Below are positions 1 through 64,000 of a stretch of DNA of 64,000 nt, piece after piece. Made by a program: the position numbers and the translations under genes. Positions within the stretch are counted from its first letter, which is position 1. Each line of letters starts with the position of its first letter. The stretch comes from Escherichia virus TH43. The DNA lies in sequence record MT446414.1. One strand, 5' to 3'. Below the pieces are notes generated by a model. That model saw only the letters and a list, made by a program, of their open reading frames with translations. It was not told where the DNA came from and did not search any database.

Positions 1-207
1 GGCTAACAAAGCTCTTGGTGGTGATTGTATTCAATTATTCAACACAAGACAAGAGGCTCGTCTTGCTAAGAAAACTATAAAAGCTACAAAAGCTTTAGGA
101 ATCGCTGAAAAGGTGGAGATTCATCGTTGGATTGAAAATATCCAGAACAGTGCTGGATTCATATCCAGCAAGGTTTATTACTAGTTGGTAGTAGATATGA
201 TAACTCT

Positions 208-230
208 CAAATGTATATACAGTATAAGAA
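208..230 (+). promoter_or_regulatory. candidate phage-specific promoter motif (AAATGTATATACAGTATAAG)
   Basis: member of the recurrent TAATGTA(T)ATA motif family; lies upstream of the first ORF. Confidence 0.35.
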
Positions 231-236
231 TATTGT

Positions 237-584
237 ATGAAACAGGAGAGAGTTATGTTAGATTTGAGTAAAGTGGCCCCGCCATCTGAAGAGATTAGCA
301 AAGCTAAAGTTATGCAGCAGTTCTATCATCGTGATATGCTTGGTCGTTATATCAAGAATCGTGATGTTGTTGCATGGTCTATTGGAAATCAAGGTTATCT
401 TCTCAAAGTGTTGCAAGTTACTGGCTCAACAGCCAAGCGTGTTAAGGTGTATGACCCTGAAATGGGGCGTTCTAAGTCTGTAGACCCACAGAACTGCATT
501 GTTATTACCCAGCAGGTCATGGACAACATTGCTCGTAACGTAGCCAATTCAACCAACTTAGAAGGAGAGACTCCTAATGCATAA
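237..584 (+). CDS. hypothetical protein (more likely start ATG 255 after RBS AGGAGAG)
   Basis: ORF track; RBS at 243-249. Confidence 0.5.
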   Translation: MKQERVMLDLSKVAPPSEEISKAKVMQQFYHRDMLGRYIKNRDVVAWSIGNQGYLLKVLQVTGSTAKRVKVYDPEMGRSKSVDPQNCIVITQQVMDNIARNVANSTNLEGETPNA

Positions 585-1143
585 TAATGTCTTCGACTTA
601 CCTGAACTAACACGAGTGGGTTCTAGTAACCCATTCTCTACAACTGACTCCTCTATCTCTCGTCTTGAGGGAATGAATAAACTGATCAGCGGTAACAGTC
701 TAGAGCACATCCTATGCGGTGTGCAGGCTAACCTTGAGCTTCTACACATCAAAGCAAAGAATTACCACTGGAACGTCTCTGGAGCTGGTTTCCAAGGTGT
801 TCATGGTATGTTCGATGAATTAGAAGACTATGCTCGTGAAACAGGAGACCGAGTAGCTGAGCGAATGCGTTATCACTGTATCAAAGTGGATGCAACAGCT
901 AGTAGCTATCTTAGTTGTGCTTGGTTCAGAGAAGGTAGTGCTGATCTCGACATGGACGGTATGCTTTCCGACATGTGCATGACTCTGATGTGTATCATTG
1001 AAAAGATGGACGAGTTTGATTCAGACTTGTGCACCTATCCAGTAGACCAGAGTATGCTTCAAGAAATTAATGAAGGTCTTGGCAAGTTCTGTTACTTCGT
1101 CAAGAGCAACATGTCCCACTCTAGTGGTGACGTGTCTTACTAA
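577..1143 (+). CDS. hypothetical protein
   Basis: ORF track; RBS GGAGAG upstream; start overlaps previous stop. Confidence 0.55.
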   Translation: MHNNVFDLPELTRVGSSNPFSTTDSSISRLEGMNKLISGNSLEHILCGVQANLELLHIKAKNYHWNVSGAGFQGVHGMFDELEDYARETGDRVAERMRYHCIKVDATASSYLSCAWFREGSADLDMDGMLSDMCMTLMCIIEKMDEFDSDLCTYPVDQSMLQEINEGLGKFCYFVKSNMSHSSGDVSY

Positions 1144-1164
1144 TCAAACCTCCGCCCTGTCTCT

Positions 1165-1386
1165 TTGTTTAAGAGGTGGGGCGAACTTCTTTATAAGGAT
1201 GTGAATATGTTTTCAGCAATCGTATGGTCTGTGTGGGCAATTCTTGTTGGTGGTATCGTTTATCTGGCTCAGAAACAGATGCTTAAAGAAAATCCGAATG
1301 ATGCTAAACCCATTAAACATGGCAGCATTGCTCTGGTAATTTTCTCTGTTGTCATTCCTTTCCTTCTCCACCTGTTGACTGCATAA
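1165..1386 (+). CDS. small membrane protein (alternative start 1207); paralog of the next ORF
   Basis: hydrophobic helices; RBS AAGGA before ATG 1207. Confidence 0.45.
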   Translation: MFKRWGELLYKDVNMFSAIVWSVWAILVGGIVYLAQKQMLKENPNDAKPIKHGSIALVIFSVVIPFLLHLLTA

Positions 1387-1395
1387 GGGTTTGAT

Positions 1396-1581
1396 ATGAT
1401 TTCACTGATTGTGTGGGCCGTGTGGTCGTTAATAGTTGGTACTGTTATATATAAAGCTCGAAATTTAGCAATTAAAGAAAACCCAGCAGAAGAGGATGTT
1501 AAAGCTATCAAGCTAGGTAGTGTTGTTCTGGTACATTTTGCTATAACACTACCTCTTGTTATTATTCTTTGTATGCTGTAA
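1396..1581 (+). CDS. small membrane protein; paralog of 1165..1386
   Basis: shared VW-x-W..LVGG..Y.A....KENP...K.IK.GS pattern. Confidence 0.45.
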   Translation: MISLIVWAVWSLIVGTVIYKARNLAIKENPAEEDVKAIKLGSVVLVHFAITLPLVIILCML

Positions 1582-1593
1582 GGAACCTGAAGA

Positions 1594-1770
1594 ATGAAAC
1601 TAAAACTCCCTGAAGAGTTGCAAGCACACGCCATTATTGTTAGTGGCTGTGTGATGGGTCTTGGTCAGACAAAGAAGATTGCTCATGACTTAGCAAAAGG
1701 TCAGTATAAATCTTTTATTGTTGTTCCTGCTACCCAGCGTCATATCAACCTGTTTATTAACAAGGAATAG
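1594..1770 (+). CDS. small hypothetical protein (58 aa, below track cutoff)
   Basis: manual translation; RBS AAGGAA 9 nt upstream. Confidence 0.35.
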   Translation: MKLKLPEELQAHAIIVSGCVMGLGQTKKIAHDLAKGQYKSFIVVPATQRHINLFINKE

Positions 1771-1771
1771 A

Positions 1772-2047
1772 ATGAGTAAAGTAATTAAGTTTTACAGTAA
1801 TTCATGTGCTCCGTGTGCAGCTATGGCTCCTGTGTTTAAGAAGGTTGTGGCTGACTACAGTGTAGAAGTTGAAGAAGTAAATATCTCTGAAGGTGATGGT
1901 CGAGAGCGAGCCATTGAATACGGTGTTCGCAGTATCCCAGCCTTTGTCGTCCCTGATAAGAATAGTGGTGCTCATTATAGTTTATCAGGTATGCAAACTG
2001 AATCTAATCTCCGTGCATTTTTAGACACGGCTCTGAAAGGTATTTAA
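1772..2047 (+). CDS. thioredoxin-fold redox protein (CxxC)
   Basis: N-terminal KFYSNSCAPCAAMAPVF motif; RBS AAGGAA. Confidence 0.6.
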   Translation: MSKVIKFYSNSCAPCAAMAPVFKKVVADYSVEVEEVNISEGDGRERAIEYGVRSIPAFVVPDKNSGAHYSLSGMQTESNLRAFLDTALKGI

Positions 2048-2048
2048 T

Positions 2049-2264
2049 ATGGAAAAGAAACCTTGGATTACTTTTTGGGTAGTTAAGTGGTTTAATTTTG
2101 ATAGCACAATCCCTAGTTTCTCCTCATATACAACACGGAGAGAGGCTCGCCGCTTTAAGCGAGCTTTAAAAATTGCTAACACTGGCGCTTCTAAGATTAC
2201 AATTCAGAAAGGGATTGAAACAGAAAGTGGAAGCAACATGATTTATAAAAAGATTCATTATTAA
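2049..2264 (+). CDS. hypothetical protein
   Basis: ORF track. Confidence 0.4.
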   Translation: MEKKPWITFWVVKWFNFDSTIPSFSSYTTRREARRFKRALKIANTGASKITIQKGIETESGSNMIYKKIHY

Positions 2265-2278
2265 GGAAGAGTTCAAGG

Positions 2279-2929
2279 ATGAATGAACAATTACAAGCAA
2301 CACTAATCGAAGCAATGGGTTCTGATAAATCTGTTGTTAATGCAGCTCGAGTTTCCTTTGGGGTTACTCGTGAAGGAGAGTTAAATGAACGAGATGAACG
2401 CCTTATCAAATTCCTTGCCAGAGAAAAGCATGTCACACCATTCCGTCATCCGACAATTAGCTTCCGATGCAAAGCGCCAATCGCAATTGCGAGACAGTTG
2501 GGCAAGCATCAAGTTGGATTCTCGTGGAACGAAATGTCCCGGCGGTATAAAGATGGAGCAGTTGAACTCTTCATCCCTAAAGAGATTTTTGAAAGACCTT
2601 CGGACCTCCATGCAGGTGCAGGGAATCTCCTCACCACAGGAGCACAAAACTCTGCACTAGTTCTGATTAATCGAGCATATGAAACAGCTCTTGAGTCGTA
2701 CGATGAATTGATTAAGTTCATTGCTCCAGAACAAGCTCGATTCGTATTACCTCAGGGTATGATCACTGAGTGGGTATGGACTGGTTCTCTATATGGTTGG
2801 TCAGAGTTGTGTCGTCAGAGATTGTCAGACCATGCTCAGTACGAAGTACGAGTGTTCGCATCAACAATTGATGAAGAGCTTCGTAAAATATACCCAATCT
2901 CTTGGGATGCATTACGTGAAGCCCACTAA
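2279..2929 (+). CDS. thyX: flavin-dependent thymidylate synthase ThyX-like protein
   Basis: AARVSF...TPFRH...FRCKAPIAIARQ...SWNEMSRRY resembles the ThyX core; canonical RHR appears as KHQ. Confidence 0.6.
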   Translation: MNEQLQATLIEAMGSDKSVVNAARVSFGVTREGELNERDERLIKFLAREKHVTPFRHPTISFRCKAPIAIARQLGKHQVGFSWNEMSRRYKDGAVELFIPKEIFERPSDLHAGAGNLLTTGAQNSALVLINRAYETALESYDELIKFIAPEQARFVLPQGMITEWVWTGSLYGWSELCRQRLSDHAQYEVRVFASTIDEELRKIYPISWDALREAH

Positions 2930-3101
2930 AGCATGTAGCTTCTGTCGAAAGCAGAAGCTTCTTATCAATTTCAAACTGAATGAGGAAACAGGTTTGGGTC
3001 ATGCTTTTTGTCATGATTGCAGGCACTACCTCGAACAGAAGCAATACATAAACTGGTTGCATTACTACAACCCTAACATCTATAATCACAAGGTTATCTA
3101 A
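2906..3101 (+). CDS. small zinc-ribbon protein (CxxC...CxxC); overlaps thyX 3' end; start uncertain
   Basis: ORF track 2793..3101; Cys pairs CSFC and CHDC. Confidence 0.35.
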
Positions 3102-3581
3102 ATGAAAGCTATTTTTGAAGGAAGGGAGTATGATGTTCCTGATTGGGTTAAATACATAGCCCGTGACTATGATAATCTGGTTTGGGCATATGGAGACGTA
3201 AGACCTGTGTTTAATGAAAACACTGGTAGTTGGTCTAACATGTCAAAATTGCCAGGATTTATTCGGGCACTTGGCTCTTCTAGTCGTCCTGTAGGTTTCG
3301 CTGCTGACTCACTTGTTGAGGTTGGTGTTGAAAAGGAAATAGACAAGCCAGAAACGATTTGGGTTTTATCTTCGAGTACCCCAATCAAAGGGAGTCGTGG
3401 GATTTCCTTCTATGTTGAACCGGTCGCTTACTTCAAAAATAAGCCAACCATCAACGCTCTGATGTTAAAGAACATTCCTTATTCACAAGTTGCTACTCTG
3501 TTAGATAATGGTACAGTGCTTGTTGAGAATAATGGGACAAATCAAATCTTTTATGATTTAGAAGAAAGGGTTTTGGAATGA
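3102..3581 (+). CDS. hypothetical protein
   Basis: ORF track. Confidence 0.5.
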   Translation: MKAIFEGREYDVPDWVKYIARDYDNLVWAYGDVRPVFNENTGSWSNMSKLPGFIRALGSSSRPVGFAADSLVEVGVEKEIDKPETIWVLSSSTPIKGSRGISFYVEPVAYFKNKPTINALMLKNIPYSQVATLLDNGTVLVENNGTNQIFYDLEERVLE

Positions 3582-3787
3582 GAATCTACAAATTAAGTCT
3601 ATGCTTTAGTGAATGGACTCACGACACAGAAGTAAAAGCAACTTATTACAAAGACCGTCCTACTCGTGGTCAGCTGATGCTAGATGGTATGGGTAGTGAT
3701 GCTTGTGATGTTGTTCTTCAATACGGAGCTGTTCAGGACTCTTCTCCCGGATATGTTTGGAAACTTGGGATTATTGAGGTTAAGTAA
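3578..3787 (+). CDS. hypothetical protein
   Basis: ORF track; ATGA overlap with previous gene. Confidence 0.45.
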   Translation: MRIYKLSLCFSEWTHDTEVKATYYKDRPTRGQLMLDGMGSDACDVVLQYGAVQDSSPGYVWKLGIIEVK

Positions 3788-4000
3788 ATGAAAGGTTTAG
3801 TATTAGGAAAACATCGATTTACTTTCCGTATCTCAGACAGGAATCCATACCCCACCAAGATTGAACCTTATGAGATTATCTCTGAAGTGTTTATCTGGCC
3901 TTGGCAAAGCATCTATGATGTTGCCCTTAAATCCAAGAAGAAGCTGATACCTGTTGGTATTTGGGCTGATGTTGATTTAATTAAAATCGAAAAGGTTTAA
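3788..4000 (+). CDS. hypothetical protein
   Basis: ORF track. Confidence 0.45.
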   Translation: MKGLVLGKHRFTFRISDRNPYPTKIEPYEIISEVFIWPWQSIYDVALKSKKKLIPVGIWADVDLIKIEKV

Positions 4001-4001
4001 A

Positions 4002-4322
4002 ATGATTAATGATAATACATTTAGGACTGGTAACGGAAACGAGATTAGTCCTGCTGAAGTGATTAAACGACACAGAACGCAGATGCTTATCCACTCCTAT
4101 TTGTATTATTGGTTGGATGACCCAATCTGGTCTGATGATAAATGGCAACAAGTGGCTGATGACTTAACCACTTTGCAAGAGATGTATCCTGAGCCTATTG
4201 GATTCTTTGATTCAGAGTTCAATGGGTGGAATGGCTCTACTGGTATGCATCTCCCTCATGACGAGCGTATTGCTTGTATGGCTACTGAAGTATATCGTTT
4301 ACATAAGGACAAATCTATCTGA
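4002..4322 (+). CDS. hypothetical protein with NAD-ligase domain Ia-like motif
   Basis: HSYLYYWLDDPIWSDDKW...LQEMYPE resembles the LigA N-terminal Ia domain (recalled). Confidence 0.45.
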   Translation: MINDNTFRTGNGNEISPAEVIKRHRTQMLIHSYLYYWLDDPIWSDDKWQQVADDLTTLQEMYPEPIGFFDSEFNGWNGSTGMHLPHDERIACMATEVYRLHKDKSI

Positions 4323-4500
4323 AATGTTTTAAATGTGAATCCACTCTTCTCCATCTGGACTCGAAAGTAATACGAGAGCTTGCTAAAGGCTCTCCGACGA
4401 AAGGGAAGAATAAGAAATTTGTCGAAGTTAAGGTTATAGGTACTCATTGTTCAGAGTGTAAATCCTGTAGCTACACGTATGAAGAACTTGGAGGTAGAAA

Positions 4501-5238
4501 ATGAATCGCAGAGAAACTCGTAGAGAAGCACGGAAAGCAGCTCGTCGTGGTGAACAGGTGACTAATAAAGGTAAACGTGAGTATCAAGAAGTTGTTCTTG
4601 CTAAGCCTGTAGTCCCTCAGAATCAGTTTCAATCCGAACTGCTCAATGCTATCAAGACTAAACAAGTAGTCTTTACGGATGCTCCTGCTGGCTGTGGTAA
4701 GACCTATGTTATCACAACAACAGTTATTGATGCTCTGAAAAGTGGAAAGATTCAAAAGATTATCCTAAGCCGGCCTGCTGTTGGTATGGGTAACTCACTT
4801 GGATTACTTCCCGGTGGATTGCGTGAGAAGTTCGAACCTTACCTGATGCCTATCGTTGATGTTATCACTCAGCGTTACGGTAAAGGCTTCTACGAGTGTC
4901 AAATTGGTAATGGTAACATAGAGTTCGTACCTCTGGAATACCTCCGTGGTCGTTCGTTCAATGATGCTATTGTGATTGTTGACGAGTTTCAGAACACCAC
5001 CCCTGATGAAGCATATTCTATTATGACTCGTCTTGGTGAAACCTCTCAGATGTTCTGTATGGGTGACACTAACCAGCACGACATGCGTGGTGAGAGTGGT
5101 TTGGAATGGGCTACTGACTTCATTGACAAGCACAACCTGTTTGAGTTTGCTGCTTTGGTTGATGGTGAGTCAGATGATATTGTTCGTTCAGGTTTCTGTA
5201 AAGCTATTGTTAAAGCAATGGAATCTGAAAAATCCTAA
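4501..5238 (+). CDS. phoH: PhoH-like ATPase
   Basis: Walker A GCGKTY; Walker B VIVDEFQN; PhoH-like LEYLRGRS block. Confidence 0.75.
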   Translation: MNRRETRREARKAARRGEQVTNKGKREYQEVVLAKPVVPQNQFQSELLNAIKTKQVVFTDAPAGCGKTYVITTTVIDALKSGKIQKIILSRPAVGMGNSLGLLPGGLREKFEPYLMPIVDVITQRYGKGFYECQIGNGNIEFVPLEYLRGRSFNDAIVIVDEFQNTTPDEAYSIMTRLGETSQMFCMGDTNQHDMRGESGLEWATDFIDKHNLFEFAALVDGESDDIVRSGFCKAIVKAMESEKS

Positions 5239-5239
5239 A

Positions 5240-5256
5240 CATAATGTATACTCCTT
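5240..5256 (+). promoter_or_regulatory. candidate phage-specific promoter motif (ATAATGTATACTCC)
   Basis: TAATGTATA-like motif 27 nt upstream of the 5283 gene. Confidence 0.35.
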
Positions 5257-5282
5257 AGTGTACACTGATATATTAAGGAGTT

Positions 5283-5600
5283 ATGATGACTGATAAGGCA
5301 AAACGTGATTATGCACAAGAACGAAGAACTGCAATCGCAAGGGGTGAAACCGGCGTTGGTAGCAAGAGCGGAGATGCTCAGCGCCACCGTGCACGTCGCA
5401 TCGTTGAAAAGCGCGATGGAAAAGCTGCTGTCCGAGGTAAAGATGTTGGACATAAACGATCAATCAAGTCGGGAGGTTCTAATGCGTCAAGTAACTTACG
5501 TGTTGAATCAGTCTCTGGAAATCGCTCGAACGGCGGCAAAAGTGGAGATCGTGCTGGAAAATCAGCAGGCGGTCGCAAAGGAGCTTTAAGCTCAAGTTAA
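5283..5600 (+). CDS. basic Gly/Ser/Arg-rich protein
   Basis: RBS AGGAG before ATG 5283; terminator follows. Confidence 0.5.
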   Translation: MMTDKAKRDYAQERRTAIARGETGVGSKSGDAQRHRARRIVEKRDGKAAVRGKDVGHKRSIKSGGSNASSNLRVESVSGNRSNGGKSGDRAGKSAGGRKGALSSS

Positions 5601-5604
5601 TATA

Positions 5605-5636
5605 AGGCTACCCATTTCGGGTGGCCTTTTCTTTTA
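5605..5636 (+). terminator. rho-independent terminator
   Basis: AGGCTACCC-ATTTC-GGGTGGCCT hairpin followed by a T-tract. Confidence 0.6.
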
Positions 5637-5656
5637 TATAATCTAAGGTAGTAAAT

Positions 5657-5908
5657 ATGTCTAAAGTAACTTATATCACTGTAACTGATTTCCTCCCTTC
5701 TCAGAATGTAACTGAGAGCTACACTTTTCCTGTAGAAAATGTTACAAGCTCTGTTGAAATGATTCAGTTTAACCCAACAACAGCTCGCACTAATGTAGCC
5801 CTTCGTGGTGCTAATGGTAAGTTCATCTCCTTCCGTGATAAGAGTGTTCCTAAGCGTATTGCTAAGTCTATTGAAAACCTGAAACCTTTCCCTAACTTTG
5901 GTGCATAA
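5657..5908 (+). CDS. hypothetical protein; paralog of the next ORF
   Basis: shared TARTNV.LRG..GKF.S.RD...NLKPFP. Confidence 0.5.
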   Translation: MSKVTYITVTDFLPSQNVTESYTFPVENVTSSVEMIQFNPTTARTNVALRGANGKFISFRDKSVPKRIAKSIENLKPFPNFGA

Positions 5909-6167
5909 TATGAAGATCAGCTTAATCCAAATCCGTGATCATCTTTTTAATGGTGATGCTCAGACTCATGATTACAAGGTTAATCAAGGACAACACCCTA
6001 CCAACCACCTGATTGGAGGGATTTCTTTATTGCCTAATAAAACAGCACGAACTAATGTAATGATTCGTGGTAAGGATGGAAAATTCCTTTCTTATCGTGA
6101 TCTTGAAATCTGTGCTGATGTTCGTACAGCTATGAACAATCTGAAACCTTTCCCGACAGTGGAGTAA
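5898..6167 (+). CDS. hypothetical protein; paralog of 5657..5908 (possible start 5910)
   Basis: shared TARTNV.IRG.DGKF.SYRD...NLKPFP. Confidence 0.5.
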   Translation: MVHNMKISLIQIRDHLFNGDAQTHDYKVNQGQHPTNHLIGGISLLPNKTARTNVMIRGKDGKFLSYRDLEICADVRTAMNNLKPFPTVE

Positions 6168-6170
6168 GTT

Positions 6171-6524
6171 ATGCCAGTACCTCAACGCCTAGAACGTCAC
6201 TGCGTTCTCAAATGGGACAATATTCATGACAACCTCTCCATTCAAGAGTTTCGTCAGTTTATTGAATTAACAGCGAAGATTAACCGAAACCAACCAGCTC
6301 GAAACTTTGTAGTGGTTAGTGATAAGTATCCTGAGTTGTATGAGCAGGTGTGGGGTATGAAACTTGCACAGGTTCAGAGAAACAGCAATGAACGAAGAGA
6401 AACTCGTAGACAGCGAGCAGAAGATATTCCAGCAGTCTTTTATGTGGATGAATTAACGGAATCCTATGAACAGTTAGATATTGTCGAGGATAACCAAGCG
6501 TTCACTGATTTAATATACCAATAA
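6171..6524 (+). CDS. hypothetical protein
   Basis: ORF track. Confidence 0.5.
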   Translation: MPVPQRLERHCVLKWDNIHDNLSIQEFRQFIELTAKINRNQPARNFVVVSDKYPELYEQVWGMKLAQVQRNSNERRETRRQRAEDIPAVFYVDELTESYEQLDIVEDNQAFTDLIYQ

Positions 6525-6537
6525 TTATAAGGAGTGG

Positions 6538-8385
6538 GTGATGGATAACCCTGATAAGTTACCTTTCATAACGGAGATGACAGTCGCTGATATAATCTCA
6601 AAGCAGGCGAAGCATGGCGTCAACTTCCACAGAAGAAACGCTCGGTGGTTTGTTCACCTTCTCAAAGAGATTATTGTCAATATTGATAAAGAACTGATTC
6701 CTCTCCTCCCCAAAATGCGGGTGGATGGTTCAACTTATTCGAAACCTTTTAAGAAGTCAGGTGCTTTACAGAAGTGGCCTCAGCTCTATTGTGACAGAGT
6801 TGGTCTTAAAAGAGAAGATATCGGTGGGGCGTTTACTTGCGTTGAGTATGTAGACTTCGACCCATCGAAAGATGCACGTATCAAAGAAGCCTTGATGGAC
6901 GAAGGCTTTATTCCTCCAGAGTGGAACACATCCAAGAAACCTTGGAATACTTACGAAATCCGTAAAGCGATGAAGAAGTATGGCACATATGCTGCTTGGT
7001 ATTCTGCTTGGATGCGGGGAAACGCTAAAGAAAAACAGACAGCTGAGATGATTGACGCTGACATTCGTCGGTTCTTGGATAAACACTTCCGTTATCACAC
7101 TGTCAATTACATGAAAGCGTACGTTAGTGGTTTAGGTTTGAATCCGAACAGGAAGAAGCCTGTAACCTTTGATGAAATTAAGAAAGCTTTAGCCATGTCA
7201 AACAAGTGGCCTACAGCTCCTACAAACCTCGAGGAGACGCTTGAAGAAGGTCTTGGGGGTGAGCTAGGGGGTGTGGGAGGTTTGCTTAAGAGACGTGTTG
7301 TAGCGGCTCACAGGCTTGGCTTGATTAATGGTCTTATAGACAAGGAACGAGAAGATGGTAAGTTGTCCGCCGAAGCTAATAGCTGCGCTACTCCGACATT
7401 TCGTTTTAAACACCGTATTGTTGTTAATATTCCTTCTCGCGGTTTGTTTGGTCACGAGTGCCGCAGTCTATTTCAGTCTGACTGTACCTCAAGTGATAGT
7501 AATCACAATCCTATCATCATTACCAACCATATCCCTGATGGGTGTTACGTACGAAAAGGTACAAACACTATCTACGAAGTGGGAAAACCGGGCAAGAAAG
7601 ACAAACCGATAGGTGCTCTGAAATATTACATACCTTCTGGTCATGAAGTATTTCTTGGTTATGATGGTTCAGGGTTAGAACTGCGTATGCTGGCTCACTA
7701 CCTTATTAAAGAGTGTCGTGAGATGTTGGCAGAGGCAGAACAAGAGAATAACCCAGCTAAGAAACGAGAAGCTGAACGCGGTTTAGCATCTGCCGTATTG
7801 TACAGAGATATTCTCTTACAGGGTGATATTCACTCCCATAACCAGAAACTTGCTGGCTTGCCTACCCGTGATAATGCTAAGACGTTTATCTACGCATTCA
7901 ACTACGGAGCTGGTGATGCTAAGCTAGGTAGTATTGTTGGTGGTGGGGCTGATGAAGGTTCTATAATGAGAGCTAGATTCTTAGCAGAGAACCCTTGTAT
8001 TGCAATCCTTATTGAACGTATGACAGAGAAAGCACAAAGTGGATACATCTACGGTGTTGACGGTCGTCGTATTACAATGAGACGTGACGGTACAGGAAAG
8101 GTCATGACACACAAAGCCTTAAATACGCTCTTACAGAGCGCTGGGGCGATTGTTATGAAGTATGCAATGCTATTCCTCAATAAATGGATTGAGCGTGATG
8201 GTGTTCGTTGTGCGAAGGTTATCGACATGCATGATGAAGGCCAGTTCACTGTACATCGTGAAGATGTTAACAAACTTCGTACTCTCACTGAAGAGTGTGT
8301 TCGTAAAGCGGGTGAATACCTCAAGATGGAATGTCCTCTTGCATCAGATTGTAAGATTGGGCTTAACTGGAATCATACTCACTAA
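6538..8385 (+). CDS. DNA polymerase, family A (Pol I-like)
   Basis: motif A DGSGLELRMLAH, motif B RDNAKTFIYAFNYGAG, motif C MHDE; RBS AGGAG. Confidence 0.85.
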   Translation: MMDNPDKLPFITEMTVADIISKQAKHGVNFHRRNARWFVHLLKEIIVNIDKELIPLLPKMRVDGSTYSKPFKKSGALQKWPQLYCDRVGLKREDIGGAFTCVEYVDFDPSKDARIKEALMDEGFIPPEWNTSKKPWNTYEIRKAMKKYGTYAAWYSAWMRGNAKEKQTAEMIDADIRRFLDKHFRYHTVNYMKAYVSGLGLNPNRKKPVTFDEIKKALAMSNKWPTAPTNLEETLEEGLGGELGGVGGLLKRRVVAAHRLGLINGLIDKEREDGKLSAEANSCATPTFRFKHRIVVNIPSRGLFGHECRSLFQSDCTSSDSNHNPIIITNHIPDGCYVRKGTNTIYEVGKPGKKDKPIGALKYYIPSGHEVFLGYDGSGLELRMLAHYLIKECREMLAEAEQENNPAKKREAERGLASAVLYRDILLQGDIHSHNQKLAGLPTRDNAKTFIYAFNYGAGDAKLGSIVGGGADEGSIMRARFLAENPCIAILIERMTEKAQSGYIYGVDGRRITMRRDGTGKVMTHKALNTLLQSAGAIVMKYAMLFLNKWIERDGVRCAKVIDMHDEGQFTVHREDVNKLRTLTEECVRKAGEYLKMECPLASDCKIGLNWNHTH

Positions 8386-8696
8386 TGATTGATATCAAAA
8401 CTGAAGTTAAATATAATCCCAAGCTCAATTTTGATGCTTGGGCAAAACGGATTCTTGATATACCTCTCCAAGATGTGGGTTACACACAAGTAACCTGCAC
8501 AGCAGAAATTCCTACTCATGGGTTACGTCCGTGGAAAGGCGTATCAGTTGTAGATGTGATAAAAGAGATGGTTAAAAGATGTGCCACTCAGTACGGAGGT
8601 GCATTAGAAGGTCGTCATTTCTACTACACCCGTAAGCAGGAGTCAACACAATACGAAACTTTCATTGAAGTTAACCTCTTTGTGGTGGAGAAGTAG
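8385..8696 (+). CDS. hypothetical protein
   Basis: ORF track; ATGA overlap with polymerase stop. Confidence 0.5.
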   Translation: MIDIKTEVKYNPKLNFDAWAKRILDIPLQDVGYTQVTCTAEIPTHGLRPWKGVSVVDVIKEMVKRCATQYGGALEGRHFYYTRKQESTQYETFIEVNLFVVEK

Positions 8697-8777
8697 TGAT
8701 TAGTTCAGTGGAAGAGTTGAATGGTATTACGAAATGAACTAGTCTTATTGATTAGTTCTTTTTAAGGAGACAAGGAA

Positions 8778-8912
8778 GTGGAAGAAGTAAAAAGTTCTGA
8801 ATGGTGCTTGAAGCAACAAAAGCTCGCACAGGATGAAGGTCGTTTTGAAGACGCTAAAGCTTATGGTGAATTATTTCAAACATGGGTAGAACGAGAGGAG
8901 AAAGCTAAATGA
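8778..8912 (+). CDS. small hypothetical protein (GTG start, 44 aa)
   Basis: manual translation; RBS AGGAGA upstream. Confidence 0.3.
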   Translation: MEEVKSSEWCLKQQKLAQDEGRFEDAKAYGELFQTWVEREEKAK

Positions 8913-9076
8913 TGGACCTGATTCGTAAACCCGCCCCAAAGTGGAACATCTATTACCAAGATTCCACTGGTAAATTTCATAACCAACTGGTTTATACTGA
9001 TGAAGAGCGAGATGAAGTCGTTGCTCAGATTGAAGCAGATGGTGGTACAGTTCTCAAAATCTACGAAAGGAATTAA
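8912..9076 (+). CDS. small hypothetical protein (54 aa)
   Basis: manual translation; TGATG overlap. Confidence 0.3.
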   Translation: MDLIRKPAPKWNIYYQDSTGKFHNQLVYTDEERDEVVAQIEADGGTVLKIYERN

Positions 9077-9078
9077 TA

Positions 9079-9321
9079 GTGACTCTAACCTCTAAAGAAT
9101 TAAAAGAAACTCTGGAAACAACCGAAGGTAAACAACATCTCCTTGCACAGATTCACTCTATGGGTAAGGATACCTTACGTCAAGCTTTGTATGAACTGAC
9201 TACTGCTGTTATCCAGATTGAAGCTAACGCTGAAGAAAGTTTGATTAAGTTAGAAGCTGCTGATGCAGAGATCAATGGATTGAAGGTTCGTATTGCCGAG
9301 CTGGAAACACAAAATAAATAA
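9079..9321 (+). CDS. coiled-coil protein (GTG start)
   Basis: ORF track; terminator directly downstream. Confidence 0.45.
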   Translation: MTLTSKELKETLETTEGKQHLLAQIHSMGKDTLRQALYELTTAVIQIEANAEESLIKLEAADAEINGLKVRIAELETQNK

Positions 9322-9345
9322 GCTACCTTCGGGTGGCTTTTCTTG
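9321..9345 (+). terminator. rho-independent terminator
   Basis: AGCTACC-TTCG-GGTGGCT hairpin plus T-tract. Confidence 0.6.
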
Positions 9346-9359
9346 TATAAGGGGCTGGT

Positions 9360-9752
9360 ATGAAGATTGGCTTAGATTATGACGACACTTTTACAGCGGA
9401 CAAAGAGATGTGGACACATATCATAGGACTTATGAAGTCCCGTGGTCATGATGTTCGTATCGTGACTTACCGATTCGCTGAACCTAATGGGTATACAAAT
9501 GAAGAACTACTGGCAGATGCTGCTAGTCTAGATATCCCGGTTATCTTTTGCAATGGTGTTCAGAAGGATTCTGTTACCCAGAGCTTAGGTTTCTTTGTGG
9601 ATGTTTGGATTGATGACTTCCCTGTTGGTATTCCTAAAATGGACCACCTAGAAGGGATGCTGAAGGGCGTAAGACTTAACGACCTTAGAGCAGCACCTCC
9701 AGTAGAAATAGCTTCTCCTGTGTACTCTGAAGAGCCTCTGGTGATACGATGA
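9360..9752 (+). CDS. HAD-superfamily phosphatase-like protein
   Basis: HAD motif I LDYDDTF and motif IV WIDDF. Confidence 0.5.
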   Translation: MKIGLDYDDTFTADKEMWTHIIGLMKSRGHDVRIVTYRFAEPNGYTNEELLADAASLDIPVIFCNGVQKDSVTQSLGFFVDVWIDDFPVGIPKMDHLEGMLKGVRLNDLRAAPPVEIASPVYSEEPLVIR

Positions 9753-9928
9753 AAAAGTTCCTATGCTGGTCTATTGCCATTGCTCTATTTCTTTGGGTGA
9801 TGGATGCTCTTGGAGATTACAGTAAAGAAGATTGCGAGACTCGAATCTCAAAAGAGTTTAAATCAGAGACCAAGTGGGTTGACGGTCGCTGTTACATCAA
9901 GGATTGGGGGAGAGTCTTATCAAGATGA
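9749..9928 (+). CDS. small secreted/membrane protein (59 aa)
   Basis: manual translation MKKFLCWSIAIALFLWVMDA...; ATGA overlaps. Confidence 0.35.
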   Translation: MKKFLCWSIAIALFLWVMDALGDYSKEDCETRISKEFKSETKWVDGRCYIKDWGRVLSR

Positions 9929-10104
9929 AGAAATACAGCGTATGGTTTAATGAAGAAGAAGAGGGTTTTGATGAAGTTGGTGGTTGGGTTAATATCCTAA
10001 ACACAGACGACATAGAAGAGGCCGAGAAATGCGCCCTAAACTACAACTCTGGATATTATGAAAGAAATTGGGAGCACGATGAAATACTACAAAGTAGTTT
10101 ATAA
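9925..10104 (+). CDS. small acidic protein; paralog of 10672..10839
   Basis: shared VW..E..E...GGW..IL.TDD.EEAE....NY.YYE. Confidence 0.45.
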   Translation: MKKYSVWFNEEEEGFDEVGGWVNILNTDDIEEAEKCALNYNSGYYERNWEHDEILQSSL

Positions 10105-10264
10105 GTTAAATTTATACCTTCGTGGAACAGGAAGTCTTGAAGTGTCAGGGTGTAAAGTTGTAGAAGAAGAAAACCCTATTAAAGCTGTTGAGAAGGTTGA
10201 AGAGATTATCAAACTTGAAGAAATAGGAAGTTTTGAATTAGTCGATATTGAGGAAGTTAAATGA
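10079..10264 (+). CDS. small acidic protein
   Basis: ORF track 10058..10264; internal ATG 10079. Confidence 0.4.
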   Translation: MKYYKVVYKLNLYLRGTGSLEVSGCKVVEEENPIKAVEKVEEIIKLEEIGSFELVDIEEVK

Positions 10265-10485
10265 TCTACGTTCACACTTACACGATTGGAAAGAAGACAG
10301 TTGACCGAGTTCATACTGATGAATCCGAAGCTCAGGCTTCTCTAGCGGTTCTAGGTGGCAAGGTTAAAAATTATGTAGAGGCTAGTAAACCAGCTAGTAG
10401 CCCACCTGTTCTAGAGTATCTCGGAACAAATAATCCAGTCACAGCGATGACTATCATCAATAATAAACAGAGGGAGTTGTTGTAA
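10261..10485 (+). CDS. hypothetical protein
   Basis: ORF track. Confidence 0.45.
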   Translation: MIYVHTYTIGKKTVDRVHTDESEAQASLAVLGGKVKNYVEASKPASSPPVLEYLGTNNPVTAMTIINNKQRELL

Positions 10486-10688
10486 TGTCTAATATTTACG
10501 TCACACAAACTGTAGGACATATCAGTGATTACAAATACCAAGTGATTGCTGATCGGCATGAACTACTGACTTTTGTTGACCTTATGGCTCTGAAAGAAGA
10601 GGTTGATAAGCTGGTGTCAGATGAACAATCCCGACTCTTACAAGAGTCTCTCAGCGGAGATTATATCTGCGATGGCTGTACTATCTAA
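10485..10688 (+). CDS. hypothetical protein
   Basis: ORF track. Confidence 0.45.
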   Translation: MSNIYVTQTVGHISDYKYQVIADRHELLTFVDLMALKEEVDKLVSDEQSRLLQESLSGDYICDGCTI

Positions 10689-10839
10689 AAGGTTTAAAGT
10701 CTGGCTAGACGAAGGGGCTGAATATCCTGAAGGTTTTGGCTGGAGAGTGATTCTGGAAACAGACGATAGGGAGGAGGCTGAAACGAAAGCCGAATCCTTC
10801 AACTACTCATATTACGAGGACACGTACGAGAATGGCTGA
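10672..10839 (+). CDS. small acidic protein; paralog of 9925..10104
   Basis: ORF track 10603..10839; internal ATG 10672. Confidence 0.4.
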   Translation: MAVLSKRFKVWLDEGAEYPEGFGWRVILETDDREEAETKAESFNYSYYEDTYENG

Positions 10840-11452
10840 AGTTTACTTTGCAGGTGATGGTCACCTAGGCCATCGTAACATCTGTAATTTTAGAAAGAAG
10901 TTTAGCAGTATTGAAGAACATGACAAAGCTATCCTAGCAGCTTTTGACCATGTTACTAAACGTGATAAAACTTTCTTTACAGGTGATTGGGTGTTTGAGA
11001 AATACGCACTTGATATTATCGCTGAAGTGAAAGGAGAGAAACATCTTGTCCTAGGAAACCATGACAGATTAGAACTTCTCCCTGATATGATGAAAGTCTT
11101 TAGACACATCAGTGGTGATTATAAGTACAAAGAGTTTTGGGTAACTCATATTCCTATTCACTCTGATGAAATGAGAGGGAAGTATAATATCTATGCTCAT
11201 ACTCATAATTCTACTATTAAAGATTGGAGATACTTTTGTACTTCTATGGAACAAATTGATTATAGAGCTGTATCTCTGCAAGAGATTAGAAAAGAACTAG
11301 AAAGTAGGAAAGAGTGGGTAGCTTCTTTATTACAAAAAGATTATCCAATTACCAGCGAAGTACAAGAGATGTTAAGTAAACAAGCTGAATCTAACTCACC
11401 TTTTCAGAGAACAGTAGAACAAACTAGCTTTAAAGGTCTTTTAGAATGGTAG
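10832..11452 (+). CDS. calcineurin-like metallophosphoesterase
   Basis: GDGHLGH and LVLGNHD metal-binding motifs. Confidence 0.65.
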   Translation: MAEVYFAGDGHLGHRNICNFRKKFSSIEEHDKAILAAFDHVTKRDKTFFTGDWVFEKYALDIIAEVKGEKHLVLGNHDRLELLPDMMKVFRHISGDYKYKEFWVTHIPIHSDEMRGKYNIYAHTHNSTIKDWRYFCTSMEQIDYRAVSLQEIRKELESRKEWVASLLQKDYPITSEVQEMLSKQAESNSPFQRTVEQTSFKGLLEW

Positions 11453-11724
11453 AAGTTCTTGTTTTTAAGTTAAGTTAATTAGTTTTCTTTTGATTTTAAT
11501 AGAGAATCAAAGTCCTAGGAGTCCTCAACCTAAATCAAGGATTTCCTTAATTCTCTATTTTTATCTCGCAGGTGTCTCCTGCCCTTCGGTACTTGCAAGG
11601 GTTACGATGATTGCCCAATATACAAGCCTGCAATAGCTTTACTAGCTATACCATATATACATTACTACTTACTGTTATCTACTACCAAAAAGGTTATAGT
11701 ATAATAGAACCTTATCTGTATAGG

Positions 11725-11745
11725 TGTAATGTATATAGTATACCA
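11725..11745 (+). promoter_or_regulatory. candidate phage-specific promoter motif (GTGTAATGTATATAGTATACC)
   Basis: best copy of the TAATGTATATA motif, 50 nt upstream of the SSB-like gene. Confidence 0.4.
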
Positions 11746-11794
11746 ACCGCTCAAAGAGAGCAACAATCTTAAATTTATATAAGGAAATATTAAT

Positions 11795-12535
11795 ATGTCT
11801 ATGATCCCTGAACTGTCTGTATCCCGTAAATCCAACTACGATGTAATCCCTGATGGCGAGTACGAAGCACGCATTGTTCGTGTAGTAGGTTTAGGTGTTC
11901 ACAATCGTGACCCTTGGATTGACCCTAAGACCAAAGCAGTTACTCCTAAGAACCCAGCTTTCCGTATGGACTTGGCATTTGAACTGATTGGCGTTGACGC
12001 GACTGGTACAGATAATGATGGTAAGGCATTGGACCCACGTCCGGCTTGTCAGTTTAAATCCTTCGATGTAAACCCACGAGCTAAGAACTCTGGTATTCTG
12101 AACCTAATTAAAATGATCGACCCAAGTGTTCAAGCACTGAAAGGTGATTTGGGTTGGTTCAAAGATATGCTGCTTGGTCAGCCTGTCAACATTCTGGTTA
12201 ACTCTTACACCAACAAAGCTGGTGAGAAGAAAAACTCTATCAAGAGCATCACCCCCATCCCAACTAAGTATCGCGATGCTGTAGGTGCTCCTCGTAGTGA
12301 GTTGATCTTCTTCGAACCGTATGCTGAAACTGACGCTAACTTGGCTGCTTATCAAGCTATGTTCCCATTCCAACGTAACCTTCTGACCCAAGCTAACGAT
12401 GCTAAAAACATTCCTCTGGCTGGTCGTGAGGTTACTCGCGCTTCTGACACTGAACAGAAAGACGCGACTCCAAGTATCCCTACTATTAATGAAGAGCCGC
12501 AATCTACCTTTGAAGAAGATGACAGCCCTTTCTAA
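11795..12535 (+). CDS. candidate single-stranded DNA-binding protein with acidic C-terminal tail
   Basis: C-terminus FEEDDSPF; strong RBS; sits after a 340 bp noncoding region. Confidence 0.5.
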   Translation: MSMIPELSVSRKSNYDVIPDGEYEARIVRVVGLGVHNRDPWIDPKTKAVTPKNPAFRMDLAFELIGVDATGTDNDGKALDPRPACQFKSFDVNPRAKNSGILNLIKMIDPSVQALKGDLGWFKDMLLGQPVNILVNSYTNKAGEKKNSIKSITPIPTKYRDAVGAPRSELIFFEPYAETDANLAAYQAMFPFQRNLLTQANDAKNIPLAGREVTRASDTEQKDATPSIPTINEEPQSTFEEDDSPF

Positions 12536-12557
12536 TGAATCTCTCCTTGTAATAGCT

Positions 12558-12583
12558 TAGCCACCTTCGGGTGGCTTTTTTCG
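12558..12583 (+). terminator. rho-independent terminator
   Basis: AGCCACC-TTCG-GGTGGCT perfect hairpin plus TTTTTT. Confidence 0.65.
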
Positions 12584-12594
12584 TTGGAGTTAAA

Positions 12595-12942
12595 ATGGAA
12601 AAGCTTCAAAACAATATCGGCTTCTTAGTCTTTACAGCCCTTGTATTCTTTGGTGGGATGAAGTTTGAGCAATATCGAAATGATAGTAACACTCTTGACC
12701 AAGAGAAGAAACAACAAGAGATTGAGATTGAGAGAGCTAAGGCTGCTGATGAAGTAGCTCAGAAAGTTCTTACCAGTATAACCAACTGGAAGAAGAACAC
12801 AGAAACTGTTTATAAAGAGATGCATTATGAGAAGACTAAGCCAGTTTTTTACAATGTGTGCGCTAGCGATGAGTATGTCAGCTTGTTCAACGAGCGACAA
12901 CAGCAGGCAGCTAATGCCCTTACCAACAAACCTAAAAGCTGA
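12595..12942 (+). CDS. i-spanin-like protein (N-terminal TM helix, periplasmic coiled coil)
   Basis: TM IGFLVFTALVFFGG then a charged coiled-coil region. Confidence 0.45.
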   Translation: MEKLQNNIGFLVFTALVFFGGMKFEQYRNDSNTLDQEKKQQEIEIERAKAADEVAQKVLTSITNWKKNTETVYKEMHYEKTKPVFYNVCASDEYVSLFNERQQQAANALTNKPKS

Positions 12943-13087
12943 GTGTGATGTTGATCTCCCTTTGCTTCAGAGTGCACAGGGAGTGGCATTTGCAACGACA
13001 TTAGAGTGGTATCAGGATAATTATACAACCTGTGCTGCTAATCATAATGGTTTACTGAAAGCTCTCAAGGAGAGAGGAATACAATGA
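12854..13087 (+). CDS. o-spanin-like secreted lipoprotein candidate
   Basis: signal peptide MCALAMSMSAC; Pro-rich with Cys residues; starts inside 12595..12942 in a different frame. Confidence 0.4.
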   Translation: MCALAMSMSACSTSDNSRQLMPLPTNLKAECDVDLPLLQSAQGVAFATTLEWYQDNYTTCAANHNGLLKALKERGIQ

Positions 13088-13308
13088 TCAGAGCGGAACT
13101 TACAATACCAGAAGGTGTTACTCAATTTCATGCAGTATGGGAACATAATAATCAGATTTGGGGACGAACATTCAAATTCTTCATCAACGATGGTGAGTCT
13201 TATTGGGCTTATTATATAGCAGAAGATGATGAATGGGATAGAATTAGGCAACCTAGTGATCACATCCCTTGTCCTGACACAGCAATGTATTTGTTCTGTG
13301 TAGTTTAA
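13084..13308 (+). CDS. hypothetical protein
   Basis: ORF track. Confidence 0.45.
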   Translation: MIRAELTIPEGVTQFHAVWEHNNQIWGRTFKFFINDGESYWAYYIAEDDEWDRIRQPSDHIPCPDTAMYLFCVV

Positions 13309-13332
13309 TATAAAATAAGTTAAGGACGACTT

Positions 13333-13983
13333 ATGAAGAAGAAGACAACACCCACACGCTATCGTATTCATGGCATTCCTATTAAATATTATCCAACCTT
13401 CGATGAATTCTATCGAGAGAACTGGAAAGTTGTGCATCGCTATTTCATGTATGACATTAAAGATTATCACGAAGCAGAGGATGTTGCTCAGGAAGTGTTA
13501 CTGAACGCTTGGCGTTTTGTGTTCGCAAAGCAAGAAGAACTTCTGCTCACTGATGAAAAAGATATTGAACACATGACCTATCGTGTTAAGAATATCATCT
13601 GGTCTATTCGTTCTAATCGTCAGACAGTTGGAGATCGACGTATCTATTCTATTCCAGAGGCTGATATGTTTAGACCTCCTGAGATGAACTCATGGGAAAG
13701 TCCTTTAGAGATTGCGATGGATAAGCATGACTCTACTGGAGACCCATTCTTGGAATCTAGAATCTTTTTCTTCTTCCAAGACTTAAGTGATATTATGGAT
13801 ACCAAGAAAATGGCAAGCATGTTCTCTATGCTCTTCCTTGGAATACCTCATGATCATATTCAGCAGCAGTTAGGAATTTCACACGGAACCTTCTATCGCC
13901 GATATGCAGAGAATCGTGATCTGTATGAAGCTGTAGTAGAGAAGCACTTTGATAAAGAAGATCTTCAAGGGATGATTCAATAA
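13333..13983 (+). CDS. phage-encoded sigma factor (sigma-70 family, ECF-like)
   Basis: region 2-like RYFMYD...[14 protein letters not shown]; region 4 HTH-like [21 protein letters not shown]. Confidence 0.65.
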
Positions 13984-14579
13984 TGAGTAAACCATTAGTA
14001 GTAATTCTGAATGGACCTCCGGGTTGTGGTAAAGACACAATCGCTAATGCTTGGCTAGAATTCACTAAAGAGAACATCGAATTTAAGCCACATATAAAGG
14101 CTTTTAAGGAGCCTATGTACCGAGTTGCTGCTGCTGCATTAGGTATTCCTATTGACGAGTTCATGGAGCTGTATAGCGACCGTGAGTGGAAAGAACGAAG
14201 CCGTCCTGAATGGGGCGGTAAGTCAGTTCGAGATTTAATGATTGCAACTAGTGAGAGCTACTTGAAGCCAATGTTTGGTGACACCTGTATGGGTAAATTG
14301 GCTGTTAGTAGTATCAAACAACAACTGTTAGGACAGAAAGATGTTATCGTCTTCTCTGATGGTGGATTCAAAGCAGAGGTTTCAGAACTGGAAGAACAAT
14401 TCCATGTTCAAGTAGTTCAGATTCTTCGTGATGGTTGCACTTTTGAAGGAGACTCTCGTTCTTACATCGAAGGCAGTCAGAGAAACACATATTACCTAGT
14501 AAACGATTCTACTGTAGAAGATGCAATAGACTATTTAAATTGGATTGTTGTACGGACACGGAGAGATCTCTATGTCTGA
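13983..14579 (+). CDS. P-loop kinase, deoxynucleoside monophosphate kinase-like
   Basis: Walker A GPPGCGKDT. Confidence 0.55.
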   Translation: MSKPLVVILNGPPGCGKDTIANAWLEFTKENIEFKPHIKAFKEPMYRVAAAALGIPIDEFMELYSDREWKERSRPEWGGKSVRDLMIATSESYLKPMFGDTCMGKLAVSSIKQQLLGQKDVIVFSDGGFKAEVSELEEQFHVQVVQILRDGCTFEGDSRSYIEGSQRNTYYLVNDSTVEDAIDYLNWIVVRTRRDLYV

Positions 14580-15393
14580 TGTAATTTATCCTGAAGTAGC
14601 AATTGTGGATGCAGATGTTCTGCGATATGAAGTCGGTGCTCTTACACAAGAGCATCCTTTTCTAGACACAGGTCGTGTTCCAGTTGATTATGGATTCTTG
14701 ATTGAACGACTTCAACATAAAATAGATGTAATCATTGCAAGGTCTGGTTGCGAGAAAACAATCTTTTACTTCAGCGAAGGTGGTAATTTTCGGTTTGATA
14801 TTGCTAAGCAGCAAGGTTATAAAGCTAATCGACCACCGGGAGAAAGACCTCACCACTGGCAAAATGTTAGTGATTACATTAAAGAGAATTATGAATTCGT
14901 TGAAGTTTTTGGGAGAGAGGCAGATGACGCCTTAGCTGAAAGACAGAGACGTGATAAGAACACTATCATTTGCACCCGTGATAAAGATTTGTTAATCACC
15001 CCCGGATGGCATTACCGTTGGGCTTGCGGGGAGAGACAGAAAGAAGTACCTCCTCACTATGTACCAGAGGAAGTAGCATGGCAGAACTTCTTCTATCAGA
15101 TGTTGATTGGGGACAGTACAGATAACATCCCCGGATGTGGTGAGAAAGTTGAAATGATGTGGGGCGGTAACTTAGTTATGCGTCGTAAGGGTATTGGTAG
15201 CAAAGCTGCTATCAAGCTTATTGAGAAGGTATTCGATAAGTGGACTCTTTATCATATTATACGAATGGAATACTATAAGAGGTTCGAGGAAGAAGCAGAA
15301 GCTAAGATGTTAGAAAATGCTCGATTGCTCTTCGTTGGACAAGCTGAAGGCGACCTCTTTGATTGGTCGTGGTTAGATAAATCTTGGGAATAA
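14572..15393 (+). CDS. 5'-3' exonuclease / flap endonuclease
   Basis: FEN motifs GYKANR, READDAL, TRDKDLL, GDSTDNIPG; RBS GGAGAG. Confidence 0.75.
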   Translation: MSDVIYPEVAIVDADVLRYEVGALTQEHPFLDTGRVPVDYGFLIERLQHKIDVIIARSGCEKTIFYFSEGGNFRFDIAKQQGYKANRPPGERPHHWQNVSDYIKENYEFVEVFGREADDALAERQRRDKNTIICTRDKDLLITPGWHYRWACGERQKEVPPHYVPEEVAWQNFFYQMLIGDSTDNIPGCGEKVEMMWGGNLVMRRKGIGSKAAIKLIEKVFDKWTLYHIIRMEYYKRFEEEAEAKMLENARLLFVGQAEGDLFDWSWLDKSWE

Positions 15394-15403
15394 GGATATT
15401 ATA

Positions 15404-15595
15404 ATGGGTAAATTTGACTATCGTTCGTATGATGAAAATTCCTCTAATCGTGAGTCTCGTAAAGACCAGAAGATTAAACATCAAGCATTTGATCGTCGTA
15501 CTGGACGTATCCCTCGTGCTGAAAAAGAATCACATCGTATTAACAAACGTATTTGGGAAGATGCTGATATGGATGTAGGTTATGGCGAAAGCTGA
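15404..15595 (+). CDS. small basic protein
   Basis: ORF track. Confidence 0.4.
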   Translation: MGKFDYRSYDENSSNRESRKDQKIKHQAFDRRTGRIPRAEKESHRINKRIWEDADMDVGYGES

Positions 15596-15986
15596 GAAAA
15601 CTAGATGCTCCGGTCAGTGGACTGAAGCACGATATAACTCCTTCATCAAATCAGGGATTCGTTCTCTGACTAGAAAATGGAAGCCTATGTTTGACTCTCT
15701 TAAAGAGGCTCAGACAGAGCGTAAGATCAACCCTAAAACTGGCAAGCTGGCAATGCACTATAAGTGTGCCTTGTGTGGTAATGACTCTCCTCTGAAAGAG
15801 GTAGCTGTCGACCATATAGAACCTATTGTTCCAGTGGACCATGAAGCTACTTGGGATGAAATTATCGAGAGAGCTTTGGTTGAAGTAGATGGCTTTCAAG
15901 TCTTGTGTAAAGAACCTTGTCATAAGATTAAAACTAAGGAAGAGAATGATGCAAGACGAGAATTTAAAAAATCTAGAGACTCCTGA
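15582..15986 (+). CDS. HNH endonuclease
   Basis: CALCG...VDHIEPIVPV...CHKIKTKEEN. Confidence 0.65.
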   Translation: MAKAEKTRCSGQWTEARYNSFIKSGIRSLTRKWKPMFDSLKEAQTERKINPKTGKLAMHYKCALCGNDSPLKEVAVDHIEPIVPVDHEATWDEIIERALVEVDGFQVLCKEPCHKIKTKEENDARREFKKSRDS

Positions 15987-16248
15987 AGAAAGAGAAGTCT
16001 TTGAATCTATGAATAAGGAAAACACCTATGATCAAGTATCTACGAAACAAGTTCTTCGCTTTAGCTATCGTAATTGGAGAGGTGAAATTGCAGACCGCTC
16101 CGTTGTTCCTATACGAACCTCAGTTGCTTCTTCCCGTTATCATAATGGGGGCAAACCTTGTTGGATAATGACCGCTTGGGACAACGATAAGAATGACATT
16201 AGAGAGTTTAAGCTCTCTGATATTATTAAGTATTATGATTTAATCTAG
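15946..16248 (+). CDS. hypothetical protein
   Basis: ORF track 15889..16248; internal ATG after RBS AAGGAAGAGA. Confidence 0.45.
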   Translation: MMQDENLKNLETPEEREVFESMNKENTYDQVSTKQVLRFSYRNWRGEIADRSVVPIRTSVASSRYHNGGKPCWIMTAWDNDKNDIREFKLSDIIKYYDLI

Positions 16249-16256
16249 GAGAACAA

Positions 16257-16523
16257 ATGGATTTTAGTTCAGCACTTGTTAAAGTAAAAGAAGGGAAAAA
16301 GATCACCCGCTCTGGTTGGAATGGTGCAAACCAGTTCGTCTTTAAAGCAGGTGGTTATGAAGTAGAGGAAGCTCGACCGGGTTCTCTTTATGAAAAAGCT
16401 GATATTGTAGGTCAATTCTATATTGCCCCTCATTTAGTTTTAAAGAATGCTCAAGGTATTATACAGCCCGGATGGGTTCCATCTCAAGGCGACCTGTTTG
16501 CAAACGATTGGGAGATTTTATGA
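16257..16523 (+). CDS. DUF2829-like small protein (candidate Tad2-like anti-Thoeris sponge)
   Basis: MDFSSALVKVKEGKKITRSGWNG...GW.PSQGDLFANDWEIL pattern, recalled as DUF2829-like. Confidence 0.45.
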   Translation: MDFSSALVKVKEGKKITRSGWNGANQFVFKAGGYEVEEARPGSLYEKADIVGQFYIAPHLVLKNAQGIIQPGWVPSQGDLFANDWEIL

Positions 16524-16718
16524 TTGACTTCGAAGAAGAAAATTGGGATGTATGATGAATTCGATGGATTCTAGTAGCCTTGGGTTTTCTCTTTGTTCTA
16601 ATAACTTCTATTAAGAGCAAGGACACACCCCTACTGTACAGTAGATATGGCAAGAGAAGTGGAAAAGGTTTGATATTTAAGTGTCGAATCTTTTCTTATT
16701 TATATCTAGAAATAAAGA

Positions 16719-16752
16719 AGCCCCCTTCCTTTTCAGGTTGGGGGCTTTTCTC
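16719..16752. terminator. bidirectional rho-independent terminator at the convergent junction
   Basis: AGCCCCC...GGGGGCT hairpin with T-tracts on both strands. Confidence 0.6.
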
Positions 16753-16754
16753 GT

Positions 16755-19700
16755 TTACTCTTTAGCTCGAACTCTAACCCGGAGTTTAGCTTGACGCTTA
16801 CTTCTCTCCAACTTGTCAGACAGAGAACCACGTTTGACTTTCAACTCTCCCTCGTCATTATACTTCTCCAAGAACTGTAAATACTCTTGTCGAGTAGTTG
16901 TCTTGTAAGAAGGAATCTTAACATCAGGATTCTCTTCAATCACACGTCTAATCTTCGCTACATCATCCCGCCCTAAAAGTTTCCCTTTAGCTTGTTCAGC
17001 AGTAGAACCAAAGATTTTCTCCAGTGCTCTAGATTTGTTACCACCCGCTGAAGCAGCACCAAGTTTCGCAATAGCAGAGTAATCGTCAGCACTAAACCAA
17101 GCCACTGGATTATCTCCATATTGTTTCTTGTTCTCCGCAGCAGTTTGTAAAGCACGCACAAAGCGACGGTTATTACCAGCTTTGTCAGCACCATGAACCC
17201 TATCTAGAACTTCTGCTACACTAGCCAGCTCCTGCAAGTCTTTCCCTTCGATAAAAGCTTTCTCTGCTTTGTTAGCAAAGTCATCTTCCTGCTTCTTAAT
17301 ACTTTCCAGTATATCAGAGGAGGCTTGAGACCTTTCATCTTCCGGCAACGCCGAACGAACTTTCTCCATTTCCAACTCTTCATCCTGAAGTTTCTTCAAC
17401 TCAGAATCTACCTTCCTAGCATCTTCGATAGCTTTCGAAGTATCTGCATCCACCTCTACCTTCCCATCCATATCACCAGTTGCCTTAGCAATATCTTTCT
17501 CGATTGGTGTCATCTTCTCAAAATCCTTAGCAAACTTTGAAATATCCGATTCAATACGAGAACGAGCATTCTGGTGCTCAGTAGGAGTCATAGGTTTCTC
17601 CAGAAGAGAGTAACGGTTATCCATATAAGAACCTGCAAAGATTTCTGCATCTTCTTTAGGAATCCCTTTATCCTCCATAGAACGCATCAGGCGCTTATGA
17701 ATGTCATCACGTTGGCGTTGTATTGCCATGCGATCGTTCTCTGCTTCCTGAGCTTCTTTGAGCTTCTTGTCACGTTGTACACGGGAATCAATGTCGTATT
17801 TACGGTTCATCTCTTCCGCCTGTTCGTACATCTTATTCCACTTAGCTTCTCGAGCATCTTCTTCCGCTTCAGTGAGACGACGCTTACGGTCAATGTAATC
17901 ACTTTCTGCGTTGTGGATACGTTCGATAATACTACGGAAACGCTCCGGTGGCACAGGAGAGTTCTTATCGTGGTGAGCTGCTAACTGTTTCAGTGTACGA
18001 CCTTCCTGAGACTCACGTACCGACTCTGGTAAATCTTTCAACAGGTTCTCCATCTCCGATTTCTGAGCCGCTATAGCTTCGAGAGACTGTCTTTCTGTCT
18101 CTACTGCTGCCTTGGCATCACTACGAGCTTTAGCCCTGTTACGGAGCGTCTCAAGACGTTCTTGACGTGCTTGCAAATGTTTAGCTGCTGCTTCGTACTG
18201 AGAGTTCTTATTAGCTTTGTTGAACATGTTAACTTCACGGTTATATGTGTTAATGAAGCCATCCCATATATCCTTCATCTGTCCCACTTCCAAAGCATCT
18301 TCCCTTCCAGCCTTCTCTGAAGCTTTAAACTTCCCATCTACAAAGTCTTCCATCAACTTACGCATAGCATCTTTTTGAGCTGGACGTAATGGCTCTGCAT
18401 CAAGAAGTAAATTGATTTCGCTGTGTAACTCTTTCTTCTGGTCAACCAGCTTAGGAGCATCAGCTTTATCAAGCTTCTTATTCTCTGCAAGAGCTTCTTC
18501 ATACATCCTATTAAATTCATCATCACGTTGTTTCTGATACAGACGTTCAGACCTACGCTTCAGTGAGTCTAGACTAGTCACGTTCCCACCAATACCTTTC
18601 TCCTCAGCACGTAATGCCTTGGTAGCAATATCAGAAGGTAGACCACGTTCCTTAACCCAATCAGCAAACGAAGAACGAACACGTTGTGACTTAGCAGCAG
18701 CAATACCCTGTTGAGAAGCAAGTTGGTTACGAGCCATCTCAGCATGACGTTCAGCATTGTTGGCTTGGTCTTCCTGACGGATACGACGCATCAACTCTTT
18801 CGGGTCACCTTTATAAGAAAGGAAGTTCTCAGCTGTGGCTTTAGCCTTAGCACCTGCCGTATACAGAGAACGAGCAAAGCGATCTGCACGATCTTTAGTA
18901 GCTTGACGGGCAGCACTTGACATAGCAGCCAGACGCTCTATTCCAGTAGCTGGTTTAACAGGCTCAGGCTCAACCTCAGGAGCTTTAGGAGCACGGGTAG
19001 GTAATGGCTCGGCTTGAACGATAGGCTCCTCAGGAACGCTCTCAGCAGCCTTGCTAGCCTCTTCTGCTTCTTGACGTTTACGAGCTTCTGCAACAGCACG
19101 ACGCTGAGCAACTAAATCCCTTGCGGTAGTAACTGGTTCTTGTGGAACTGGCTCTGGAGTTGGTTCTTCCTGAACCCTGTTAGCTTCGGCTTCTTGACGT
19201 CTAGCTTCAGCTTCCTTCAAAGCACGTCTCTGTGCGACCAAATCACGAGCAGTTAAAGGAGAGGTTTCTGGAGAGGAAATTTCTTCCGTCACAGTAGTAG
19301 CAGAAGGCTCCCGAACCGGTTCGATTTCCGTGTCATTTTGAGTCTTAAATTTAATGTCATCAACTTCAGGTTCTTTCTCCATCGCAGCACGGGCTTCATC
19401 AGCCTGAGCACGAGCACGAGTTACTTCCATATCACTACGAGCAAGAGAACGAATAGCTTCACTGTTAGCAGCCTGCTGGCTTTCACGTTGAGAGCGAGCA
19501 CGGTCAGAACGGAAACGGTTAAGAACATGCTTAGCAGCACCAAGAGGATTCTTAATCAGAACTGGAGGAGCAGCTTCTTTAAAACCATCAGCAGTCAGAG
19601 AAGTCCAACCACGGTCTTGGTTACTCATTAACTTAGCTGTGTTATTCAGAGTGAAAGCATCTTGGATTGGGTTGAAACCTTCAGGCATTCCTTTAAGTTT

Positions 19701-21173
19701 CTTCAAACCACCAATAGCAGTTTTCATTTCTGGAGATACATTATCAGCCAGTTTCTGAAGCTCTGTAGCTTTCTCTATGAAGTTATTAAAGTCTTCACCA
19801 TCACGAGCTTTGAATCGATTAGCTTCGTTATAGAAAGTTTTATAAGCATCAATGAAATCACGATCTGCTTGGGTACGATTCTTAATGTCCATAGCACTAC
19901 CAGTAAAATCACCACTGGCACGAGCAGCTGTTAATTCACGATCAAGGTTATCCAGAACATCAGACAAAGATTTAGTGTTGTCTTTTGTATAATCAGCCAT
20001 TGCATCTTTCATTGCCACAGCTTGTTTCTGGTTATGTTCGTTGTCTGCGTTAGCTTTACCTTGCTTCTTATTAGGAGCAGCAAGAGGATTTAAACCCGGA
20101 ACATTAGAACGATCTTCCAGAATAGTAGCAGCCTTCTCGGCACGACTTTGATCAGTATTAAGGATACGCTGAGCAGCAGGAGAGTCCATAGCCACAGCAT
20201 CAGTAACACGGAAACCGTTCTCATCGAGGAGATTAAGAGCAGAAGCTGTGTTAGCGTTATCAGCTTTAGAGTAAGCCTCTCTTAGTTCGTCTGCATTTTT
20301 AGCTGAGCGAATAGCTTCATCTTCAGCGGCAATGTCAGTCTTAACGTGTTCTGGAGTACGGTCAAAGACTTGAGGACTAGGACGACTTATCAATCCATGA
20401 ACCCCACCAATAGCCCCACCGTAAGCAGCACCCATCGCACCTTCTTCTACAGCACCTTCAATGATATTAGCAAGAGTAGTGTCATCACCATATTTGTTCT
20501 GTGCTTCAGCAGCACCTACAAGAGCACCACCTTTAGCACCAGCCACTGCGTTAGATGCTACACTCTGACCAACACGACCTAGGGTAGTAGAAGCAGTGCC
20601 TGTCATCCCCGGAAGAATCTTCTGAGCTGCAAAGTTAGCACCACCAACTAAACCAGCATCAAGAACAGACTTCTCTTCACCCTCTTCTGGAGTTTGGTCT
20701 GCATAAGCTCTACCTGTTTCACGAGCTGCAATAACAGCAGCAGCTACAGCTGGGTTAGCAACCGTAAGACCAATATCAGCGGCAACGCCAGCATACTGAC
20801 CTACAGATTTACCTACACCATCTTCGATTTGAGAGAGACGTTCTTCTAGTAAGTTTTTAGAGTTGTCTTGAATACGCTTACCGTAACTTGTCTGTGTACC
20901 AGCTAGATTTTCTCCAATCTCAACTAATCCACCAATACCTCTAGCAGCACTGGCTGCAATGTTTGCACCACCTGATTGAATAGCGTTGGACACACCTTGG
21001 GCAAAATCACCAACCAACCCCGGTTGCTCTTCTTGTTTAGGAGCTGGAGCAGCCTCAGGAATCGTTCCACCCGCTGCTTTATACTGTTCTCGCATCTGAG
21101 ACTGTTGCTCAGGGGAGGCATTCAAATACGCAGGGCTTTTAGAAGCTTCTTCCCACGGTTTTAAGTTCGCCAT
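16755..21173 (-). CDS. large virion structural protein (internal/ejection protein candidate), 1472 aa
   Basis: long charged coiled-coil regions with internal tandem repeat; last gene of late block. Confidence 0.55.
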   Translation of the reverse strand: MANLKPWEEASKSPAYLNASPEQQSQMREQYKAAGGTIPEAAPAPKQEEQPGLVGDFAQGVSNAIQSGGANIAASAARGIGGLVEIGENLAGTQTSYGKRIQDNSKNLLEERLSQIEDGVGKSVGQYAGVAADIGLTVANPAVAAAVIAARETGRAYADQTPEEGEEKSVLDAGLVGGANFAAQKILPGMTGTASTTLGRVGQSVASNAVAGAKGGALVGAAEAQNKYGDDTTLANIIEGAVEEGAMGAAYGGAIGGVHGLISRPSPQVFDRTPEHVKTDIAAEDEAIRSAKNADELREAYSKADNANTASALNLLDENGFRVTDAVAMDSPAAQRILNTDQSRAEKAATILEDRSNVPGLNPLAAPNKKQGKANADNEHNQKQAVAMKDAMADYTKDNTKSLSDVLDNLDRELTAARASGDFTGSAMDIKNRTQADRDFIDAYKTFYNEANRFKARDGEDFNNFIEKATELQKLADNVSPEMKTAIGGLKKLKGMPEGFNPIQDAFTLNNTAKLMSNQDRGWTSLTADGFKEAAPPVLIKNPLGAAKHVLNRFRSDRARSQRESQQAANSEAIRSLARSDMEVTRARAQADEARAAMEKEPEVDDIKFKTQNDTEIEPVREPSATTVTEEISSPETSPLTARDLVAQRRALKEAEARRQEAEANRVQEEPTPEPVPQEPVTTARDLVAQRRAVAEARKRQEAEEASKAAESVPEEPIVQAEPLPTRAPKAPEVEPEPVKPATGIERLAAMSSAARQATKDRADRFARSLYTAGAKAKATAENFLSYKGDPKELMRRIRQEDQANNAERHAEMARNQLASQQGIAAAKSQRVRSSFADWVKERGLPSDIATKALRAEEKGIGGNVTSLDSLKRRSERLYQKQRDDEFNRMYEEALAENKKLDKADAPKLVDQKKELHSEINLLLDAEPLRPAQKDAMRKLMEDFVDGKFKASEKAGREDALEVGQMKDIWDGFINTYNREVNMFNKANKNSQYEAAAKHLQARQERLETLRNRAKARSDAKAAVETERQSLEAIAAQKSEMENLLKDLPESVRESQEGRTLKQLAAHHDKNSPVPPERFRSIIERIHNAESDYIDRKRRLTEAEEDAREAKWNKMYEQAEEMNRKYDIDSRVQRDKKLKEAQEAENDRMAIQRQRDDIHKRLMRSMEDKGIPKEDAEIFAGSYMDNRYSLLEKPMTPTEHQNARSRIESDISKFAKDFEKMTPIEKDIAKATGDMDGKVEVDADTSKAIEDARKVDSELKKLQDEELEMEKVRSALPEDERSQASSDILESIKKQEDDFANKAEKAFIEGKDLQELASVAEVLDRVHGADKAGNNRRFVRALQTAAENKKQYGDNPVAWFSADDYSAIAKLGAASAGGNKSRALEKIFGSTAEQAKGKLLGRDDVAKIRRVIEENPDVKIPSYKTTTRQEYLQFLEKYNDEGELKVKRGSLSDKLERSKRQAKLRVRVRAKE

Positions 21174-21204
21174 AATTTCTCCTTATAAATAAAAATGTCC
21201 TACC

Positions 21205-21222
21205 TCCTATATACATTATAAG
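21205..21222 (-). promoter_or_regulatory. candidate phage-specific promoter motif (minus strand TATAATGTATATAGGAGG)
   Basis: TAATGTATATA motif ~35 nt upstream of ATG 21173. Confidence 0.35.
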
Positions 21223-21238
21223 AGATAGGACTTAGGTC

Positions 21239-22870
21239 TTACTGAGTCATCCAATCAGTGTTAGAAGACAAAGCACCGTTAAGTTTAGGATTGGTTGCTG
21301 AACCACCAACAGCTGCTTCAGACTCTGCTTCGAATACACCGAGAGGGTCATAGAAACCAGCAGAAGGAATAGCTCGGTTAACAAGAGCAGTTGCACGTTT
21401 CTTGTCCATACCAGAACCAACATAAGCTTCAATAGTTGCTTTCTTAGAATCTTTAACACCTTTCTCAGCAGAAGTAGCACCGACCGTCGCTTGTTTACGA
21501 GCATAAGACAGAGCAGCATCAGATGGACGATAACCAGCTTTAAGAGACCAAGTGTTACCTACCTTAACAAGAATGGATGGGTCTTCTGCGAAGTGTGACA
21601 AGTCATCAGCTTGCAGAGAACGGTTAGCTCCAATCTCAGCTCTTGCGGAGTTCATAATAGCCTGCATGTAAGCAGAACGAGCAGTCTGATAATCACCATC
21701 CTTAACTGCTTTGTCTGCCAAATCCAAATCTTTATGAGACTGGTTAAACAGTCCTGCCTTCTCTGCCCACTGTTTAGCAACCGTACCTTCAGCAGTGTTC
21801 TGAGCAAGACGAACTTCTTTCGGGTTAAAGTTAAAACTTTGAGCAGCTTGTTCTGCACGGTCTGCCTTAACTTGATCACGATAACCAATCAACTCTTTCT
21901 GTTTCTCAAACTGAGCATCAGCACGTTGTTCAGCAGCACGACGAGTTTCAGCAGCACGTTCCCGCATCGAATTCTCTTGAATCTGTTGACGTCTGTCCCA
22001 CTCTTGATTAGCACGAGCTTCGTCTTGAGCGGCTAGAGCCATCTTCTCTTGAGGACTAATCTGACGCATCTTCAGAAGAGAAGGATCACCAGCAGCTACA
22101 GCAGCAGCTACAGAATCCTGAGAGTAACCTTGTTCGATCAGGTTATCACGGTTCAGTTCTAATTGTTGTTTAGCTTCATCCTGAGATGCCATACCAGAGC
22201 CAATCTGGAATGCTTCAATCGGAGATTTACCAGACATAATAGAAAGACCCACACCCATCAATCCTGTATAGAAACTAGAGTTTTGATAGAAAGGTTGTTT
22301 CTGCATAGTCTTCCAAGCTTCTGCTGGATTCTTGGACTGTGCAACTTTAAGAATATCCTGATTCACACGTTCCTGATCAGCAGCACGAGTAGCACCACCC
22401 ATACCTTCACCCTGAGGAACACCAGAAGCGATAGTATTCATGACACCTTGGGCCTGTTGTACTTGCTCAGGGGCAAACTCTTTATCTGACTCTTCAATTG
22501 GTTTAGCAGGAGCTGTAACCGGAAGAGGGTTAGAAGCAGGAGCTACGTCAGCAGGCATCATAGAGCCTTCATCACCCGGATTAATGCCAGCATCAATACC
22601 AGCCAAACTAGTAGGAGTAGAAATACCCTGCTGTTCATAAAGACGTTGCTTGAATCCCGGATTCATCATAGCTTCTTGGTCAGCCTGTGCTTGTTCGACT
22701 GTAGCTCCTAAGACAGCAGGAAGAGCTGGACGCTGATACATAGATAAGTCAGCTGCTGGACCAGCAGGTCTGGACATGTAAGGAGAGGCCGTAACCCCTC
22801 TCTGACGATCACCATAAATCTGATTTCGCGGGTCTTGACTACGAAGATACGCGTAAGATGTTTGTTGCAT
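21239..22870 (-). CDS. virion structural protein (internal virion protein candidate)
   Basis: position in structural block; low-complexity regions. Confidence 0.5.
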   Translation of the reverse strand: MQQTSYAYLRSQDPRNQIYGDRQRGVTASPYMSRPAGPAADLSMYQRPALPAVLGATVEQAQADQEAMMNPGFKQRLYEQQGISTPTSLAGIDAGINPGDEGSMMPADVAPASNPLPVTAPAKPIEESDKEFAPEQVQQAQGVMNTIASGVPQGEGMGGATRAADQERVNQDILKVAQSKNPAEAWKTMQKQPFYQNSSFYTGLMGVGLSIMSGKSPIEAFQIGSGMASQDEAKQQLELNRDNLIEQGYSQDSVAAAVAAGDPSLLKMRQISPQEKMALAAQDEARANQEWDRRQQIQENSMRERAAETRRAAEQRADAQFEKQKELIGYRDQVKADRAEQAAQSFNFNPKEVRLAQNTAEGTVAKQWAEKAGLFNQSHKDLDLADKAVKDGDYQTARSAYMQAIMNSARAEIGANRSLQADDLSHFAEDPSILVKVGNTWSLKAGYRPSDAALSYARKQATVGATSAEKGVKDSKKATIEAYVGSGMDKKRATALVNRAIPSAGFYDPLGVFEAESEAAVGGSATNPKLNGALSSNTDWMTQ

Positions 22871-22884
22871 AATTAATCTCCTAA

Positions 22885-23853
22885 TTAAGAACTAGCCAAC
22901 CCACCGATAACCCCACCTGCTAACGCACCCCAAGGTCCGAAGGAAGAGCCTGCTGCTGCGCCACTCATAGCACCACCTAAGAAACCACTCCCACCACCTG
23001 AAACCTTATTAGTAGTTGTAGTACCTAAAGCACCGTTGAGAACACCAGCTGCACCGAGTTGGTTGTTAATGTCTTGCCAGCCCCAATTGGCTGCATTCTG
23101 AGCATTTGTATAAGCATTATCCAGACCAGCTTGTTGCTGTTGCTGTTGCTGCAAACCTGCTGCCCACTGATTCTGCATCTGCTGCTGGGATAGTTGACCT
23201 GCTTGGGTTCCTAGATTAGATAAAGAACTACCAATTCCAGAGAGTCCACTTAGAGCAGAAGCTTGAGATTGTCTATTACCTGACAGAATGCTTTGAGCTT
23301 GATTAAGAGCTGAATCATAAGCACTGTTGGTAATATTGGTTGCTGTGTTCTGCATCTGATTAAGAGCATCACCTTGAGCAAAAGATTTAGCCATTCTAGC
23401 ACCTGAACCTTGCTGTCCAGCATATTGCTGAGCCAACTGAGGTAGAGCATTACGAGCCAAATCCTGTTGTGTCTGTTCATTGTTAGCTGTAATAGCAGCC
23501 TGAACAGCTTCATCGTCATAGAGCTGACCAGCCAAGGCACCAATCTGTTCACCAGTAATTTGACCAGAGTTAGATAGGTTGTTATATCCTGAATTGGCTT
23601 GGTCGAGATACCCCAGACCAGATTGAGCAGCATCCATATATTGAGAAGACAGAGCACCAAGTGCTCCTGATTGAGAAAGGTTATTCAGAGCCTCAGTTTG
23701 GTTCTGATTGAAACCTACATTATCTCTATAAACATAATCGCCTGAACTTGTGTTATTCACCTGATTAACCAGTTGGTCAATATAGGATTGAATATATTCA
23801 GGTCTTGTCATTTTGGAAGTAGAAGAGCTACTCCCTCCACCGAATAAAGCCAT
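22885..23853 (-). CDS. Q/N/G/S-rich low-complexity virion protein; paralog of 23863..24912
   Basis: M-x-LFG N-terminus, Q/N-rich body, Gly-rich hydrophobic C-terminus. Confidence 0.5.
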   Translation of the reverse strand: MALFGGGSSSSTSKMTRPEYIQSYIDQLVNQVNNTSSGDYVYRDNVGFNQNQTEALNNLSQSGALGALSSQYMDAAQSGLGYLDQANSGYNNLSNSGQITGEQIGALAGQLYDDEAVQAAITANNEQTQQDLARNALPQLAQQYAGQQGSGARMAKSFAQGDALNQMQNTATNITNSAYDSALNQAQSILSGNRQSQASALSGLSGIGSSLSNLGTQAGQLSQQQMQNQWAAGLQQQQQQQAGLDNAYTNAQNAANWGWQDINNQLGAAGVLNGALGTTTTNKVSGGGSGFLGGAMSGAAAGSSFGPWGALAGGVIGGLASS

Positions 23854-23862
23854 AAACCCTCC

Positions 23863-24912
23863 TTAGTTTGCCCCGAAGGCACCTAGAACACCACCCAAAA
23901 TATTACTCCCAGCTGTAGACAACCAGTTATTCTGATTACTCTGATTGGACAGGTTAGACCCACCGATCATAGGACCAGCCATACCAGATTGACCACCCGA
24001 AGCATTATAAGAGTTCCAAGCATTCTGAGTTTGTTGACTAGGAGTGAAAGCACCCAATCTACCAGCAATACCTAGACCAGTCACTCCAGCACCGAGAATT
24101 TGCTGGGATGTGTTAGGAGAGGCTCCTTTATTAGTAATTGTATAACCAGCCATAGGGCTTACTGAGTTTAATACATTTAATTGGTTGTTGAGTTGATTCC
24201 ATCCGTACTGTTGACTACCAATAGCATTCTGCCAATTAAGGTCAGCTTGAGTCTGATCTTGCTGCTGCTGTAAGTTACCAGCAGTAAGTTGATTCTGGAT
24301 AGCCTGTTGAGCTGCCTGAGTGCCTTGAGAGCCGAGGTTAAGGTTTTGTCCAGCCAACCCTGTTTGTGCGTTCAGAAGGCCTTGCTGGAAGGAACTGTTA
24401 GACCTTAAAGCGTCAACACCTAAGTTCTTACCAGAGATAGTACGAGACAGGTTGGTATTAGCAGAATTCAAAGCAGCACCCTGAGCAGCAGCCCTACGAA
24501 GAGACCCTGAATCAGAACCATTACCAAGAGATACGTTAGATGCAGCCTTTCCTGTTGCCTGAGCCAGTGCAGAACTGTTTAGACCAGAACTGAACTTGTT
24601 AACATCACTAGCACTGATTGAACTATTAGCCAAGTCTTGATATCTCTGAGCCAAAGTGTTCATCTGATCCAGACCTTGTTGTGTCCGAGGAGTATACATA
24701 TTACTCAGTTGATTCAAGGTGGAAGAGTTAGCTAAGTTAGATAGAGCAGCTTGTTGGTTAGGGTTAAGGCCAGCTAGTTGCTGAGAAATAAATCCAGCAT
24801 CATTGCTGTTCATATTCTGAGCATTAGCCACAATCTGTTTTAACAGAGCATCAACCTGAGAGGATGGAGCCACTGTAGTTTTAGTCTTAGAAGCAGACCC
24901 GAATAAAGACAT
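23863..24912 (-). CDS. Q/N/G/S-rich low-complexity virion protein; paralog of 22885..23853
   Basis: same architecture as its neighbour. Confidence 0.5.
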   Translation of the reverse strand: MSLFGSASKTKTTVAPSSQVDALLKQIVANAQNMNSNDAGFISQQLAGLNPNQQAALSNLANSSTLNQLSNMYTPRTQQGLDQMNTLAQRYQDLANSSISASDVNKFSSGLNSSALAQATGKAASNVSLGNGSDSGSLRRAAAQGAALNSANTNLSRTISGKNLGVDALRSNSSFQQGLLNAQTGLAGQNLNLGSQGTQAAQQAIQNQLTAGNLQQQQDQTQADLNWQNAIGSQQYGWNQLNNQLNVLNSVSPMAGYTITNKGASPNTSQQILGAGVTGLGIAGRLGAFTPSQQTQNAWNSYNASGGQSGMAGPMIGGSNLSNQSNQNNWLSTAGSNILGGVLGAFGAN

Positions 24913-24924
24913 ACGTCCTCCTTA

Positions 24925-25719
24925 TTATTTAATAACACCAACACTTGCCAAACGTCTAAGAACGGCTTGTGTCTGTGGGCTGTATTGAGAACCTGCTTGA
25001 GTTGGTGCATGTGCTCTCTGAACTGTTTGAGACTTAGGAGCCTTTCCTGCTAACATCGCAGCAGCAGCTAGTGCAGCATTACCGAAGTTCTGTTGTGGTT
25101 TCTGATCTTCCCCAGCCTCTTCTGCATCGTCAGAATAGAACTCAGCAGGAGAACCTCCTAGAGCGCCTGTCTTAGCAGCAGCAATCTCAGCTTGAGTAGG
25201 AGCATTAGCAGCACCTTCTTTAGTAACCAACTCAGGAGAGAATTGGTTCACTGGCTGTGCTGATTGTAAAGCCCCAACAGGATTAGCCACCTGACCAGCA
25301 GCATCATTAGCTGTATAGAAAGGAAGGAAGTTCTTATTGTTCATAGAATCCAAGGCTTGAGGTGTAAACCCCTTCTTACCAGCGAACATTTGTTTTGCTC
25401 CACCAGTCCCTTCAGAGTATCCCACCATAGCTTTCTTCACATCACCATTAAAAGCTTTCAAATTATCACGAATATATCTAGCACCCATGTCAATGTTTTT
25501 GGCTGGGTCTAAACGATCTTCTAGTTTGTATCCATAGTCTTTAGCCAACCCTTTACTAATTTGCATTAAACCTACTGGCCCTGTACCTGATGCAACAGAA
25601 GGTCTACCACTAGACTCCCTCTGAATGACCGCATGGATAAGAGCAGCAGGAATGCCATACTTCTTAGAAGCTTGCTGGACCATAGGGTCAAGCTCGGACA
25701 CTCCCATGCGTATTGTCAT
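24925..25719 (-). CDS. lytic transglycosylase (SLT domain) virion protein
   Basis: SLT motif IQRESSGRP...GLMQIS...Y. Confidence 0.7.
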   Translation of the reverse strand: MTIRMGVSELDPMVQQASKKYGIPAALIHAVIQRESSGRPSVASGTGPVGLMQISKGLAKDYGYKLEDRLDPAKNIDMGARYIRDNLKAFNGDVKKAMVGYSEGTGGAKQMFAGKKGFTPQALDSMNNKNFLPFYTANDAAGQVANPVGALQSAQPVNQFSPELVTKEGAANAPTQAEIAAAKTGALGGSPAEFYSDDAEEAGEDQKPQQNFGNAALAAAAMLAGKAPKSQTVQRAHAPTQAGSQYSPQTQAVLRRLASVGVIK

Positions 25720-25731
25720 AAATCCTCCTTA

Positions 25732-26763
25732 TTATAGACCCGCAAAAACTTTAGCCGCATTTATTACCGGAATTGATATATTAATGGCAGAGTTAGAACC
25801 TAGGTCATAATTGGTAGACCACTGGAACATATACCTACCATAGCCAGTACCTATAGAAGATCCTGTCATTACATGAGATCTCATTTGCTGATAGTACCAA
25901 CCACTACCACTACCCCGAATAGCACCTACACCAGAGGAGAGTGGTATCATTGGGTATGCCATACCAGTATCACCTCCAGCAGAACCTACAAAATTATCAA
26001 CAGTAAAAGGTGTTCTATTAGTAGAGAACACACACTGAGTTGTTCCGGGAGAATAAATATTTAATCCACCATTGTGCTCAGGAACTCCTGCTCCATTACA
26101 GAATACTGCGACCCTAGCAAATACAGAACCGCCTTCGTTAGAGTTTCCGTTATTATAAGATCTGTTCTGATATACACGGATCACTCTATCTCCAGATGTA
26201 TAAGAAAGGCCAACCCCTCCGTCAGACCAGTTAGCAAAGACTACAGCATTAGGCATATAAAACCCACCAATGTCAGGAATCTGTAAAGCGCCGTTTATAG
26301 TCCCTTGCCAAGCCCAAATACACTGACCAACAACACCAGCATCAGAGATAGAGAAGTAATCAGCTGTATTAGAGAAGGTAATACCATAATTTCTGTCAGC
26401 TCTTGGGTAGATTTGGTAAACGTTAAACCCACAATCAAACAGGGGGTTACTTCCGGGATTCTGGTTTAAGTTAACTCTGAAAGAGGAGTTATTCTCTACA
26501 TAAATGTTATTAACACAATAAACATCAGGAACCAAGTTAGGAGGAACTTCCCACTGCCAGCACAGAGACCCAGTAGGGACGATAATTATCTGACCGCTAC
26601 CATCCCAACCATTAATAGGGAAAGATCTCCCACCCCCGTTAAAGTTGAAACTCCCACTAATAGAGTTCTTAATCTGAGGGAATGTACTCCCACTATCAAT
26701 AAACAAAGGAGCCGGAGAGGCTGGCCCCGGTCCTACAGGTTGACACCATATTCCATATGCCAT
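25732..26763 (-). CDS. tail protein (Gly/Asn-rich, beta-rich)
   Basis: position; composition. Confidence 0.45.
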   Translation of the reverse strand: MAYGIWCQPVGPGPASPAPLFIDSGSTFPQIKNSISGSFNFNGGGRSFPINGWDGSGQIIIVPTGSLCWQWEVPPNLVPDVYCVNNIYVENNSSFRVNLNQNPGSNPLFDCGFNVYQIYPRADRNYGITFSNTADYFSISDAGVVGQCIWAWQGTINGALQIPDIGGFYMPNAVVFANWSDGGVGLSYTSGDRVIRVYQNRSYNNGNSNEGGSVFARVAVFCNGAGVPEHNGGLNIYSPGTTQCVFSTNRTPFTVDNFVGSAGGDTGMAYPMIPLSSGVGAIRGSGSGWYYQQMRSHVMTGSSIGTGYGRYMFQWSTNYDLGSNSAINISIPVINAAKVFAGL

Positions 26764-26764
26764 A

Positions 26765-27787
26765 TTACCAACTCCCTATTCTAATTCTCAAAGCACCACC
26801 ACCGTCATAGAAATCAATCCTGTTACCATTCATCCACAGCTGTGCCCCACCTGTACCACCCATAACAAAATCCCCACCAACTGTAAGTCTCCAGTTAGAA
26901 CCACTCATAGAGCCAGCAGTAATCTTGTTAGCAGTAAGGTTAGCAATCTGTCCATCTTGAATCCACACGTTATCAATCTGAGCAAACTGGATTCGAGCAT
27001 TAGCAATCTGAGCAGTTGTAATGTTGACATTCTTGATATCAGCGAATTCCATTCTAGCTCTACCACCTTCAAAAACAAAAGGAGTATTACCAGAGTTGCC
27101 ATCACCAACAATAAACTTATTAGCCGTTACTTGGAATTGGCTGTTCGTGCCGTTGTTAGTTAGTTTAACACCAGCGTACTGACCATTAACAGAAGAGTTG
27201 ACACCCCATGTAGCTTCGTAACTATCTAGTCTCATGTATTGAGAAAGAGAGTTCTGTACAGTAGTAACCTTACCATCCACTTCGGCAATCTGAGTACCTT
27301 GAGCAGTAAGTTCTGTCTGAACTAAAGCAATCTCTTGTCCTTGTTCATTCACAATACCTTGTACTGTCTGAATCTTTAAATCATTACCTTCAATAGAAGT
27401 TTTGAAACCTGCAACTGTACCATCTAGTTTAGTCGGAGGGTTAGTGCTTCTATCCCAAATATCTTCAGTAGAAAGATTACCCATCTGTGTTTGGATATCA
27501 GCAATAGCTGTTTCAATCTCTGTAGTAATTCGGTTCTCAAGTTCATCAAACTGTAGGTTCATTGCATTAAGAGCTTTAATACGAACATCTATCTCTTCAT
27601 GAATCTCGTCGATTGCTTGGAACATCTGGTTAGTTGCTGTACTGACTTTCTGTAATTCATCATAAACTGCAACGTTGTATTTATCCGTATCCTCTACATT
27701 GTTTAGAAACCCAACGTTGTAGGGAAGTGTGGTGTTGTTTCTTCCAGTATTCTTACGAAAACCTCCAGCACCCATAAGTACCTCCAA
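26765..27787 (-). CDS. tail fibre-like protein
   Basis: N-terminal coiled coil then repetitive beta-rich region. Confidence 0.5.
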   Translation of the reverse strand: MEVLMGAGGFRKNTGRNNTTLPYNVGFLNNVEDTDKYNVAVYDELQKVSTATNQMFQAIDEIHEEIDVRIKALNAMNLQFDELENRITTEIETAIADIQTQMGNLSTEDIWDRSTNPPTKLDGTVAGFKTSIEGNDLKIQTVQGIVNEQGQEIALVQTELTAQGTQIAEVDGKVTTVQNSLSQYMRLDSYEATWGVNSSVNGQYAGVKLTNNGTNSQFQVTANKFIVGDGNSGNTPFVFEGGRARMEFADIKNVNITTAQIANARIQFAQIDNVWIQDGQIANLTANKITAGSMSGSNWRLTVGGDFVMGGTGGAQLWMNGNRIDFYDGGGALRIRIGSW

Positions 27788-27824
27788 TTATAAACAATAA
27801 AAGGGAGCCGAAGCTCCCTAGTTG

Positions 27825-30800
27825 TTATCTTCGACCGCCAACAGCAAACTCTATGGTTAAACCATTCATAGACGCATTACTGTTAACATCATTATCTATA
27901 ACATTATAGAATAGGTATGGATGGTTCAGTCTGACTGCTACGTGACGATCTACACCAACCCTAAACTCTTTAGTAGAATGGTTGTGTCCATACTCGTTAG
28001 AGAATTGACTACCACCTGCTTCAAAAGTATAAGTCCCTGTTCCTGTTACTTGAGGTCTAAATCGGTTAATGTGTTTCTGATTCCATTCATTAGTGACGTT
28101 ATCAAAATCAATCCCCGTTCTCTCTAGTCTCATTTCCAGAGGCTTCTCTATAACCACATCATTTGTTCTGTCATAGATATAATCCAAAGCTCCTATATCA
28201 ACTTGGTAGAATCCTTTCAAGAAAGAACCTATGATTGTAACTCTCTGACGGAAGTTAGTTGCATCTTTTCTCCACACCAGTTTGTCAATCGAAGGGTCAT
28301 CCCAAGTGATCTCTTGGAAATCAGCCCAGATAGGACCACGTTCCAGAACCGGAGGATCAACCAGACCAATACAGTAAGAGTAAGGAATCGTACGGAAAGA
28401 CCAAGTATCGAACTCATAATTCCATACTGCTGCTTTAGTACAGGCAAAACTTTCCTTAGGCTCACCCGGACCTACATAAAGAACCCATACTTCTTTCTTA
28501 TCCTGATGAAGATGAACTCGTGTAGCAATTGGGTTCACCAGACAAATCTCATTAATGAGCATGTTCTTCACTCGGTTAGAAGCAATAGATTTCTTAGAAG
28601 CACCATTGTGCAGAATGACGTCGTTCTGAGTTACCACAAAGTGACCACCTTCAACTTCCACCACACACTCAGGAGCAAGTATCCCTGAATCATTAAACAG
28701 CTTTTTAAACATCAAAGGCTGATATGTGTTGTTAGTAGGAGAGCCGATATAAGTTTCAAACTCAGTGTAAACGAACAGATAATCTTTCAGAGGAAGAACA
28801 TCTAACAAACTACCATTAGAGTCAGCCAAATCAATATATCCTGCATAACCATTCTCAAGAGCTTCTGTCTGTCCTACGATGTTAGCTGCTAGGTCAGAAC
28901 TCACTGCTCGGTCATATGCATAATCATCCCAAAGCTGAGGGGCTTTGTTTTCCTCTGCAAAGTTAGACCAACGCAAACGAAGAGGGTAGTGAGTAGTAAC
29001 ACCAGAGGCATTAGACTCTCTCATATTCAGAGCAAACAGTCTATTGTTAAAAGCTCTCACTCGTTCACATTTCCAGTTATACTTCTTAACAGAAGGATTA
29101 CCATCTGCATCAACAACCGTCTGCTCACCCCATCCCGGAAGGTCAGTGAAGTATTCAGAATCGAATTCCTTAACCTGAGGAGTTTCGTAGTGAGTAGTTG
29201 CTACTGCACAGTTAGAGATGATCGCATGATACCAAGGATAATCTTCAAACGCATCATAGTCTTTCTGAACCATCTGGCTTACAGTACAAGTCACTTTAAC
29301 CTCACCCTTACGAATAGCAGTAAGTTTCAAAGTTGAGTTAGTTGTAGAAGTAGTAGAAACATAACCACTCTTATCAACTGTCCACTTGTAAGTATAGCTT
29401 CCAGTAGGAGATGCTGTAGCTGTGATAACAATCTCTTCACCTACATCAAGAGAGGCATCAATAACATCAAGAGTAACTCCAGTCAAAGGTGGATCATTAG
29501 CAAGCATTGCTGCTCTACCAAAACCTTCCAAGTCCATGACGTTAGAGTAGTCGTAGAAGTTGTTTCCTTCCGCCATCCCTGTTGTATCAATGCCAATTGT
29601 ATCAGCGTCAAAATAAGTAACTTCTTCTGACTCAACAATTGGTTCTTCTACAGGAGCTTCTGTAGTGATAGTCATTGCTGACATAGCCCTACTTGCCAGA
29701 CGAGAAGATAAATCAACACGTACAGTACAAACTGCTGAACGACCTCCTTCCGCTGTAACTGCTGTAATCTCTGTATACCCCGCAAGCAATCCAGTTATTG
29801 TAGCTTCTGTACCTGTACCACTTACTGTAGCAATGTTGGTGTTAGAAGAAGTCCAAGTGATCGTTTGGTTGGGTGCGTTAGCTGGACTAACTGTTGCAGT
29901 TAAGATGTACTGAGTACCACGACTCATTTGAATATCTGTCTGACTTAATGTGATGCTATCAATTTGAGGTATTGCTGTTACTGTACAAGATGCAGTCTTT
30001 GTTCCATTATCAGCAGTTATAGTTACCTGTCCTTCTCCAAGAGCTGTAAGAACAACTGTCTTTGTATTAGCATTAGGAGAAACAGAAACTAAGGATGGGT
30101 TAGAGGAAGACCAAGTTACAGACGGTTTGCCTGTAATTGCTGTAAGGGTTGATGTACCACCTTTACGCACAGTCAAAGTGTCTTGGCTCAAATAGATACC
30201 TGAATCACTATCAAGGATGTTAACTGCAATCTGAGCTGAGATAGATTCATCAGATGTGCTCACTGTCACAACTAAATTACCTTCAACAGACTTAGAAGTT
30301 AGGGTAGCCTTCTTGGAGTCAGTAGGGTCAACTTCAATACTACCATAAGAAGAGTTGCTTACTTCCCAAACTAGATTAGCATTTTGAGCATCTGTAGGGG
30401 TGACTTCAACTTCGAGAATCTTGGTCTGGTTAAAATTCATAGATACAGAAGTCTCTTTAGGAACAATATTTGAGACTACTGGATAAATCTTAATTGTCGC
30501 TGATGCTTTCTTTGTCGCTGTAGCAACCTTACGGCTGATATCAGTTAAACTCTCGTCGGTAAGTTTATACAGTTTCTTATCTGTACCTACCACAAGAAAG
30601 CTATTACCTGCGCTATAATAATCGAAAGGCATTGAAAGGAATGAGAGAGGAGTCAGATCTTTATCTTCGTCTACATAAGAAAGAGGGGCATTGCCCCCCG
30701 TCTTAAAGACTCTCTGCTCAACAAACCGAGCATTAATAGCGTTAGTGAAAGCATTTGGTGCTAAGTCAGTAGGTGCTTGGTCAGCGATAACCCCAACTGC

Positions 30801-30830
30801 GCCTAGTGATTTAATTGGATAGAGAGCCAT
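27825..30830 (-). CDS. large tail protein with Ig-like (BIG2-type) domains, 1001 aa
   Basis: repeated Ig-like segments (VTV..TD..A......SSN...A.V...G). Confidence 0.55.
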   Translation of the reverse strand: MALYPIKSLGAVGVIADQAPTDLAPNAFTNAINARFVEQRVFKTGGNAPLSYVDEDKDLTPLSFLSMPFDYYSAGNSFLVVGTDKKLYKLTDESLTDISRKVATATKKASATIKIYPVVSNIVPKETSVSMNFNQTKILEVEVTPTDAQNANLVWEVSNSSYGSIEVDPTDSKKATLTSKSVEGNLVVTVSTSDESISAQIAVNILDSDSGIYLSQDTLTVRKGGTSTLTAITGKPSVTWSSSNPSLVSVSPNANTKTVVLTALGEGQVTITADNGTKTASCTVTAIPQIDSITLSQTDIQMSRGTQYILTATVSPANAPNQTITWTSSNTNIATVSGTGTEATITGLLAGYTEITAVTAEGGRSAVCTVRVDLSSRLASRAMSAMTITTEAPVEEPIVESEEVTYFDADTIGIDTTGMAEGNNFYDYSNVMDLEGFGRAAMLANDPPLTGVTLDVIDASLDVGEEIVITATASPTGSYTYKWTVDKSGYVSTTSTTNSTLKLTAIRKGEVKVTCTVSQMVQKDYDAFEDYPWYHAIISNCAVATTHYETPQVKEFDSEYFTDLPGWGEQTVVDADGNPSVKKYNWKCERVRAFNNRLFALNMRESNASGVTTHYPLRLRWSNFAEENKAPQLWDDYAYDRAVSSDLAANIVGQTEALENGYAGYIDLADSNGSLLDVLPLKDYLFVYTEFETYIGSPTNNTYQPLMFKKLFNDSGILAPECVVEVEGGHFVVTQNDVILHNGASKKSIASNRVKNMLINEICLVNPIATRVHLHQDKKEVWVLYVGPGEPKESFACTKAAVWNYEFDTWSFRTIPYSYCIGLVDPPVLERGPIWADFQEITWDDPSIDKLVWRKDATNFRQRVTIIGSFLKGFYQVDIGALDYIYDRTNDVVIEKPLEMRLERTGIDFDNVTNEWNQKHINRFRPQVTGTGTYTFEAGGSQFSNEYGHNHSTKEFRVGVDRHVAVRLNHPYLFYNVIDNDVNSNASMNGLTIEFAVGGRR

Positions 30831-30839
30831 GCTACCTCC

Positions 30840-31643
30840 TTAGCTAATACGTCTCCAAATATGTGCTGCTCGGAATGGCGGTAATGTGTTGATAGGCTGA
30901 CGAGAAATGTCATCATAACCAAAACTAACAGAACCTGAGATTGAGTGTGAGTGAGTGTTTGTGTCAGTTACTTGAGTATAACCACCACCCGGACTATACC
31001 AGTTAGGGCTGCTGTTATGACCACTAGCATCCCCTCGGCCCATCGTAATGTTATGTGCGTGAGAGTAGGAGCTAACTTGGAAACTAGAACCATTGATTGT
31101 AGTTAGAGGCATATTCTCAGTACGAACTGTATTAAACACACGACCACCTGTACCGCCTGCTTGGAACTCAACACGCTGGGCGTTAGGAACAGACCCATCG
31201 GGGTTGACAACACCAGTACCCATAACAACACCAGTAACTTTAGCCCAAGAGCCAAAGCCGAGAGAGCTAGAATCACCGGGGTTGATATCTTCTTCAGTGA
31301 TGTAGTAAGCACCAATACGATACAGCTTGTTCTGCATCCAATTCAACATGAAAGCTTCCATCTGACCTTTGGTTACAGCGTCTTTATCACCAGTGCCCGG
31401 AGTCAGGTTTTTAATCATCAGATTACCAACATCCATAGCATCGCCAGTAAAAGTGATTTTCTCTGACAAAGCCTTAAAAGATTCAGAAGAAAGGTTCACT
31501 GGTTCAGTAATGTTAGGGAATGTGTTAATCAAGACTTGTTTGATAAGGCGGAGTTGAGCCGCCCCTTCATAAATATAATCCCTGTCACGAGGGTACAGGG
31601 GGTTTAAATCGGTAGTGACTACCGCTGTAGTTTCAATAGCCAA
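30840..31643 (-). CDS. tail fibre-like protein with His-rich tip motifs
   Basis: HAHNITMG and HSHSISGS HxH motifs. Confidence 0.45.
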   Translation of the reverse strand: MAIETTAVVTTDLNPLYPRDRDYIYEGAAQLRLIKQVLINTFPNITEPVNLSSESFKALSEKITFTGDAMDVGNLMIKNLTPGTGDKDAVTKGQMEAFMLNWMQNKLYRIGAYYITEEDINPGDSSSLGFGSWAKVTGVVMGTGVVNPDGSVPNAQRVEFQAGGTGGRVFNTVRTENMPLTTINGSSFQVSSYSHAHNITMGRGDASGHNSSPNWYSPGGGYTQVTDTNTHSHSISGSVSFGYDDISRQPINTLPPFRAAHIWRRIS

Positions 31644-31655
31644 AAGGCACCTCCA

Positions 31656-32147
31656 TTAGTATTTACCTGTGGTGTATAGGTCTGCTTCTGCAACCCTTCG
31701 GTTGTGAAGTCCCGGACTCTGTTGTTTTACACCTCTGACTGTTATTTTATCCCAACGGAGGAATTCAGAATAAACATCACCCTTCACATCTCCGTTAATA
31801 ACTTTCCTAAGTTTAGAAGTTGATAAAGCCCCACCACCAACGTTGAAATTGAAAGAGGTGAGAGCATCAAACTCGTGGGTTAACAAAGGAACCCTAATAT
31901 TTTTCTGAGTAGCACGAACAGAGTCTTGTGTGTCTCTATCTAGCAGAGCTAGACAATCCTCTATAGAATACGTTAATCCCTGTCTAACTGGATACCCATT
32001 CATATCGCGCGTAGCCCCAACACATATCGTCCAGATACCTGCGGAATCTCGGTAAGCACGAGTTCTCATACCTTCATGCTTCATGATGAATTCCATCCCT
32101 TCTGGGCTTAAGCTCAGTTGTATCGGTGGCAATGCGACATTATCCAT
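31656..32147 (-). CDS. lysozyme (GH24, T4/lambda-type endolysin)
   Basis: EGMRTRAYRDSAGIWTICVGAT catalytic region. Confidence 0.75.
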   Translation of the reverse strand: MDNVALPPIQLSLSPEGMEFIMKHEGMRTRAYRDSAGIWTICVGATRDMNGYPVRQGLTYSIEDCLALLDRDTQDSVRATQKNIRVPLLTHEFDALTSFNFNVGGGALSTSKLRKVINGDVKGDVYSEFLRWDKITVRGVKQQSPGLHNRRVAEADLYTTGKY

Positions 32148-32177
32148 TTTTCACCTCCCTTTCCAGTCAGCCCTAAA

Positions 32178-32396
32178 TTACTGAAGCATATTTCTCAGAG
32201 CACTAGAATCAGAGTCCGGACAAATAACCACAAGATTATTTTGAATTGTACGCTGCTTACATAATGCACTCAATTTCTCAATTGGTGCAGGTTGTGTTAC
32301 CAGAGGATGCACTGCGTTAACAGGAACAGCCACTGACACAGCAAAACCGGTAGCAACACAAGCTAGCCCATAACTGATTTGTTTCATCATTTTCAT
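32178..32396 (-). CDS. small secreted protein (signal peptide)
   Basis: N-terminal signal-like MKMMKQISYGLACVATGFAVSVAVPVNA. Confidence 0.45.
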   Translation of the reverse strand: MKMMKQISYGLACVATGFAVSVAVPVNAVHPLVTQPAPIEKLSALCKQRTIQNNLVVICPDSDSSALRNMLQ

Positions 32397-32491
32397 CTTT
32401 GTATCTCCTATGTGTATTCCTTTTGTGATATAGTAGTTTCATTACTTCTTGAACATACTCACTACTAAAGCCCCCCGAAGGGGCTATTAGA

Positions 32492-34699
32492 TTACTTCTC
32501 TGCTAACTTAGCTTCCAACAACTCAATACGCTTAAGCAAATCTTGAACAACCTGCATGGTATCTAAAAGCATCGGAGTTGCATCCAACTCTTTCTGTTCC
32601 TGCTCTACCCCATCGTTGCCATGGAAGTTACGAGTCTTAACATAAAGAGGTTCAACTTTCTCTGCCTGTTGTGCAATGATACCACGACGAGTTCTTCCTT
32701 GTTCATCGTTGTTGTACACAAACGATTTGAAATCCAAACCTTTTATCGCACGAATTGCTTCATCAGGTGAGATATCTTGGATGTTATGTTTCAACCTTTC
32801 ATCAGATACAGGATTCATAGCAAGAGTATAAGTTCCAGCGGAACCGGGCTGCCATGTGTAATAGAAAATCTCATTTCTGTTTGGTCGAAGGGTTAAACGA
32901 CAACCGTACTTGTTGTCTTCATTCCCCGAAATATGCCAGCAGGAGTCAGCAAAAGTTCCATTATCATTATGAATCATACCAATGTGAGTTGAGGTTTTAT
33001 ACCCACCACTAGATGATTGAGCTGCACTCAGTATAGAATTGAAAGAGTAGGTATTTCCTATTGCTTGATTGTCTATAGAGAAGGTGCCTTTTTTGAATCC
33101 AGTCTCATTCCAACCCATCGATGTCCCAAACCGAGCAACATATCTATCAGAGTTCAGGGTTCCAGAATCGTCAAAAGCTAATTGCTTAGTAACTCCTTTG
33201 GTTTTATTATAAACATTGATAATCCCATAATAAGCTCCGTCGATATAAGCATCAGTTTGGAGCGTAGTAGAAGCCTCTACTTCTGAACCAATTTTATATT
33301 CAGCAACAACAGAACCACTAGAAGCTCTGGTTCCACCAGCAGGGCGATTTGCATCACTGTTAATAACACTCCAAGAAGTGTTAGCAGCAGTAAAACCGCC
33401 ATTAGCACGGATAGTCCAAACACCTATAAAGTTACGAGGTATTACGTTTGATGTAATTCCATATCTACCATAGGTAGGATCAGATTGATTAGCATCAAAA
33501 CGAATGTTAGTATAAAGACCAGCCCCTCCACTAACAGGCCATACACCTTGAGTTGATGTGGTTGAAGTGAAAGCTCCATCAGTTGCCACCTGTCCTTGAG
33601 AGCTCGCCGCTGTTAGCAGGGTATGTGCGGTATAGCCCACGATATTAGGAAGAGCTGCATCATACATCATACCGTTATTAGAAGAATTACCACCGTCGCC
33701 ACGGGCAAACAATTCTTTAAGAGACCCTGCTTGTACGCCGTTTCTATCCGGAACCCTGAAAGTGGTTGTACCATCACCAGTAGAGTATTTACCCCTCTGC
33801 TGTGCATCCGCCAACCAAGCAGCGTCACTGATTGGAGTTAAGAGTTGAGCATAAGCCCATAAATCTGGGTAGTCAGCGCGATTCAAAAGCTGTCCATCAG
33901 AGACTACCTCAAAAGCGGGGATGAAAGCACGACTGTCACGTAGGTGAAAATCACCAATACCAAAGTTAGAAATACCACTCATGGTAGGACCACCAGAACC
34001 ACCACTATTACGAAGCTGTCTCAAAGTTACTGCATCATAATCACCTACAGCATCTGCAACAGTTACTGGTTGAGTGAAGGTTACTTTCTGAGTCATCTGA
34101 GTTATATCAGAGTTAATGCCAGTACGAGTTACACCAATAGTGCGACCCTTGGAATCCTTAACATATGAACCAATAGCTGCAAAAGGGAGTTCATCAATCT
34201 CAGGACGATAGCGTTTGGAGTAGATAGGATATTTAGTTTCTACACCACCGTCATTCAAATCTACAACCTGAAGACGACCAGCAGTGTGAACTTCTACTCC
34301 CTGAACAGAAGAAGCGTAGCTACCGATTTTGATAGTGTTCTCTGGTGTAACTTTAATCATATCGACAGACTCTACACCATTAGCCCCAGCAGCGCGGAAT
34401 GGTACATCGTTAGCTACAAAAGGGTCAGATTTAAACAGAGCACCTTCCATAATAGGAGCAATAGAGTCTGCAACATAAACCTTAGTAGCACCTTCAGTTT
34501 TTGTCATATAGGTGTTTTCAGCTGCAGTCTTCTGTAAATATTTATTAGTTAGGTCGATAGCGCCAGCAACACCATCAACAGTTGAGACACCCACCACCGC
34601 AGCATCTCGGTTAATAACAACATGAGGCATCATTATGCCAGATTTGGGCATTAATTCTCTAGACATTAAAATCTCCTTAAAGCTCCCCGAAGGGAGCAT
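32492..34699 (-). CDS. tail fibre/tailspike with C-terminal S74 intramolecular chaperone domain
   Basis: C-terminal SDERLKHNIQDI...GLDFKSFVYNN and terminal coiled coil. Confidence 0.7.
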   Translation of the reverse strand: MLPSGSFKEILMSRELMPKSGIMMPHVVINRDAAVVGVSTVDGVAGAIDLTNKYLQKTAAENTYMTKTEGATKVYVADSIAPIMEGALFKSDPFVANDVPFRAAGANGVESVDMIKVTPENTIKIGSYASSVQGVEVHTAGRLQVVDLNDGGVETKYPIYSKRYRPEIDELPFAAIGSYVKDSKGRTIGVTRTGINSDITQMTQKVTFTQPVTVADAVGDYDAVTLRQLRNSGGSGGPTMSGISNFGIGDFHLRDSRAFIPAFEVVSDGQLLNRADYPDLWAYAQLLTPISDAAWLADAQQRGKYSTGDGTTTFRVPDRNGVQAGSLKELFARGDGGNSSNNGMMYDAALPNIVGYTAHTLLTAASSQGQVATDGAFTSTTSTQGVWPVSGGAGLYTNIRFDANQSDPTYGRYGITSNVIPRNFIGVWTIRANGGFTAANTSWSVINSDANRPAGGTRASSGSVVAEYKIGSEVEASTTLQTDAYIDGAYYGIINVYNKTKGVTKQLAFDDSGTLNSDRYVARFGTSMGWNETGFKKGTFSIDNQAIGNTYSFNSILSAAQSSSGGYKTSTHIGMIHNDNGTFADSCWHISGNEDNKYGCRLTLRPNRNEIFYYTWQPGSAGTYTLAMNPVSDERLKHNIQDISPDEAIRAIKGLDFKSFVYNNDEQGRTRRGIIAQQAEKVEPLYVKTRNFHGNDGVEQEQKELDATPMLLDTMQVVQDLLKRIELLEAKLAEK

Positions 34700-34706
34700 A
34701 TATTAT

Positions 34707-37484
34707 TTACTCGGTTGGCATCTCTACACGAAGATCTACCCAACGGCCCTCTGGAATGTCAACAGGTTCTCCATCAACAACCCCTTCTTTTTCATTACTA
34801 GCAAAAGAAGGAACCTCACTGTGAACTCTGTGGTAAGTCTTAAGGGTTATATCACCAATCTCATCCACTTCATAATCCACCCACAGTAAAGGGAGTCCAT
34901 TAGAGTTTTGAGGAATAGAGAATCCACCCCCATTACCACCCCAAGAAGGGTCGGAGTTAAAACCTAAGACTCCAGAGATCTTATAAACACCAACATCTAA
35001 TCTTTCTGTGATTACGCCTTGTGCTTGATCATTAACTTCAGAGGAGCCATCTGGTTTAAGCTTGACAATAGGGGATGCTATTTTAACAAAACCGTTAACA
35101 TCCACAGTTGTGTTTAAGTCTCTGACCAAGAAGTCTCTCCAGTTAGTAATCAAAGCTGGGTCATTAGTTCTTTGACGATACCGAGGAGCTTGGTTGGTGA
35201 TGGTAGAGAAACCAATCTGAGACCAATTCCCACCACGACCTCCTTCAGAGATGGTCATAATCTCTGCATAGGAGTAGGGTGCTCCATTACCCCCGGGGAA
35301 CGGGGAAACATCTTGACTGTAGAATCCAATACCTGTTGGCAAATCTTCACTACCATAAAAAGTCGATTGACCATACTGATAGTGCATAGCTCCTAGTTTT
35401 TCAGAACCCTCGGCTGGAGTCTTCCCTCCTGTACCACCACTTATTACCGGCAAAGCTATTCGAGAAGAATCGGAGTTATTGAAATACCCCCAATCTGCAT
35501 CTGTAATAAAGAAGGTGTGTTCTCCAGAACCGTCCAGAAGTTTTGTGTCTGTTGAACTTTGAACAAGCTTATCCACCTTCAGATTGACACGAGCAGCAGC
35601 TTCAGAGGTCGCTCCTGTACCTCCTTGAGCAATATTCAAAGCTACGGTCCCTTTTGATGCACTGTAACACCCCCAAGATACGTCATTGATATAGATGTAC
35701 GATCCGTAGTCAGGAGAAATAACTTTGGTTTCCCCAACCTCTTCCCTAAATCTCCCCAAACCTAAAGAAATACGGGCATCATAAGCAGAGGTAGCTCCTG
35801 TTCCACCGGAATCTAAAGAAACAGGCACTGTAGAGCCATCAGAAACTTTGATTACTTGAGCAATGCCAGAGTTATTCATCTTCCACGCATATTGTGTATT
35901 CGGGGAATGGAAACTATTATAACTCTCTGGTCCCGTCTGATCGTTACACTCTACACCTTGGACCAAGGTGGCCCTACGGAGTGCACCAATATCAGTAACA
36001 CCTGTACCTCCCTGAGCAACAGAAAGAGGGGTAGTCAATCCACTAAGGGATGTGATATCAGAGTTAGCGCCTGAAGATGCTGCCCCAACATTAGCTGCTG
36101 TTAGAATCACATTCCCGTTAGCATCATCAGGAGCTTTACCGTTAACTGTAACAATATAAGGAACCTGAGACAAAACACGACCTTTGTAGTTAGCATCTTT
36201 ATCAGAGTCAGGGGAGCGAATAGCTTCGCCACCTGTCCAATCAGGAAGTCTTATGTTAATAAAATTAGAAGAATCAGCATCAGTAATACCATCAGCCAAT
36301 TTACCCCAAGAAAAATATTGACGAGCACCAGCTTGCCACTCTGTTTCAGAAACTACAGGCAATTGACCACTGACTAAAGAGGGTCCAAGGTCTGCTGCGG
36401 TTGCTTTCGGAACAAGACGACCGTCCGCAGGAAGAACTCCCGGATATGAAACAGTTTTAGCTGGGTCATAAGGGAACATCACCATCTCACCTAGATATAA
36501 AGATGGGTTTCCTGTTGGAATGGTAATGTCGATGTTACCTGTTGAATCAGGAGCACGAGAGTTAACAGTTAGGATACGGCCTTCTGTTTTAACTGGAGTG
36601 AGGGTCTTATCCGCTGCAACAGTATAGAATTCATACTTCGTTGAGTCCCACACCAAAACCTTTTCCCCTACCTGTCGGTATTGAGCATCTAAATCAGCTT
36701 CAGCTTTCGATTGGTATGTTTTAGTTGTTTTATCAAACTTATCGTTAATCTCTTGGCGACTATACTGAGCCACGTTCAAAACATTACCAAGACCTACAGT
36801 TTCTTTGTTGATCGTAAGAGATACTTCACCGTCAAGTGTAGGGCCTCCGTTAACAGAAATAGAACGAACAGATGGTATCAAGTTGGCAATATCTTCGAGA
36901 GTTGTTTTGTGAACAGTATTATCATCTTTGTCAACATAGAAACCAATGTCCCCCAATTCTGGTGTACCGGTAGGAGCAGTAGATAGGTCAGTAACAGAAC
37001 CATCTGCACCTTTCTCACCTTCAGGAATACCAAGTTTGATTTCACCAGTTTGGTTATTGAAAGAACCAGTAGCTTCAGAACCCGGAGGAAGGGTAGTCAC
37101 TGTAACTTTCATAGCCAACAGGATATCAAGTTGCTGATCGACTTCAATCAGTTTTTGGTTAATCAAAGCAATAGAGTTGTTAGCATTAGCAACAGCTGCG
37201 TTAGTCTGTGCAATCAGTTGCATCAGTCGAGCATCTTGATCTTTAAAGTCCTGTTTCAGATCTTCAATATCTTGCTGTAATAGAATACCTTGCTTATAAA
37301 GTTTCTCCACTTCAGCAATAAGATCATCAACTGTACCAAACTTAGACTCAGCTAAAAGTGCCCAATATTTAGAATCAGCAGCATACTCAGCTGCTTGTTT
37401 ATAGGCTCCGATAGAGCCTTCTGTTGCACCAAATTGGCCTACATTATTTACTGTAGTAGGTTCTTGGTTGTTATAAACGATCAT
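34707..37484 (-). CDS. tail fibre protein, 925 aa
   Basis: N-terminal tail-fibre-like region and coiled coil; long beta-rich body. Confidence 0.55.
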   Translation of the reverse strand: MIVYNNQEPTTVNNVGQFGATEGSIGAYKQAAEYAADSKYWALLAESKFGTVDDLIAEVEKLYKQGILLQQDIEDLKQDFKDQDARLMQLIAQTNAAVANANNSIALINQKLIEVDQQLDILLAMKVTVTTLPPGSEATGSFNNQTGEIKLGIPEGEKGADGSVTDLSTAPTGTPELGDIGFYVDKDDNTVHKTTLEDIANLIPSVRSISVNGGPTLDGEVSLTINKETVGLGNVLNVAQYSRQEINDKFDKTTKTYQSKAEADLDAQYRQVGEKVLVWDSTKYEFYTVAADKTLTPVKTEGRILTVNSRAPDSTGNIDITIPTGNPSLYLGEMVMFPYDPAKTVSYPGVLPADGRLVPKATAADLGPSLVSGQLPVVSETEWQAGARQYFSWGKLADGITDADSSNFINIRLPDWTGGEAIRSPDSDKDANYKGRVLSQVPYIVTVNGKAPDDANGNVILTAANVGAASSGANSDITSLSGLTTPLSVAQGGTGVTDIGALRRATLVQGVECNDQTGPESYNSFHSPNTQYAWKMNNSGIAQVIKVSDGSTVPVSLDSGGTGATSAYDARISLGLGRFREEVGETKVISPDYGSYIYINDVSWGCYSASKGTVALNIAQGGTGATSEAAARVNLKVDKLVQSSTDTKLLDGSGEHTFFITDADWGYFNNSDSSRIALPVISGGTGGKTPAEGSEKLGAMHYQYGQSTFYGSEDLPTGIGFYSQDVSPFPGGNGAPYSYAEIMTISEGGRGGNWSQIGFSTITNQAPRYRQRTNDPALITNWRDFLVRDLNTTVDVNGFVKIASPIVKLKPDGSSEVNDQAQGVITERLDVGVYKISGVLGFNSDPSWGGNGGGFSIPQNSNGLPLLWVDYEVDEIGDITLKTYHRVHSEVPSFASNEKEGVVDGEPVDIPEGRWVDLRVEMPTE

Positions 37485-37493
37485 ATGTTCTCC

Positions 37494-38240
37494 TTATCTG
37501 TATCTACGAATGCCGTACACTTCTCGTGAGCTATTAAGACGGCTAATAGTATTAGGGATTACTAGAGGGGAACCTGAGTATTCTGCTTTCTTACTCTGCT
37601 CCACAATCTCGTCAAGGATTGCTTTACCAAGTGCTGACCACTTTTGAACTCCATTATCATCTTGAACGAATAAAGAAGCATGACGCAGCGTAAAATATAG
37701 AAGCAGCTCAGGAGCAATAGTTAGAATAGCACTGGTATCTTCATCAGAGTGGAACTCCGGTGGGTCTGCATAATAACTTAAAACTACAGCATTCTCAGCA
37801 GGGATTTCAGGTGCTCCATCATCAGGATAAACAGGAGTATCTGCATCAATTAGAGGGTAGAACATAAACCGACTACCTAAACGAGCAAAAACAACTTCCC
37901 CTTGATTCCAATTGGATGGGTTGACTGAGTTATTTCTCTTCAACCAGTCAAGTTCTTCAGGAGAGGTTACTCTGAACATCATCCCATTTGAAGCTCTCAT
38001 AATCCATTGTGCTTCTAAAAAGTCAGGAGGGATAAAAGCAATACCATCCTTGATATCTAAATATACTTCTTTTTCCAGAGGAGGAATTCGTAAGTTACGA
38101 TAAATTTCCTTCTCTGCAAAGTTGATGAAATTTGGAATTTGATTAACAAATTCGTCGTCATCCCTATCGGCCCAGAGTGACACAGCCTTTTTAAGCCAGC
38201 CATAGGTGTTGATAGGATACTGAACTTCAGGCATTGCCAT
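37494..38240 (-). CDS. virion structural protein (head-tail adaptor candidate)
   Basis: position directly downstream of capsid; RBS AGGAGG. Confidence 0.45.
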   Translation of the reverse strand: MAMPEVQYPINTYGWLKKAVSLWADRDDDEFVNQIPNFINFAEKEIYRNLRIPPLEKEVYLDIKDGIAFIPPDFLEAQWIMRASNGMMFRVTSPEELDWLKRNNSVNPSNWNQGEVVFARLGSRFMFYPLIDADTPVYPDDGAPEIPAENAVVLSYYADPPEFHSDEDTSAILTIAPELLLYFTLRHASLFVQDDNGVQKWSALGKAILDEIVEQSKKAEYSGSPLVIPNTISRLNSSREVYGIRRYR

Positions 38241-38270
38241 AGTGTGTCCTCCTAATTATGTATAGACAAA

Positions 38271-38287
38271 GAGAGTACATTACATAT
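38271..38287 (-). promoter_or_regulatory. candidate phage-specific promoter motif (minus strand ATATGTAATGTACTCTC)
   Basis: TAATGTA motif between capsid terminator and next gene. Confidence 0.3.
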
Positions 38288-38304
38288 CTCCTTATAAGGG
38301 TCTT

Positions 38305-38337
38305 AAAATGAGAAAAGGCCACCCGAAGGCAGCCTTA
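38305..38337 (-). terminator. rho-independent terminator after the capsid/Ig ORF
   Basis: minus strand GGCTGCC-TTCG-GGTGGCC hairpin then TTTTCTCATTTT. Confidence 0.55.
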
Positions 38338-38340
38338 GTT

Positions 38341-39459
38341 TTAAGCACCAGATTTAACGGTGTAGGTTTTGAACACTGTAGAACCTGGGTCAGTTCTCAG
38401 GGTTACTTTAGTATCTTCACTAGTGATAGCACCAGAGAGCGTAATTGTTAAAGCATCACCAGAAATGGTAATACTCAATTTGTCTGCATCTGTGCCTTCT
38501 ACATCATATACGATAGTTCCTAGTGGAGCACCTTGAGGAACAGAAGCTATGTTAAAAACTCCTGGTTGGCTTGGGTCTGAGATTGTCAAAGTATCACCAG
38601 CTACTGACCCATCAGACACTGCTGAAACAACTAAACCAGTAAGTTTAGGTATTACGTCTTCTATGGTAGAAGTTGCAGTTACTGAAGTCTGGGTTTTATG
38701 AGTAGCCTTAACAGTTACATTGTCATTCGCTGTATCTGACAAGGTTAACAAGCCAGAGGTAGCATTAACAGAACCGGCAGCAGTAGGGGTTACTACAAAA
38801 TTATAGTCACTAGCAGCTGAGCGTTGAACAGTAAACATATCTGTAAAAGCGACACTGTCTCCACCAGATTTTCCAGTAATAGCAGCTTTAGCCGCGATAG
38901 TTGGAGGCTGAGGGTTGACAACAACGTTAATCACTTTAGTGACAGAAGGTTTAGTAGAAGATTTAACTGTAAGAGTAGTACTACCTGCTGCAACAGCAGT
39001 TACACGACCAGCAGTTGTTACCGTAGCCTTAGTCGGATCTGCAATTTCCCAAGTAACACCTTGAGGTGCACCAGCAGGAGATACAGAAGCAGTCAGATTG
39101 GTAGCATCTGGAACAGTTATGGTAAGAGTATCACCAGTTAGACCACCACCAGTTACAGCAATGGAAGCTGGGTCAGGGATTGGAGCTTTAATTTCCGAGA
39201 TAACGGCAGTACCTGATACATCTTTAAGAGTAGCAGTCACTGTAATATCAGCGGTTTGAGGCGAACCCGGAGCAGTGAACAGTCCAGAAACAGAAATGGC
39301 CCCACCACCGGCTACTGACCAATCGAAGCCTGTAGTAGATGTGGAGCCATCGCTTAGTTCTGCTTCAGCTGTAAACTGTTGGGTAGCCCCGGTCAGCAGA
39401 CTAGCCACTGACGCGGGACTAACAGTTACGCTGTCAACTGTTACGCCCCCGCCTTTCCC
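38341..39459 (-). CDS. Ig-like domain C-terminal extension of capsid, reached by -1 frameshift (minor capsid fusion)
   Basis: ORF in -1 frame overlapping the capsid 3' end; slippery GGGAAAG; BIG2-like repeats. Confidence 0.5.
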   Translation of the reverse strand, partial: GKGGGVTVDSVTVSPASVASLLTGATQQFTAEAELSDGSTSTTGFDWSVAGGGAISVSGLFTAPGSPQTADITVTATLKDVSGTAVISEIKAPIPDPASIAVTGGGLTGDTLTITVPDATNLTASVSPAGAPQGVTWEIADPTKATVTTAGRVTAVAAGSTTLTVKSSTKPSVTKVINVVVNPQPPTIAAKAAITGKSGGDSVAFTDMFTVQRSAASDYNFVVTPTAAGSVNATSGLLTLSDTANDNVTVKATHKTQTSVTATSTIEDVIPKLTGLVVSAVSDGSVAGDTLTISDPSQPGVFNIASVPQGAPLGTIVYDVEGTDADKLSITISGDALTITLSGAITSEDTKVTLRTDPGSTVFKTYTVKSGA

Positions 39460-40499
39460 GCAGCGGTGAACAGTACACCAGAAGCATACGGGTTGCGGTG
39501 ACGCAGACCAACTTCCATTTCGATCATCCACTTCTCGTAAGAACCATCTTTAGCCAGTTCAGTACGCTTCGGAGCACGAAGGACCATCTGAGTCCAGTCA
39601 GAGCTGCGGAAGAAGTAAACTGCATCAGTAGGCATCCAACGGTTAACGATGATTTTATAGCTCTGACCCAGCGGGTCGGTGATGCTGTTAACTTCGTAGA
39701 TGAATTGTTTAGTGTTCTCAAAGATACGCTGACGAGAACCAACAGAGTTTTCCTGCAGCTTAGCAAAAATGCTAGCGTGAGCAGGGTTAATCATGATGAT
39801 ATCAGCTTCAGAACCTGCGGTATACAGCTGAAGAGTCATATCAAAGATATCTGCTTCATCAAAGCCTACGTTAGTGGTAGGGTTAGATGCGTTCTGTGCA
39901 ACTTTAACAGTTACTGCACCGGTATCCGGGTCAGCAGGGCCGTTCTTAGTCTTATCAACAACGCTACCAGACAGACCACCATGAGCACACAGGAACTGGA
40001 AAGCACCAGTCTTACGAGCTGCATGAGTATCATTCAGACCAGCCAGAGCAGGATCAGCTGCTGAGTTAGTCAGATACTGGTCAGCCAGAACGTCGGTACG
40101 AGCCTGACCGGACAGCAAGATTTTCTCGAGATCACGTTTAATCTCTTTACCTTTCTTCTCCAGCTGATACATCAGTTCACGACCACGACCGTAGTTAGCG
40201 GTGGTGTTAGCAGTATCAGAAACACGAACTACTTTACGCAGGATCTGAGTTACGTTAGATTTGATAACAGTCGGTTGCATTTCACCGTCATCAGCGCGAG
40301 AGCCTTCAACGTGTGCGTTGTTAGCATCAACACTTGCCAGTGCATCGGTCTGCCAGCTGAAAATAGTCTGGTTGATAGACTCTTTACCAGTCATAGACAC
40401 AAACGGAGTATCTTGCGGAGAGAGGACAGAAATCCAGTTAGCAAAAGAAAGTTTTTTACCGTTCTGGTCGTAAGATACAAATAAAGTTGGATTTGCCAT
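39441..40499 (-). CDS. major capsid protein
   Basis: follows portal and acidic scaffold; strong RBS; frameshift into Ig extension; terminator downstream. Confidence 0.6.
   Translation of the reverse strand: MANPTLFVSYDQNGKKLSFANWISVLSPQDTPFVSMTGKESINQTIFSWQTDALASVDANNAHVEGSRADDGEMQPTVIKSNVTQILRKVVRVSDTANTTANYGRGRELMYQLEKKGKEIKRDLEKILLSGQARTDVLADQYLTNSAADPALAGLNDTHAARKTGAFQFLCAHGGLSGSVVDKTKNGPADPDTGAVTVKVAQNASNPTTNVGFDEADIFDMTLQLYTAGSEADIIMINPAHASIFAKLQENSVGSRQRIFENTKQFIYEVNSITDPLGQSYKIIVNRWMPTDAVYFFRSSDWTQMVLRAPKRTELAKDGSYEKWMIEMEVGLRHRNPYASGVLFTAAGKAGA
39453..39459 (-). other. slippery heptanucleotide G_GGA_AAG for -1 programmed frameshift
   Basis: X_XXY_YYZ pattern 4 codons before the capsid stop; stem-loop follows. 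Confidence 0.5.
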
Positions 40500-40539
40500 G
40501 TTATGTTAGCTCCTATACTATTTAAAAATAATTTGTCGA

Positions 40540-41619
40540 TTAATCTACGAGATACTTAAATGCATCTTCGTGACGAATGCGACCCTCTGAAAATGCCTTG
40601 GCAACCTTAGCGTTGTCTGGCGTATTGGAAGTACGAGACTTAGAAGAGTCGGACTTCACAACCTTACGTGGAGAACCCGGACGTTTAATCTTAGCCATTA
40701 CCTGTTGCTTACCTTTATCGAATTGGTATGCTTTGTGCAAAGCTAGGAAAATAGACGGACGATTCTCTTTCAAGACTTCTTCTTCTGTAGCACCGAGATC
40801 AATTGCATATTGCATCAGATTCTGATAAACACTGTCATCCCAATTAGGAATTTCACGTTTCAATACATTAACACATTCGGTACATTTAGCTTGGAAGGCT
40901 TGCTGTTCTTTTGCTGCTGCATCTTGCTTGATCTTAACTTGCGCTTGTTCAAGCTGCTGACGACGAGCAGTGTACTTCTCTAAAAAGCGTTTGTTTTCAA
41001 CATAGGCTTGTGGATCTTCAACTGCTAGCTTGTCCCAATCAAAACCGTTATAATCTTCAATTACTCGGTCTGCTTCTAAGGACGCTAATTCTAATACATC
41101 CGCTAAACCACCTACACGCTCTTCAAAAGCTTCAACATGACGCTGAAGAACAGCTTCCCGTTCAGTCATATCGGAGCCAGTAACATAGCCATTTGATAAC
41201 TCTTCAATAGTCATCTCACGACCATCAGGAAGGGTGATAACAGTTTCATAATCTACGTCGAAAGCATCACCTTCTTCGTATTCACTGTCAGTAGAATCAT
41301 CGTGATCTACATCACTTGGTTCTTCATCTTCAACAACTTCATCAGAGTCGTCGTCTGAATCACCTTCATCGTCTTCTCCTTCCTCTTCTGAATCATCCCA
41401 TCCTTCTTCATCTTCGAACGTGAGTTCATCACCCTTACCGAGAAGGTCGGAATCAAAGTCAAAGTTATCTCCAGTATCTTCTGGAAACTCACTGTCAATG
41501 TCCACTTCTGGTTCTTGTTCAGATTCTAATCGACTTAGGTCTTCTTTAAAAGATCCTTTCAAGTCATCAAGTTGGAGGAATGATTTAAAATCGTTTGGGT
41601 CTAAAAATTCATTTGCCAT
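40540..41619 (-). CDS. scaffolding protein (highly acidic N-terminus, coiled coil)
   Basis: D/E-rich N-terminal region; position between portal and capsid. Confidence 0.55.
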   Translation of the reverse strand: MANEFLDPNDFKSFLQLDDLKGSFKEDLSRLESEQEPEVDIDSEFPEDTGDNFDFDSDLLGKGDELTFEDEEGWDDSEEEGEDDEGDSDDDSDEVVEDEEPSDVDHDDSTDSEYEEGDAFDVDYETVITLPDGREMTIEELSNGYVTGSDMTEREAVLQRHVEAFEERVGGLADVLELASLEADRVIEDYNGFDWDKLAVEDPQAYVENKRFLEKYTARRQQLEQAQVKIKQDAAAKEQQAFQAKCTECVNVLKREIPNWDDSVYQNLMQYAIDLGATEEEVLKENRPSIFLALHKAYQFDKGKQQVMAKIKRPGSPRKVVKSDSSKSRTSNTPDNAKVAKAFSEGRIRHEDAFKYLVD

Positions 41620-41855
41620 TAGGAATTATCTCCTGCACTATTGATAGCAGCTTTTATGACCTCTTTTAAGCTACCAACCATTTTATACTTTTGATAACAC
41701 TCTTCGCGTTTCTTTGACTCATGCACATCAGTTAAAACTATGTCTTTCATGAGGGTTTCTTTTAATGCCTCTAATGCTGCGTCAAGAATGCCGTTATGAT
41801 TGAGAGCCGCCAAAGCGGCGGCATGCTCTTTATTGAATTGTTGTCTAGTATTCAT
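41619..41855 (-). CDS. small hypothetical protein
   Basis: ORF track. Confidence 0.4.
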   Translation of the reverse strand: MNTRQQFNKEHAAALAALNHNGILDAALEALKETLMKDIVLTDVHESKKREECYQKYKMVGSLKEVIKAAINSAGDNS

Positions 41856-41864
41856 TTAGTGTCC

Positions 41865-44108
41865 TTATTTTCTACTACCAAGCTTTCTATTAGGAATCCT
41901 AGAATCTTTGAGAGAACTCTGTTGTTCTTTCTTAGTTTCATTTGCTTCTTTCTTTTGGAGTTCCAAAGTCTTATCTTGAATTTTAGCTTGCTGGTCTACC
42001 TTCTCAAGATCAACCTGATGATTCATGGTCATCTGAAGTTCTTTCAGTATAGATTCATATTGACGAACCTGTTGCTGAAGGAGAGAAAGCTTATGCTTAG
42101 CTTGTTCAAGAGTAGCTGAGTTATCTTCCTTACGATTTTCAAGAGTCATCTGATCAGCAGCATTCTCTTGCTTGAATTGCAATTCTTCTTGACGTAAGCT
42201 GAACTCGTCCGCAGCTTTCTGCTGTTCAAACGTAGTACGTTCACGCTGGTCGAATGCATCAGCAATCATCTTCTGAGAAGAAGCCTGTACGTTCTCAACC
42301 TGAGCTTTAGTCATCTCGAGCTGGAGGATTTCCATCGGAGAAGGCTGAGGAGGTTGATACTGTTCAAGAGGCATAAGATATTTATGAGTGTCTTTAATAC
42401 CCATCAACTCAAAGATCTGTGCAGTCATATAACGATCTTGCTCCAGAGTAAAGAGAGGTGCAAGCTGAGCATCAGCAGCAATCAATTGCTTCAGGCTAAT
42501 CAGTTTCTGTGCACGTTCTGATTTCTCAGTAGGAGAGATAGCTACAACAACTTGTAAATTATGACGAGCTGGTAATTGTTTAGGATTTACTTCAACCATA
42601 CCACGAGGGGTTTGAACCTGTAAAGGAACTTCACCATTTTCTCTGATAAGGTTGTAAATACCACGCATTAATTCAACCATACCATTATGAGCAATGTTAC
42701 GACAGACCATACGGAGACGGTTCTGTGCAGCATTCATCATTAGACCTACGGTTGCATATGCGTTATCATTCTTAAATACATCAGGGTTAATACCCATACC
42801 AAGTTTAGTAACACCTGTACGAGTTTCTTTCAACTCTTCAGACATTCCTAACAGACCATCAATACCTTGAGGTAGATTGTGGTAAGGGAAGAGATCAATC
42901 GCATCCTGACGCTCCATTTCAACTACACCACCCGGACGGTTGTCTAGTAAAGAACGACGGTCATAGGCTCCTACAATGGCTTTATATCGACCATAGTTTG
43001 CGTTGTTAACGTTATCAATGTAACCACGGACAAGTGCTGTACGTAGGTCTTGAATATCTTTAGTAATGTCATACACGGATTGACCATAGAAGGAACCCGG
43101 AATAGGATAAGGACAGAAAGTAACAAACGGAATGCTAGTTACTTCTTCACAAGAGAGAATATGCTCACCTGCTTGGATTACTTGATAGAGTTTAGATTCT
43201 TTGTTATTATCCAATACACCTGTACGGATGTAATGCTCATAAACCCAAACCATGCAAGCCACATCTTCAGTGTCCACACCAATGTCTGCATCAATGTCCT
43301 GTCTCCAGTCAGTACGTGACCAAGCAACTGTAGACTGAGTGGTGTCCATTGTATCAGTCCAGTCGTTAAACGCTTCGATCTCGTCTTTAGGGAAGCCCAT
43401 TGCTAATAAATCATCTTTAGATTTACGTGTGCGATGACAGAAATACTGAGCATCTGCAAAAGAGGTAGCATGTTCATCAACAAAGATTTGCTCTGAAGGA
43501 ACATATTCTACTTTAACACGTTTTACTGTTTGTTTGTAAGTTACTTTAACATCCACTGTTCCATCATCGTTTTCAGTGGTAAAAATTTCTAAATCTTGAA
43601 GTCCGCCTGCTTCCATACCTTGTACGTATGCAGCCAAAGCTTCTGGAGGTACGCCCTCAGCCTCTTCTGTTTGAGTGGAGGTTTGTTCATCCCAATAGTA
43701 TTTGATAAAAGAGTTACGTGTAACCAAACATTCCTGAGCCGCTGAGGAAATGATGTTATATCCCGGATTATCACGAAGCAAAATTTGGTTTACCAGCTTA
43801 GTTGCTACATCAGCTGCATCAGAATCTGCTTGGTTGTCCGCAACAAACGTCACCGCTTCATCGCCTGAACAGAATACGTTAATGATATCTTGGAGAGTTC
43901 CGTTAACAGACTCCCATACTGTACGGTCTACCCAACTAGAGCTTCCAGCAGTTACTGGAGCTGGTAAGTTTCCGTAGAAATATTCCCATGCTTCACGAGA
44001 ATAGCCTTTTACAGCGAGGTCTACATAACCTTGTGCATAATTGAATCGACGTTGAAGGTCAACGCGTAATTCATCCAAAATATCTTCACTAAATTTCTTC
44101 TTAGCCAT
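41865..44108 (-). CDS. portal protein
   Basis: 747 aa ORF directly downstream of terminase large subunit; C-terminal coiled coil. Confidence 0.65.
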   Translation of the reverse strand: MAKKKFSEDILDELRVDLQRRFNYAQGYVDLAVKGYSREAWEYFYGNLPAPVTAGSSSWVDRTVWESVNGTLQDIINVFCSGDEAVTFVADNQADSDAADVATKLVNQILLRDNPGYNIISSAAQECLVTRNSFIKYYWDEQTSTQTEEAEGVPPEALAAYVQGMEAGGLQDLEIFTTENDDGTVDVKVTYKQTVKRVKVEYVPSEQIFVDEHATSFADAQYFCHRTRKSKDDLLAMGFPKDEIEAFNDWTDTMDTTQSTVAWSRTDWRQDIDADIGVDTEDVACMVWVYEHYIRTGVLDNNKESKLYQVIQAGEHILSCEEVTSIPFVTFCPYPIPGSFYGQSVYDITKDIQDLRTALVRGYIDNVNNANYGRYKAIVGAYDRRSLLDNRPGGVVEMERQDAIDLFPYHNLPQGIDGLLGMSEELKETRTGVTKLGMGINPDVFKNDNAYATVGLMMNAAQNRLRMVCRNIAHNGMVELMRGIYNLIRENGEVPLQVQTPRGMVEVNPKQLPARHNLQVVVAISPTEKSERAQKLISLKQLIAADAQLAPLFTLEQDRYMTAQIFELMGIKDTHKYLMPLEQYQPPQPSPMEILQLEMTKAQVENVQASSQKMIADAFDQRERTTFEQQKAADEFSLRQEELQFKQENAADQMTLENRKEDNSATLEQAKHKLSLLQQQVRQYESILKELQMTMNHQVDLEKVDQQAKIQDKTLELQKKEANETKKEQQSSLKDSRIPNRKLGSRK

Positions 44109-44175
44109 CTAATCTCTCCCTCGGTTGATAGCTTGGAGTAAACTACTAAAGGGAGGACTAGCCTCCCCACTATAT

Positions 44176-45717
44176 TTAGTAGCTTTGATTCCATCTGTTA
44201 ATATTTTCTTGATAAAGCGACGAGCTACCATAGCTAGCGTCATGCTTAGACCGACCTCTGTGTGTAACAGAACAAGCTGAATATCGCATTGCGTCCATAA
44301 GGTCATCATGTTCTTTAATAATCTTACCAACTTTTCGATGGTAACGTGCTTTCTCTTCAAAGAGCTTAGCACATGCGGTAGTATTAAAGACTTTGAATCG
44401 ACCTGACATCATACGCTCACGAATATCAGTAATTCCTGGCTCCACAAAGAAGTTCTTCTTACCATCCATTCCGATCTTGTTATGGAAGGTATCATTTTGT
44501 ACGTTTACTCCTGCATTTTTATAGAATTGTGCTACAGAAGCACCACTTCCCTTCTCAATGTTATCAGCATCGTGAGGAAGAATGACTGGAATCCACTGAC
44601 CACGACCATTAATAGCTGGTGCATGATACACTGGAGTAAAGCCACTTTCTTTATAGCAGTCATAAATGTAGATTGTATCGGTGTTAGCATCATAAGCTGA
44701 CCATACAGCTGCCGTCGGGTGATCAATACCAATATCAATGGCACAAACACGTTTCCACGTATCAGGAATTTCAAACGGGTCACACTTAATTGAATCATCA
44801 GATACATCATAAATCAAACCTGAACCCAACAGAGGCATACCTTTAGAGCGCATCTCTAGCTGCCATGCCGGAATACCTTCTGTCATATCCTTTATGTCTT
44901 GGTCAGAGATGTGACCACCTAGGTCCACATGAGCATCCCACCAAGAAGCATTTTGGAAATATAGAGAACCTGTGTTCTCGTCCCCTTCACCTTTCATAAA
45001 CTTGTCCACCAGCTCTGTTAATCCGTTCTCTGGTGTAGCTGTAATCGTAACTAAACCTTTAGTAGTAAGTGTACGTGTTACGCACTGAGAGAAGATTGCC
45101 ATACTTTCATAAGGATCTTCTTCGTCCAGCCAAATGTAATCCACTGTAGCACCCATTAATGTGTGTTCACCCTGTTGGGTAGAACGAAACTCTAACGTAC
45201 TCAGCCCATCAAATTCGCCTCTAGCATTTTGGTGCTTGATTTGTACGATCTGTAATTTGTTTCCATCTCGTTCTATCGTGTCAATGACGATAGCGTCACG
45301 AGGAATAACACCCGTCCCTAATAAGTTTGTATCCTTTCCGATAGGTGTTCCAAATAATTCCTTTTGCAATACCTTTCTTGTAGAGTCCCCTGTAATCCCT
45401 ACTGCCCAAGCCAATATGGGTCGATTAAATCTATATCCTGTCCACCAAGTTGGGTAGCGACCTGTGACATGACAAGCAAACTCGTATGCCTCGCTGTAAG
45501 ATTTACCAACACGGTTAGCTGCACACAGGAATCTAAAGCGATGCTTCAGTCCCGCTGCATAAAAGTCTTTCTGAAACTGGTATGCTTTAAAAGAAAGAAT
45601 CCTATTATACTTTCTCCATTGATCTCTATCCTTCAGCATTTCAAGCAGAGCCTTCTTCTCCTCTACCGATAGCTTGTCTCCAGTTAGTGCTTCATATATT
45701 TCTTTATCTAATGACAT
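44176..45717 (-). CDS. terminase large subunit
   Basis: Walker A CAANRVGKS, Walker B IWLDEE, C-terminal nuclease-like region. Confidence 0.8.
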   Translation of the reverse strand: MSLDKEIYEALTGDKLSVEEKKALLEMLKDRDQWRKYNRILSFKAYQFQKDFYAAGLKHRFRFLCAANRVGKSYSEAYEFACHVTGRYPTWWTGYRFNRPILAWAVGITGDSTRKVLQKELFGTPIGKDTNLLGTGVIPRDAIVIDTIERDGNKLQIVQIKHQNARGEFDGLSTLEFRSTQQGEHTLMGATVDYIWLDEEDPYESMAIFSQCVTRTLTTKGLVTITATPENGLTELVDKFMKGEGDENTGSLYFQNASWWDAHVDLGGHISDQDIKDMTEGIPAWQLEMRSKGMPLLGSGLIYDVSDDSIKCDPFEIPDTWKRVCAIDIGIDHPTAAVWSAYDANTDTIYIYDCYKESGFTPVYHAPAINGRGQWIPVILPHDADNIEKGSGASVAQFYKNAGVNVQNDTFHNKIGMDGKKNFFVEPGITDIRERMMSGRFKVFNTTACAKLFEEKARYHRKVGKIIKEHDDLMDAMRYSACSVTHRGRSKHDASYGSSSLYQENINRWNQSY

Positions 45718-45783
45718 GTTTCCTCCAATTAAAACAGAAAAGGGAGAGATCCCTCGCGAAAAGAACCCTCCCCTTTATTCCTA

Positions 45784-46251
45784 TTAACTCTCGTCCGCTT
45801 CCTCCTCCTTTTCAGCGTCCTCAGAGTCCTCTGGAGGTAGCACATCTGCACCTAATGCTCCAGCCAAGAAGTCCTTGATTTGTGCGTTCAATGAATCTTC
45901 ATTAATTACATTCTCTTCCTCAATCTTAATCTCAACAGAAGCTGCCTTCGGATATACCAGATCTGCAACTTTACTTGCAGCCTTGAATCTAAGATCAGGT
46001 GGAATATTTGGATCTTCATAAATTTGAATCAACACTTCATCAGGGGACAGATGACTTGAAGCAACTCGGTCCAACATGAGCTGTGTCAACTTACCTCTAC
46101 TACCTTTGGGTCGTCCGAACTTATTTCCCTTTTGGAACTTCCCTGTGCTTGGCTCCATACCACGGTTTTCCAATTCATCAGTTACACCGGGCAATCTTCC
46201 TGTAACCTCAGCTACCTGTGCAGGCGTGAGTTCTCCTTTTTCTCCAAACAT
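45784..46251 (-). CDS. terminase small subunit candidate
   Basis: small basic/acidic protein directly upstream of TerL with HTH-like GNKFGRPKGSRGKLT. Confidence 0.5.
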   Translation of the reverse strand: MFGEKGELTPAQVAEVTGRLPGVTDELENRGMEPSTGKFQKGNKFGRPKGSRGKLTQLMLDRVASSHLSPDEVLIQIYEDPNIPPDLRFKAASKVADLVYPKAASVEIKIEEENVINEDSLNAQIKDFLAGALGADVLPPEDSEDAEKEEEADES

Positions 46252-46260
46252 CTTATACTC

Positions 46261-46275
46261 CTTCTACATTATCGT
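46261..46275 (-). promoter_or_regulatory. candidate phage-specific promoter motif (minus strand ATAATGTAGAAGGAGTATAAG)
   Basis: TAATGTA motif immediately upstream of the terminase small subunit. Confidence 0.3.
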
Positions 46276-46279
46276 TATA

Positions 46280-46306
46280 ACAAAAAGCCTCCCACTAGAG
46301 GAGGCA
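46280..46306 (-). terminator. rho-independent terminator
   Basis: minus strand GCCTCC-TCTAGT-GGGAGGC hairpin then TTTTTG. Confidence 0.55.
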
Positions 46307-46316
46307 ACACTTTTTA

Positions 46317-47003
46317 TTAATCTACATTACCTACGTGCAGGTTGAACAAAGTCTGGAGAGCTACGGTTTCACCTTCCCAAGTCACTGGAACAGATTTGTC
46401 ATTCTCTACATCAAAAGAAGAGGACGCCAAAAATTTTTTGTATTCTTCAAGCTCGGGGTCCAGAGCTTGTTCACTAGCATGTACCCACGTAACTACTTCA
46501 TTACCTTCTTCATCAATTACTACATTACGTGACCATTGATCTTTTGAATTTAAATAATTATTCAGAGCCTCATACTCGGCTTCTTCAATCATCTCAATCA
46601 TCTCACGGGCATAATCCGGTAGGTGTGCATGTTTGTCAGCTACATACGGAACAACTTCTAAATTGGATGGACACTTACGTTTAACTTCTTTTGCTACAGT
46701 GAAATAGTCTTTCACATCTTTAGCTTCTGTACGAGGAATCAAACCTTCCCATAGTTCACGGGTTGAAGGAGCGTGACCATACACAGAACCATGAGCCAAT
46801 TGTTTTACCATCTCAACTCGGGATTTACCTCCAGTGGTTTCATGAACACGATTCAGATAGAGAGTGTCCTCTGATAAAGGACGGAGATTACCATTGTAAA
46901 CAACCTCACCTTTACATCCCATGTTCTCGTAGATTGCGTTCAGTGTACTAGTTCCTGTCATATTGTTATTCATCATTCTCTCCTTCAGTGTCAGTGTTAT
47001 CAC
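46317..47003 (-). CDS. hypothetical protein
   Basis: ORF track. Confidence 0.5.
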   Translation of the reverse strand: MITLTLKERMMNNNMTGTSTLNAIYENMGCKGEVVYNGNLRPLSEDTLYLNRVHETTGGKSRVEMVKQLAHGSVYGHAPSTRELWEGLIPRTEAKDVKDYFTVAKEVKRKCPSNLEVVPYVADKHAHLPDYAREMIEMIEEAEYEALNNYLNSKDQWSRNVVIDEEGNEVVTWVHASEQALDPELEEYKKFLASSSFDVENDKSVPVTWEGETVALQTLFNLHVGNVD

Positions 47004-47232
47004 TATAACGATAGTCTTTATAAGTCTCAGCTTTGTAGGTTACAAAGCATCTCATGTACAACCAGCCCAATGAACTCAGGTCTATTGTAACATCAAAATC
47101 TTCATCATCGTCTAGGTCTACTAATCTACCCAAACAAGTTATTACTTCAGTGTCCCCAACTTCTTCAACTTTAAATGCACATTTTTCAGTGCGGAAGTAA
47201 GGAATCAACTCTGATAAAAAGTCTAGAATCAT
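46966..47232 (-). CDS. hypothetical protein
   Basis: ORF track. Confidence 0.4.
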   Translation of the reverse strand: MILDFLSELIPYFRTEKCAFKVEEVGDTEVITCLGRLVDLDDDEDFDVTIDLSSLGWLYMRCFVTYKAETYKDYRYSDNTDTEGENDE

Positions 47233-47264
47233 TTTTATATCTCCTCTGATAAACGAGAGTGGCT

Positions 47265-47361
47265 AACCCATAAAGGCGTATTCATCTAAAGGCCCACCCA
47301 TGTATGAACCCATGTACGCTGATGTAAAGGGGACTCTATAAAGGCATACCCATAAAGGCCA
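47265..47361. repeat. cluster of ACCCAT(AAAGGC / GTA) direct repeats
   Basis: ACCCATAAAGGC twice, ACCCATGTA twice, ACCCATGAG once. Confidence 0.5.
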
Positions 47362-47454
47362 TGTCACATTAAGGCCACCTCATACCCATGAGCATGTCTC
47401 CACTCTACTTCATAATCCTCTTCGGTGAAGCTACCGTAGTCTTCTTCAGTCATG

Positions 47455-47646
47455 TTAAGGCCTATCCACCCATTTACTATTCCTCACCTTACCACAGTCT
47501 GCACATCTCCATGTACTCTTGTAATAAGCGTGTAATCGTTCATCACCTCTTGATATCCGGATTGGATAGTACTCGTGATTACATTTGAATTGCTTAACTA
47601 GTAACTTAATCTTCCACATAAAGTTGTTCCTCACTCTTAAATCCAC
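47455..47646 (-). CDS. small zinc-finger protein
   Basis: CNHEY...CADCGK Cys/His pattern. Confidence 0.4.
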   Translation of the reverse strand: MDLRVRNNFMWKIKLLVKQFKCNHEYYPIRISRGDERLHAYYKSTWRCADCGKVRNSKWVDRP

Positions 47647-47819
47647 AACTAACGTTGGGGCATATAGTTATATATAAGGGTTTTAAATTCTGATTTGACC
47701 GAGTGGACCTAGCCCCTCCGAGCGCGTTTCCTAAAAAGGGGGAGTCCTCATTTAAAAAAGGGTTATTACCAATGCAATTGCCTTTAGGAAATCAATCAGC
47801 CTTTAAGCTCTAAGCCTTG

Positions 47820-48395
47820 CCCTACCTGCTATCAGTGGCATGCCTACCCATAAATACCCTACCCATTAATATAAGCCATCTATTTAATACCCATGTATAT
47901 CTAACCAGTGATTTCCTACCCGTATTTCTCTTACTCATATTGAGAAGGGATGAAAGGCTAGACTCTGATGCACTGTTAAGGGGTTATAATAAGAGGGCTA
48001 ATAGTAAGGGCTATTATAGTAAGGTTAGTGATGGTAACACCATGCAATTATATCAATCCTCACACTACCCCACGTTTAATAGTAATAACCTATGTTAATG
48101 TTTCATGAGTGGATTATTGATGTATGTATCATTAGACTGGAAGTAATAACTTTCTTTTATTATTCTCTTTTAATCTTTTCTTTTTCAGCGTGCTGTTGGT
48201 CTTTTTCTTTTGTTGTTTGAGTAAATTATTTGACTGGTAATTAACTCCCGCATGGTCTGGTCTGTCATCTGTAACTAACTTACATTATACCCTACCCGTT
48301 TCCCCTTCCTCGTTAGGCTTCTTACCCATTGGCTAACCTATGCGGCACGTTCTACCCATCTGTCGTTGCCGTTGGTCTGCTACCCGTTCTATAAG
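47820..48395. repeat. dispersed YTACCC(A/G)T repeats plus TAAG(A/G)GGCTA direct repeats in ORF-free region
   Basis: about 8 CTACCC(A/G)T copies; AATAAGAGGGCTAATAGTAAGGGCTATTATAGTAAGG at 47981-48020. Confidence 0.5.
48100..48240. other. AT-rich segment (candidate DNA-unwinding element)
   Basis: long AT-rich stretch between repeat clusters. Confidence 0.3.
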
Positions 48396-48504
48396 TGTTA
48401 TAAAGTAACATTCTGTTAGTAAGCTGTACCTCTGAGTAAGAAAGTTTAGTAAATTAAATTCCTTTTAGATTCAATGAGTTATGAAATAGTTTGAAAATAA
48501 GTGG

Positions 48505-48532
48505 TTGACATGTTTTTCCTTTAATATATAGT
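48505..48532 (+). promoter_or_regulatory. sigma70-type promoter (TTGACA-16-TATAGT)
   Basis: consensus -35 and near-consensus -10; ~40 nt upstream of gene at 48571. Confidence 0.6.
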
Positions 48533-48570
48533 TGCGACTGTAGTTCACATCAACCGAAAGGATTAATGAA

Positions 48571-49434
48571 ATGTCAAAGTTAGCAATTAAATACTTGAAT
48601 CAGGCAAATGATGTACTTTCTCTGTTAGGTCTTTCCGTTGGTGTGCCTTCTCAATGGATGGATAACCAGCAAGCTCGTACCAGCTTTAAAAACTCTGTCA
48701 TTCTGGCTTGTCTTATCATAGATTCCGCTGCGAACGCCTTACAGTGTGAAGATGAGCAGTCAATGAAAGAGAATGGTTTTACAGATATGCAAGATGCTAT
48801 CAACTGTTACATTCAGGCTAATTTAGATAGTTGGACTCAGAATGATTGGCCTGAATCTTGCCGCGATGTTAACGCAGTATTATCCCGCTTGTCTGCTATG
48901 GTTGAAGCTGTTCAGAACAAGAAGAAGAAAGATAGCAAGCCTTCTATTGCAAGTAAGATTATGAAGTCTGTCAACCTTGCAAGTTATGCACTGGTTGCAG
49001 CTATCGGTGTCAGTGCTATCGCTCCCAATGTGCAGGCAAAAGACTCTCTTTCTACTGGTCTGCAATCCTTTGTTAGCACGTTTAAGAATGCTCCTGATAT
49101 GGCTTGCCGTGACGTTGGCAGTGATGGTAATGATTCATTCTGGAAGGTGCATTTTAACTCTGTAACCGTAAAAGATGTGCGTGTCACTCTTACCCCGTTA
49201 GGTGAGAAATCAGGCATTCAGTCGGTTATTAATTTAAAGCGTGCTGACAGTGATCATGATATGGTTACTTATTCTCTATATCAGAAGATTGAGAAAGAGA
49301 AATTACAGTTTGTAACTAATCTCGTTAGTTATGGTGATGTGAGTGAAACTGTACTCGCTACCACTGCTTACAATGACGGTGTAGCAGTTTATACAACCTT
49401 TATTAACTTTGCTAATTGCGAGGCTATCCAGTGA
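48571..49434 (+). CDS. hypothetical membrane protein (one TM helix)
   Basis: RBS AAAGGA; TM segment LASYALVAAIGVSAIAP. Confidence 0.5.
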   Translation: MSKLAIKYLNQANDVLSLLGLSVGVPSQWMDNQQARTSFKNSVILACLIIDSAANALQCEDEQSMKENGFTDMQDAINCYIQANLDSWTQNDWPESCRDVNAVLSRLSAMVEAVQNKKKKDSKPSIASKIMKSVNLASYALVAAIGVSAIAPNVQAKDSLSTGLQSFVSTFKNAPDMACRDVGSDGNDSFWKVHFNSVTVKDVRVTLTPLGEKSGIQSVINLKRADSDHDMVTYSLYQKIEKEKLQFVTNLVSYGDVSETVLATTAYNDGVAVYTTFINFANCEAIQ

Positions 49435-49679
49435 ACGAATCATTTGCAACCGTAATAAACTCTCATATGTGCATTCAGCATGGTGATTTGGTTATCAGCG
49501 GTAAATATGGGCTTGTACTGATCCCTATCCGTGCGCTAGTGTCTTTATCTTCATTGCGTGCACGCATGACCATCGCTCAGTTGTCCGGCCTTGATCCGAT
49601 GGATGCTAACGAATATCGTGATTTGCTGGTTAAATCTGGTCTATCGCTGGAAGAATTACTAACCATTGAGGATAATTAA
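49431..49679 (+). CDS. hypothetical protein (GTG start; track ORF begins 49416)
   Basis: ORF track. Confidence 0.4.
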   Translation: MNESFATVINSHMCIQHGDLVISGKYGLVLIPIRALVSLSSLRARMTIAQLSGLDPMDANEYRDLLVKSGLSLEELLTIEDN

Positions 49680-49681
49680 CG

Positions 49682-49954
49682 ATGGAAACTATTGCCATTA
49701 TTGAAACACATAATTACGGCGTAGGCATTACACTGAATTATGATGCTATGGCTGACGTTGGTAATTTGTTATTGATCACCCCTAGCGATATGAAAATTAT
49801 TGCCTTCACTGGTATTATGCTTATTGGTGCGGATTATCTTGAGCTAGCCCAATTCTTTGCCCGTAATGGCCTACTATTGGACGTTGACGAGGTGCAAGCC
49901 ATTTGTGAAACCTTTGATAACTATCTAGATAAGGTAGTAAGTGGTGAGCAATGA
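49682..49954 (+). CDS. small acidic protein
   Basis: ORF track. Confidence 0.45.
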   Translation: METIAIIETHNYGVGITLNYDAMADVGNLLLITPSDMKIIAFTGIMLIGADYLELAQFFARNGLLLDVDEVQAICETFDNYLDKVVSGEQ

Positions 49955-50053
49955 TTCATAAATATTTCTTGCATTGCCTGATTGCTTTCTGTATCATGTT
50001 ATTTACCTATGACATGATTTCTTATGTTGCACGTTCCTTGTAAGGGTTGGATT

Positions 50054-50380
50054 ATGAAAATTAAATTAGCTGTATGTGCTGCCTTGTTCGCTGTTTCTTC
50101 CGTGTCACATGCTGCCGTATTCAATGAGGCTAGCCTTGATGGTCTGCAATGCACCTATCTAATGGAAAATTACGACACTGGCAAAAAGTCTAGCAAGGTA
50201 GTATTGATTGACCTGAATGATTATGATCATCGTGTCGTTGATGGCAAGCATGCAATGCTAGTCAATGAAACTACAGGCAAGCAAATTACTATTGATCACA
50301 TGATGCGGTCTAGCATGACGTTGTTCGATGAGTCGATGAACGAAATAGCATCAGGTAACGGCACTTGCACCAATCCGTAA
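50054..50380 (+). CDS. secreted protein (signal peptide)
   Basis: MKIKLAVCAALFAVSSVSHA signal peptide; RBS AAGGG. Confidence 0.5.
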   Translation: MKIKLAVCAALFAVSSVSHAAVFNEASLDGLQCTYLMENYDTGKKSSKVVLIDLNDYDHRVVDGKHAMLVNETTGKQITIDHMMRSSMTLFDESMNEIASGNGTCTNP

Positions 50381-50400
50381 CCAACCCGTAAGACTCTCTA

Positions 50401-50426
50401 AGCGCCCTTTTGAGGCGCTTTTTTCA
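50401..50426 (+). terminator. rho-independent terminator
   Basis: AGCGCC...GGCGCT hairpin plus TTTTTT. Confidence 0.55.
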
Positions 50427-50586
50427 TTTCTAAGGTGATTGCACATCTTGCCCCTGTTTATCTCGTTAGAACGCCTCCTACATGCCTAGCTTTTGATTAT
50501 AATGCTTGTTTTCTTCCTCCCTTGATGTTATTCGTGCGCGTGCTCATCTATACCTAAAAGAAAGTGAAATTATTTTAGAAAAAGGT

Positions 50587-50615
50587 ATTGCTTTCTTTGC
50601 TTGATAGATTTATAT
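50587..50615 (+). promoter_or_regulatory. sigma70-like promoter (TTGCTT-17-TATATT), weaker
   Basis: sequence match only. Confidence 0.3.
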
Positions 50616-50675
50616 TTGAATCTCAGGTTTAGTTATGCAGTCGGTAGCAAGCCTGATAGGCTAGACTTTTAGCCT

Positions 50676-50688
50676 TGCTCTTTAAAAA
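50676..50688 (+). promoter_or_regulatory. boxA-like antitermination element (TGCTCTTTAAAAA)
   Basis: matches rrn/lambda boxA consensus; preceded by short hairpin. Confidence 0.5.
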
Positions 50689-50742
50689 CTCGATTAGTGT
50701 ATCTTGATAAACTCCCAACCATGCCATAATGAGGATTTATCA

Positions 50743-50943
50743 ATGAACATCTATACCTTCTCAAGCAAAGACACACAAATCACTTGCACTAGCATTAACG
50801 TTACTAACATGATTATGAGAATAGTCGGTAGTACATTACAGCAAGCGAAAGAAATGGTAGCCGATGCCGATAAAGGTAAAGCTATCGCGGTCTTATCGCT
50901 GGTAAGTACAGATAAAGATTTAACCTTTAAACGTATGAACTAG
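50743..50943 (+). CDS. small hypothetical protein
   Basis: ORF track 50704..50943; ATG 50743 after RBS TGAGGA. Confidence 0.45.
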   Translation: MNIYTFSSKDTQITCTSINVTNMIMRIVGSTLQQAKEMVADADKGKAIAVLSLVSTDKDLTFKRMN

Positions 50944-51010
50944 GGTAAGGTAAGGTTAGCGGCCTTAATGGTCGCTAGTTTATCAAGATGCATTAATCGA
51001 AAAATAGTTG

Positions 51011-51038
51011 TTGACACGTCGAATCGTTATGATAAGAT
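51011..51038 (+). promoter_or_regulatory. sigma70 promoter (TTGACA-16-TAAGAT)
   Basis: consensus -35; -10 TAAGAT. Confidence 0.55.
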
Positions 51039-51084
51039 GTGCACATGGTCAGCGATGACATAAAACATCCGGCACTAAGTGCCC

Positions 51085-51097
51085 CGCTCTTTAATAA
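51085..51097 (+). promoter_or_regulatory. boxA-like antitermination element (CGCTCTTTAATAA)
   Basis: preceded by hairpin GGCACTAAGTGCC; followed by TTTATC as in rrn leaders. Confidence 0.55.
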
Positions 51098-51172
51098 TTT
51101 ATCGTCTTGCCCTTTCGCAAAGATTCACGCGAGATAAGGGAAGAGAACAAAAAGAAGACGATAAAAAAAGAG

Positions 51173-51200
51173 TTGACAAGGTGAAACGTTCTGATAGAAT
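51173..51200 (+). promoter_or_regulatory. sigma70 promoter (TTGACA-16-TAGAAT) with A-rich UP-like element
   Basis: consensus -35, strong -10, A-tract upstream. Confidence 0.65.
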
Positions 51201-51223
51201 GTTCACTAAGCAGTAAGAAACAC

Positions 51224-51236
51224 CGCTCTTTAAAAA
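51224..51236 (+). promoter_or_regulatory. boxA-like antitermination element (CGCTCTTTAAAAA)
   Basis: ~25 nt downstream of promoter at 51173. Confidence 0.5.
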
Positions 51237-51340
51237 TATGAATCAGAAAGTTAAGCGCAACCGCTTACAATCTTGTTAATCCAATACGTGATTAACTGGT
51301 CATTCGAAAGAATAGACGAGAAAAAGATTTAAAAAAGTGG

Positions 51341-51369
51341 TTGACACGCTAAACAGGATGATTCATAAT
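51341..51369 (+). promoter_or_regulatory. sigma70 promoter (TTGACA-17-CATAAT) with A-rich UP-like element
   Basis: consensus -35, good -10, A-tract upstream. Confidence 0.65.
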
Positions 51370-51458
51370 GAGCACTCACTAAGCAAATCACCGCGAAGTG
51401 AACAGCGTAACAACGGCTAACAGTTGCATAGTGTGAGAAAGCACACTGATAGATTTAC

Positions 51459-51472
51459 CGCTCTTTAACAAT
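51459..51472 (+). promoter_or_regulatory. boxA-like antitermination element (CGCTCTTTAACAATTTA)
   Basis: near-identical to E. coli rrn leader boxA; preceded by hairpin GTGTGAGAAAGCACAC. Confidence 0.6.
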
Positions 51473-52285
51473 TTAAACATTCTCCTATATCGGTTGAATA
51501 TGCTAGATGATAATAACCATCGGATAGCATACCAGATAAAACGGTGTAAGATTCTCTAAGTTATCAGAGTAAACAATCTCACAATCCCTTACTGGAAACG
51601 TCACCACTGATAAGCAGATTCATCGAGTGCACGCAAAGACTTAAGCTAATCGCCCACGGTTAAGGGTAGCGGCGGTCATCGCTAACAAGGCGCTACGGTG
51701 AAAGAAGTTAATCAGGGTAGACAAGCCCGACTAATTAACGCTCAATTGAGAGCGGCGGGGAGTGGTTAAAAAGTGGCAAATTGCTATTTAACAATAAGGT
51801 TTAGTGTGAACGTTTACGAAGTGAATGATTTGAGGCCACTATTGATGGCGTACATAATCAGTTTATGTAGTAAACCTGCTGAAAGATATAAAACGTCAAT
51901 GTATCAGGCGGCTAATGACTCTTTCGCAATAACCTCCCGTAGTGGGCGATGGTTAGCGATTGAGAGTTGGTATAAAAGGATAGGCGGGAGCGAAAGCAAA
52001 GTAAACGATATTACCGACGGTTACAATAAAGTAACTAATTAGAGTCGGGCACACTGCCTTATTGTGATGATTGATCATCGCTATCAGGTCGGCTTCGTTT
52101 ATAGCGACTAATTAAAGATACCAGATGAAACATCACGGATAATGGGGCGGCTAGGTTAACTCCTGATAAGACCGCCCCACTTACCTATAACTACTTAATA
52201 ACGAGCGGTTATAGTTAAGTCATTGTGACTTGAATAGCTCATAGAGAGCGGCGCATAGAGCGTTTCAATTAAAAGGTAAATTATC

Positions 52286-53188
52286 ATGGCTAAATCTTTC
52301 AATCTGGTTAACGAATCTGGCTTTAACGCACTGGCTAACAACATTCGTAGCAACAACGCAGCGATTAAGCAAGATGTTTCTAACTTCCTGTTAGGTCACT
52401 TACAGCACTTCCGTGCTAACGGTAAGAAGTTAGATGTATTGCAGGCGGCAGTAGACTTCCTGTTAACCGAGCGTTACCGTGATTTAGATGTGATTGCGGT
52501 TGCAATCTCTTTCCTCACTCCTATCAAGTACAACAGCGACGGGGCGAACGGTAAAAAGAAATGGATTAATCTGGAAGGTGAAGCGAAAGCGAAAGAAGAC
52601 GCTAAGCCGGAACAAGTTAAGGCCAAAATGGAACAAAACCGTGCCCGCTGGTCTAACTCCTTTGAACGCTTTGCGAAAGGTGAAGACGTGCAGGTTGATA
52701 ATCCAGCTTTCTATAAAGGTTGCAATGACAACGTGCCAGTTGCCAACCAAATCAACCAGAAAGTTGGCGAAAACTTCAGCCAGGATATTTACGCCTTAAC
52801 TGATCGTTTGGCTGCAATCCGTATTGAAGCGGCCTTACTGGCTGATGAGCGCAACGGTGCATCTTCTGATAACACTATCGCATTGAGTGAAGAGGTAGGC
52901 AAAGTTAAGAAAACTTTTGATTCACTCCTTAAGAAAGTAACCGCATCAACTGTATCTATCAGCGATGACTATCTGATCAATGCCTCAGCCAAAGAGCTTG
53001 AATCTCTGGATTCATACGCTGATGAAATGGAGAAAGCGATCAACGAAATGACTGAAAAATTGTCTAACCTTCGCGGTCGTATCTCAAATGCTTCAACTGT
53101 CAAAGCGAACGAGAAGGCGGCGGCAGATGAGGAAGAAGTATTGCGCAAAGCTGCCGCAATCATGGCAGCACGCCAACAAGCTGCATAA
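52286..53188 (+). CDS. hypothetical protein (300 aa), first gene downstream of the tandem early promoters
   Basis: ORF track; terminator downstream. Confidence 0.55.
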   Translation: MAKSFNLVNESGFNALANNIRSNNAAIKQDVSNFLLGHLQHFRANGKKLDVLQAAVDFLLTERYRDLDVIAVAISFLTPIKYNSDGANGKKKWINLEGEAKAKEDAKPEQVKAKMEQNRARWSNSFERFAKGEDVQVDNPAFYKGCNDNVPVANQINQKVGENFSQDIYALTDRLAAIRIEAALLADERNGASSDNTIALSEEVGKVKKTFDSLLKKVTASTVSISDDYLINASAKELESLDSYADEMEKAINEMTEKLSNLRGRISNASTVKANEKAAADEEEVLRKAAAIMAARQQAA

Positions 53189-53208
53189 CTTACAATAAAG
53201 AACATATA

Positions 53209-53242
53209 AGGCGCTATTCGAAAGGGTAGCGCCTTTTCTTTT
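53209..53242 (+). terminator. rho-independent terminator
   Basis: GGCGCTA-TTCGAAAGGG-TAGCGCC hairpin plus T-tract. Confidence 0.6.
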
Positions 53243-53296
53243 ACTAGTGCATTGATTCAGTGTACTAATCAAAGAAGCTAAAAAGAGATAAACACC

Positions 53297-53521
53297 ATGC
53301 CAAAATTGAAAACAGAAGTTAAGATGTATCGTAATATCTTAAACAACATGACCTATCGTAAAACCGATAAGTATGGAATCGAGTGTAAATGCATCCTTAC
53401 CGGTGAATGGTATCCGTCACCGATTCAAGAACAAGCATTGATTGAAAACTCTGTTACTTACACCATCACGCAGGAAACTAAGCTAGGCCGATTCCTTCGT
53501 AAGTTAGGGCTACGCAAATGA
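53297..53521 (+). CDS. hypothetical protein
   Basis: ORF track. Confidence 0.45.
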   Translation: MPKLKTEVKMYRNILNNMTYRKTDKYGIECKCILTGEWYPSPIQEQALIENSVTYTITQETKLGRFLRKLGLRK

Positions 53522-53739
53522 TCTTAACTCAATCCCACCTTTGCCCTATCTGTAAGAAAGCGCGTGCTAATAACAACCATCGCAAGTGTAGTAGAATCTT
53601 ACAACGACGTCGTAATGATGCCGAGATGGATAAGCTGCACAAAAATCAGCATGAGCACGAAAGAAAACAAGCGGCGATTAGTGCATCTTCTGTAATGTAT
53701 CGTCGTGTAAGATCACTCCAATATAGGGAGGTTATTTAA
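53518..53739 (+). CDS. small basic protein with CxxC
   Basis: ORF track. Confidence 0.45.
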   Translation: MILTQSHLCPICKKARANNNHRKCSRILQRRRNDAEMDKLHKNQHEHERKQAAISASSVMYRRVRSLQYREVI

Positions 53740-53948
53740 TGACCAGCTTAAGCACGTTAGAGAAGAAAGCTACTCGTTTGTTAGGGCGTCGTGTCCGCTA
53801 TCACTACCTGAATAAAGGCAAGGCATTAACCGGACGTATTACCACGGTATCCAGTTGTCGCGGTAAACTGATCTCTGTAAGTGTTCTCTTTGATGGCGAA
53901 CGGGTAGCAATTACGCGTAGCTGGAAGTCGTTTAGTTTGATTGATTAA
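53739..53948 (+). CDS. hypothetical protein
   Basis: ORF track. Confidence 0.45.
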   Translation: MTSLSTLEKKATRLLGRRVRYHYLNKGKALTGRITTVSSCRGKLISVSVLFDGERVAITRSWKSFSLID

Positions 53949-54018
53949 GTTATTTGGTTAAGCCTTGCTATGTGGTAAGGCTTGCACGATATAATTTATC
54001 AGCGAAAGGAATAAAGCA

Positions 54019-54462
54019 ATGGCTAAATCTAAAATCAGCATGAAAGGCGGGCGTGTGTTCTCGATGAGTGAACTGGAAAAAGATAAGCCAGTCGCCACTA
54101 ACCACGTTAGCAAACGTAGCCTTAAACGTAGAGCTATCAAACAAGCCGCTCAAGAACATAAACCGTCTACCGTAGCAAAGGTGTTAGGGCGTCGTGTTCA
54201 CCGTGCTGATGCGCTTCTTCTTGCTGATCATAAGCGTTCCTTGTTAACCAACGGTGCAGCGAAAACAGAAGAAGAGAAACGTTTAGAAATCTTCTGTAAT
54301 GGTCGCACTAAGGGTAAGCAAAAGAATAAAGGTAGCACTAAGCCACCGAAAGCTTTCCCTACTACCAGCCAATGTGCACCTGATGTTTTCTACGCTGACA
54401 GTCAGCATAAATGGGGAGTCGAAAAATACATCGACCCCATCAAGGAAGCGAGAGTGAAGTAA
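54019..54462 (+). CDS. basic hypothetical protein
   Basis: ORF track; RBS AAAGGA. Confidence 0.5.
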   Translation: MAKSKISMKGGRVFSMSELEKDKPVATNHVSKRSLKRRAIKQAAQEHKPSTVAKVLGRRVHRADALLLADHKRSLLTNGAAKTEEEKRLEIFCNGRTKGKQKNKGSTKPPKAFPTTSQCAPDVFYADSQHKWGVEKYIDPIKEARVK

Positions 54463-54494
54463 GCCTCTTCTCTGTACCAGTAGTCAACTACTAT

Positions 54495-54547
54495 GACGCT
54501 CTTCTTGAGCGTCTTTGTGTCTGCCGCCTTTGTGCGGCTTTTTGCGT
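54495..54547 (+). terminator. two tandem rho-independent terminator hairpins
   Basis: GACGCTC...GAGCGTC then GCCGC...GCGGC, each followed by T-tract. Confidence 0.5.
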
Positions 54548-54703
54548 AGCTAGTGATGCCTAAAGGGAAAGCCCTTTGTGAATCATTGGCATGGTTCAAT
54601 CCCTATTGGATGGTCATTTGACCGGGCCTTTAACGAGGCCGCTTTTTTAAGAGTCTTTACGAGGATTCTTAAATGAGTGAGGTCATGTTCACTCTTTCAG
54701 GTC

Positions 54704-54730
54704 GCCCCGTCTTCGGATGGGGCTTTTTTA
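54704..54730 (+). terminator. rho-independent terminator
   Basis: GCCCCGTC-TTCG-GATGGGGC hairpin plus TTTTTT. Confidence 0.6.
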
Positions 54731-54781
54731 TGCCCGTAAAACAGGAGGTAGTAAGTTCTGATAACGACAGCCCAGCTACTT

Positions 54782-55168
54782 TTGACATTGACTATTTATT
54801 ATGAGGCAGGGAATCAGCCAACCGCTTGCAAAGCATTAGTAGCGGATACCGTAATAAACAGAATGTCACAACGAAAACTGACTGCCGAGCAGGTTATAAA
54901 CCAACGAAACCAGTTCGAGTGGATACCCGTCTTATTAAAGAAGGAGAAACCTTTCAAACGTTATGTAAAGCTAATTCGTGATGATAACCCTCTGACGAAG
55001 AAGTCAATCAGGGAGAGCGAGCAGCTTGCAAGACGTGCACTGAAGAAAAGTTATGTGCCTTTGTATAGCGGTACATACTTTCAGAGTAAGAGCGAAGGGG
55101 TGCCAAAGTGGTATACCAATCCAATGTATTGTGGTGATTTAGTGTTCAATAATAGTGCCCGTGACTGA
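54782..55168 (+). CDS. cell wall hydrolase SleB/CwlJ-like (Hydrolase_2-like) protein; start codon uncertain (no ATG)
   Basis: IYYEAGNQP...VADTVINRMSQRK...VINQRNQFEW resembles the SleB-type domain; AGGAGG at 54744. Confidence 0.45.
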   Translation: MTLTIYYEAGNQPTACKALVADTVINRMSQRKLTAEQVINQRNQFEWIPVLLKKEKPFKRYVKLIRDDNPLTKKSIRESEQLARRALKKSYVPLYSGTYFQSKSEGVPKWYTNPMYCGDLVFNNSARD

Positions 55169-55369
55169 TTCATAGGTGCCAAGATTGACAAACTAAATTC
55201 CCTTATAAATCACCTACTTATGATTTTCTCTGCAAAAAGTGGTAGTGATTCGGAACCAGAGGTAATGACTGTATATAGACCTCTGAAAATTATTGATAGA
55301 AATTAAGTTTAGAAATAATAAATTCTAAATAATATTTCTTATAATATCTTACTTTAAGAGGATAAAGAT

Positions 55370-55675
55370 ATGACTTTAGAGGTTTATAAGCTCCTTCTCG
55401 TACTCACTGTAACGATTTCTACTCTAGGATTTATTGCTTTAAGTAATAAGTCAGCAAGCTGGAAGCGTCGTTATGAGTTCCTTCTTAAGCAAGAGGAAGT
55501 CTTTAATGCTGATATTCGTTCCAAGTTGGTCAAGATGCAGGAGCAAATTGAAGCACGTAATGATCGTTTGGCTTCTTTGGGTTGGGAGATTAAGCGTATT
55601 CAAGATCTCAATAAGCAACTCACTGAAGAAATTAAACGCCAGAATGAGGAAACAGAGGATGCGCTCAAGGGTTAA
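55370..55675 (+). CDS. membrane-anchored coiled-coil protein
   Basis: N-terminal TM helix; coiled-coil C-terminus. Confidence 0.5.
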   Translation: MTLEVYKLLLVLTVTISTLGFIALSNKSASWKRRYEFLLKQEEVFNADIRSKLVKMQEQIEARNDRLASLGWEIKRIQDLNKQLTEEIKRQNEETEDALKG

Positions 55676-55835
55676 GTTCACCACTGGTCACACTGTTCGC
55701 CTTGTTGGCGGTACTCAAACAGGTGTTATTCGTCGGAGAACAACGATTGATGGTGTTCTCTGTTATCTTGTTCAGTGGAATGGTGAATCCTCTCCTTCCT
55801 TCGAACGTCGTACTGATTTGGTGTTAATCAAATGA
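55644..55835 (+). CDS. small basic beta-rich protein
   Basis: ORF track 55473..55835; internal ATG. Confidence 0.4.
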   Translation: MRKQRMRSRVKFTTGHTVRLVGGTQTGVIRRRTTIDGVLCYLVQWNGESSPSFERRTDLVLIK

Positions 55836-56062
55836 AAATTAATCTCCCATCTTTAGTTGTTACTAAAAAGCTCAGCGATCTACGTCCGGGTGATGTATTC
55901 CGTCTACCAACTAACTCTGAACACCTCTATCTAAAGACAGACACCTGCCTGAATGATATGCATCGTGTGGTTGGTCTTCGTCAGGGAACACTATTCCAGT
56001 TACAGGAACATCATGAAGTTATCCCTGTATTTGATGTTCAAGTGACTAATATTGGTGGTTAA
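55832..56062 (+). CDS. small protein, PGDxF paralog family
   Basis: LSDLRPGDVFRL motif. Confidence 0.5.
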   Translation: MKINLPSLVVTKKLSDLRPGDVFRLPTNSEHLYLKTDTCLNDMHRVVGLRQGTLFQLQEHHEVIPVFDVQVTNIGG

Positions 56063-56287
56063 ATGAAGATTGACATTGATAGTACGCCAGAGGTTGTAAC
56101 TCTCGGAGACCTAAATCCGGGTGAAGTCTTCCAGTTTAACTACAATGAAACTCAATACTACATGCGTACTGCGTGTTATGGTGAAAACAAAAGTTATTTT
56201 GTTAACCTTTATACAGGTAAGCGTGATTCTGAGTGTAAATCGACTGTAGTCAGACCTGTACCTAACGCACAACTAACCAACAAGTAA
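56063..56287 (+). CDS. small protein, PGDxF paralog family
   Basis: LGDLNPGEVFQF motif. Confidence 0.5.
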   Translation: MKIDIDSTPEVVTLGDLNPGEVFQFNYNETQYYMRTACYGENKSYFVNLYTGKRDSECKSTVVRPVPNAQLTNK

Positions 56288-56296
56288 CATCGACTT

Positions 56297-56324
56297 ATAG
56301 CCCTTGTGCTTATCAGAGGGCTAT
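56297..56324 (+). repeat. conserved hairpin ATAGCCCT-N12-AGGGCTAT (copy 1 of 2)
   Basis: near-identical copy at 62206..62233. Confidence 0.6.
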
Positions 56325-56589
56325 GTGAGGATGTTCCTCAATTAACTATAATCTCAATGCCATATGGCTCACCGCTAGGGCGAGACTTGTCTCAAACATC
56401 CGGTGATAGACTAAAACCTGTTAATTTTCGAATGGCATTCCGATATGTAGGGGTATGTATCGGTTTGGGATAGAGAACAATCTAGGGGTAGAAAGTTCTC
56501 GACAGTTTGTACAAGCGGAAGCCTTAACGTGTAGGGCTTCCCTTTATATTAACTGGCAATCCTGCCTCCATTAACAAAGAGAGAACGTT

Positions 56590-56730
56590 ATGAAAAAGAC
56601 AACCAAACGTATGAACCGTCCTGAACGTATGGATGCAGTAGCAAATGGTGCTCTGAAGATTGAGTCTGCCATGCTCCGTCTGACAACTAACATCCGTAAA
56701 CGTCAGGGTGATTGGTTCTATGGCGGCTGA
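56590..56730 (+). CDS. small basic protein (46 aa)
   Basis: manual translation; RBS AAAGAGAGAA. Confidence 0.3.
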   Translation: MKKTTKRMNRPERMDAVANGALKIESAMLRLTTNIRKRQGDWFYGG

Positions 56731-56923
56731 GCATGACATTGGTATTCGTGAGATTATTCGTCTTGCGATAATTGACCATCCTAATAGTCGTGATGGTTTG
56801 TTGTTACAGATCTCTAAATGTCTCAATTGCGATCGGGATGTAGCAAAAGAGTTGTTCTATGCATTCCTGTATAATGCAGAAGATCGCTTCTTGAATAACA
56901 AACTGCGTAGTGCTTGCACTTAA
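56720..56923 (+). CDS. hypothetical protein
   Basis: ORF track 56708..56923; internal ATG. Confidence 0.45.
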   Translation: MAAEHDIGIREIIRLAIIDHPNSRDGLLLQISKCLNCDRDVAKELFYAFLYNAEDRFLNNKLRSACT

Positions 56924-56928
56924 ATAAG

Positions 56929-56960
56929 AGGCTGCCCTTCGGGGTGGCCTTTGTTGTTTT
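56929..56960 (+). terminator. rho-independent terminator
   Basis: GGCTGCCC-TTCG-GGGTGGCC hairpin plus T-rich tail. Confidence 0.55.
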
Positions 56961-57003
56961 AATTAAGGGGCAACTCTTACTTAAACTAACAAGAGAGGTT
57001 GGT

Positions 57004-57213
57004 ATGAACATTCGTTTAGTTCGTAAACAAGATGGCAGACAGGTTGTGCTAGGTGAGATTGTTTGTGCTGCACACAACCTACTCCCTGAAAAAGATGAAA
57101 CTATCTGGTTTGATGGAGAACAGCGCCGAGTATTATCGGTTGTTAAATCCTTTGAGCCAAAACGCAACAATGAAAAAGCTCTTACCTGTTGGTTTGAGGT
57201 TGACATTACATAA
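57004..57213 (+). CDS. small hypothetical protein
   Basis: same frame as track ORF 56914..57213; RBS AGAGAGG. Confidence 0.45.
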   Translation: MNIRLVRKQDGRQVVLGEIVCAAHNLLPEKDETIWFDGEQRRVLSVVKSFEPKRNNEKALTCWFEVDIT

Positions 57214-57222
57214 GGGGTTGAT

Positions 57223-57474
57223 GTGTTCAATCGTTTATTTGACCGTAAAGGTCGCACTGACATACTGATACCTTCTATCGGTGTGCCAGCTAAGTTCGGT
57301 GAGATACGTGCTGGTGACTTCTTCATGGAATCAGGTCGTCTTCATCTGAAGATCAACCTCGATCACGCTGTTGAAATCCTCAGTGATGATAAGCCAATCA
57401 TCGGCACTTCGGTGTACAGTGCAAACCATACTGTATTTGTTGTCAATGTTCAGATTGAGATTAAATCACCATGA
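57223..57474 (+). CDS. small protein, PGDxF paralog family (GTG start)
   Basis: FGEIRAGDFFM motif. Confidence 0.45.
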   Translation: MFNRLFDRKGRTDILIPSIGVPAKFGEIRAGDFFMESGRLHLKINLDHAVEILSDDKPIIGTSVYSANHTVFVVNVQIEIKSP

Positions 57475-57728
57475 AGACAAACTTCCGAGCAGCAGTTATT
57501 ACGAAAGTAATAGCAGTTGGCGATGTAATGATGCAGGTTCCTCTGAACACTCGTTACATTGCCATTGACCGAATGGGTTATGTGTGGGCTTGGAAGTGGA
57601 AGCCTACTTATAACGAACTGTTCGACGAATACCAGTGCGCTGGACCTTACATGCCAACCTTAATCGGTGTGTATGAAGATGGTCCTTGTCGTACTCCTCA
57701 GTTAATCGAACTACCGGCGTGTGCTTAA
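57471..57728 (+). CDS. hypothetical protein
   Basis: ORF track. Confidence 0.45.
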   Translation: MKTNFRAAVITKVIAVGDVMMQVPLNTRYIAIDRMGYVWAWKWKPTYNELFDEYQCAGPYMPTLIGVYEDGPCRTPQLIELPACA

Positions 57729-57729
57729 T

Positions 57730-57891
57730 ATGATTAAGTGGCTAAAGCGTGTCTTCCATTGTCATGATTGGAAGATTATTAACACCCGTCCTCTGGTCTA
57801 TACAGATTCAGATGGGAACAATGACAAGGGCACACGTTACGTTATTCAGTGTAAGGTGTGTGGTGATGTTAGTCATCGTGATGTAATCTAA
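57730..57891 (+). CDS. small zinc-ribbon protein, tandem paralog A (53 aa)
   Basis: manual translation MIKWLKRVFHCHDW...CKVCG. Confidence 0.4.
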   Translation: MIKWLKRVFHCHDWKIINTRPLVYTDSDGNNDKGTRYVIQCKVCGDVSHRDVI

Positions 57892-57900
57892 GGAATCATT

Positions 57901-58065
57901 ATGATTAAATGGTTCAAACGTCTATTTCATTTCCATGAGTGGGAAGATCTTTCTACTTATGAACTGACGATCACAAATAAACTTACTGACAGAGAGCGAC
58001 AAGGGTTGCGTATCTACTCTCGCTGTAAAGTGTGTGGTCTGCACAAGAAAACAGACCTGATTTAA
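57901..58065 (+). CDS. small zinc-ribbon protein, tandem paralog B (54 aa)
   Basis: manual translation MIKWFKRLFHFHEW...CKVCG. Confidence 0.4.
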   Translation: MIKWFKRLFHFHEWEDLSTYELTITNKLTDRERQGLRIYSRCKVCGLHKKTDLI

Positions 58066-58073
58066 GGGGTGTT

Positions 58074-58283
58074 ATGTTCTTTCGTAAGAAAAAGCCCGAA
58101 GATTCTGGATGTAAACACGAGTGGGTGATCACTGAAAACCTTCAAATCACTCACGCTAAAGACACTCCAGTCGAGAGAAAAGAGTCTCGTGTATCTCGTA
58201 TCTGTAAACGCTGTTTGAAAATAGAACAGCATAAAGTTCCCGGTCATATCGGTCACGATGTGGCCTTGCGTATCTTCAGTTAA
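58074..58283 (+). CDS. small zinc-ribbon protein, tandem paralog C
   Basis: CKHEW...CKRC; same frame as track ORF 58032..58283. Confidence 0.4.
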   Translation: MFFRKKKPEDSGCKHEWVITENLQITHAKDTPVERKESRVSRICKRCLKIEQHKVPGHIGHDVALRIFS

Positions 58284-58317
58284 ACAAACTCAGCATCCTT
58301 AGCTCAATGGAGGGGTT

Positions 58318-58740
58318 TTGAAGATAGAGTTAGAATACCCCTTCGTTAATGACTGGCGATTGGGCTACTTAAGAACAAGCAGAGACGGTAGGAAGCGTGT
58401 TGATTTGTATAATACCGACACGGAGAGGACAACCATTTCTTACGCAAGATATTTAATGTCTTGTCACATAGGCAGGTACCTAACTGAAGACGAGGAGGTT
58501 GATCATATTGACAGAAATAAAACTAATGATGACATATCTAATCTTCAGATACTTTCCATAGAAAATCACAGAAAGAAGTCAACATTAGAAGCAACTACTG
58601 GAAGAACAATGATTTCAGTTGTTTGCTCTTATTGTGGAAGATCTTTTGAAAAAGAAAAGCGAAATGTTAAATATGCAAATTCTTTTTGTAACAGATCATG
58701 TGCAGGTAAGTATAACGGTTTCAAATCTATCGGGGCGTAG
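58318..58740 (+). CDS. HNH homing-endonuclease-like protein
   Basis: EEVDHIDRNKTNDDISNLQILSIENHRKK HNH motif. Confidence 0.55.
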   Translation: MKIELEYPFVNDWRLGYLRTSRDGRKRVDLYNTDTERTTISYARYLMSCHIGRYLTEDEEVDHIDRNKTNDDISNLQILSIENHRKKSTLEATTGRTMISVVCSYCGRSFEKEKRNVKYANSFCNRSCAGKYNGFKSIGA

Positions 58741-58806
58741 TCTAGTGGAACAGGCAGCGAGCTTCTAACTCGCCTTACGAGGGTTCGAATCCTTCCGTCC
58801 CGACCA
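58731..58806 (+). tRNA. tRNA-Arg (anticodon TCT)
   Basis: hand-folded 76 nt cloverleaf: 7 bp acceptor, D-loop with GG, anticodon loop CTTCTAA, T-loop TTCGAAT, encoded CCA. Confidence 0.8.
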
Positions 58807-58951
58807 ATTTTAAACAAGGGCTAGTATGGGTACGGCACCAGAGTTAGTGTATCCCTGTTGAGGCAAGTGCTTTTATAACAGTGGGAATTGCTTTCTTAGT
58901 GAGCTTCTGGTTCGATTCCAGATAGTCCACCAAATCAAATAGGAGGTGCTT

Positions 58952-59278
58952 ATGAGTTGGGGTGGTGTAATTACCTTAACCTGTATCTTTATCGCCTGTG
59001 TAGCTCTTACAGGCTGCGTACAGCATCGTCCTGATGGATGGTGTGCATTATCGGTAGAAGGTGTCTGTGTTTCCCGTTGGCATAGCGGGGAGAAGATTCC
59101 TAGTGGTGAAATTGATATGCGTTATGCTGGTGCTTCTTGTTCCAATGGCGGTGCTGTTGACGAGAAGGCTTATGCAAAGCGTGATATGGCTACCCAAGGT
59201 GATTGGTCACGTTATGACTTCATCTCCCGTGGTGAGCTGTGTGGTGGCTCTGTGACAACAACAGGTAAGGAGTGGTGA
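58952..59278 (+). CDS. lipoprotein (lipobox LTGC), Cys-rich
   Basis: signal peptide with lipobox ALTGC; RBS AGGAGG 5 nt upstream. Confidence 0.5.
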   Translation: MSWGGVITLTCIFIACVALTGCVQHRPDGWCALSVEGVCVSRWHSGEKIPSGEIDMRYAGASCSNGGAVDEKAYAKRDMATQGDWSRYDFISRGELCGGSVTTTGKEW

Positions 59279-59279
59279 T

Positions 59280-59534
59280 ATGTCCGGTCATTATTCTGAT
59301 ACGAAAGCTCTACTTGAAACAGCGGCTCAAACTTCATGCCAACAGCAAGTAAAAATGCTGTTGGTTGATATCCGTAATCTTCGTTGGCTTATTAAAGAAG
59401 GTCATCTCGGTAACGCTGCCTATTACAACGTTAAAGATATCCTTCGCCGCCAGCACTTTCTTATCCACGGAAACGTGGTAACTCGCAACTATCAATGGAA
59501 CGGTGAATGGTTACAGCAGCGTATGTCCTCCTGA
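59280..59534 (+). CDS. hypothetical protein
   Basis: ORF track. Confidence 0.45.
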   Translation: MSGHYSDTKALLETAAQTSCQQQVKMLLVDIRNLRWLIKEGHLGNAAYYNVKDILRRQHFLIHGNVVTRNYQWNGEWLQQRMSS

Positions 59535-59761
59535 TTTATGTTATTGGTTGGTGGTTGGCAGCCATTGTAGTTAAATGGTGCTTCAAAACCAATACACTCT
59601 ACAACTTCTTCCATTCCTCATGGAGTGGTAAGCCTGATGAATACTCTATTTGGACGGTGATATTCTTCTGGCCTTTTATGCTGATCTTTATCCTCTTCTT
59701 ACCTTTACTTATGTTGATAGGCTGGGTAATGGATAAGGTGACAGTCTTTATTACTAAGTAA
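59507..59761 (+). CDS. small membrane protein (2-3 TM helices)
   Basis: hydrophobic segments. Confidence 0.45.
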   Translation: MVTAAYVLLIYVIGWWLAAIVVKWCFKTNTLYNFFHSSWSGKPDEYSIWTVIFFWPFMLIFILFLPLLMLIGWVMDKVTVFITK

Positions 59762-59780
59762 TATCATCCTTGGAGTTTTT

Positions 59781-60029
59781 ATGTCTTCTAAAAAGAAAGA
59801 ACTGTTCAACAAACGCCTTTCTGATGCCCTTCAGTGGCGTCGTGATGTTGCTAATGGCTGCGTAAAAGCAAGCTATGAAACATTCAGTGGGTTTGATGAA
59901 ACCTATGCAGGGTTCAAAGGAAGCATCTCCTGTGATGATCTCGATAAGATTTGTGAAAAGTCTTATGAGATGGAAGATAATCTTTGTATTGGCTGGAGCA
60001 TGGGGGAGCTTCGTCCCAACACTAAGTAA
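59781..60029 (+). CDS. hypothetical protein
   Basis: ORF track. Confidence 0.45.
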   Translation: MSSKKKELFNKRLSDALQWRRDVANGCVKASYETFSGFDETYAGFKGSISCDDLDKICEKSYEMEDNLCIGWSMGELRPNTK

Positions 60030-60305
60030 TATCGTGAAGGATTCTTACGAGAGTCCTTTGAGATAGGACTTCAGATCTCCTATCAACTAACCGCTCAATG
60101 TTGAGCATTTTAATCACATAAGCCCCTCATGGGCTGGGTTTAATGCCGGTAAGCGTTTTATGCTATCCACTACAGCATCGGATTGTTAGGTCTTACATGC
60201 AACATTAATTAATAGGATATGGGAGGATTCGTCCCCTCCCCCTATTTATGAAAGCATTCTTCCGAGAGTTCTCTCATAAATTGGTCCATAACTAAAGGTG
60301 GTAAA

Positions 60306-60560
60306 ATGAAAGTTAACATGCCAGCAGGTAAAAATTCAATACCCCTCAGTGCTTTGCGACTTGGGGATTGCTTCATGTACCCTAACAGTGAAGATGGTGA
60401 TTTGTACATCTTACTGTCTACCGAGTTCTCAACTCGCTTGTGCATTAAGGGTGCGGACGAGCACAGACTTGTAGCCTGTCTTAACACAGGCCGAGCGACA
60501 GCGCCTCGTAAAGATGTTGCTGTTATTCCTATTAAAGCTGAAGCAATTATTAAGGAATAA
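60306..60560 (+). CDS. small protein, PGDxF paralog family
   Basis: LSALRLGDCFMY motif. Confidence 0.5.
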   Translation: MKVNMPAGKNSIPLSALRLGDCFMYPNSEDGDLYILLSTEFSTRLCIKGADEHRLVACLNTGRATAPRKDVAVIPIKAEAIIKE

Positions 60561-60563
60561 GCA

Positions 60564-60830
60564 ATGACAGTTCTTACTATCAATAAGACTCGTGTTGCAG
60601 ATATCCCTCTGACTGTTCAGGGGATTCTTCCCGGCTCTTTCTTTACCCTTAAAGAAGATAAAGAACAAACCCTTTACATGAAGGTAAACAAAAGCTCTAA
60701 CGGTTCTGAATACTCTCGAGCCGTGTCTATGCAGAGTGGGTACGTTCGTAATATGGCACCTAATATGCCAGTTGGTGTTGTATTTGAATCAGCAACTCTG
60801 GATTTAGTGGAGAAGGTTAGTGAAACGTAA
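60564..60830 (+). CDS. small protein, PGDxF paralog family (divergent)
   Basis: GILPGSFFTL motif. Confidence 0.45.
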   Translation: MTVLTINKTRVADIPLTVQGILPGSFFTLKEDKEQTLYMKVNKSSNGSEYSRAVSMQSGYVRNMAPNMPVGVVFESATLDLVEKVSET

Positions 60831-61092
60831 AGATCATCCAAAATATGTGTCACTATTGGATGCAGCCCTTCTCTGCACATATTGGCTCCTCATTGTTGTT
60901 GGTGTCGTGCTAATAATATGTGGTGTCGTACAGTTCTTTATGTATCTGCAAAGCGTGTTAGATATCACATTAGCTAACACTATAATCCTTGCAATTCTCG
61001 GTATTATTGCTTTCTGTGTGATTGTCTTCTTCGTTTGGTTATCTATGAACGACGACTCTACACACCTTCTATTGACAGGAGAAAATCAGTGA
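60820..61092 (+). CDS. small membrane protein (2 TM helices)
   Basis: hydrophobic segments. Confidence 0.45.
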   Translation: MKRKDHPKYVSLLDAALLCTYWLLIVVGVVLIICGVVQFFMYLQSVLDITLANTIILAILGIIAFCVIVFFVWLSMNDDSTHLLLTGENQ

Positions 61093-61273
61093 GAAAACGT
61101 GCCTACTCTGAAGAAGAAATGGTTAACCTGAAAGGCTTTGGTCAGCGACAGCCTGATGGCTCAGTTATCTGGTACATTAACGGACAGAAAAAGGCAAGTA
61201 AATAAGCCCTCTTCTCTCCTCCCTTTAGCTACTATGACGCCTCTCTTTTCGGCGCTGTTTTGGAGCTTCAAAA

Positions 61274-61687
61274 ATGGCTGGGAAACTCCCCAACGTAAGC
61301 AAGAAATTGGCCTACCTCACGTATAAAGAAAACATTGATCTTCTGGTCAAGCTTTATCCGGCTTCATTCAACAAGCAATTCCCTCTTCCTTTGGAGCTTA
61401 ACATCCATAAGGAAATAGCCCGTAAGACCGGTTGGTCAGCGGAGAAAACAAGCATGGTGCTCAACATCTGGACTACTCGTATGGAGTATGTGATGATGGC
61501 CTGTAGCACTGGTAAACGCTTCAAGCTGCACTCTGTAGCTATGAAGATTCGTAGTCCTATTGACCCTGAGCCAATGGCTGGGTTCAGCAGCCGTCTGAAA
61601 TCTTTCCGTGATCGTGGTCGTGTAGTGAAGTTTAAGCACGACTTCTCTTATAAGTTTGGATACGAAGCGTTCCAATTCGTTGTTTAA
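61274..61687 (+). CDS. ProQ/FinO-domain RNA-binding protein candidate
   Basis: LVKLYPASF...PLPLELNIHKEIARKTGWSAEKTSMVLNIWTTRMEY...GKRFKLH resembles the ProQ N-terminal domain (recalled). Confidence 0.5.
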   Translation: MAGKLPNVSKKLAYLTYKENIDLLVKLYPASFNKQFPLPLELNIHKEIARKTGWSAEKTSMVLNIWTTRMEYVMMACSTGKRFKLHSVAMKIRSPIDPEPMAGFSSRLKSFRDRGRVVKFKHDFSYKFGYEAFQFVV

Positions 61688-61715
61688 TCTCTCTTTAATA
61701 TAAGGTAATAGAAAC

Positions 61716-61949
61716 ATGTCTAAAGTTAGCGCAATTGATGCCATCCGCCAGCCGTTCCAGTTCCAGTCCAAATCAACCCAAACCTTCAGCGAACCTCGCC
61801 AGATTCGTCTGGGCGGCACAGAGAAATCTGTGTTTGATATTGCGAAAAATAAAAGCGTGACCATCGTCGAAGGTGGTGAGCTGGTTAATGTTTCCCATCG
61901 TATCCGCACTGGTAAAACTGCCAAAGATCGTGCTAAGAAAGGTCTGTAA
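61716..61949 (+). CDS. hypothetical protein
   Basis: ORF track. Confidence 0.45.
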   Translation: MSKVSAIDAIRQPFQFQSKSTQTFSEPRQIRLGGTEKSVFDIAKNKSVTIVEGGELVNVSHRIRTGKTAKDRAKKGL

Positions 61950-62200
61950 TGCAAATTGCTAATAAAACCCCTCCTGAATCAATTATCCAAGTAAAGGATA
62001 TGTCACCGGGAGATGTATTTCGTGCAACGGAATATCCGGGGGATTTCTTTATTCGAATCCCCTCAGCATCTGTTGGTGGTATCGCTAAACCGGTAACAGC
62101 AGTTCAGCTAAGTACGGGTCATCTCTTCCGTTTAGAGATTGATATGATTGTGATTCCTGTTCCAACAGCAATCCTCCGCTTCGACGGAGCCACAGAGTAA
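61949..62200 (+). CDS. small protein, PGDxF paralog family
   Basis: KDMSPGDVFRA motif. Confidence 0.5.
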   Translation: MQIANKTPPESIIQVKDMSPGDVFRATEYPGDFFIRIPSASVGGIAKPVTAVQLSTGHLFRLEIDMIVIPVPTAILRFDGATE

Positions 62201-62205
62201 CATCT

Positions 62206-62233
62206 ATAGCCCTTGTGAGTATCAGAGGGCTAT
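62206..62233 (+). repeat. conserved hairpin ATAGCCCT-N12-AGGGCTAT (copy 2 of 2)
   Basis: near-identical to 56297..56324. Confidence 0.6.
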
Positions 62234-62441
62234 GTGAGCTATTCTGGCTCAACTAACCTAAACTTAATTTAATCTTACCCGTATGGGGCCGATGCTAGGG
62301 AGAGGAACAGTCCTCGAACATCCGTCGGATAGAATATTTTAAGAGCAGGTTATCCACAGATATTGGGTGATATCTATTTAATTGGCCTTAAAGCTTGGCT
62401 CTCTTAGGAGAGTCCTTTTTTAAGTTCAAAGAAGAGGTTGT

Positions 62442-62609
62442 ATGGATAATAAGTTGAAAGTTAAGTTCTTATTGGCAGCAATCTTTATTTGCTTAGCCAC
62501 CGTGGGGTTTGCCCGTGTGACTTCCTTTGTATCTTGTGAATTAAGCAAGAACAACAGAGGGTCTTATAACTGGCTTACCAATCAATGTGATAAACAGGAG
62601 AAGTTATGA
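62442..62609 (+). CDS. small secreted protein (55 aa)
   Basis: manual translation MDNKLKVKFLLAAIFICLATVGFA...; RBS GAAGAGG. Confidence 0.4.
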   Translation: MDNKLKVKFLLAAIFICLATVGFARVTSFVSCELSKNNRGSYNWLTNQCDKQEKL

Positions 62610-62968
62610 ACCTACGCCCCATCAAAGGCCATGTGAACCTGTCTACGCTGCATAAAGTAGCAAATGATTTGGGTGGCATGGACGAGAATGATTTGGAGCA
62701 GCAATTGCTCTGGATTGCTCATGGCATCAAGGCGGCAAAGGCCAAAATGGCTCGTGCACAAAGCAAGTTAAAGGCGAATAAATATCTTATTCGTCGTCGT
62801 AATACCTTACCTCAGGATGTGGTGAGTTTGGCTGTGGCAGGATACAATGCAGCAGAGGTAGAACTTCAGGAAGCAGAATTCGAAAAAATGCGCTTCCAAG
62901 AAAACTACCGAAACTTCCGTAGCATTGCCTACATTCGCAAATCTCTGGGCCTTCTGGTAGCAGAGTAA
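62606..62968 (+). CDS. hypothetical protein
   Basis: ORF track. Confidence 0.5.
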   Translation: MNLRPIKGHVNLSTLHKVANDLGGMDENDLEQQLLWIAHGIKAAKAKMARAQSKLKANKYLIRRRNTLPQDVVSLAVAGYNAAEVELQEAEFEKMRFQENYRNFRSIAYIRKSLGLLVAE

Positions 62969-62979
62969 AGAGGTAAAAG

Positions 62980-64000
62980 ATGTTCCCTGTAACACTTCAA
63001 AGCTGGAAAGAATCAGAAGATGTTGTAACCGTCTGGCCTCCTTGTTATGGTTTCCTTAAAGCAGGTTACTATCAGGGTGGTGATTATGATGAAGATGATG
63101 AAGACGGTGATCCTGACTACTACAACACGTATGACAGCAACTACGGCTGGAATATCCGCATCAAGGTGTGGAGTACAAATATGATGGTTCGTCAAGGCAC
63201 TGCTGAAGAGAATGTTCTTGAGAATATGTTGCCTATGTCTGAAATCAAGTATATCTGGAACTCCGGAACACATCTTCCAGCTCACGGTGTAAGACGTTAT
63301 GGTGATACTGAATATATCGCTACTCAGTATTTCCGTGAAGGGTTAGAAAATGAAGACCCTCGTCCTCCTTCTCATGTAGAAACATGGGCAGAAGAAAACA
63401 ACCGTCCTGACATCACTGATCGTGTTGTTATGGAAACCTTTGCAGCATTTATGGACAAAGACTCTGACTCATGTCTGGTGTGGCATGAAGTGGGGTTCAT
63501 GGGTGTTTGCACTGATGGCTGTCCCGCTGATCGTGCTCTGTTCTATCTGATGTTGAATCGCACATTCTATACAGATGATGAAAAATCTGCTGTGTATGAA
63601 ATGTTGAACAAGATGTATAAGAAGGGCTGGTCTCCTTTAGCCTCTCTTGCATTCAGCCGACTGATCAACTCTTCAGTGGATGTGTTCGGTAACGAACGTG
63701 TTGCTTTAACAGGGAATGATTACGATTCCTGTATCTTCCAAGCATCTCTGTATACAGTGGGTGTTGGTAGTACAATGGTTGAGCCTCGCCAGACCAAATG
63801 GCGACAGTGTGAATACACTGAAGGTGAAGGTCATCTTCGTGATGAAGACTTCTCCAGTCTGATCTATCGCAGTGAAGGTGTTCGTGATTGTCGAGTGAAC
63901 AACTCGATGTTCTTGCCAATCCTTTTGCCTCAATATTGCCATCTGTCGGAAGATACCCGCCCAATCATCACAGAAAAGTCACTCTTGGTTGAATTTATCC
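62980..64000 (+). CDS. hypothetical Cys-rich protein, 5' partial (open to window end)
   Basis: manual translation from ATG 62980 after RBS AAGAGG; no stop before 64000. Confidence 0.5.
   Translation, partial: MFPVTLQSWKESEDVVTVWPPCYGFLKAGYYQGGDYDEDDEDGDPDYYNTYDSNYGWNIRIKVWSTNMMVRQGTAEENVLENMLPMSEIKYIWNSGTHLPAHGVRRYGDTEYIATQYFREGLENEDPRPPSHVETWAEENNRPDITDRVVMETFAAFMDKDSDSCLVWHEVGFMGVCTDGCPADRALFYLMLNRTFYTDDEKSAVYEMLNKMYKKGWSPLASLAFSRLINSSVDVFGNERVALTGNDYDSCIFQASLYTVGVGSTMVEPRQTKWRQCEYTEGEGHLRDEDFSSLIYRSEGVRDCRVNNSMFLPILLPQYCHLSEDTRPIITEKSLLVEFI

Follow-up and report, generated by a model that had tools for sequence, protein, structure and literature searches.

A putative mobile cassette of an HNH endonuclease gene and its own tRNA-Arg(UCU) in a Gordonclarkvirinae coliphage

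The analysed window is a 64,000-nt stretch of Escherichia virus TH43 (MT446414.1), a coliphage of the Gordonclarkvirinae. The locus described here consists of a 5' tRNA gene stub, an open reading frame (ORF) for an HNH endonuclease, and a complete tRNA-Arg(UCU) gene, designated tRNA-B (Table 1). The 140-aa product of the ORF matches the Pfam family HNH_3 (27.5 bits, cut-off 24.8) and PHROG 14913, annotated as 'HNH endonuclease' (E = 4.3e-55). Homologues from other phages align over residues 1-133, i.e. full-length, with D62, H63, N70, N75, C103, C106, C124, and C128 invariant in the alignment; H84 is conserved as well, with the exception of an Asn in PVP-SE1. Comparison with diverged alleles gave a dN/dS of 0.08-0.16 (about 0.1), and the nuclease is under purifying selection. 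The C-terminal four-cysteine (Cys4) module has a weak Pfam match to zf-FCS (E = 0.072), while a PDB sequence search with the product returned two non-significant matches only, namely the FCS-type zinc finger 2l8e, matching the Cys4 module (E = 0.7), and I-HmuI (E = 0.38). Translation would start at the TTG at 58318, 4 nt after the end of GGAGG. AGA accounts for 8 and AGG for 3 of the 14 Arg codons in the gene.

Table 1. Features of the nuclease-tRNA locus, with positions in the 64,000-nt window.
Feature	Position	Strand	Basis
Approximately 1.2-kb tract of 95-100% identity with Bas91	57769..58945		MAFFT blocks, blastn
5' stub (nt 1-19) of the resident argU-like tRNA-Arg(UCU) gene, "tRNA-A": GCATCCTTAGCTCAATGGA	58293..58311	+	Alignment of relatives
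Likely ribosome-binding site (RBS) GGAGGGG of the HNH ORF, partly from the D-loop of the stub	58309..58315	+	Direct reading, inferred
Minimal putative cassette (RBS + HNH + tRNA-B)	58312..58816		blastn break points against MLP3
HNH (His-Me finger) endonuclease gene, 140 aa, TTG start, C-terminal four-cysteine module	58318..58740	+	Pfam, PHROG
10-nt overlap of the HNH ORF end (..C GGG GCG TAG) with nt 1-10 of tRNA-B	58731..58740	+	Direct reading
tRNA-B, tRNA-Arg(UCU), CCA encoded, putative replacement tRNA of the cassette	58731..58806	+	ARAGORN, Rfam

The only tRNA that ARAGORN detected in the window is tRNA-B (tRNA-Arg, anticodon tct), which also matches the full RF00005 model of Rfam at 58731..58803 (52.9 bits, E = 6.3e-10; gathering score 29). 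Both programs thus bear out as canonical what a sequence-only reading of this DNA had described as a well-formed tRNA with the anticodon UCU, reading AGA. In E. coli, the ArgRS identity elements are A20, C35, U36, and a purine at position 73. In agreement with these elements, tRNA-B has A20 in the D loop (AGUGGAAC), the anticodon UCU, and a discriminator A, and its 3' CCA is encoded. It differs from the allele of O18-011 and YF01 by 5 substitutions, all of them unpaired (loops or discriminator), although the nuclease ORFs of these alleles are only ~75% identical. Every stem is conserved, from which function appears to be retained. At the discriminator position, the O18-011 allele carries a G in place of the A seen in the window.

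The ORF and the tRNA gene share sequence. The 3' end of the ORF reads ...AAA TCT AT[C GGG GCG TAG], the bracketed nucleotides being the first ten of tRNA-B, and the stop codon TAG corresponds to U8-A9-G10 of the tRNA. The sequence-only reading was correct about the length of this overlap and about the TAG, but loose in assigning to it the last three codons: it comprises one nucleotide of an Ile codon, the Gly and Ala codons, and the stop. An identical overlap is found in Bas91, O18-011, and YF01. Within 56500..60500, promoter-like sites were fewer than in shuffled sequences, with none between the upstream gene and the HNH start, and terminator-like sites numbered 6 compared to 2.9 in shuffles (sd 1.8), which is not clearly above, with none before the end of tRNA-B. 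The need to process the 5' end of the tRNA out of the HNH mRNA, also suggested previously, is matched, by analogy, by a published proposal for T4 segB and tRNA-Arg (PMC2330249).

In a crude gene set, AGA makes up 10.8 per 1000 codons and 20.9% of Arg codons in the window, compared to 1.2-1.5 per 1000 and 2.3-2.8% in a 50-kb sample of E. coli K-12 (odds ratio 9, Fisher p = 1e-31). The expected elevation of AGA in phage genes was therefore observed, at ~9-fold relative to the E. coli sample. A check of AGA in the late genes gave no special enrichment in the most highly expressed ones, and two large genes of the structural block (39441..41619) contain none. Genes rich in AGA are those at 22885..27775 and the HNH gene itself. 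As the tRNA fold is accepted and AGA is enriched, the sequence-only reading stands on both of these points.

The stub upstream of the nuclease matches the 5' end of the intact tRNA-Arg of SU7, MLP3, and ECBP2 at 18 of 19 nt. It begins 9 nt past the stop of a conserved upstream CDS, the same spacing as that of intact tRNA-A in the relatives. We found intact tRNA-A in 27 records in all, among them SU7, Bas88, ECBP2, and MLP3, and it is 84-86% identical to the host tRNA-Arg in 5,424 of 5,426 E. coli genomes. By comparison, the ancestral Gordonclarkvirinae locus is a single host-argU-like tRNA-Arg(UCU) gene, right after a conserved small gene. tRNA-B, on the other hand, is 65-67% identical to tRNA-A, has no match among the 5,426 E. 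coli genomes, and reaches 82% identity with the tRNA-Arg(UCU) of PVP-SE1-like myophages. A search of the whole window with up to 3 mismatches allowed did not find the other two-thirds of tRNA-A, its 3' part. In place of the cassette, the HNH-less MLP3 has 62 bp, the rest of tRNA-A. Homology in blastn breaks at 58311 and 58817 against MLP3, at 58308 and 58941 against Bas88, and at 58311 on the left against SU7. Since only 19 nt of tRNA-A are left in the window and relatives carry the intact gene here, the nuclease and tRNA cassette has replaced nt 20-76 of the resident gene. Judged from these alignments, the insertion did not land beside a pre-existing tRNA; nuclease and tRNA-B instead form one cassette, a point that the sequence-only reading missed, and tRNA-B would keep AGA decoding available after the loss of tRNA-A.

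Two other accounts of the stub were rejected. A split or intron-containing tRNA-A is contradicted by Rfam, which finds only tRNA-B in 57500..60000 (E <= 1), and by the lack of any 3' part of tRNA-A in the window. A tRNA-like piece at 58818..58932 was considered as the missing 3' half or as a second tRNA. It was rejected in both roles: there is no pairing between its acceptor strand and the stub, and the piece also lies downstream of intact tRNA-A in HNH-less phages. ARAGORN reported a tRNA there only when a 22-nt intron was forced and scoring was lowered to 70%, and a comparison with T4 rnaC/rnaD found no sequence relationship.

The distribution of the nuclease gene among related phages is patchy. 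The best matches to the 24-kb structural block of the window are Bas88 (96.5%), TH42 (93.7%), and ECBP2 (90.2%), all three without HNH, which is also absent from SU7 and MLP3. At the locus it is present in Bas91, CHD5UKE1, KM01, YW01, O18-011, and YF01, the first four of which fall outside the best 45 matches to the structural block; variant HNH genes occur in 1-6af, 1-6bf, FH3, and Bas93. The idea of a mobile insertion, raised by the sequence-only reading, is thus supported by a gene that is dispensable, missing in Bas88, TH42, and ECBP2, which are the nearest relatives, and carried by phages further away. Such sporadic occurrence among close relatives at one conserved site appears to be that of homing endonuclease genes. 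Identity with Bas91, computed per MAFFT block of 100 columns on the left flank and 50 columns on the right flank and from blastn segments, is high only within the tract listed in Table 1, which is centred on the cassette, and drops to ~70-85% outside it. The tract looks like co-conversion centred on the cassette; ordinary mosaic recombination in the variable early region could also give it. In addition, HC-25922 and TH42 carry a 48-nt 3' fragment of tRNA-B and no HNH, apparently the scar of a lost cassette.

The same design seems to recur in other phages, where a 5' tRNA stub ending near nt 26-30 is followed by an HNH ORF and by a tRNA that the ORF abuts or overlaps. The downstream tRNA shares the anticodon or isotype of the stub in the four cases resolved. 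PVP-SE1 has a ~29-nt stub of tRNA-Leu(UAA), then an HNH homologue, and then a different tRNA-Leu(UAA), with 38 nt shared between the HNH ORF and this second tRNA; 4MG carries an intact version of the tRNA-Leu(UAA) broken in PVP-SE1, and the flanks are identical. In uncultivated phages, parts of the design were observed. Among the IMG/VR loci of the HNH family, 70 of 80 have tRNAs, and in 30 of 66 dereplicated clusters of these uncultivated phages a same-strand tRNA starts within -81 to +15 nt of the HNH stop, compared to 8% expected from the local tRNA density (p = 1e-15). The exact junction sequence of the window has no match in IMG/VR. A 5' tRNA stub was detected by blastn upstream of the HNH start in 8 of 69 regions, compared to 1 of 145 control regions, and 14 of 35 HMM stub matches are concentrated in the 2.6% of sequence just upstream of the HNH start (p = 9e-14). 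In family members, the upstream stubs break off after the D stem, and the end point at nt 26-30 is common to Arg, Leu, and Thr tRNA genes in unrelated phages.

An ORF running into a tRNA is a hallmark of this HNH family as a whole, which the sequence-only reading did not notice, even though some members have no tRNA nearby. An association of all members with tRNAs was rejected, as no tRNA lies near the gene in Acinetobacter B9, Pseudomonas Ty, or Vibrio 1.084.O, so the family is not restricted to tRNA genes. Where the ORF does run into a tRNA, the overlap is exactly 10 nt in 8 of 19 clusters, and the reading frame alone predicts one in three (p = 0.28), by which 10 nt was rejected as a selected overlap length. 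Because this length is not enriched, tight packing may have produced the overlap as a side effect, with no selection for a regulatory device. The non-random feature is that an ORF abuts or enters a tRNA at all.

Taken together, we consider it rather probable that the region is a mobile cassette, in which a free-standing HNH homing-endonuclease gene is fused to its own tRNA-Arg(UCU). The nuclease would cut or nick a nuclease-free tRNA gene near the junction of D-arm and anticodon-stem (nt 26-30), where the stubs end, and this recurrent end point hints at the position of the cut. Repair would then copy the nuclease gene and the linked tRNA from a co-infecting phage, with the linked tRNA serving as portable right-hand homology. 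The linked tRNA may escape cutting through its difference from the resident one; around the break point, however, tRNA-A and tRNA-B agree at 17 of 22 nt by direct reading, which gives no evident basis for immunity of tRNA-B. Nuclease and tRNA would be carried by one transcript, from which RNase P cleavage at 58730/58731 would free tRNA-B and strip the last codons and the stop from the nuclease mRNA. Such damage by tRNA release may keep nuclease expression low, as proposed for T4 segB. In a wider reading, which we put forward only tentatively, the whole family (PHROG 14913) would be a dedicated 'cut-and-replace' drive: it would cut resident tRNA genes where D arm and anticodon stem meet and insert its own gene along with a tRNA that has the same anticodon and resists the nuclease.

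The variability of the locus could also have arisen at a recombination hotspot, where phages recombine, homeologously or illegitimately, through conserved stretches of their tRNA genes (D arm, T arm) and the HNH is a passenger, or active elsewhere, rather than targeting the tRNA gene. At least four unrelated tRNA-Arg(UCU) alleles (A, B, C, and D; 48-67% identical) occupy this one spot in the subfamily, some of them without an adjoining HNH (NJ01, HC-25922). The scar junction of HC-25922 falls at the shared motif GGAGGGTT, the HNH of Bas93 is a chimera of two alleles, and several further indels lie within 2 kb of the locus. All of this would suit a hotspot, which nevertheless leaves unexplained why stubs of Arg, Leu, and Thr genes in unrelated phages end at the same point, why they lie directly upstream of one particular nuclease family, and why the nuclease is under purifying selection; we consider this explanation unlikely. 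A D-armless tRNA-Arg(UCU)-like element was also observed in 1-6af and HC-25922.

A different emphasis would make the tRNA swap itself adaptive, with the nuclease as a mere vehicle: the cassette would persist because the non-host-like tRNA-B benefits the phage, for instance by escaping a host or prophage nuclease targeting argU-like tRNA-Arg, or by decoding AGA/AGG better. tRNA-A resembles host argU (84-86%) and alleles B, C, and D do not, and the repeated replacement with a strictly kept anticodon points to the tRNA body as the object of selection. It is known that tRNA-cleaving defences can be neutralised by tRNAs of phages (PMC11464382, PMC11555353, PMC10264068, PMC13096335), and Arg is among the tRNA types common to cleavage by purified P2-OLD and to the inactivation suggested earlier for P2-lambda interference (PMC12445682). 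Yet no defence specific to tRNA-Arg(UCU) was identified, and an argU-like allele serves most relatives well, the closest ones included. Moreover, nucleases that recognise the loop would not be evaded, since alleles A, B, and C share one anticodon loop, CUUCUAA. As the main driver, an adaptive swap thus seems quite unlikely. We regard as very improbable that the HNH protein acts on RNA, for instance as a factor that binds or processes the neighbouring tRNA by means of its cysteine-rich tail, in place of DNA homing. The tight physical link of the family to tRNAs and the weak FCS-type zinc finger matches of the Cys4 module would fit such a role, but the catalytic motif is of the DNA-cutting HNH_3 type, with the weak PDB match to a homing nickase, the closest relatives without the HNH gene still process their tRNA, and members of the family are also located away from tRNAs.

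There is still debate on how phages come by tRNA genes and what they gain from them, with codon supply and evasion of tRNA-cleaving defences as the proposed answers. The example of T4 SegB showed that tRNA genes can be spread by a homing nuclease encoded next to them (PMC2330249; PMC13096335). As the mobile cassette design recurs in many phages, mobile nucleases probably help to decide which tRNA genes phages carry. The locus and the family-wide pattern suggest a coupling tighter than that of SegB, in which a tRNA-fused nuclease enters a gene of the same anticodon and swaps the allele. Allele swapping would explain the at least four unrelated tRNA-Arg(UCU) bodies at one site in a small subfamily, the tRNA fragments that litter phage tRNA clusters, and a podophage tRNA-Arg that is 82% identical to the allele of large myophages. 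If the 'cut-and-replace' drive is real, the tRNA as portable homology would let the cassette cross between unrelated phage families, and phage tRNA alleles would be set largely by a selfish gene drive rather than by codon supply. This would cover non-host-like bodies able to evade tRNA-cleaving defences as well as the D-armless element of 1-6af and HC-25922. For annotation, ORFs running into tRNAs and 5' tRNA stubs would be real features, not errors. Bas88 and Bas91 of the BASEL collection, set against each other, make the system directly testable.

In the literature on this arrangement in Kuravirus/Gordonclarkvirinae, or on HNH genes inside tRNA genes, we found only genome notes and the work on SegB. 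The closest precedent is T4 SegB beside tRNA-Arg. SegB is a free-standing GIY-YIG homing endonuclease in a tRNA gene cluster that recognises tRNA-gene sequence; in crosses, inheritance of segB and the neighbouring tRNA genes is favoured, and its homologues are statistically associated with tRNAs (PMC2330249; PMC13096335). The maturation of the tRNA has been proposed to damage the segB mRNA (PMC2330249). As in the window, a free-standing nuclease gene lies directly upstream of tRNA-Arg on the same strand, 5 nt apart and without overlap in the T4 RefSeq annotation. SegB belongs to GIY-YIG, whereas the nuclease here is of the HNH_3 type; a Pfam search down to E = 0.1 found HNH families and weak zinc-finger matches only in its product, and no GIY-YIG domain. 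By analogy, the window element appears to work like SegB from outside the SegB family. While SegB lies between intact tRNA genes and recognises a T-arm motif, the cassette sits inside a tRNA gene, leaves a 5' stub near the junction of D-arm and anticodon-stem, and brings a tRNA of the same anticodon. HNH-type site-specific endonucleases of T5-like phages also lie among tRNA genes, with control of their expression by transcript processing suggested (2004 work cited in PMC2330249); as far as the account in PMC2330249 extends, it describes no stub-plus-replacement arrangement for them. In tblastn (E <= 1e-3), no T5-like phage appeared among 60 of 101 records listed nor in the organism breakdown, and since none is among the matches listed, the T5-like enzymes are at best distant relatives.

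I-HmuI (PDB 1U3E) is an HNH_3 nicking homing endonuclease whose gene lies within a group I intron in a DNA polymerase gene. As the sole nuclease of the two weak PDB matches, at a non-significant E value, it shares the HNH_3-type catalytic core but has different DNA-binding domains, whereas the protein described here is free-standing and has the Cys4 module at its C-terminus. Bacterial tRNA genes can contain group I introns that encode homing endonucleases (PMC3984707; PMC13011429). Like the cassette, they are mobile nuclease insertions that interrupt a tRNA gene and keep tRNA function. They insert in the anticodon loop and function is restored by RNA splicing, whereas the cassette has no intron ribozyme (Rfam, 57500..60000) and no 3' exon, and a second complete tRNA gene would restore function. 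Integrative elements that land in tRNA genes restore these with a 3' end that they carry themselves, using integrases and duplicating the 3' part only. They resemble the cassette in using a tRNA gene as a landing site and in offsetting the disruption by a carried tRNA sequence. The cassette differs in that a nuclease and recombinational repair would take the place of the integrase, a whole tRNA is supplied, and the remnant is that of the 5' end.

The sole tRNA called by ARAGORN in the window is a tRNA-Arg(UCU), referred to here as tRNA-B. The Rfam tRNA model covers it from end to end (52.9 bits, E = 6.3e-10; gathering score 29), confirming the well-formed tRNA described by the sequence-only reading, and no other family is matched between 57500 and 60000 at E <= 1. 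The product of the preceding ORF passes the Pfam HNH_3 cut-off (27.5 bits; cut-off 24.8) and matches PHROG 14913 'HNH endonuclease' with E = 4.3e-55. Read directly from the sequence, the ORF ends in AT[C GGG GCG TAG], in which the ten bracketed bases are nt 1-10 of tRNA-B and the stop codon corresponds to U8-A9-G10. The reported 10-nt overlap including a TAG stop therefore holds, except that it spans two codons, one base and the stop rather than the last three codons.

Features of the nuclease-tRNA locus in the window
Feature	Position	Strand	Basis or remark
5' stub of tRNA-A, nt 1-19, GCATCCTTAGCTCAATGGA	58293..58311	+	18/19 identical to tRNA-A
Cassette: ribosome-binding site, HNH ORF and tRNA-B	58312..58816		Break points vs MLP3
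HNH ORF, TTG start, 140 aa	58318..58740	+	Pfam HNH_3, PHROG 14913
tRNA-B, tRNA-Arg (anticodon tct)	58731..58806	+	ARAGORN
115-nt element with tRNA-like ends, directly after tRNA-B	58818..58932	+	

The region is matched by 64 phage records, all from Escherichia or Shigella podophages of the Gordonclarkvirinae (Kuravirus, Suseptimavirus and relatives). Over the 24-kb structural block, the nearest relatives among the best 45 matches are Bas88 (96.5% identity, 90% coverage), TH42 (93.7%) and ECBP2 (90.2%). In Bas88, SU7, ECBP2 and MLP3, and in 27 records in all, the locus carries no nuclease gene and is occupied by an intact resident tRNA-Arg(UCU), tRNA-A (GCACCCTTAGCTCAATGGACAGAGCAGCGACCTTCTAAGTCG...GGGTGCACCA), which begins 9 nt after a conserved 210-bp gene (window 58074..58283). 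The host tRNA-Arg gene is 84-86% identical to tRNA-A in 5,424/5,426 complete E. coli genomes. tRNA-A and tRNA-B share just 65-67% identity, and tRNA-B has no match in the 5,426 genomes. In the window, the stub lies at the same spacing from the upstream stop codon as intact tRNA-A, and the remaining part of tRNA-A is absent from the whole window. Homology breaks at 58308 and 58941 in comparison with Bas88, and at 58311 and 58817 in comparison with MLP3. These alignments show that nt 20-76 of the resident tRNA gene have been replaced by a nuclease-tRNA cassette; given the presence of a 19-nt stub only, the break points and the missing remainder of tRNA-A, this is not a nuclease that simply landed beside a tRNA. 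O18-011 and YF01, two diverged carriers (74% amino-acid identity), display the same design, again with a 10-nt overlap, and a longer stub of 27-30 nt, depending on the parent allele used for comparison.

Other alleles were observed in the subfamily. A third, tRNA-Arg(UCU)-like allele is found in 1-6af (L010 1641..1719), Bas93 (L011 1641..1719) and HC-25922 (L007 1108..1186; L-numbers denote the phage loci compared), preceded in 1-6af and Bas93 by a variant HNH gene. Its acceptor stem, anticodon arm (loop CTTCTAA) and T arm are normal, the D arm is missing, the variable region contains a 20-nt insertion, and the 3' end is GCTA, not CCA. It is missed by ARAGORN but exceeds the gathering score of the Rfam tRNA model (36.4 and 29.7 bits; gathering score 29); one compensatory change (T-A to C-G) supports helical pairing of nt 10-13 with the inserted segment. 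In NJ01 (L017 1330..1404), an extra 309-bp gene precedes yet another tRNA-Arg(UCU) allele at this locus, the fourth, which is AT-rich and 48-65% identical to the others. One site in the subfamily thus accommodates four or more unrelated tRNA bodies that share an anticodon.

The distribution of the cassette is at odds with genome relatedness. It is missing from the three closest relatives by structural block, and the four phages that share the nuclease at 96-99% amino-acid identity (Bas91, CHD5UKE1, KM01 and YW01) are not among the 45 best structural-block matches. Between the window and Bas91, identity of 95-100% is confined to 57769-58945, with approximately 70-85% on either side. Such a tract fits co-conversion around a homing nuclease, yet plain mosaic exchange could produce the same pattern. 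HC-25922 and TH42 possess no nuclease, and a 48-nt 3' fragment of tRNA-B is joined at GGAGGGTT to other sequence, the scar left by a lost cassette. Through this patchy presence, comparison with HNH-less relatives bears out the mobile insertion suggested by the sequence-only reading, whose observation is confirmed and whose interpretation is supported overall.

Additional rearrangements were noted nearby. The Bas93 HNH gene (L011 1201..1626) is chimeric, its N-terminal half corresponding to the O18-011 allele (L004) and its C-terminal half to the 1-6af allele (L010); the stub type tracks the former and the downstream tRNA type the latter, and recombination thus also occurs within the nuclease gene. 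Upstream, three tandem small ORFs on the + strand, 57721..57891 (56 aa), 57901..58065 (54 aa) and 58074..58283 (69 aa), look paralogous and share N-terminal (C/H)xH(D/E)W and C-terminal CK(V/R)C motifs, possibly a zinc ribbon. Their number varies among relatives, and the last forms the left flank of the cassette. Downstream, a 255-bp segment (59766..60020; ORF 59781..60029, +, 82 aa) is missing from Bas88, SU7, MLP3, ECBP2 and HC-25922. The flanking matches overlap by ~13 nt in Bas88 and by 12 nt in SU7 and ECBP2, suggesting that the junction carries a short direct repeat.

Both parts of the cassette carry signs of selection. The nuclease aligns with its homologues from residue 1 to ~133, with D62, H63, N70, N75 and four cysteines invariant, and its dN/dS is 0.08-0.16, between alleles with saturated synonymous sites. 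Of the 76 positions of tRNA-B, 5 differ from the O18-011/YF01 allele; each is a loop position or the discriminator, and the stems are unchanged, while the adjoining ORF is only ~75% identical. AGA accounts for 10.8 per 1000 codons and 20.9% of arginine codons in the window (crude gene set); the corresponding values for a 50-kb sample of E. coli K-12 are 1.2-1.5 per 1000 and 2.3-2.8% (odds ratio 9, p = 1e-31). The highest AGA content is that of the nuclease gene, in which 8 of 14 arginine codons are AGA and 3 are AGG. The enrichment is distributed across early and late genes; a tRNA serving the late genes in particular is unsupported, as two large structural-block genes (39441..40499 and 40540..41619, both -) contain neither AGA nor AGG and 16 CGN codons each. 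A five-gene block at 22885..27775 (-), lying under 'tail fiber' annotations of matching relatives, uses 26 AGA against 14 CGN codons in total, and the late genes thus differ strongly among themselves in codon choice.

The design recurs outside the subfamily. The nearest relatives of tRNA-B there are the tRNA-Arg(UCU) of PVP-SE1-like myophages (82% identity, with the unusual C1-G72 start in common), which carry a 43%-identical HNH homologue inside a tRNA cluster. In the HNH-less phage 4MG, an intact tRNA-Leu(UAA) lies directly upstream of tRNA-Arg. PVP-SE1 keeps no more of this tRNA-Leu(UAA) than ~29 nt of the 5' end (27/29 identical), followed at once by the HNH ATG, and the 3' end of its HNH ORF overlaps a different tRNA-Leu(UAA) by 38 nt; the flanks of both phages are identical. 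As a sequence comparison, we consider this pair decisive for recurrence. Among 80 IMG/VR loci encoding nuclease relatives (33-54% identity; 66 clusters after dereplication), 70 have tRNAs within 1.5 kb, the nearest all on the nuclease strand. The ORF overlaps the 5' end of the downstream tRNA in 19/66 clusters and stops 0-15 nt short in 11 more, i.e., 30/66 against 8% expected at high local tRNA density (p = 1e-15); the tRNAs concerned are chiefly Leu(UAA), Ile(UAU), Met(CAU) and Thr(UGU). An overlap of exactly 10 nt occurs in 8 clusters, not above the reading-frame expectation (p = 0.28). tRNA nt 8-10 are U-purine-purine and read TAG, TGA or TAA in 12/12 loci with this overlap, thereby acting as a built-in stop.

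Upstream 5' tRNA stubs were detected by blastn in 8/69 regions versus 1/145 controls (p = 6e-4). With a tRNA 5'-end HMM on tRNA-masked loci, 14/35 matches end no more than 80 nt from the nuclease start, a zone comprising 2.6% of the sequence (p = 9e-14). Stub ends fall just past the D stem (...TAGAGCAG|, ...GGTAGACAC| and similar). Stub and downstream tRNA agree in anticodon or isotype in the window (Arg UCU), PVP-SE1 (Leu UAA) and two surveyed loci, L030 (Thr) and L096 (Leu UAA); in L096, they differ mainly at nt 20-23, beside the break point. No tRNA linkage is seen for the family members in Acinetobacter B9, Pseudomonas Ty and Vibrio 1.084.O. Taken together, the window cassette is one case of a design widespread in this HNH family. 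In Pectobacterium phage CBB (L014 1906..2090), two unannotated tRNA 3'-end-like fragments, each a T arm and acceptor strand (...GTACAGGTTCGATTCCTGTTCATTCAC and ...AATGGGTTCGAACCCCATTTGCGGCTCC), directly follow the stop of an HNH homologue, an example of the broken tRNA genes that pile up around the family.

Within the 115-nt element, a T arm (TCTGGTTCGATTCCAGA) is present, the 5' GGGCTAG and the 3' TAGTCC pair, and the last bases are ACCA. Six phages from at least three genera differ in it at just 4 positions, while neighboring sequence diverges at once on both sides. It is present in 29 phage records, annotated in none, and HNH-less phages likewise have it 3' of their intact tRNA-A. ARAGORN and Rfam both fail to recognise it as a tRNA, and its folding z-score is -1.5. 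Its location and length resemble those of rnaD and rnaC, the stable RNAs that follow tRNA-Arg in T4, but it lacks sequence similarity to them. The element is probably a functional structured RNA. In ECBP2 (L005 1497..1605), a different spacer of ~110 nt with long terminal pairing (CCCTAAGATGC...GCATCTTGGGG) and the end CTACCA separates tRNA-A from the next gene and may be another tRNA-like or structured RNA in the place of the 115-nt element.

From the observed architecture, patchy distribution, shared tract, selection on both parts, codon demand and recurrence, we propose a mechanism of spread. The nuclease would cut or nick nuclease-free tRNA alleles near nt 26-30, and repair would copy the cassette from a co-infecting phage, with the stub and upstream gene as left homology arm and the tRNA or downstream DNA as right arm. 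Where the left flank is non-homologous, the broken end would be joined non-homologously, leaving a stub that marks the cut. tRNA-B may be spared by differences near the site; these are not obvious, as tRNA-A and tRNA-B share 17/22 nt there. Nuclease and tRNA-B are presumably carried on one transcript; in a promoter and terminator scan, the stretch from the upstream gene to the HNH start contained nothing promoter-like, and nothing terminator-like preceded the tRNA-B end. Cutting by RNase P at 58730/58731 would release tRNA-B and strip the final codons and the stop from the nuclease message, and would thereby limit the amount of nuclease made.

In GenBank, both genes are already annotated in relatives, as 'homing endonuclease' and 'tRNA-Arg', and homing-endonuclease insertions have been described in a DNA-replication locus of Gordonclarkvirinae (BASEL paper, PMC11990801). 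In the literature searched, mostly outside subscription journals, we found no description of the stub, the replacement or the family-wide pattern. The closest system is T4 SegB, a free-standing homing nuclease just upstream of tRNA-Arg; SegB recognises sequence within tRNA genes and, in crosses, promotes its own spread together with that of neighboring tRNA genes (PMC2330249); SegB homologues are statistically associated with tRNAs (PMC13096335). By analogy, the window element would work in a SegB-like manner, yet it lies outside the SegB family, as its nuclease is HNH_3 rather than GIY-YIG. In contrast to SegB, it sits inside a tRNA gene, leaves a stub at a fixed position and supplies a replacement with the same anticodon. 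Two other kinds of element are also distinct from it: nucleases carried by introns within tRNA genes need splicing, and integrase elements reconstitute the 3' end of the tRNA.

Follow-up and report, generated by a model that had tools for sequence, protein, structure and literature searches.

What does the small gene at 58952..59278 (plus strand) do for the phage that carries it? The window, i.e. the whole stretch of 64,000 nucleotides analysed here, matches E. coli podoviruses of the subfamily Gordonclarkvirinae (the phiEco32, SU10 and ECBP2 group), and the gene encodes a prolipoprotein of 108 amino acids that is the orthologue of phi32_106, SU10_0104 and ECBP2_0100. Its product and ECBP2_0100 are 100% identical, and identity with the TH34 orthologue is 98%. 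Both phi32_106 and SU10_0104 are labelled 'putative lipoprotein' in annotation; across about 100 Kuravirus-like genomes the protein is annotated only as 'hypothetical' or 'putative lipoprotein'. The first-pass annotation of the window had described an early-region lipoprotein with a lipobox and a Cys-rich mature part, and had considered it a candidate for masking the phage's own receptor in the manner of T5 Llp and phi80 Cor.

Reading of the sequence gave an ATG start at 58952-54 and a TGA stop at 59276-78, with 108 codons, and a Shine-Dalgarno sequence, AGGAGG, at 58941..58946 (plus strand), 5 nt 5' of the ATG. The downstream ORF begins at 59280, 2 nt past the TGA. Around the gene lie those for an HNH endonuclease and a tRNA, together with small early ORFs. 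The tRNA, a tRNA-Arg(TCT) at 58731..58806 (plus strand), lies upstream of the gene, keeps its position in phiEco32 and ECBP2 and is given as context only. Rfam revealed no second tRNA between it and the lipoprotein gene; ARAGORN, at a relaxed threshold only, found a degenerate tRNA-Arg-like remnant there. No persuasive private promoter was found for the gene in a consensus scan, in which sigma-70-like sites were fewer than in shuffled sequence and none lay just upstream, and the gene probably belongs to a long early transcript. A 'terminator' called at 58956-58980 was rejected as likely spurious since it falls inside the coding sequence.

Analysis of the layout of the window revealed replication and middle genes at 1-15.4 kb (plus strand), a late structural operon at 16.7-47 kb (minus strand) and small co-oriented ORFs at about 47-64 kb (plus strand) that diverge from the late operon and include the lipoprotein gene. 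The equivalent block of phiEco32 has been assigned to the early class by experiment and is transcribed opposite to the late genes (PMC8948821). Position and synteny with this block support an early class for the gene, and the earlier placement in an early region holds in this positional sense.

The N-terminus of the protein reads MSWGGVITLTCIFIACVALTG followed by CVQH..., with a hydrophobic core and then the lipobox L-T-G-C. The signal peptide was assigned to residues 1-21 (58952..59014, plus strand) from the sequence and from the conservation of G21 and C22 in homologues. The lipobox comprises L19-T20-G21-C22 (59006-59017, plus strand), and Cys22 (59015-59017, plus strand) is the predicted lipid-modified residue 1 of the mature protein. 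In an alignment of 94 family members, G21 was kept in 92 and C22 in 93, in agreement with the lipobox claimed earlier as ALTG-C. The n-region of the signal peptide contains no Lys or Arg; the absence of positive charge is unusual for a signal peptide, not disqualifying. At the +2 position S, A, V, T, I or Y occurred in the 94-member alignment (V in the protein studied here) and aspartic acid never did. The family thus lacks the inner-membrane retention signal, as would be consistent with outer-membrane sorting, and lipobox and +2 residue together are consistent with a predicted outer-membrane lipoprotein. Besides the lipid anchor C22, the mature part contains four further cysteines, C31, C39, C63 and C97, and its earlier description as Cys-rich was correct. 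C31 and C39, each present in 93 of the 94 members, line up with the Cys30-Cys38 disulphide of Rtp45, a lipoprotein of phage Rtp.

Comparison with protein families marked the ORF as a genuine gene and no chance reading frame. It matched Pfam PF24052 ('Phage_lipoprotein') with 123.4 bits (cut-off 27) over profile positions 1-80 of 80, and phrog_4281 with E=2.3e-34. The family was detected by tblastn in 388 phage records, about 100 of them Gordonclarkvirinae; among the others are Weberviruses of Klebsiella and numerous small siphoviruses of E. coli and Shigella, such as Rtp, Dhillonvirus and Hanrivervirus. A word-indexed homologue search returned close relatives only, and a profile search was used for the wider family: among 5.8 billion proteins it gave 93 clusters, all with PF24052, and in no cluster did the longest contig exceed about 100 kb.

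A phmmer search against all PDB sequences returned a single significant match, chain 9RPS_D, which is Rtp45 of phage Rtp (E=1.4e-15, residues 6-70). Alignment revealed that the two proteins have in common the signal peptide and the motifs RPDGWC-x7-C, W/K-x-G and P-x-G-E-x-D-x-R-Y-x-G. Both have the C-terminal motif G-S-V-x-x-x-G-K-E-W as well, which makes the homology with Rtp45 run from end to end. Identity over the alignable mature core is 46%. The protein is 37-45% identical to the Oekolampad-type branch of the family, and the Rtp45 branch is 31-43% identical to that same branch; by these values the core is as close to Rtp45 as one LptD-type siphovirus branch is to the other.

The published work on Rtp45 provides the framework for reading these matches. 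Rtp45 co-purifies with Shigella LptDE (PNAS 2025 / bioRxiv 10.1101/2025.07.07.663478). Cryo-EM located it between LptE and LptM, at the periplasmic interface of the outer membrane, where its residues 30-35 form a beta-sheet with LptD 318-323 and where Cys30 and Cys38 form a disulphide (bioRxiv 10.1101/2025.07.07.663478). A long hairpin of Rtp45 passes up through the LptD lumen and extracellular loop 4 is moved by up to 20 Å, a conformation of LptD that is incompatible with the binding of an LptD-directed receptor-binding protein (RBP) (bioRxiv 10.1101/2025.07.07.663478). LptD is the terminal receptor of Rtp-type small siphoviruses (Maffei et al. 2021).

The elements of this architecture were recognised in the protein studied here. 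The conserved core, residues 22-60 (59015..59131, plus strand), was delimited by the phmmer match to 9RPS_D, the alignments and the strands of an AF2 model. It includes RPDGWC31...GVC39, the equivalent of the strand by which Rtp45 pairs with LptD 318-323, and PSGEIDMRY, which is the ascending strand of the hairpin. Alignments and AF2 identify the C-terminal strand GSVTTTGKEW (59246..59275, plus strand) as the descending strand of the hairpin, and its last residues, E107 and W108, are nearly invariant. The AF2 model, built from the 94-sequence alignment, has a pLDDT of 82 and strands at residues 31-35, 38-44, 47-50, 52-65 and 95-107; residues 52-65 and 95-107 make up a long hairpin whose tip loop is of low confidence. 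In a Foldseek search of the PDB with this model, 9RPS_D was the only meaningful match (probability 1.0, target-normalised TM 0.78) and the rest was noise. AF-type predictions of Rtp45 itself are reported to be unreliable and AF3 predictions of the complex wrong (bioRxiv 10.1101/2025.07.07.663478), and the AF2 model is therefore treated as supportive only. Judged by its sequence, the gene product belongs to the Rtp45 family; its loop is specific to the lineage, and the arrangement of the genes is split.

A small outer-membrane lipoprotein of a phage may also be a lysis protein, either an o-spanin or a u-spanin, and the family member of phage Chapo is in fact labelled 'u-spanin' in GenBank. The protein studied here, however, has no C-terminal transmembrane segment and ends in the hydrophilic ...TTTGKEW, its gene stands in the early block, and the solved structure of its homologue Rtp45 shows a binder of LptDE. 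No i-spanin, holin or endolysin gene was found around or adjacent to it, and its neighbours match no lysis family. A spanin role was ruled out by the gene context and the missing transmembrane helix, and we assign it a negligible probability.

The masking of a receptor, as proposed in the first-pass annotation, is favoured by the homology to Rtp45, itself an exclusion lipoprotein seen by cryo-EM with LptDE; what does not stand is the route through the Llp and Cor families. Cloned rtp45 is said to confer resistance to Rtp in the work of Wietzorrek et al. 2006. The analogy with Llp and Cor is sound as functional logic, but sequence homology was absent in a PDB-wide phmmer search and in BLASTP and mature-only HMM comparisons with T1 Cor. 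No similarity to T5 Llp appeared when the protein was searched with phmmer against all PDB chains at E<=10, where the only matches were 9RPS_D and weak lysozyme matches (E 0.3-0.4) that we read as chance. The PDB presumably includes an Llp chain, from the FhuA-Llp structural study (PMC9586334), and membership of the Llp family was rejected because this search gave no sequence match. With T1 Cor there was no BLASTP match at E<=100, and the mature-only family HMM gave 0.1 bits. A weak full-length HMM match was due to the signal peptide, the mature parts being unrelated, and Cor membership was likewise rejected. Homology with Rtp45 and the lack of a match to Llp or Cor make LptDE, and not FhuA, the predicted target.

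If LptDE is the target, the receptor that is masked may belong to the phage itself or to its competitors, and the question turns to the RBP of the phage. Four siphoviruses, Rtp, TheodorHerzl, pSf-1 and SO-1, have their lipoprotein gene directly upstream of that for an LptD-type RBP of about 315 amino acids, beside the J-like tail-tip gene. An HMM made from the RBPs of these four siphoviruses was searched against all six-frame ORFs of the window and matched one ORF, at 25732-26763 on the minus strand (E=2.3e-20, profile positions 28-311 of 317). This gene (25732..26763, minus strand) encodes a 343-residue protein that resembles Rtp44/RBP_Oeko (Pfam DUF6453) and is the orthologue of SU10 gp19 (SU10_019, 87% identical). 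It matched PF20051 (DUF6453) with E=2.4e-25 and 89.9 bits (cut-off 25), and PDB chain 9RPT_C, which is RBP_Oeko bound to open LptDE, with E=1e-12. The AF2 model of the gp19 homologue (pLDDT 86.7, pTM 0.88) had 9RPT_C as its top Foldseek match (E=2.4e-13, TM 0.82), and nothing else fell below E=0.05. An N-terminal motif of the RBP family, MAxGI(Y/W), is common to the siphovirus and Gordonclarkvirinae members, with M1, G4 and I5 invariant. Among the Gordonclarkvirinae, conservation of gp19 is about 80% over its first 30 residues and the body is variable, which is the usual pattern of an anchored receptor-binding protein.

The gp19 gene belongs to the late tail module and lies between those of the tail needle gp18 and the ejection protein gp20, 32 kb from the lipoprotein gene. 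The needle gene (26765..27775, minus strand), an orthologue of SU10 gp18 with 85% identity, encodes a coiled coil and, after it, a C-terminal domain of lambda-J or siphovirus tail-tip type, which matched PF09327 (lambda-J-type 'tail tip' domain) with E=1.6e-25. In BLASTP the needle aligned with the J-like proteins of Rtp, TheodorHerzl, pSf-1 and SO-1 over their residues about 868-1080, and its extreme C-terminus resembles that of the siphovirus J-like proteins. It has been suggested in the literature that siphovirus RBPs attach at the J-type C-terminal region, and the needle's C-terminal domain is likely to be the docking site for the RBP homologue. This homologue is the predicted partner of the lipoprotein.

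What is new in the protein, compared with Rtp45, is an insertion at residues 61-98 (59132..59245, plus strand). It is bracketed by Cys63 and Cys97, is confined to this lineage according to the alignments and coincides with the low-confidence region of the AF2 model. The spacing from G60 to G99 is 38 residues, as against 5 in Rtp45. Short-loop homologues, among which are all siphovirus homologues examined, have 5-11 residues in all but two, and these two have one residue each. Long-loop members have 13 to 38 residues and include all Gordonclarkvirinae variants examined. Exactly two cysteines occur in every loop of at least 13 residues (18/18), and none occurs in the short loops of 75 members; one further short-loop member, with a 9-residue loop, has a single loop cysteine. 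In the 94-member alignment C63 and C97 are confined to the long-loop members and always occur together. A C63-C97 disulphide would by this pattern staple the insertion at the tip of the hairpin, and the model predicts that this tip belongs to the hairpin whose Rtp45 counterpart enters the LptD lumen.

An insertion of 38 residues at the functionally critical tip of the hairpin could change the target or the binding mode. The fold would then have been kept for another outer-membrane protein, or for an envelope role such as perturbing the export of LPS or O-antigen. The primary receptor of the Gordonclarkvirinae is O-antigen, which is exported through LptD, and the identity of gp19 with the proven LptD binders is only about 28%, so that on sequence grounds its receptor could differ from LptD. 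Against a changed target, the core is kept in its disulphide pair, the strand aligning with Rtp45 30-35, PxGExDxRY and KEW, and it resembles Rtp45 as much as one of the two siphovirus branches resembles the other. In every siphovirus examined the lipoprotein family is paired with an LptD-type RBP, whereas a search of the FhuA-dependent T1 found neither PF24052 nor DUF6453. The range of 13 to 38 residues among long-loop members suggests, moreover, a loop that is tolerant rather than specificity-defining. A change of target is quite improbable on this evidence.

To the reading that the gene product is a Rtp45-type lipoprotein which would dock on LptDE and prevent LptD-dependent adsorption, with the phage's own gp19-type RBP as the protein likely excluded, we give a probability of about 0.72. 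The lipoprotein would be made from the early block and exported, would receive its lipid at Cys22 and would be sorted to the outer membrane, in its inner leaflet. As the homologous Rtp45-LptDE complex seen by cryo-EM suggests, it would dock on the periplasmic rim of the LPS translocon LptDE, extend the base of the LptD barrel by a beta-strand and push its long beta-hairpin into the lumen. In the lineage studied here the tip of this hairpin would carry the extra disulphide-stapled loop. Displacement of extracellular loop 4 by the hairpin would mean that an LptD-directed RBP could no longer bind, and the outcome would be superinfection exclusion and the sparing of progeny from waste on the debris of lysed cells. 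The likely excluded partner would be the phage's own gp19-type homologue of Rtp44/RBP_Oeko beside the tail needle; with gp19 in this part, LptD would be the terminal receptor of the phage group. The analysis itself shows the gene, its lipobox, the homology, the predicted fold and the co-occurrence with the RBP homologue; from these we infer the binding to LptDE, the exclusion, the C63-C97 disulphide, and that gp19 is present in the virion and has a role there. It is plausible that the masked receptor is the phage's own, and masking of the own receptor is the simplest reading because a homologue of LptD-type RBPs is encoded beside the tail needle.

The lipoprotein may instead close LptD only to competing LptD-dependent siphoviruses, the phage entering without LptD and gp19 being either a non-virion protein or a binder of something else. 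The current entry model of the Gordonclarkvirinae in the literature points this way, as it assigns entry to long tail fibres on the O-antigen and to short tail fibres on the LPS core as terminal recognition. So does mass spectrometry of the SU10 virion, in which gp19 (CDS19) is absent from the 34 proteins listed; the cryo-EM study of SU10 makes no mention of gp19 either. Absence from the virion list is a negative result, but it does not decide the case of a protein of which few copies are expected. The lipoprotein gene is also unlinked to gp19, and the alleles of the two do not co-vary (rho=0.23, p=0.35, n=19); in ECBP2, for example, the lipoprotein is identical and gp19 only 46% identical. 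Independent assortment of alleles would be neutral if both proteins bind the conserved LptD on opposite faces, and it gives no positive support.

Use against competitors alone is nevertheless unlikely in view of how gp19 has been kept and where it is found. The lipoprotein and the gp19 homologue are each present in about 100 Gordonclarkvirinae records. Metagenomic contigs of 100 kb with an SU10-like portal carry the lipoprotein, and a gp19-like protein is probably encoded on the same 100-kb contig, as judged from the matching longest contig (100,570) alone. The place of the gp19 gene between those of the needle and the ejection protein, its conserved, anchor-like N-terminus with a variable body, as is typical for receptor-binding proteins, and a needle ending in the type of domain suggested for RBP attachment in siphoviruses all argue for a part in the phage's own entry.

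Exclusion through LptD by the Rtp45-type lipoprotein can be placed in a wider proposal for the Gordonclarkvirinae. In this proposal, a module of siphovirus-type tail-tip domain, DUF6453 RBP and Rtp45-like lipoprotein would be split between the tail and early regions, LptD would serve as terminal receptor through gp19 on the needle tip, and the early lipoprotein would close LptD from the periplasm. We regard the odds for and against it as even. A search of the literature for a link between LptD and Gordonclarkvirinae, Kuravirus, phiEco32 or SU10 yielded no paper. By homology to a solved complex, the lipoprotein gene is now given a molecular target and a mechanism, and together with the overlooked gp19 gene it predicts LptD as the terminal receptor of the subfamily. 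The interest of the lipoprotein comes mainly from this receptor prediction. LptD is essential, highly conserved and of interest for phage steering, and the Gordonclarkvirinae are widely isolated and have been proposed for therapy against APEC, UPEC and STEC. If true, the LptD reading would revise the entry model of long fibres on O-antigen and short fibres on the LPS core for a therapeutically used group, and with the enlarged, disulphide-stapled tip the plugging of LptD would come in a second structural form. As a natural variant, the loop insertion can serve studies of LptD plugging from the periplasm, and the lipoprotein and RBP pair illustrates the movement of a receptor-recognition and exclusion module between siphoviruses and podoviruses.

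Comparison with known systems places the protein nearest to Rtp45, with which it shares end-to-end homology, 46% core identity and a predicted long beta-hairpin that has 9RPS_D as top structural match. It differs from Rtp45 in having the 38-residue Cys63...Cys97 loop instead of a 5-residue turn at the hairpin tip and a signal peptide without a basic n-region. The gene arrangement also differs: the Rtp45 gene is directly upstream of the RBP gene and next to gpJ, whereas the podovirus lipoprotein gene is in the early block, 32 kb from the RBP homologue. Lipoprotein and RBP genes are also apart in the Klebsiella phage VAC11 (Webervirus), and their separation characterises the gene context, not the protein itself. 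SE_Oeko (bas18_0026) and SO-1 gp24/pSf-1 gp84, of the LptD-dependent Dhillonvirus and Hanrivervirus, belong to the same Pfam family and have the same layout, with 37-45% identity. In this branch NG(D/E)C takes the place of RPDGWC and the loop is short, and the 108-residue protein is nearer to the Rtp45 and Webervirus branch than to it.

With T5 Llp the protein would share the logic of a small early lipoprotein that acts on the periplasmic face of the phage's own outer-membrane receptor and prevents binding of the RBP. The target of Llp is, in contrast, the TonB-dependent transporter FhuA, and it acts by long-range allostery, not by displacing a loop sterically. A small lipoprotein exclusion factor with a similar signal peptide is likewise Cor of T1, phi80 and N15, which excludes through FhuA. 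On the side of the RBP, gp19 resembles Rtp44/RBP_Oeko (9RPT chain C) in full-length homology, in a predicted fold of two beta-sandwiches (TM 0.82) and in the motif MAxGI(Y/W). It differs in its identity of about 28% and in gene position, the Rtp44/RBP_Oeko gene being opposite a J-like tail-tip gene and that of gp19 following a podovirus tail-needle gene. For the use of LptD by a podovirus there is a recent precedent in the Pseudomonas N4-like phage DEV.

Comparison within the genus revealed that the lipoprotein is 100% identical to that of ECBP2, whereas the gp19 homologue is 100% identical to that of TH34 and only 46% identical to that of ECBP2. Judging from these identities, the tail-needle RBP locus is mosaic among members of the genus. 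At this locus the tail-needle gene (window 26765-27775, - strand), with a C-terminal domain of the lambda-J type, is directly followed by the SU10-gp19-type ORF (25732-26763, - strand), which shows full-length homology to the LptD-binding siphovirus RBPs (DUF6453; PDB 9RPT_C). Database labels for this ORF are 'membrane protein' or 'hypothetical', and its PHROGs class is moron (phrog_1265).

Upstream of the lipoprotein gene, an HNH homing-endonuclease ORF (58318-58740, + strand; phrog_14913, E=4e-55) overlaps with its 3' end the start of tRNA-Arg (58731). This ORF looks like a recent insertion because ECBP2 and phiEco32 carry only small ORFs at the same position. Between tRNA-Arg and the lipoprotein gene lies a tRNA-like remnant (~58812-58935, especially 58867-58932, + strand) with a T-arm GGTTCGATTCC and an acceptor-like end ...GTCCACCA. 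ARAGORN called it a degenerate tRNA-Arg(tct) at a relaxed threshold only, an Rfam search of the region gave no match, and in ECBP2 a 46-aa ORF is annotated over it.

Analysis of other small + strand genes of the early block revealed two groups of paralogues. Proteins of ~75-85 aa (55832-56062, 56063-56287, 57223-57474, 60306-60560 and 61949-62200) were related by pairwise BLASTP (E = 1e-3 to 4e-8) and have the N-terminal motif 'L..L.PGD.F' in common. Two adjacent genes (57721-57891 and 57901-58065) encode proteins of ~55 aa that are 41% identical (E=1.5e-12); both contain an H-x-H/W ... C-K-V-C-G pattern and are possibly small zinc-binding proteins. The second gene downstream of the lipoprotein gene is an 84-aa ORF (59507-59761, + strand) whose start overlaps the 3' end of the ORF in between. 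Its hydrophobic stretches resemble two or three transmembrane segments; a search for a family match to this ORF found none, and nothing linked it to lysis or exclusion.

Metagenomic contigs of ~48-100 kb (L010-L012) include larger relatives, the longest reaching 100 kb, that have a portal of the SU10 type. In these, a gene near the start of the early block (10001-10264 in these loci) encodes a PF24052 lipoprotein of 87 aa. The longest contig for the gp19-like protein P0213 has a length of 100,570, the same as that of the lipoprotein-bearing relative.

An Rtp45-like lipoprotein is also encoded by Klebsiella Weberviruses. In Klebsiella phage vB_KpnS-VAC11 (L005, 4995-5222; record positions 41-862) its gene is flanked by a resolvase gene and dam, and a DUF6453 homologue is found ~10 kb from it. 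These findings raise the possibility that some siphoviruses of Klebsiella likewise use LptD as a receptor.

Follow-up and report, generated by a model that had tools for sequence, protein, structure and literature searches.

The window, a stretch of 64,000 nt from Escherichia virus TH43 (MT446414.1), is that of a phiEco32-like podophage, and the 3 kb around the gene studied here share 98% identity with Escherichia phage StefiGeyer_Bas88, 95% with ECBP2 and 91% with SU7, with further partial matches to about 100 phiEco32-like podophages (Gordonclarkvirinae). Between 54 and 64 kb every gene is short, densely packed and encoded on the + strand; the equivalent region of SU10 (CDS 69-125) has been classed as early, with sigma70 promoters reported at its far end only (PMC4281155). 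Here we describe a gene of this region encoding a small ProQ/FinO-domain protein, together with two copies of a structured RNA element (Table 1). The gene is established by a good Shine-Dalgarno sequence and closely spaced neighbours on the same strand, and its translation contains the three ProQ-like blocks to which a preliminary description of this DNA had drawn attention (aa 24-32, 37-72 and 80-86). No function could be assigned to any of the 10 neighbouring ORFs examined.

Table 1. Coordinates of the FinO-domain gene and of the two RNA element copies in the window.
Feature	Position	Strand	Details
Gene for a 137-aa single-domain ProQ/FinO-fold protein	61274-61687	+	ATG start; pI 10.0
Shine-Dalgarno sequence GGAG	61262-61265	+	8 nt 5' of the ATG; read directly from the sequence
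Spacer 5' of the FinO-domain gene	61206-61273	+	Insertion junction near 61250 (alignment with relatives)
Copy A, structured core	56291-56416	+	Alignment, folding, covariance model
Copy A, hairpins	H1 56297-56324; H2 56327-56339; H3 56359-56368; H4 56369-56406
Copy A, H4 internal loop			CUAGGGC / AAACAUC
Copy A, 3' part	56417-56552	+	Two hairpins with UAGGGGUA loops, ~56440-56463 and ~56473-56500
Copy A, terminator-like hairpin	56517-56541	+
Copy B, structured core	62200-62338	+	Alignment, folding, covariance model
Copy B, hairpins	H1 62206-62233; H2 62235-62251; H3 62278-62287; H4 62289-62328
Copy B, H4 internal loop	62295-62301 / 62316-62322		CUAGGGA / GAACAUC
Copy B, 3' part	62339-62422	+	3' end of the gene block that holds the FinO-domain gene
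Copy B, closing helix, 3' strand	62350-62358		Position is that of TTATCCACA, which the strand includes
Copy B, hairpin of the 3' part	62360-62379
Copy B, intrinsic terminator	62397-62414	+	A-rich tract 5', U-tract 3'

The preliminary description had put the protein forward as a candidate member of the ProQ/FinO family, and this was borne out by every test performed, namely Pfam, profile searches, hhalign and the predicted fold. As a single sequence the protein matches PF04352 (E 4.1e-6) at 27.2 bits against a gathering score of 27.0, and since this lies barely above the cut-off, by 0.2 bits, the match taken alone is thin evidence. A first homologue search returned the protein's own cluster only; relatives were brought out by an exhaustive HMMER search of 1.84 billion representatives, which yielded 45, of which 39 were aligned. 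All 39 match PF04352, with a best E of 1.7e-20. Searching the PDB sequences with the single protein (phmmer) gave no match, and members of known structure were found by the 39-homologue profile alone: the N-terminal domain (NTD) of E. coli ProQ (5nb9; 1.2e-15), RocC (1.6e-12), FinO (5.4e-11), NMB1681 (6e-7) and a Legionella ProQ homologue, with nothing else of note beyond FinO-domain entries. Alignment to the ProQ NTD by hhalign reached a probability of 98.6% at 17% identity.

An AF2 model built from the 39-homologue alignment (pLDDT 92.6, pTM 0.85) consists of a FinO domain with one extra C-terminal helix. The top 26 Foldseek matches of this model in the PDB are all FinO-domain chains with a probability of 1.00, and the first match after these has an E of at least 1.8. 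A BFVD search ranks the SU7 orthologue first and, after it, proteins from Salmonella phage 7-11 and Aeromonas phage 4_4572, all three of which are named 'ProQ/FinO domain-containing protein'. Pfam finds only the N-terminal ProQ/FinO domain in the 137-aa protein; the linker and the Tudor-like C-terminal domain of full-length ProQ are absent, and we therefore regard it as a 'minimal' FinO-domain protein like NMB1681. Membership of the ProQ/FinO family is thus confirmed.

This family call is correct, yet already public. The SU7 protein (UniProt A0A8F3C9D8), a 98%-identical orthologue, already bears the ProQ/FinO label, as does UniProt G0X555 of Salmonella phage 7-11, and GenBank homologues from Erwinia, Hafnia, Aeromonas and Salmonella phages with 28-35% identity are called 'proQ: RNA chaperone' or similar, the former being the label in Erwinia phages Pistou, Panisse and Rouille. 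Such phage labels in the databases are automatic or made by similarity, and in the GenBank records of close relatives the gene product is still a 'hypothetical protein'. A 2023 review notes that the ProQ/FinO family occurs on phages (PMC9977716), and we found no experimental study of, or binding data on, any phage FinO-domain protein in the literature. For the protein, our analysis adds little beyond automatic annotation.

We then considered the residues with which FinO domains contact RNA, mapped from the profile/PDB and hhalign alignments and counted for conservation in the 39 relatives. In the RocC-RNA crystal structure the 3'-terminal nucleotide sits in a pocket formed by Tyr87, Arg97 and a beta-turn containing Gly52, and the helix N-cap (Ser70, Lys71, Ser72, Lys73 and Arg75) reads the stem phosphates; an R75D substitution lowers RNA binding more than 100-fold (PMC9674577). 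Tyr72 and Arg82 of the phage protein, equivalent to RocC Tyr87 and Arg97 and to ProQ Y70 and R80, are each invariant (39/39) and lie 10 residues apart, as in RocC and ProQ; invariance in all relatives points to selection on the 3'-end pocket. The N-cap serine (RocC Ser70, ProQ S53) is Ser55, with S, T or D at this position in 32 of the 39. Other contacts have changed. RocC Arg75 (ProQ R58), a position that is about 80% Arg across the ProQ/FinO family (PMC9674577), is Ser60 here, with S in 12/39 and R in 6/39 relatives; the near-universal turn glycine (RocC Gly52, ProQ G37) is Asn43, although Gly is kept in 35/39; and ProQ R32, K35, K54 and R62 correspond to L38, E41, A56 and N64. With the Arg, the Gly and further basic contacts altered, affinity or specificity may differ from that of the known members. 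The sub-family has marks of its own, namely Trp66 and Arg69 (both 39/39), a near-invariant Glu71, a small beta-hairpin insertion and the extra C-terminal helix.

Among the characterised proteins, NMB1681, the minimal ProQ of Neisseria meningitidis (PDB 3mw6), is likewise basic and consists of a FinO domain on its own, about 140 aa long including short extensions, and matches the phage protein by structure and profile at roughly 19-24% identity; it differs in being a chromosomal, global RNA binder with known ligands, and the phage protein, for its part, is missing the conserved Arg that follows the N-cap and has an additional conserved C-terminal helix. The best structural match is Legionella RocC bound to the RocR terminator (PDB 7rgu; E 4e-4, target-normalised TM 0.65-0.71). 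The two proteins share the Tyr/Arg 3'-nucleotide pocket and the N-cap Ser at the same spacing, but R75, K71 and G52 of RocC are Ser60, Ala56 and Asn43 in the phage, and RocC serves a single dedicated sRNA and carries a long C-terminal region. The ProQ NTD (5nb9), the best profile match, shares the pocket residues as well, whereas ProQ carries a linker and a Tudor-like domain, and its R32, K35, K54, R58 and R62 are not kept. Plasmid FinO (FinP/traJ) and FopA (Inc/repZ) are also FinO-domain proteins of mobile elements (PMC9977716). These act on a defined cis-antisense RNA pair, in contrast to the phage gene, where there is only a predicted terminator-like hairpin with a T-run on the minus strand (61277-61294), antisense to the Shine-Dalgarno sequence and start codon. 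This hairpin pairs better on the minus strand (G.U), and a weak promoter-like site (61697-61724, - strand) lies about 400 nt upstream of it on that strand; an antisense RNA over the start of the gene is possible.

The gene is an accessory one. By tblastn, near-identical copies occur in about 21 records, all of the SU7/ECBP2/Bas88 type, which amounts to about one fifth of the related genomes, and no copy was found in phiEco32, SU10 or other Kuravirus/Nieuwekanaalvirus genomes. When all ORFs of seven Kuravirus early-region loci were searched with the family profile (hmmsearch), no diverged FinO-like gene came to light. phiEco32 and its relatives carry homologues of the two flanking genes (phi32_94 and phi32_93) with a spacer of 106 nt between them, and this spacer agrees in its left part with the sequence upstream of our gene; the gene is therefore an insertion into the early region between these two homologues in the SU7/ECBP2/Bas88-like branch. 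A CU-rich tract (61207-61229, CCCTCTTCTCTCCTCCCTTTAGC) follows the phi32_94 homologue and is kept in relatives without the FinO-domain gene; beyond this tract, the spacer of Kuravirus genomes contains a hairpin whose loop reads UAGGGAA. In four other phage backgrounds the FinO-domain gene adjoins genes for ribose-phosphate pyrophosphokinase and nicotinamide phosphoribosyltransferase, which belong to NAD salvage (L004:2949-7198, L023:205-1518, L024:10001-13197 and L063:17201-20462); these are absent near the gene in the window.

We turn to the RNA elements. The two near-identical hairpins pointed out in the preliminary description are real, with 94% identity over 34 nt (56296-56329 and 62205-62238). 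The sequences following them are also related, as had been claimed, at about 70% column identity with gaps and far beyond chance, but the spans given for the two units (56297-56420 and 62206-62345) proved too short, each unit extending to an intrinsic terminator. Each copy starts at the stop codon of the gene before it, and the terminator lies 60-130 nt after the structured part. Scanned with a covariance model derived from related phages, the 64-kb window yields precisely these two sites, which score 130 and 126 bits (E ~1e-29 to 1e-30), the next-best score being 13.7 bits.

When the two copies were aligned with those of phiEco32, SU10 and Salmonella phages 7-11 and pSal-SNUABM-01, the element emerged as an RNA of about 135 nt with four hairpins, an invariant internal loop and strong compensatory changes. 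H1 has the stem AUAGCC..GGCUAU; H2 has GAGN..N'CUC, in which N-N' is C-G, U-A or G-C; the H3 stem varies between GCC/GGC, CCC/GGG and GGC/GCC; and H4 is a two-part stem around an unchanging 7x7 internal loop, CUAGGG(A/C) / (G/A)AACAUC. H1, H3 and H4 are predicted independently by RNAalifold. Across 22 sequences, 99.8% of the cells pair and 8 of 21 base pairs show double changes, against only 30-44% pairing when the 3' partners are slid by 1-3 columns. A divergent copy (L031:3023-3146, 65 bits) differs in the sequence of all four stems and has an identical internal loop; with it included, 100% of cells pair and double changes occur in 11/21 pairs. Many G.U pairs work on the + strand only, indicating that it is the sense transcript that folds. 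A closing helix makes a three-way junction around H3 and H4 in the B-type copies, the 7-11-type copies and that of L031; it reads UAACCU/AGGUUA in the B-type, and A-type copies form it with different letters. The outer positions of the internal loop co-vary in a non-Watson-Crick manner (A..G to C..A).

By the covariance model, each sampled Gordonclarkvirinae early region holds two copies, apart from EcoN5 with three, and 7-11-like phages have one apiece. The three in EcoN5 arise from a tandem duplication of two genes together with element B (L018:6030-6716 and 7548-8234). Wider pattern scans of IMG/VR, genomes and metagenomes gave the same phage groups, chance matches within ORFs (L007) and the single divergent copy in L031, a metagenomic phage contig binned as a Flavobacterium MAG that carries many small ORFs ending in EEENE or DEENE (L031:1978-5668). 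A search of the window at the Rfam 15 gathering score found a tRNA only, and at E <= 10 there were weak matches to the terminator part of the elements only. The element is thus a real structured RNA that is new to Rfam.

Several smaller features accompany the elements. UAGGG occurs four times in copy A (56376, 56448, 56483 and 56532), twice as UAGGGGUA and always in predicted loops, and TAGGG is under-represented in the window as a whole (31 against about 50 expected); the cluster could be a protein or ribosome-like binding motif. Two CDS of Bas88, Bas88_0103 and Bas88_0102, are annotated across element A (L002:2988-3256) and are probably not real genes. Both elements start at the TAA of a gene belonging to a set of paralogues, encoding proteins of about 75-88 aa that share a (P/K)GD(V/I)F motif (55832-56062, 56063-56287, 57223-57474 and 61949-62200, with further members at 60306-60560 and 60564-60830), and the AGTAAC junction is near-invariant across phages.

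Do the protein and the RNA elements belong together? The preliminary description had proposed the hairpins as plausible cognate ligands of the protein, with which they would form one regulatory module. A role as dedicated chaperone of both RNAs, in the manner of FinO/FinP or RocC/RocR, would fit the position of the elements, which share early region and strand with the gene, element B being the 3' end of the gene's own block, as well as the terminator hairpins at the end of both copies, of which that of B has a ProQ-type A-tract and U-tract. It would also fit Salmonella phages 7-11, SE131 and pSal-SNUABM-01, which carry a FinO-domain gene and one copy of the element about 5.4 kb apart, 7-11-like phages sharing ancestry with the phiEco32 group. 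The distribution of the two, however, does not support one module, the element being far commoner than the gene: by blastn, 104 phage records contain copy B and 98 contain copy A, against about 21 for the gene. In seven sampled relatives (phiEco32, SU10, Bas93, EcoN5, Paul, EP335 and MN05) both RNA copies are present but the early region is free of FinO-like ORFs, and the elements and terminators are essentially as in the gene carriers. Conversely, the element is absent within 10-20 kb of the FinO-domain genes of Erwinia phage phiEa21-4 and of the P0002/P0003 contigs, which carry the nearest non-Gordonclark homologues of the protein. Moreover, the conserved part of the RNA is the internal loop rather than the terminator base that FinO domains read. 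Protein and RNA are thus not co-inherited as a FinO/FinP-type pair would be; from its presence in around 100 genomes mostly without the gene, and its absence near the FinO-domain genes of other phages, we conclude that the element predates the protein and is independent of it. They probably do not constitute a dedicated pair, and we regard a chaperone devoted to these RNAs as unlikely.

The elements are candidate, non-dedicated ligands of the protein, because they end in FinO-type terminators and B forms the 3' end of the gene's own block. Below the stem of the B terminator a pyrimidine mismatch precedes A-U pairing, as seen in many ProQ ligands (PMC12001967), a feature that is common to many terminators. 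Pairing of the G-rich invariant loop with the CU-rich tract was considered and rejected: its energy is similar to that of dinucleotide shuffles (z 0.2 to -0.9), and the tract is kept in gene-less phages and diverged in EP335. We give little credence to a scenario in which the four-hairpin element would be a new class of phage cis-regulatory RNA governing passage or stability at the two early-region terminators, and in which the phage's own FinO-domain protein, in the SU7/Bas88-like branch and in 7-11-like Salmonella phages, would have been recruited to these terminator 3' ends to tune the switch; if true, this would be the first phage-encoded FinO-type protein-RNA circuit.

Our preferred reading, which we hold to be probable, is that the protein works as a minimal FinO-type factor binding the 3' ends of terminators and that the RNA elements are independent of it. 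We infer RNA binding, ligand choice and physiological effect from the conserved pocket and from the behaviour of the studied family members. Like RocC, FinO, ProQ and NMB1681, the protein would clamp the base of Rho-independent terminator hairpins, with the 3'-OH nucleotide of the U-tail buried in the Tyr72/Arg82 pocket and the Ser55 helix N-cap contacting the stem phosphates. Bound transcripts would be shielded from 3' exonucleases or polyadenylation, or RNA pairing would be helped. Likely substrates would be early transcripts of the phage, among them the 3' end of the block to which the gene itself belongs, and perhaps ligands of host ProQ; the protein would most likely protect phage transcripts or compete with host ProQ.

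Two other readings of the protein were weighed against this one. It might act chiefly on the host as a ProQ mimic, competing for the 3' ends of host sRNAs and mRNAs, such as ProQ-dependent toxin-antitoxin or stress transcripts, and so aid takeover or counter-defence. The shared fold and 3'-end pocket would allow this, an early, accessory and patchily distributed gene is typical of host-interaction genes, and ProQ is known to bind many transcripts of mobile elements and toxin-antitoxin loci (PMC9977716, review). We nevertheless consider it unlikely, given that the host retains its own ProQ and that the basic residues of the helix are lost (equivalents of K54, R58 and R62), which argues against an identical ligand range. 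In the other reading, the fold has been kept but 3'-end RNA binding has been lost or changed in favour of another role, for example binding of protein or another nucleic acid. Ser60 in place of an Arg conserved at about 80%, Asn43 in place of a near-universal Gly and the absence of further basic contacts would be expected from it, as would the sub-family-specific invariants (W66, R69 and E71) and the additional C-terminal helix. Asn can, though, take a Gly-like turn geometry. Since none of the 39 relatives departs from the two residues most diagnostic of the pocket, which implies selection on it, and the protein is strongly basic, we think a change of function improbable.

As for the elements themselves, we tentatively propose that they are cis-acting signals of the early transcripts, for nut/put-like antitermination or for mRNA processing or stability, and that their partners are host factors or a phage protein distinct from the FinO-domain one; this is our best guess, at odds that fall clearly short of even, and follows from their site just before terminators after which no promoter is predicted. 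Two copies are present, both on the sense strand and each between the stop of a gene block and its terminator. Downstream of the terminators promoters are neither annotated nor predicted, promoter prediction here being unreliable, and the early sigma70 promoters reported for SU10 lie elsewhere, at the far end of the region (PMC4281155). The strongly conserved structure, whose invariant internal loop would suit the binding of a factor, and the G.U pairs that mark the transcribed strand as the functional one, are also consistent with such signals. Lambda nut and HK022 put similarly comprise two related structured-RNA copies in early transcripts, upstream of terminators; our elements differ from these in having no sequence or Rfam similarity to them and in forming four hairpins and a three-way junction. 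On the other side, boxA/boxB-like sequences and an Rfam match are absent from the elements, and a stable 3'UTR-derived sRNA or a protein sponge would fit equally well.

Two further roles were discarded. The elements do not mark a replication origin: there is a perfect DnaA box, TTATCCACA, in copy B, the sole one in the window, but one 9-mer in 64 kb is not significant, sites with one mismatch occur 21 times against 18.6 expected, and A-type copies have no box. This DnaA-like sequence is kept in B-type copies and in 7-11, and is probably the 3' strand of the closing helix rather than a DnaA site. Nor do the elements contain a promoter of their own, as a TATAAT in copy A is not kept in the Kuravirus copies and a sigma70 scan yielded fewer hits than in shuffled sequences.

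Among bacterial RNA regulators, FinO-domain proteins form a major class, and the altered contact residues of the phage protein could show how a FinO domain sets its ligand choice. Knock-outs and CLIP are feasible, as the gene is small and early and the phage is 98% identical to an isolate of the BASEL collection, Bas88. The RNA element may matter more than the protein, as a lead on how early transcription is organised in phiEco32-like phages. Elsewhere in the same part of the window, tandem paralogues of about 55 aa (57721-57891 and 57901-58065) start with MIKW(L/F)KR..H.H(D/E)W and have a C-terminal CKVCG motif, features that make them likely small zinc-binding proteins, and an HNH endonuclease ORF (58318-58740) overlaps the start of tRNA-Arg(TCT) (58731-58806) by 10 nt.
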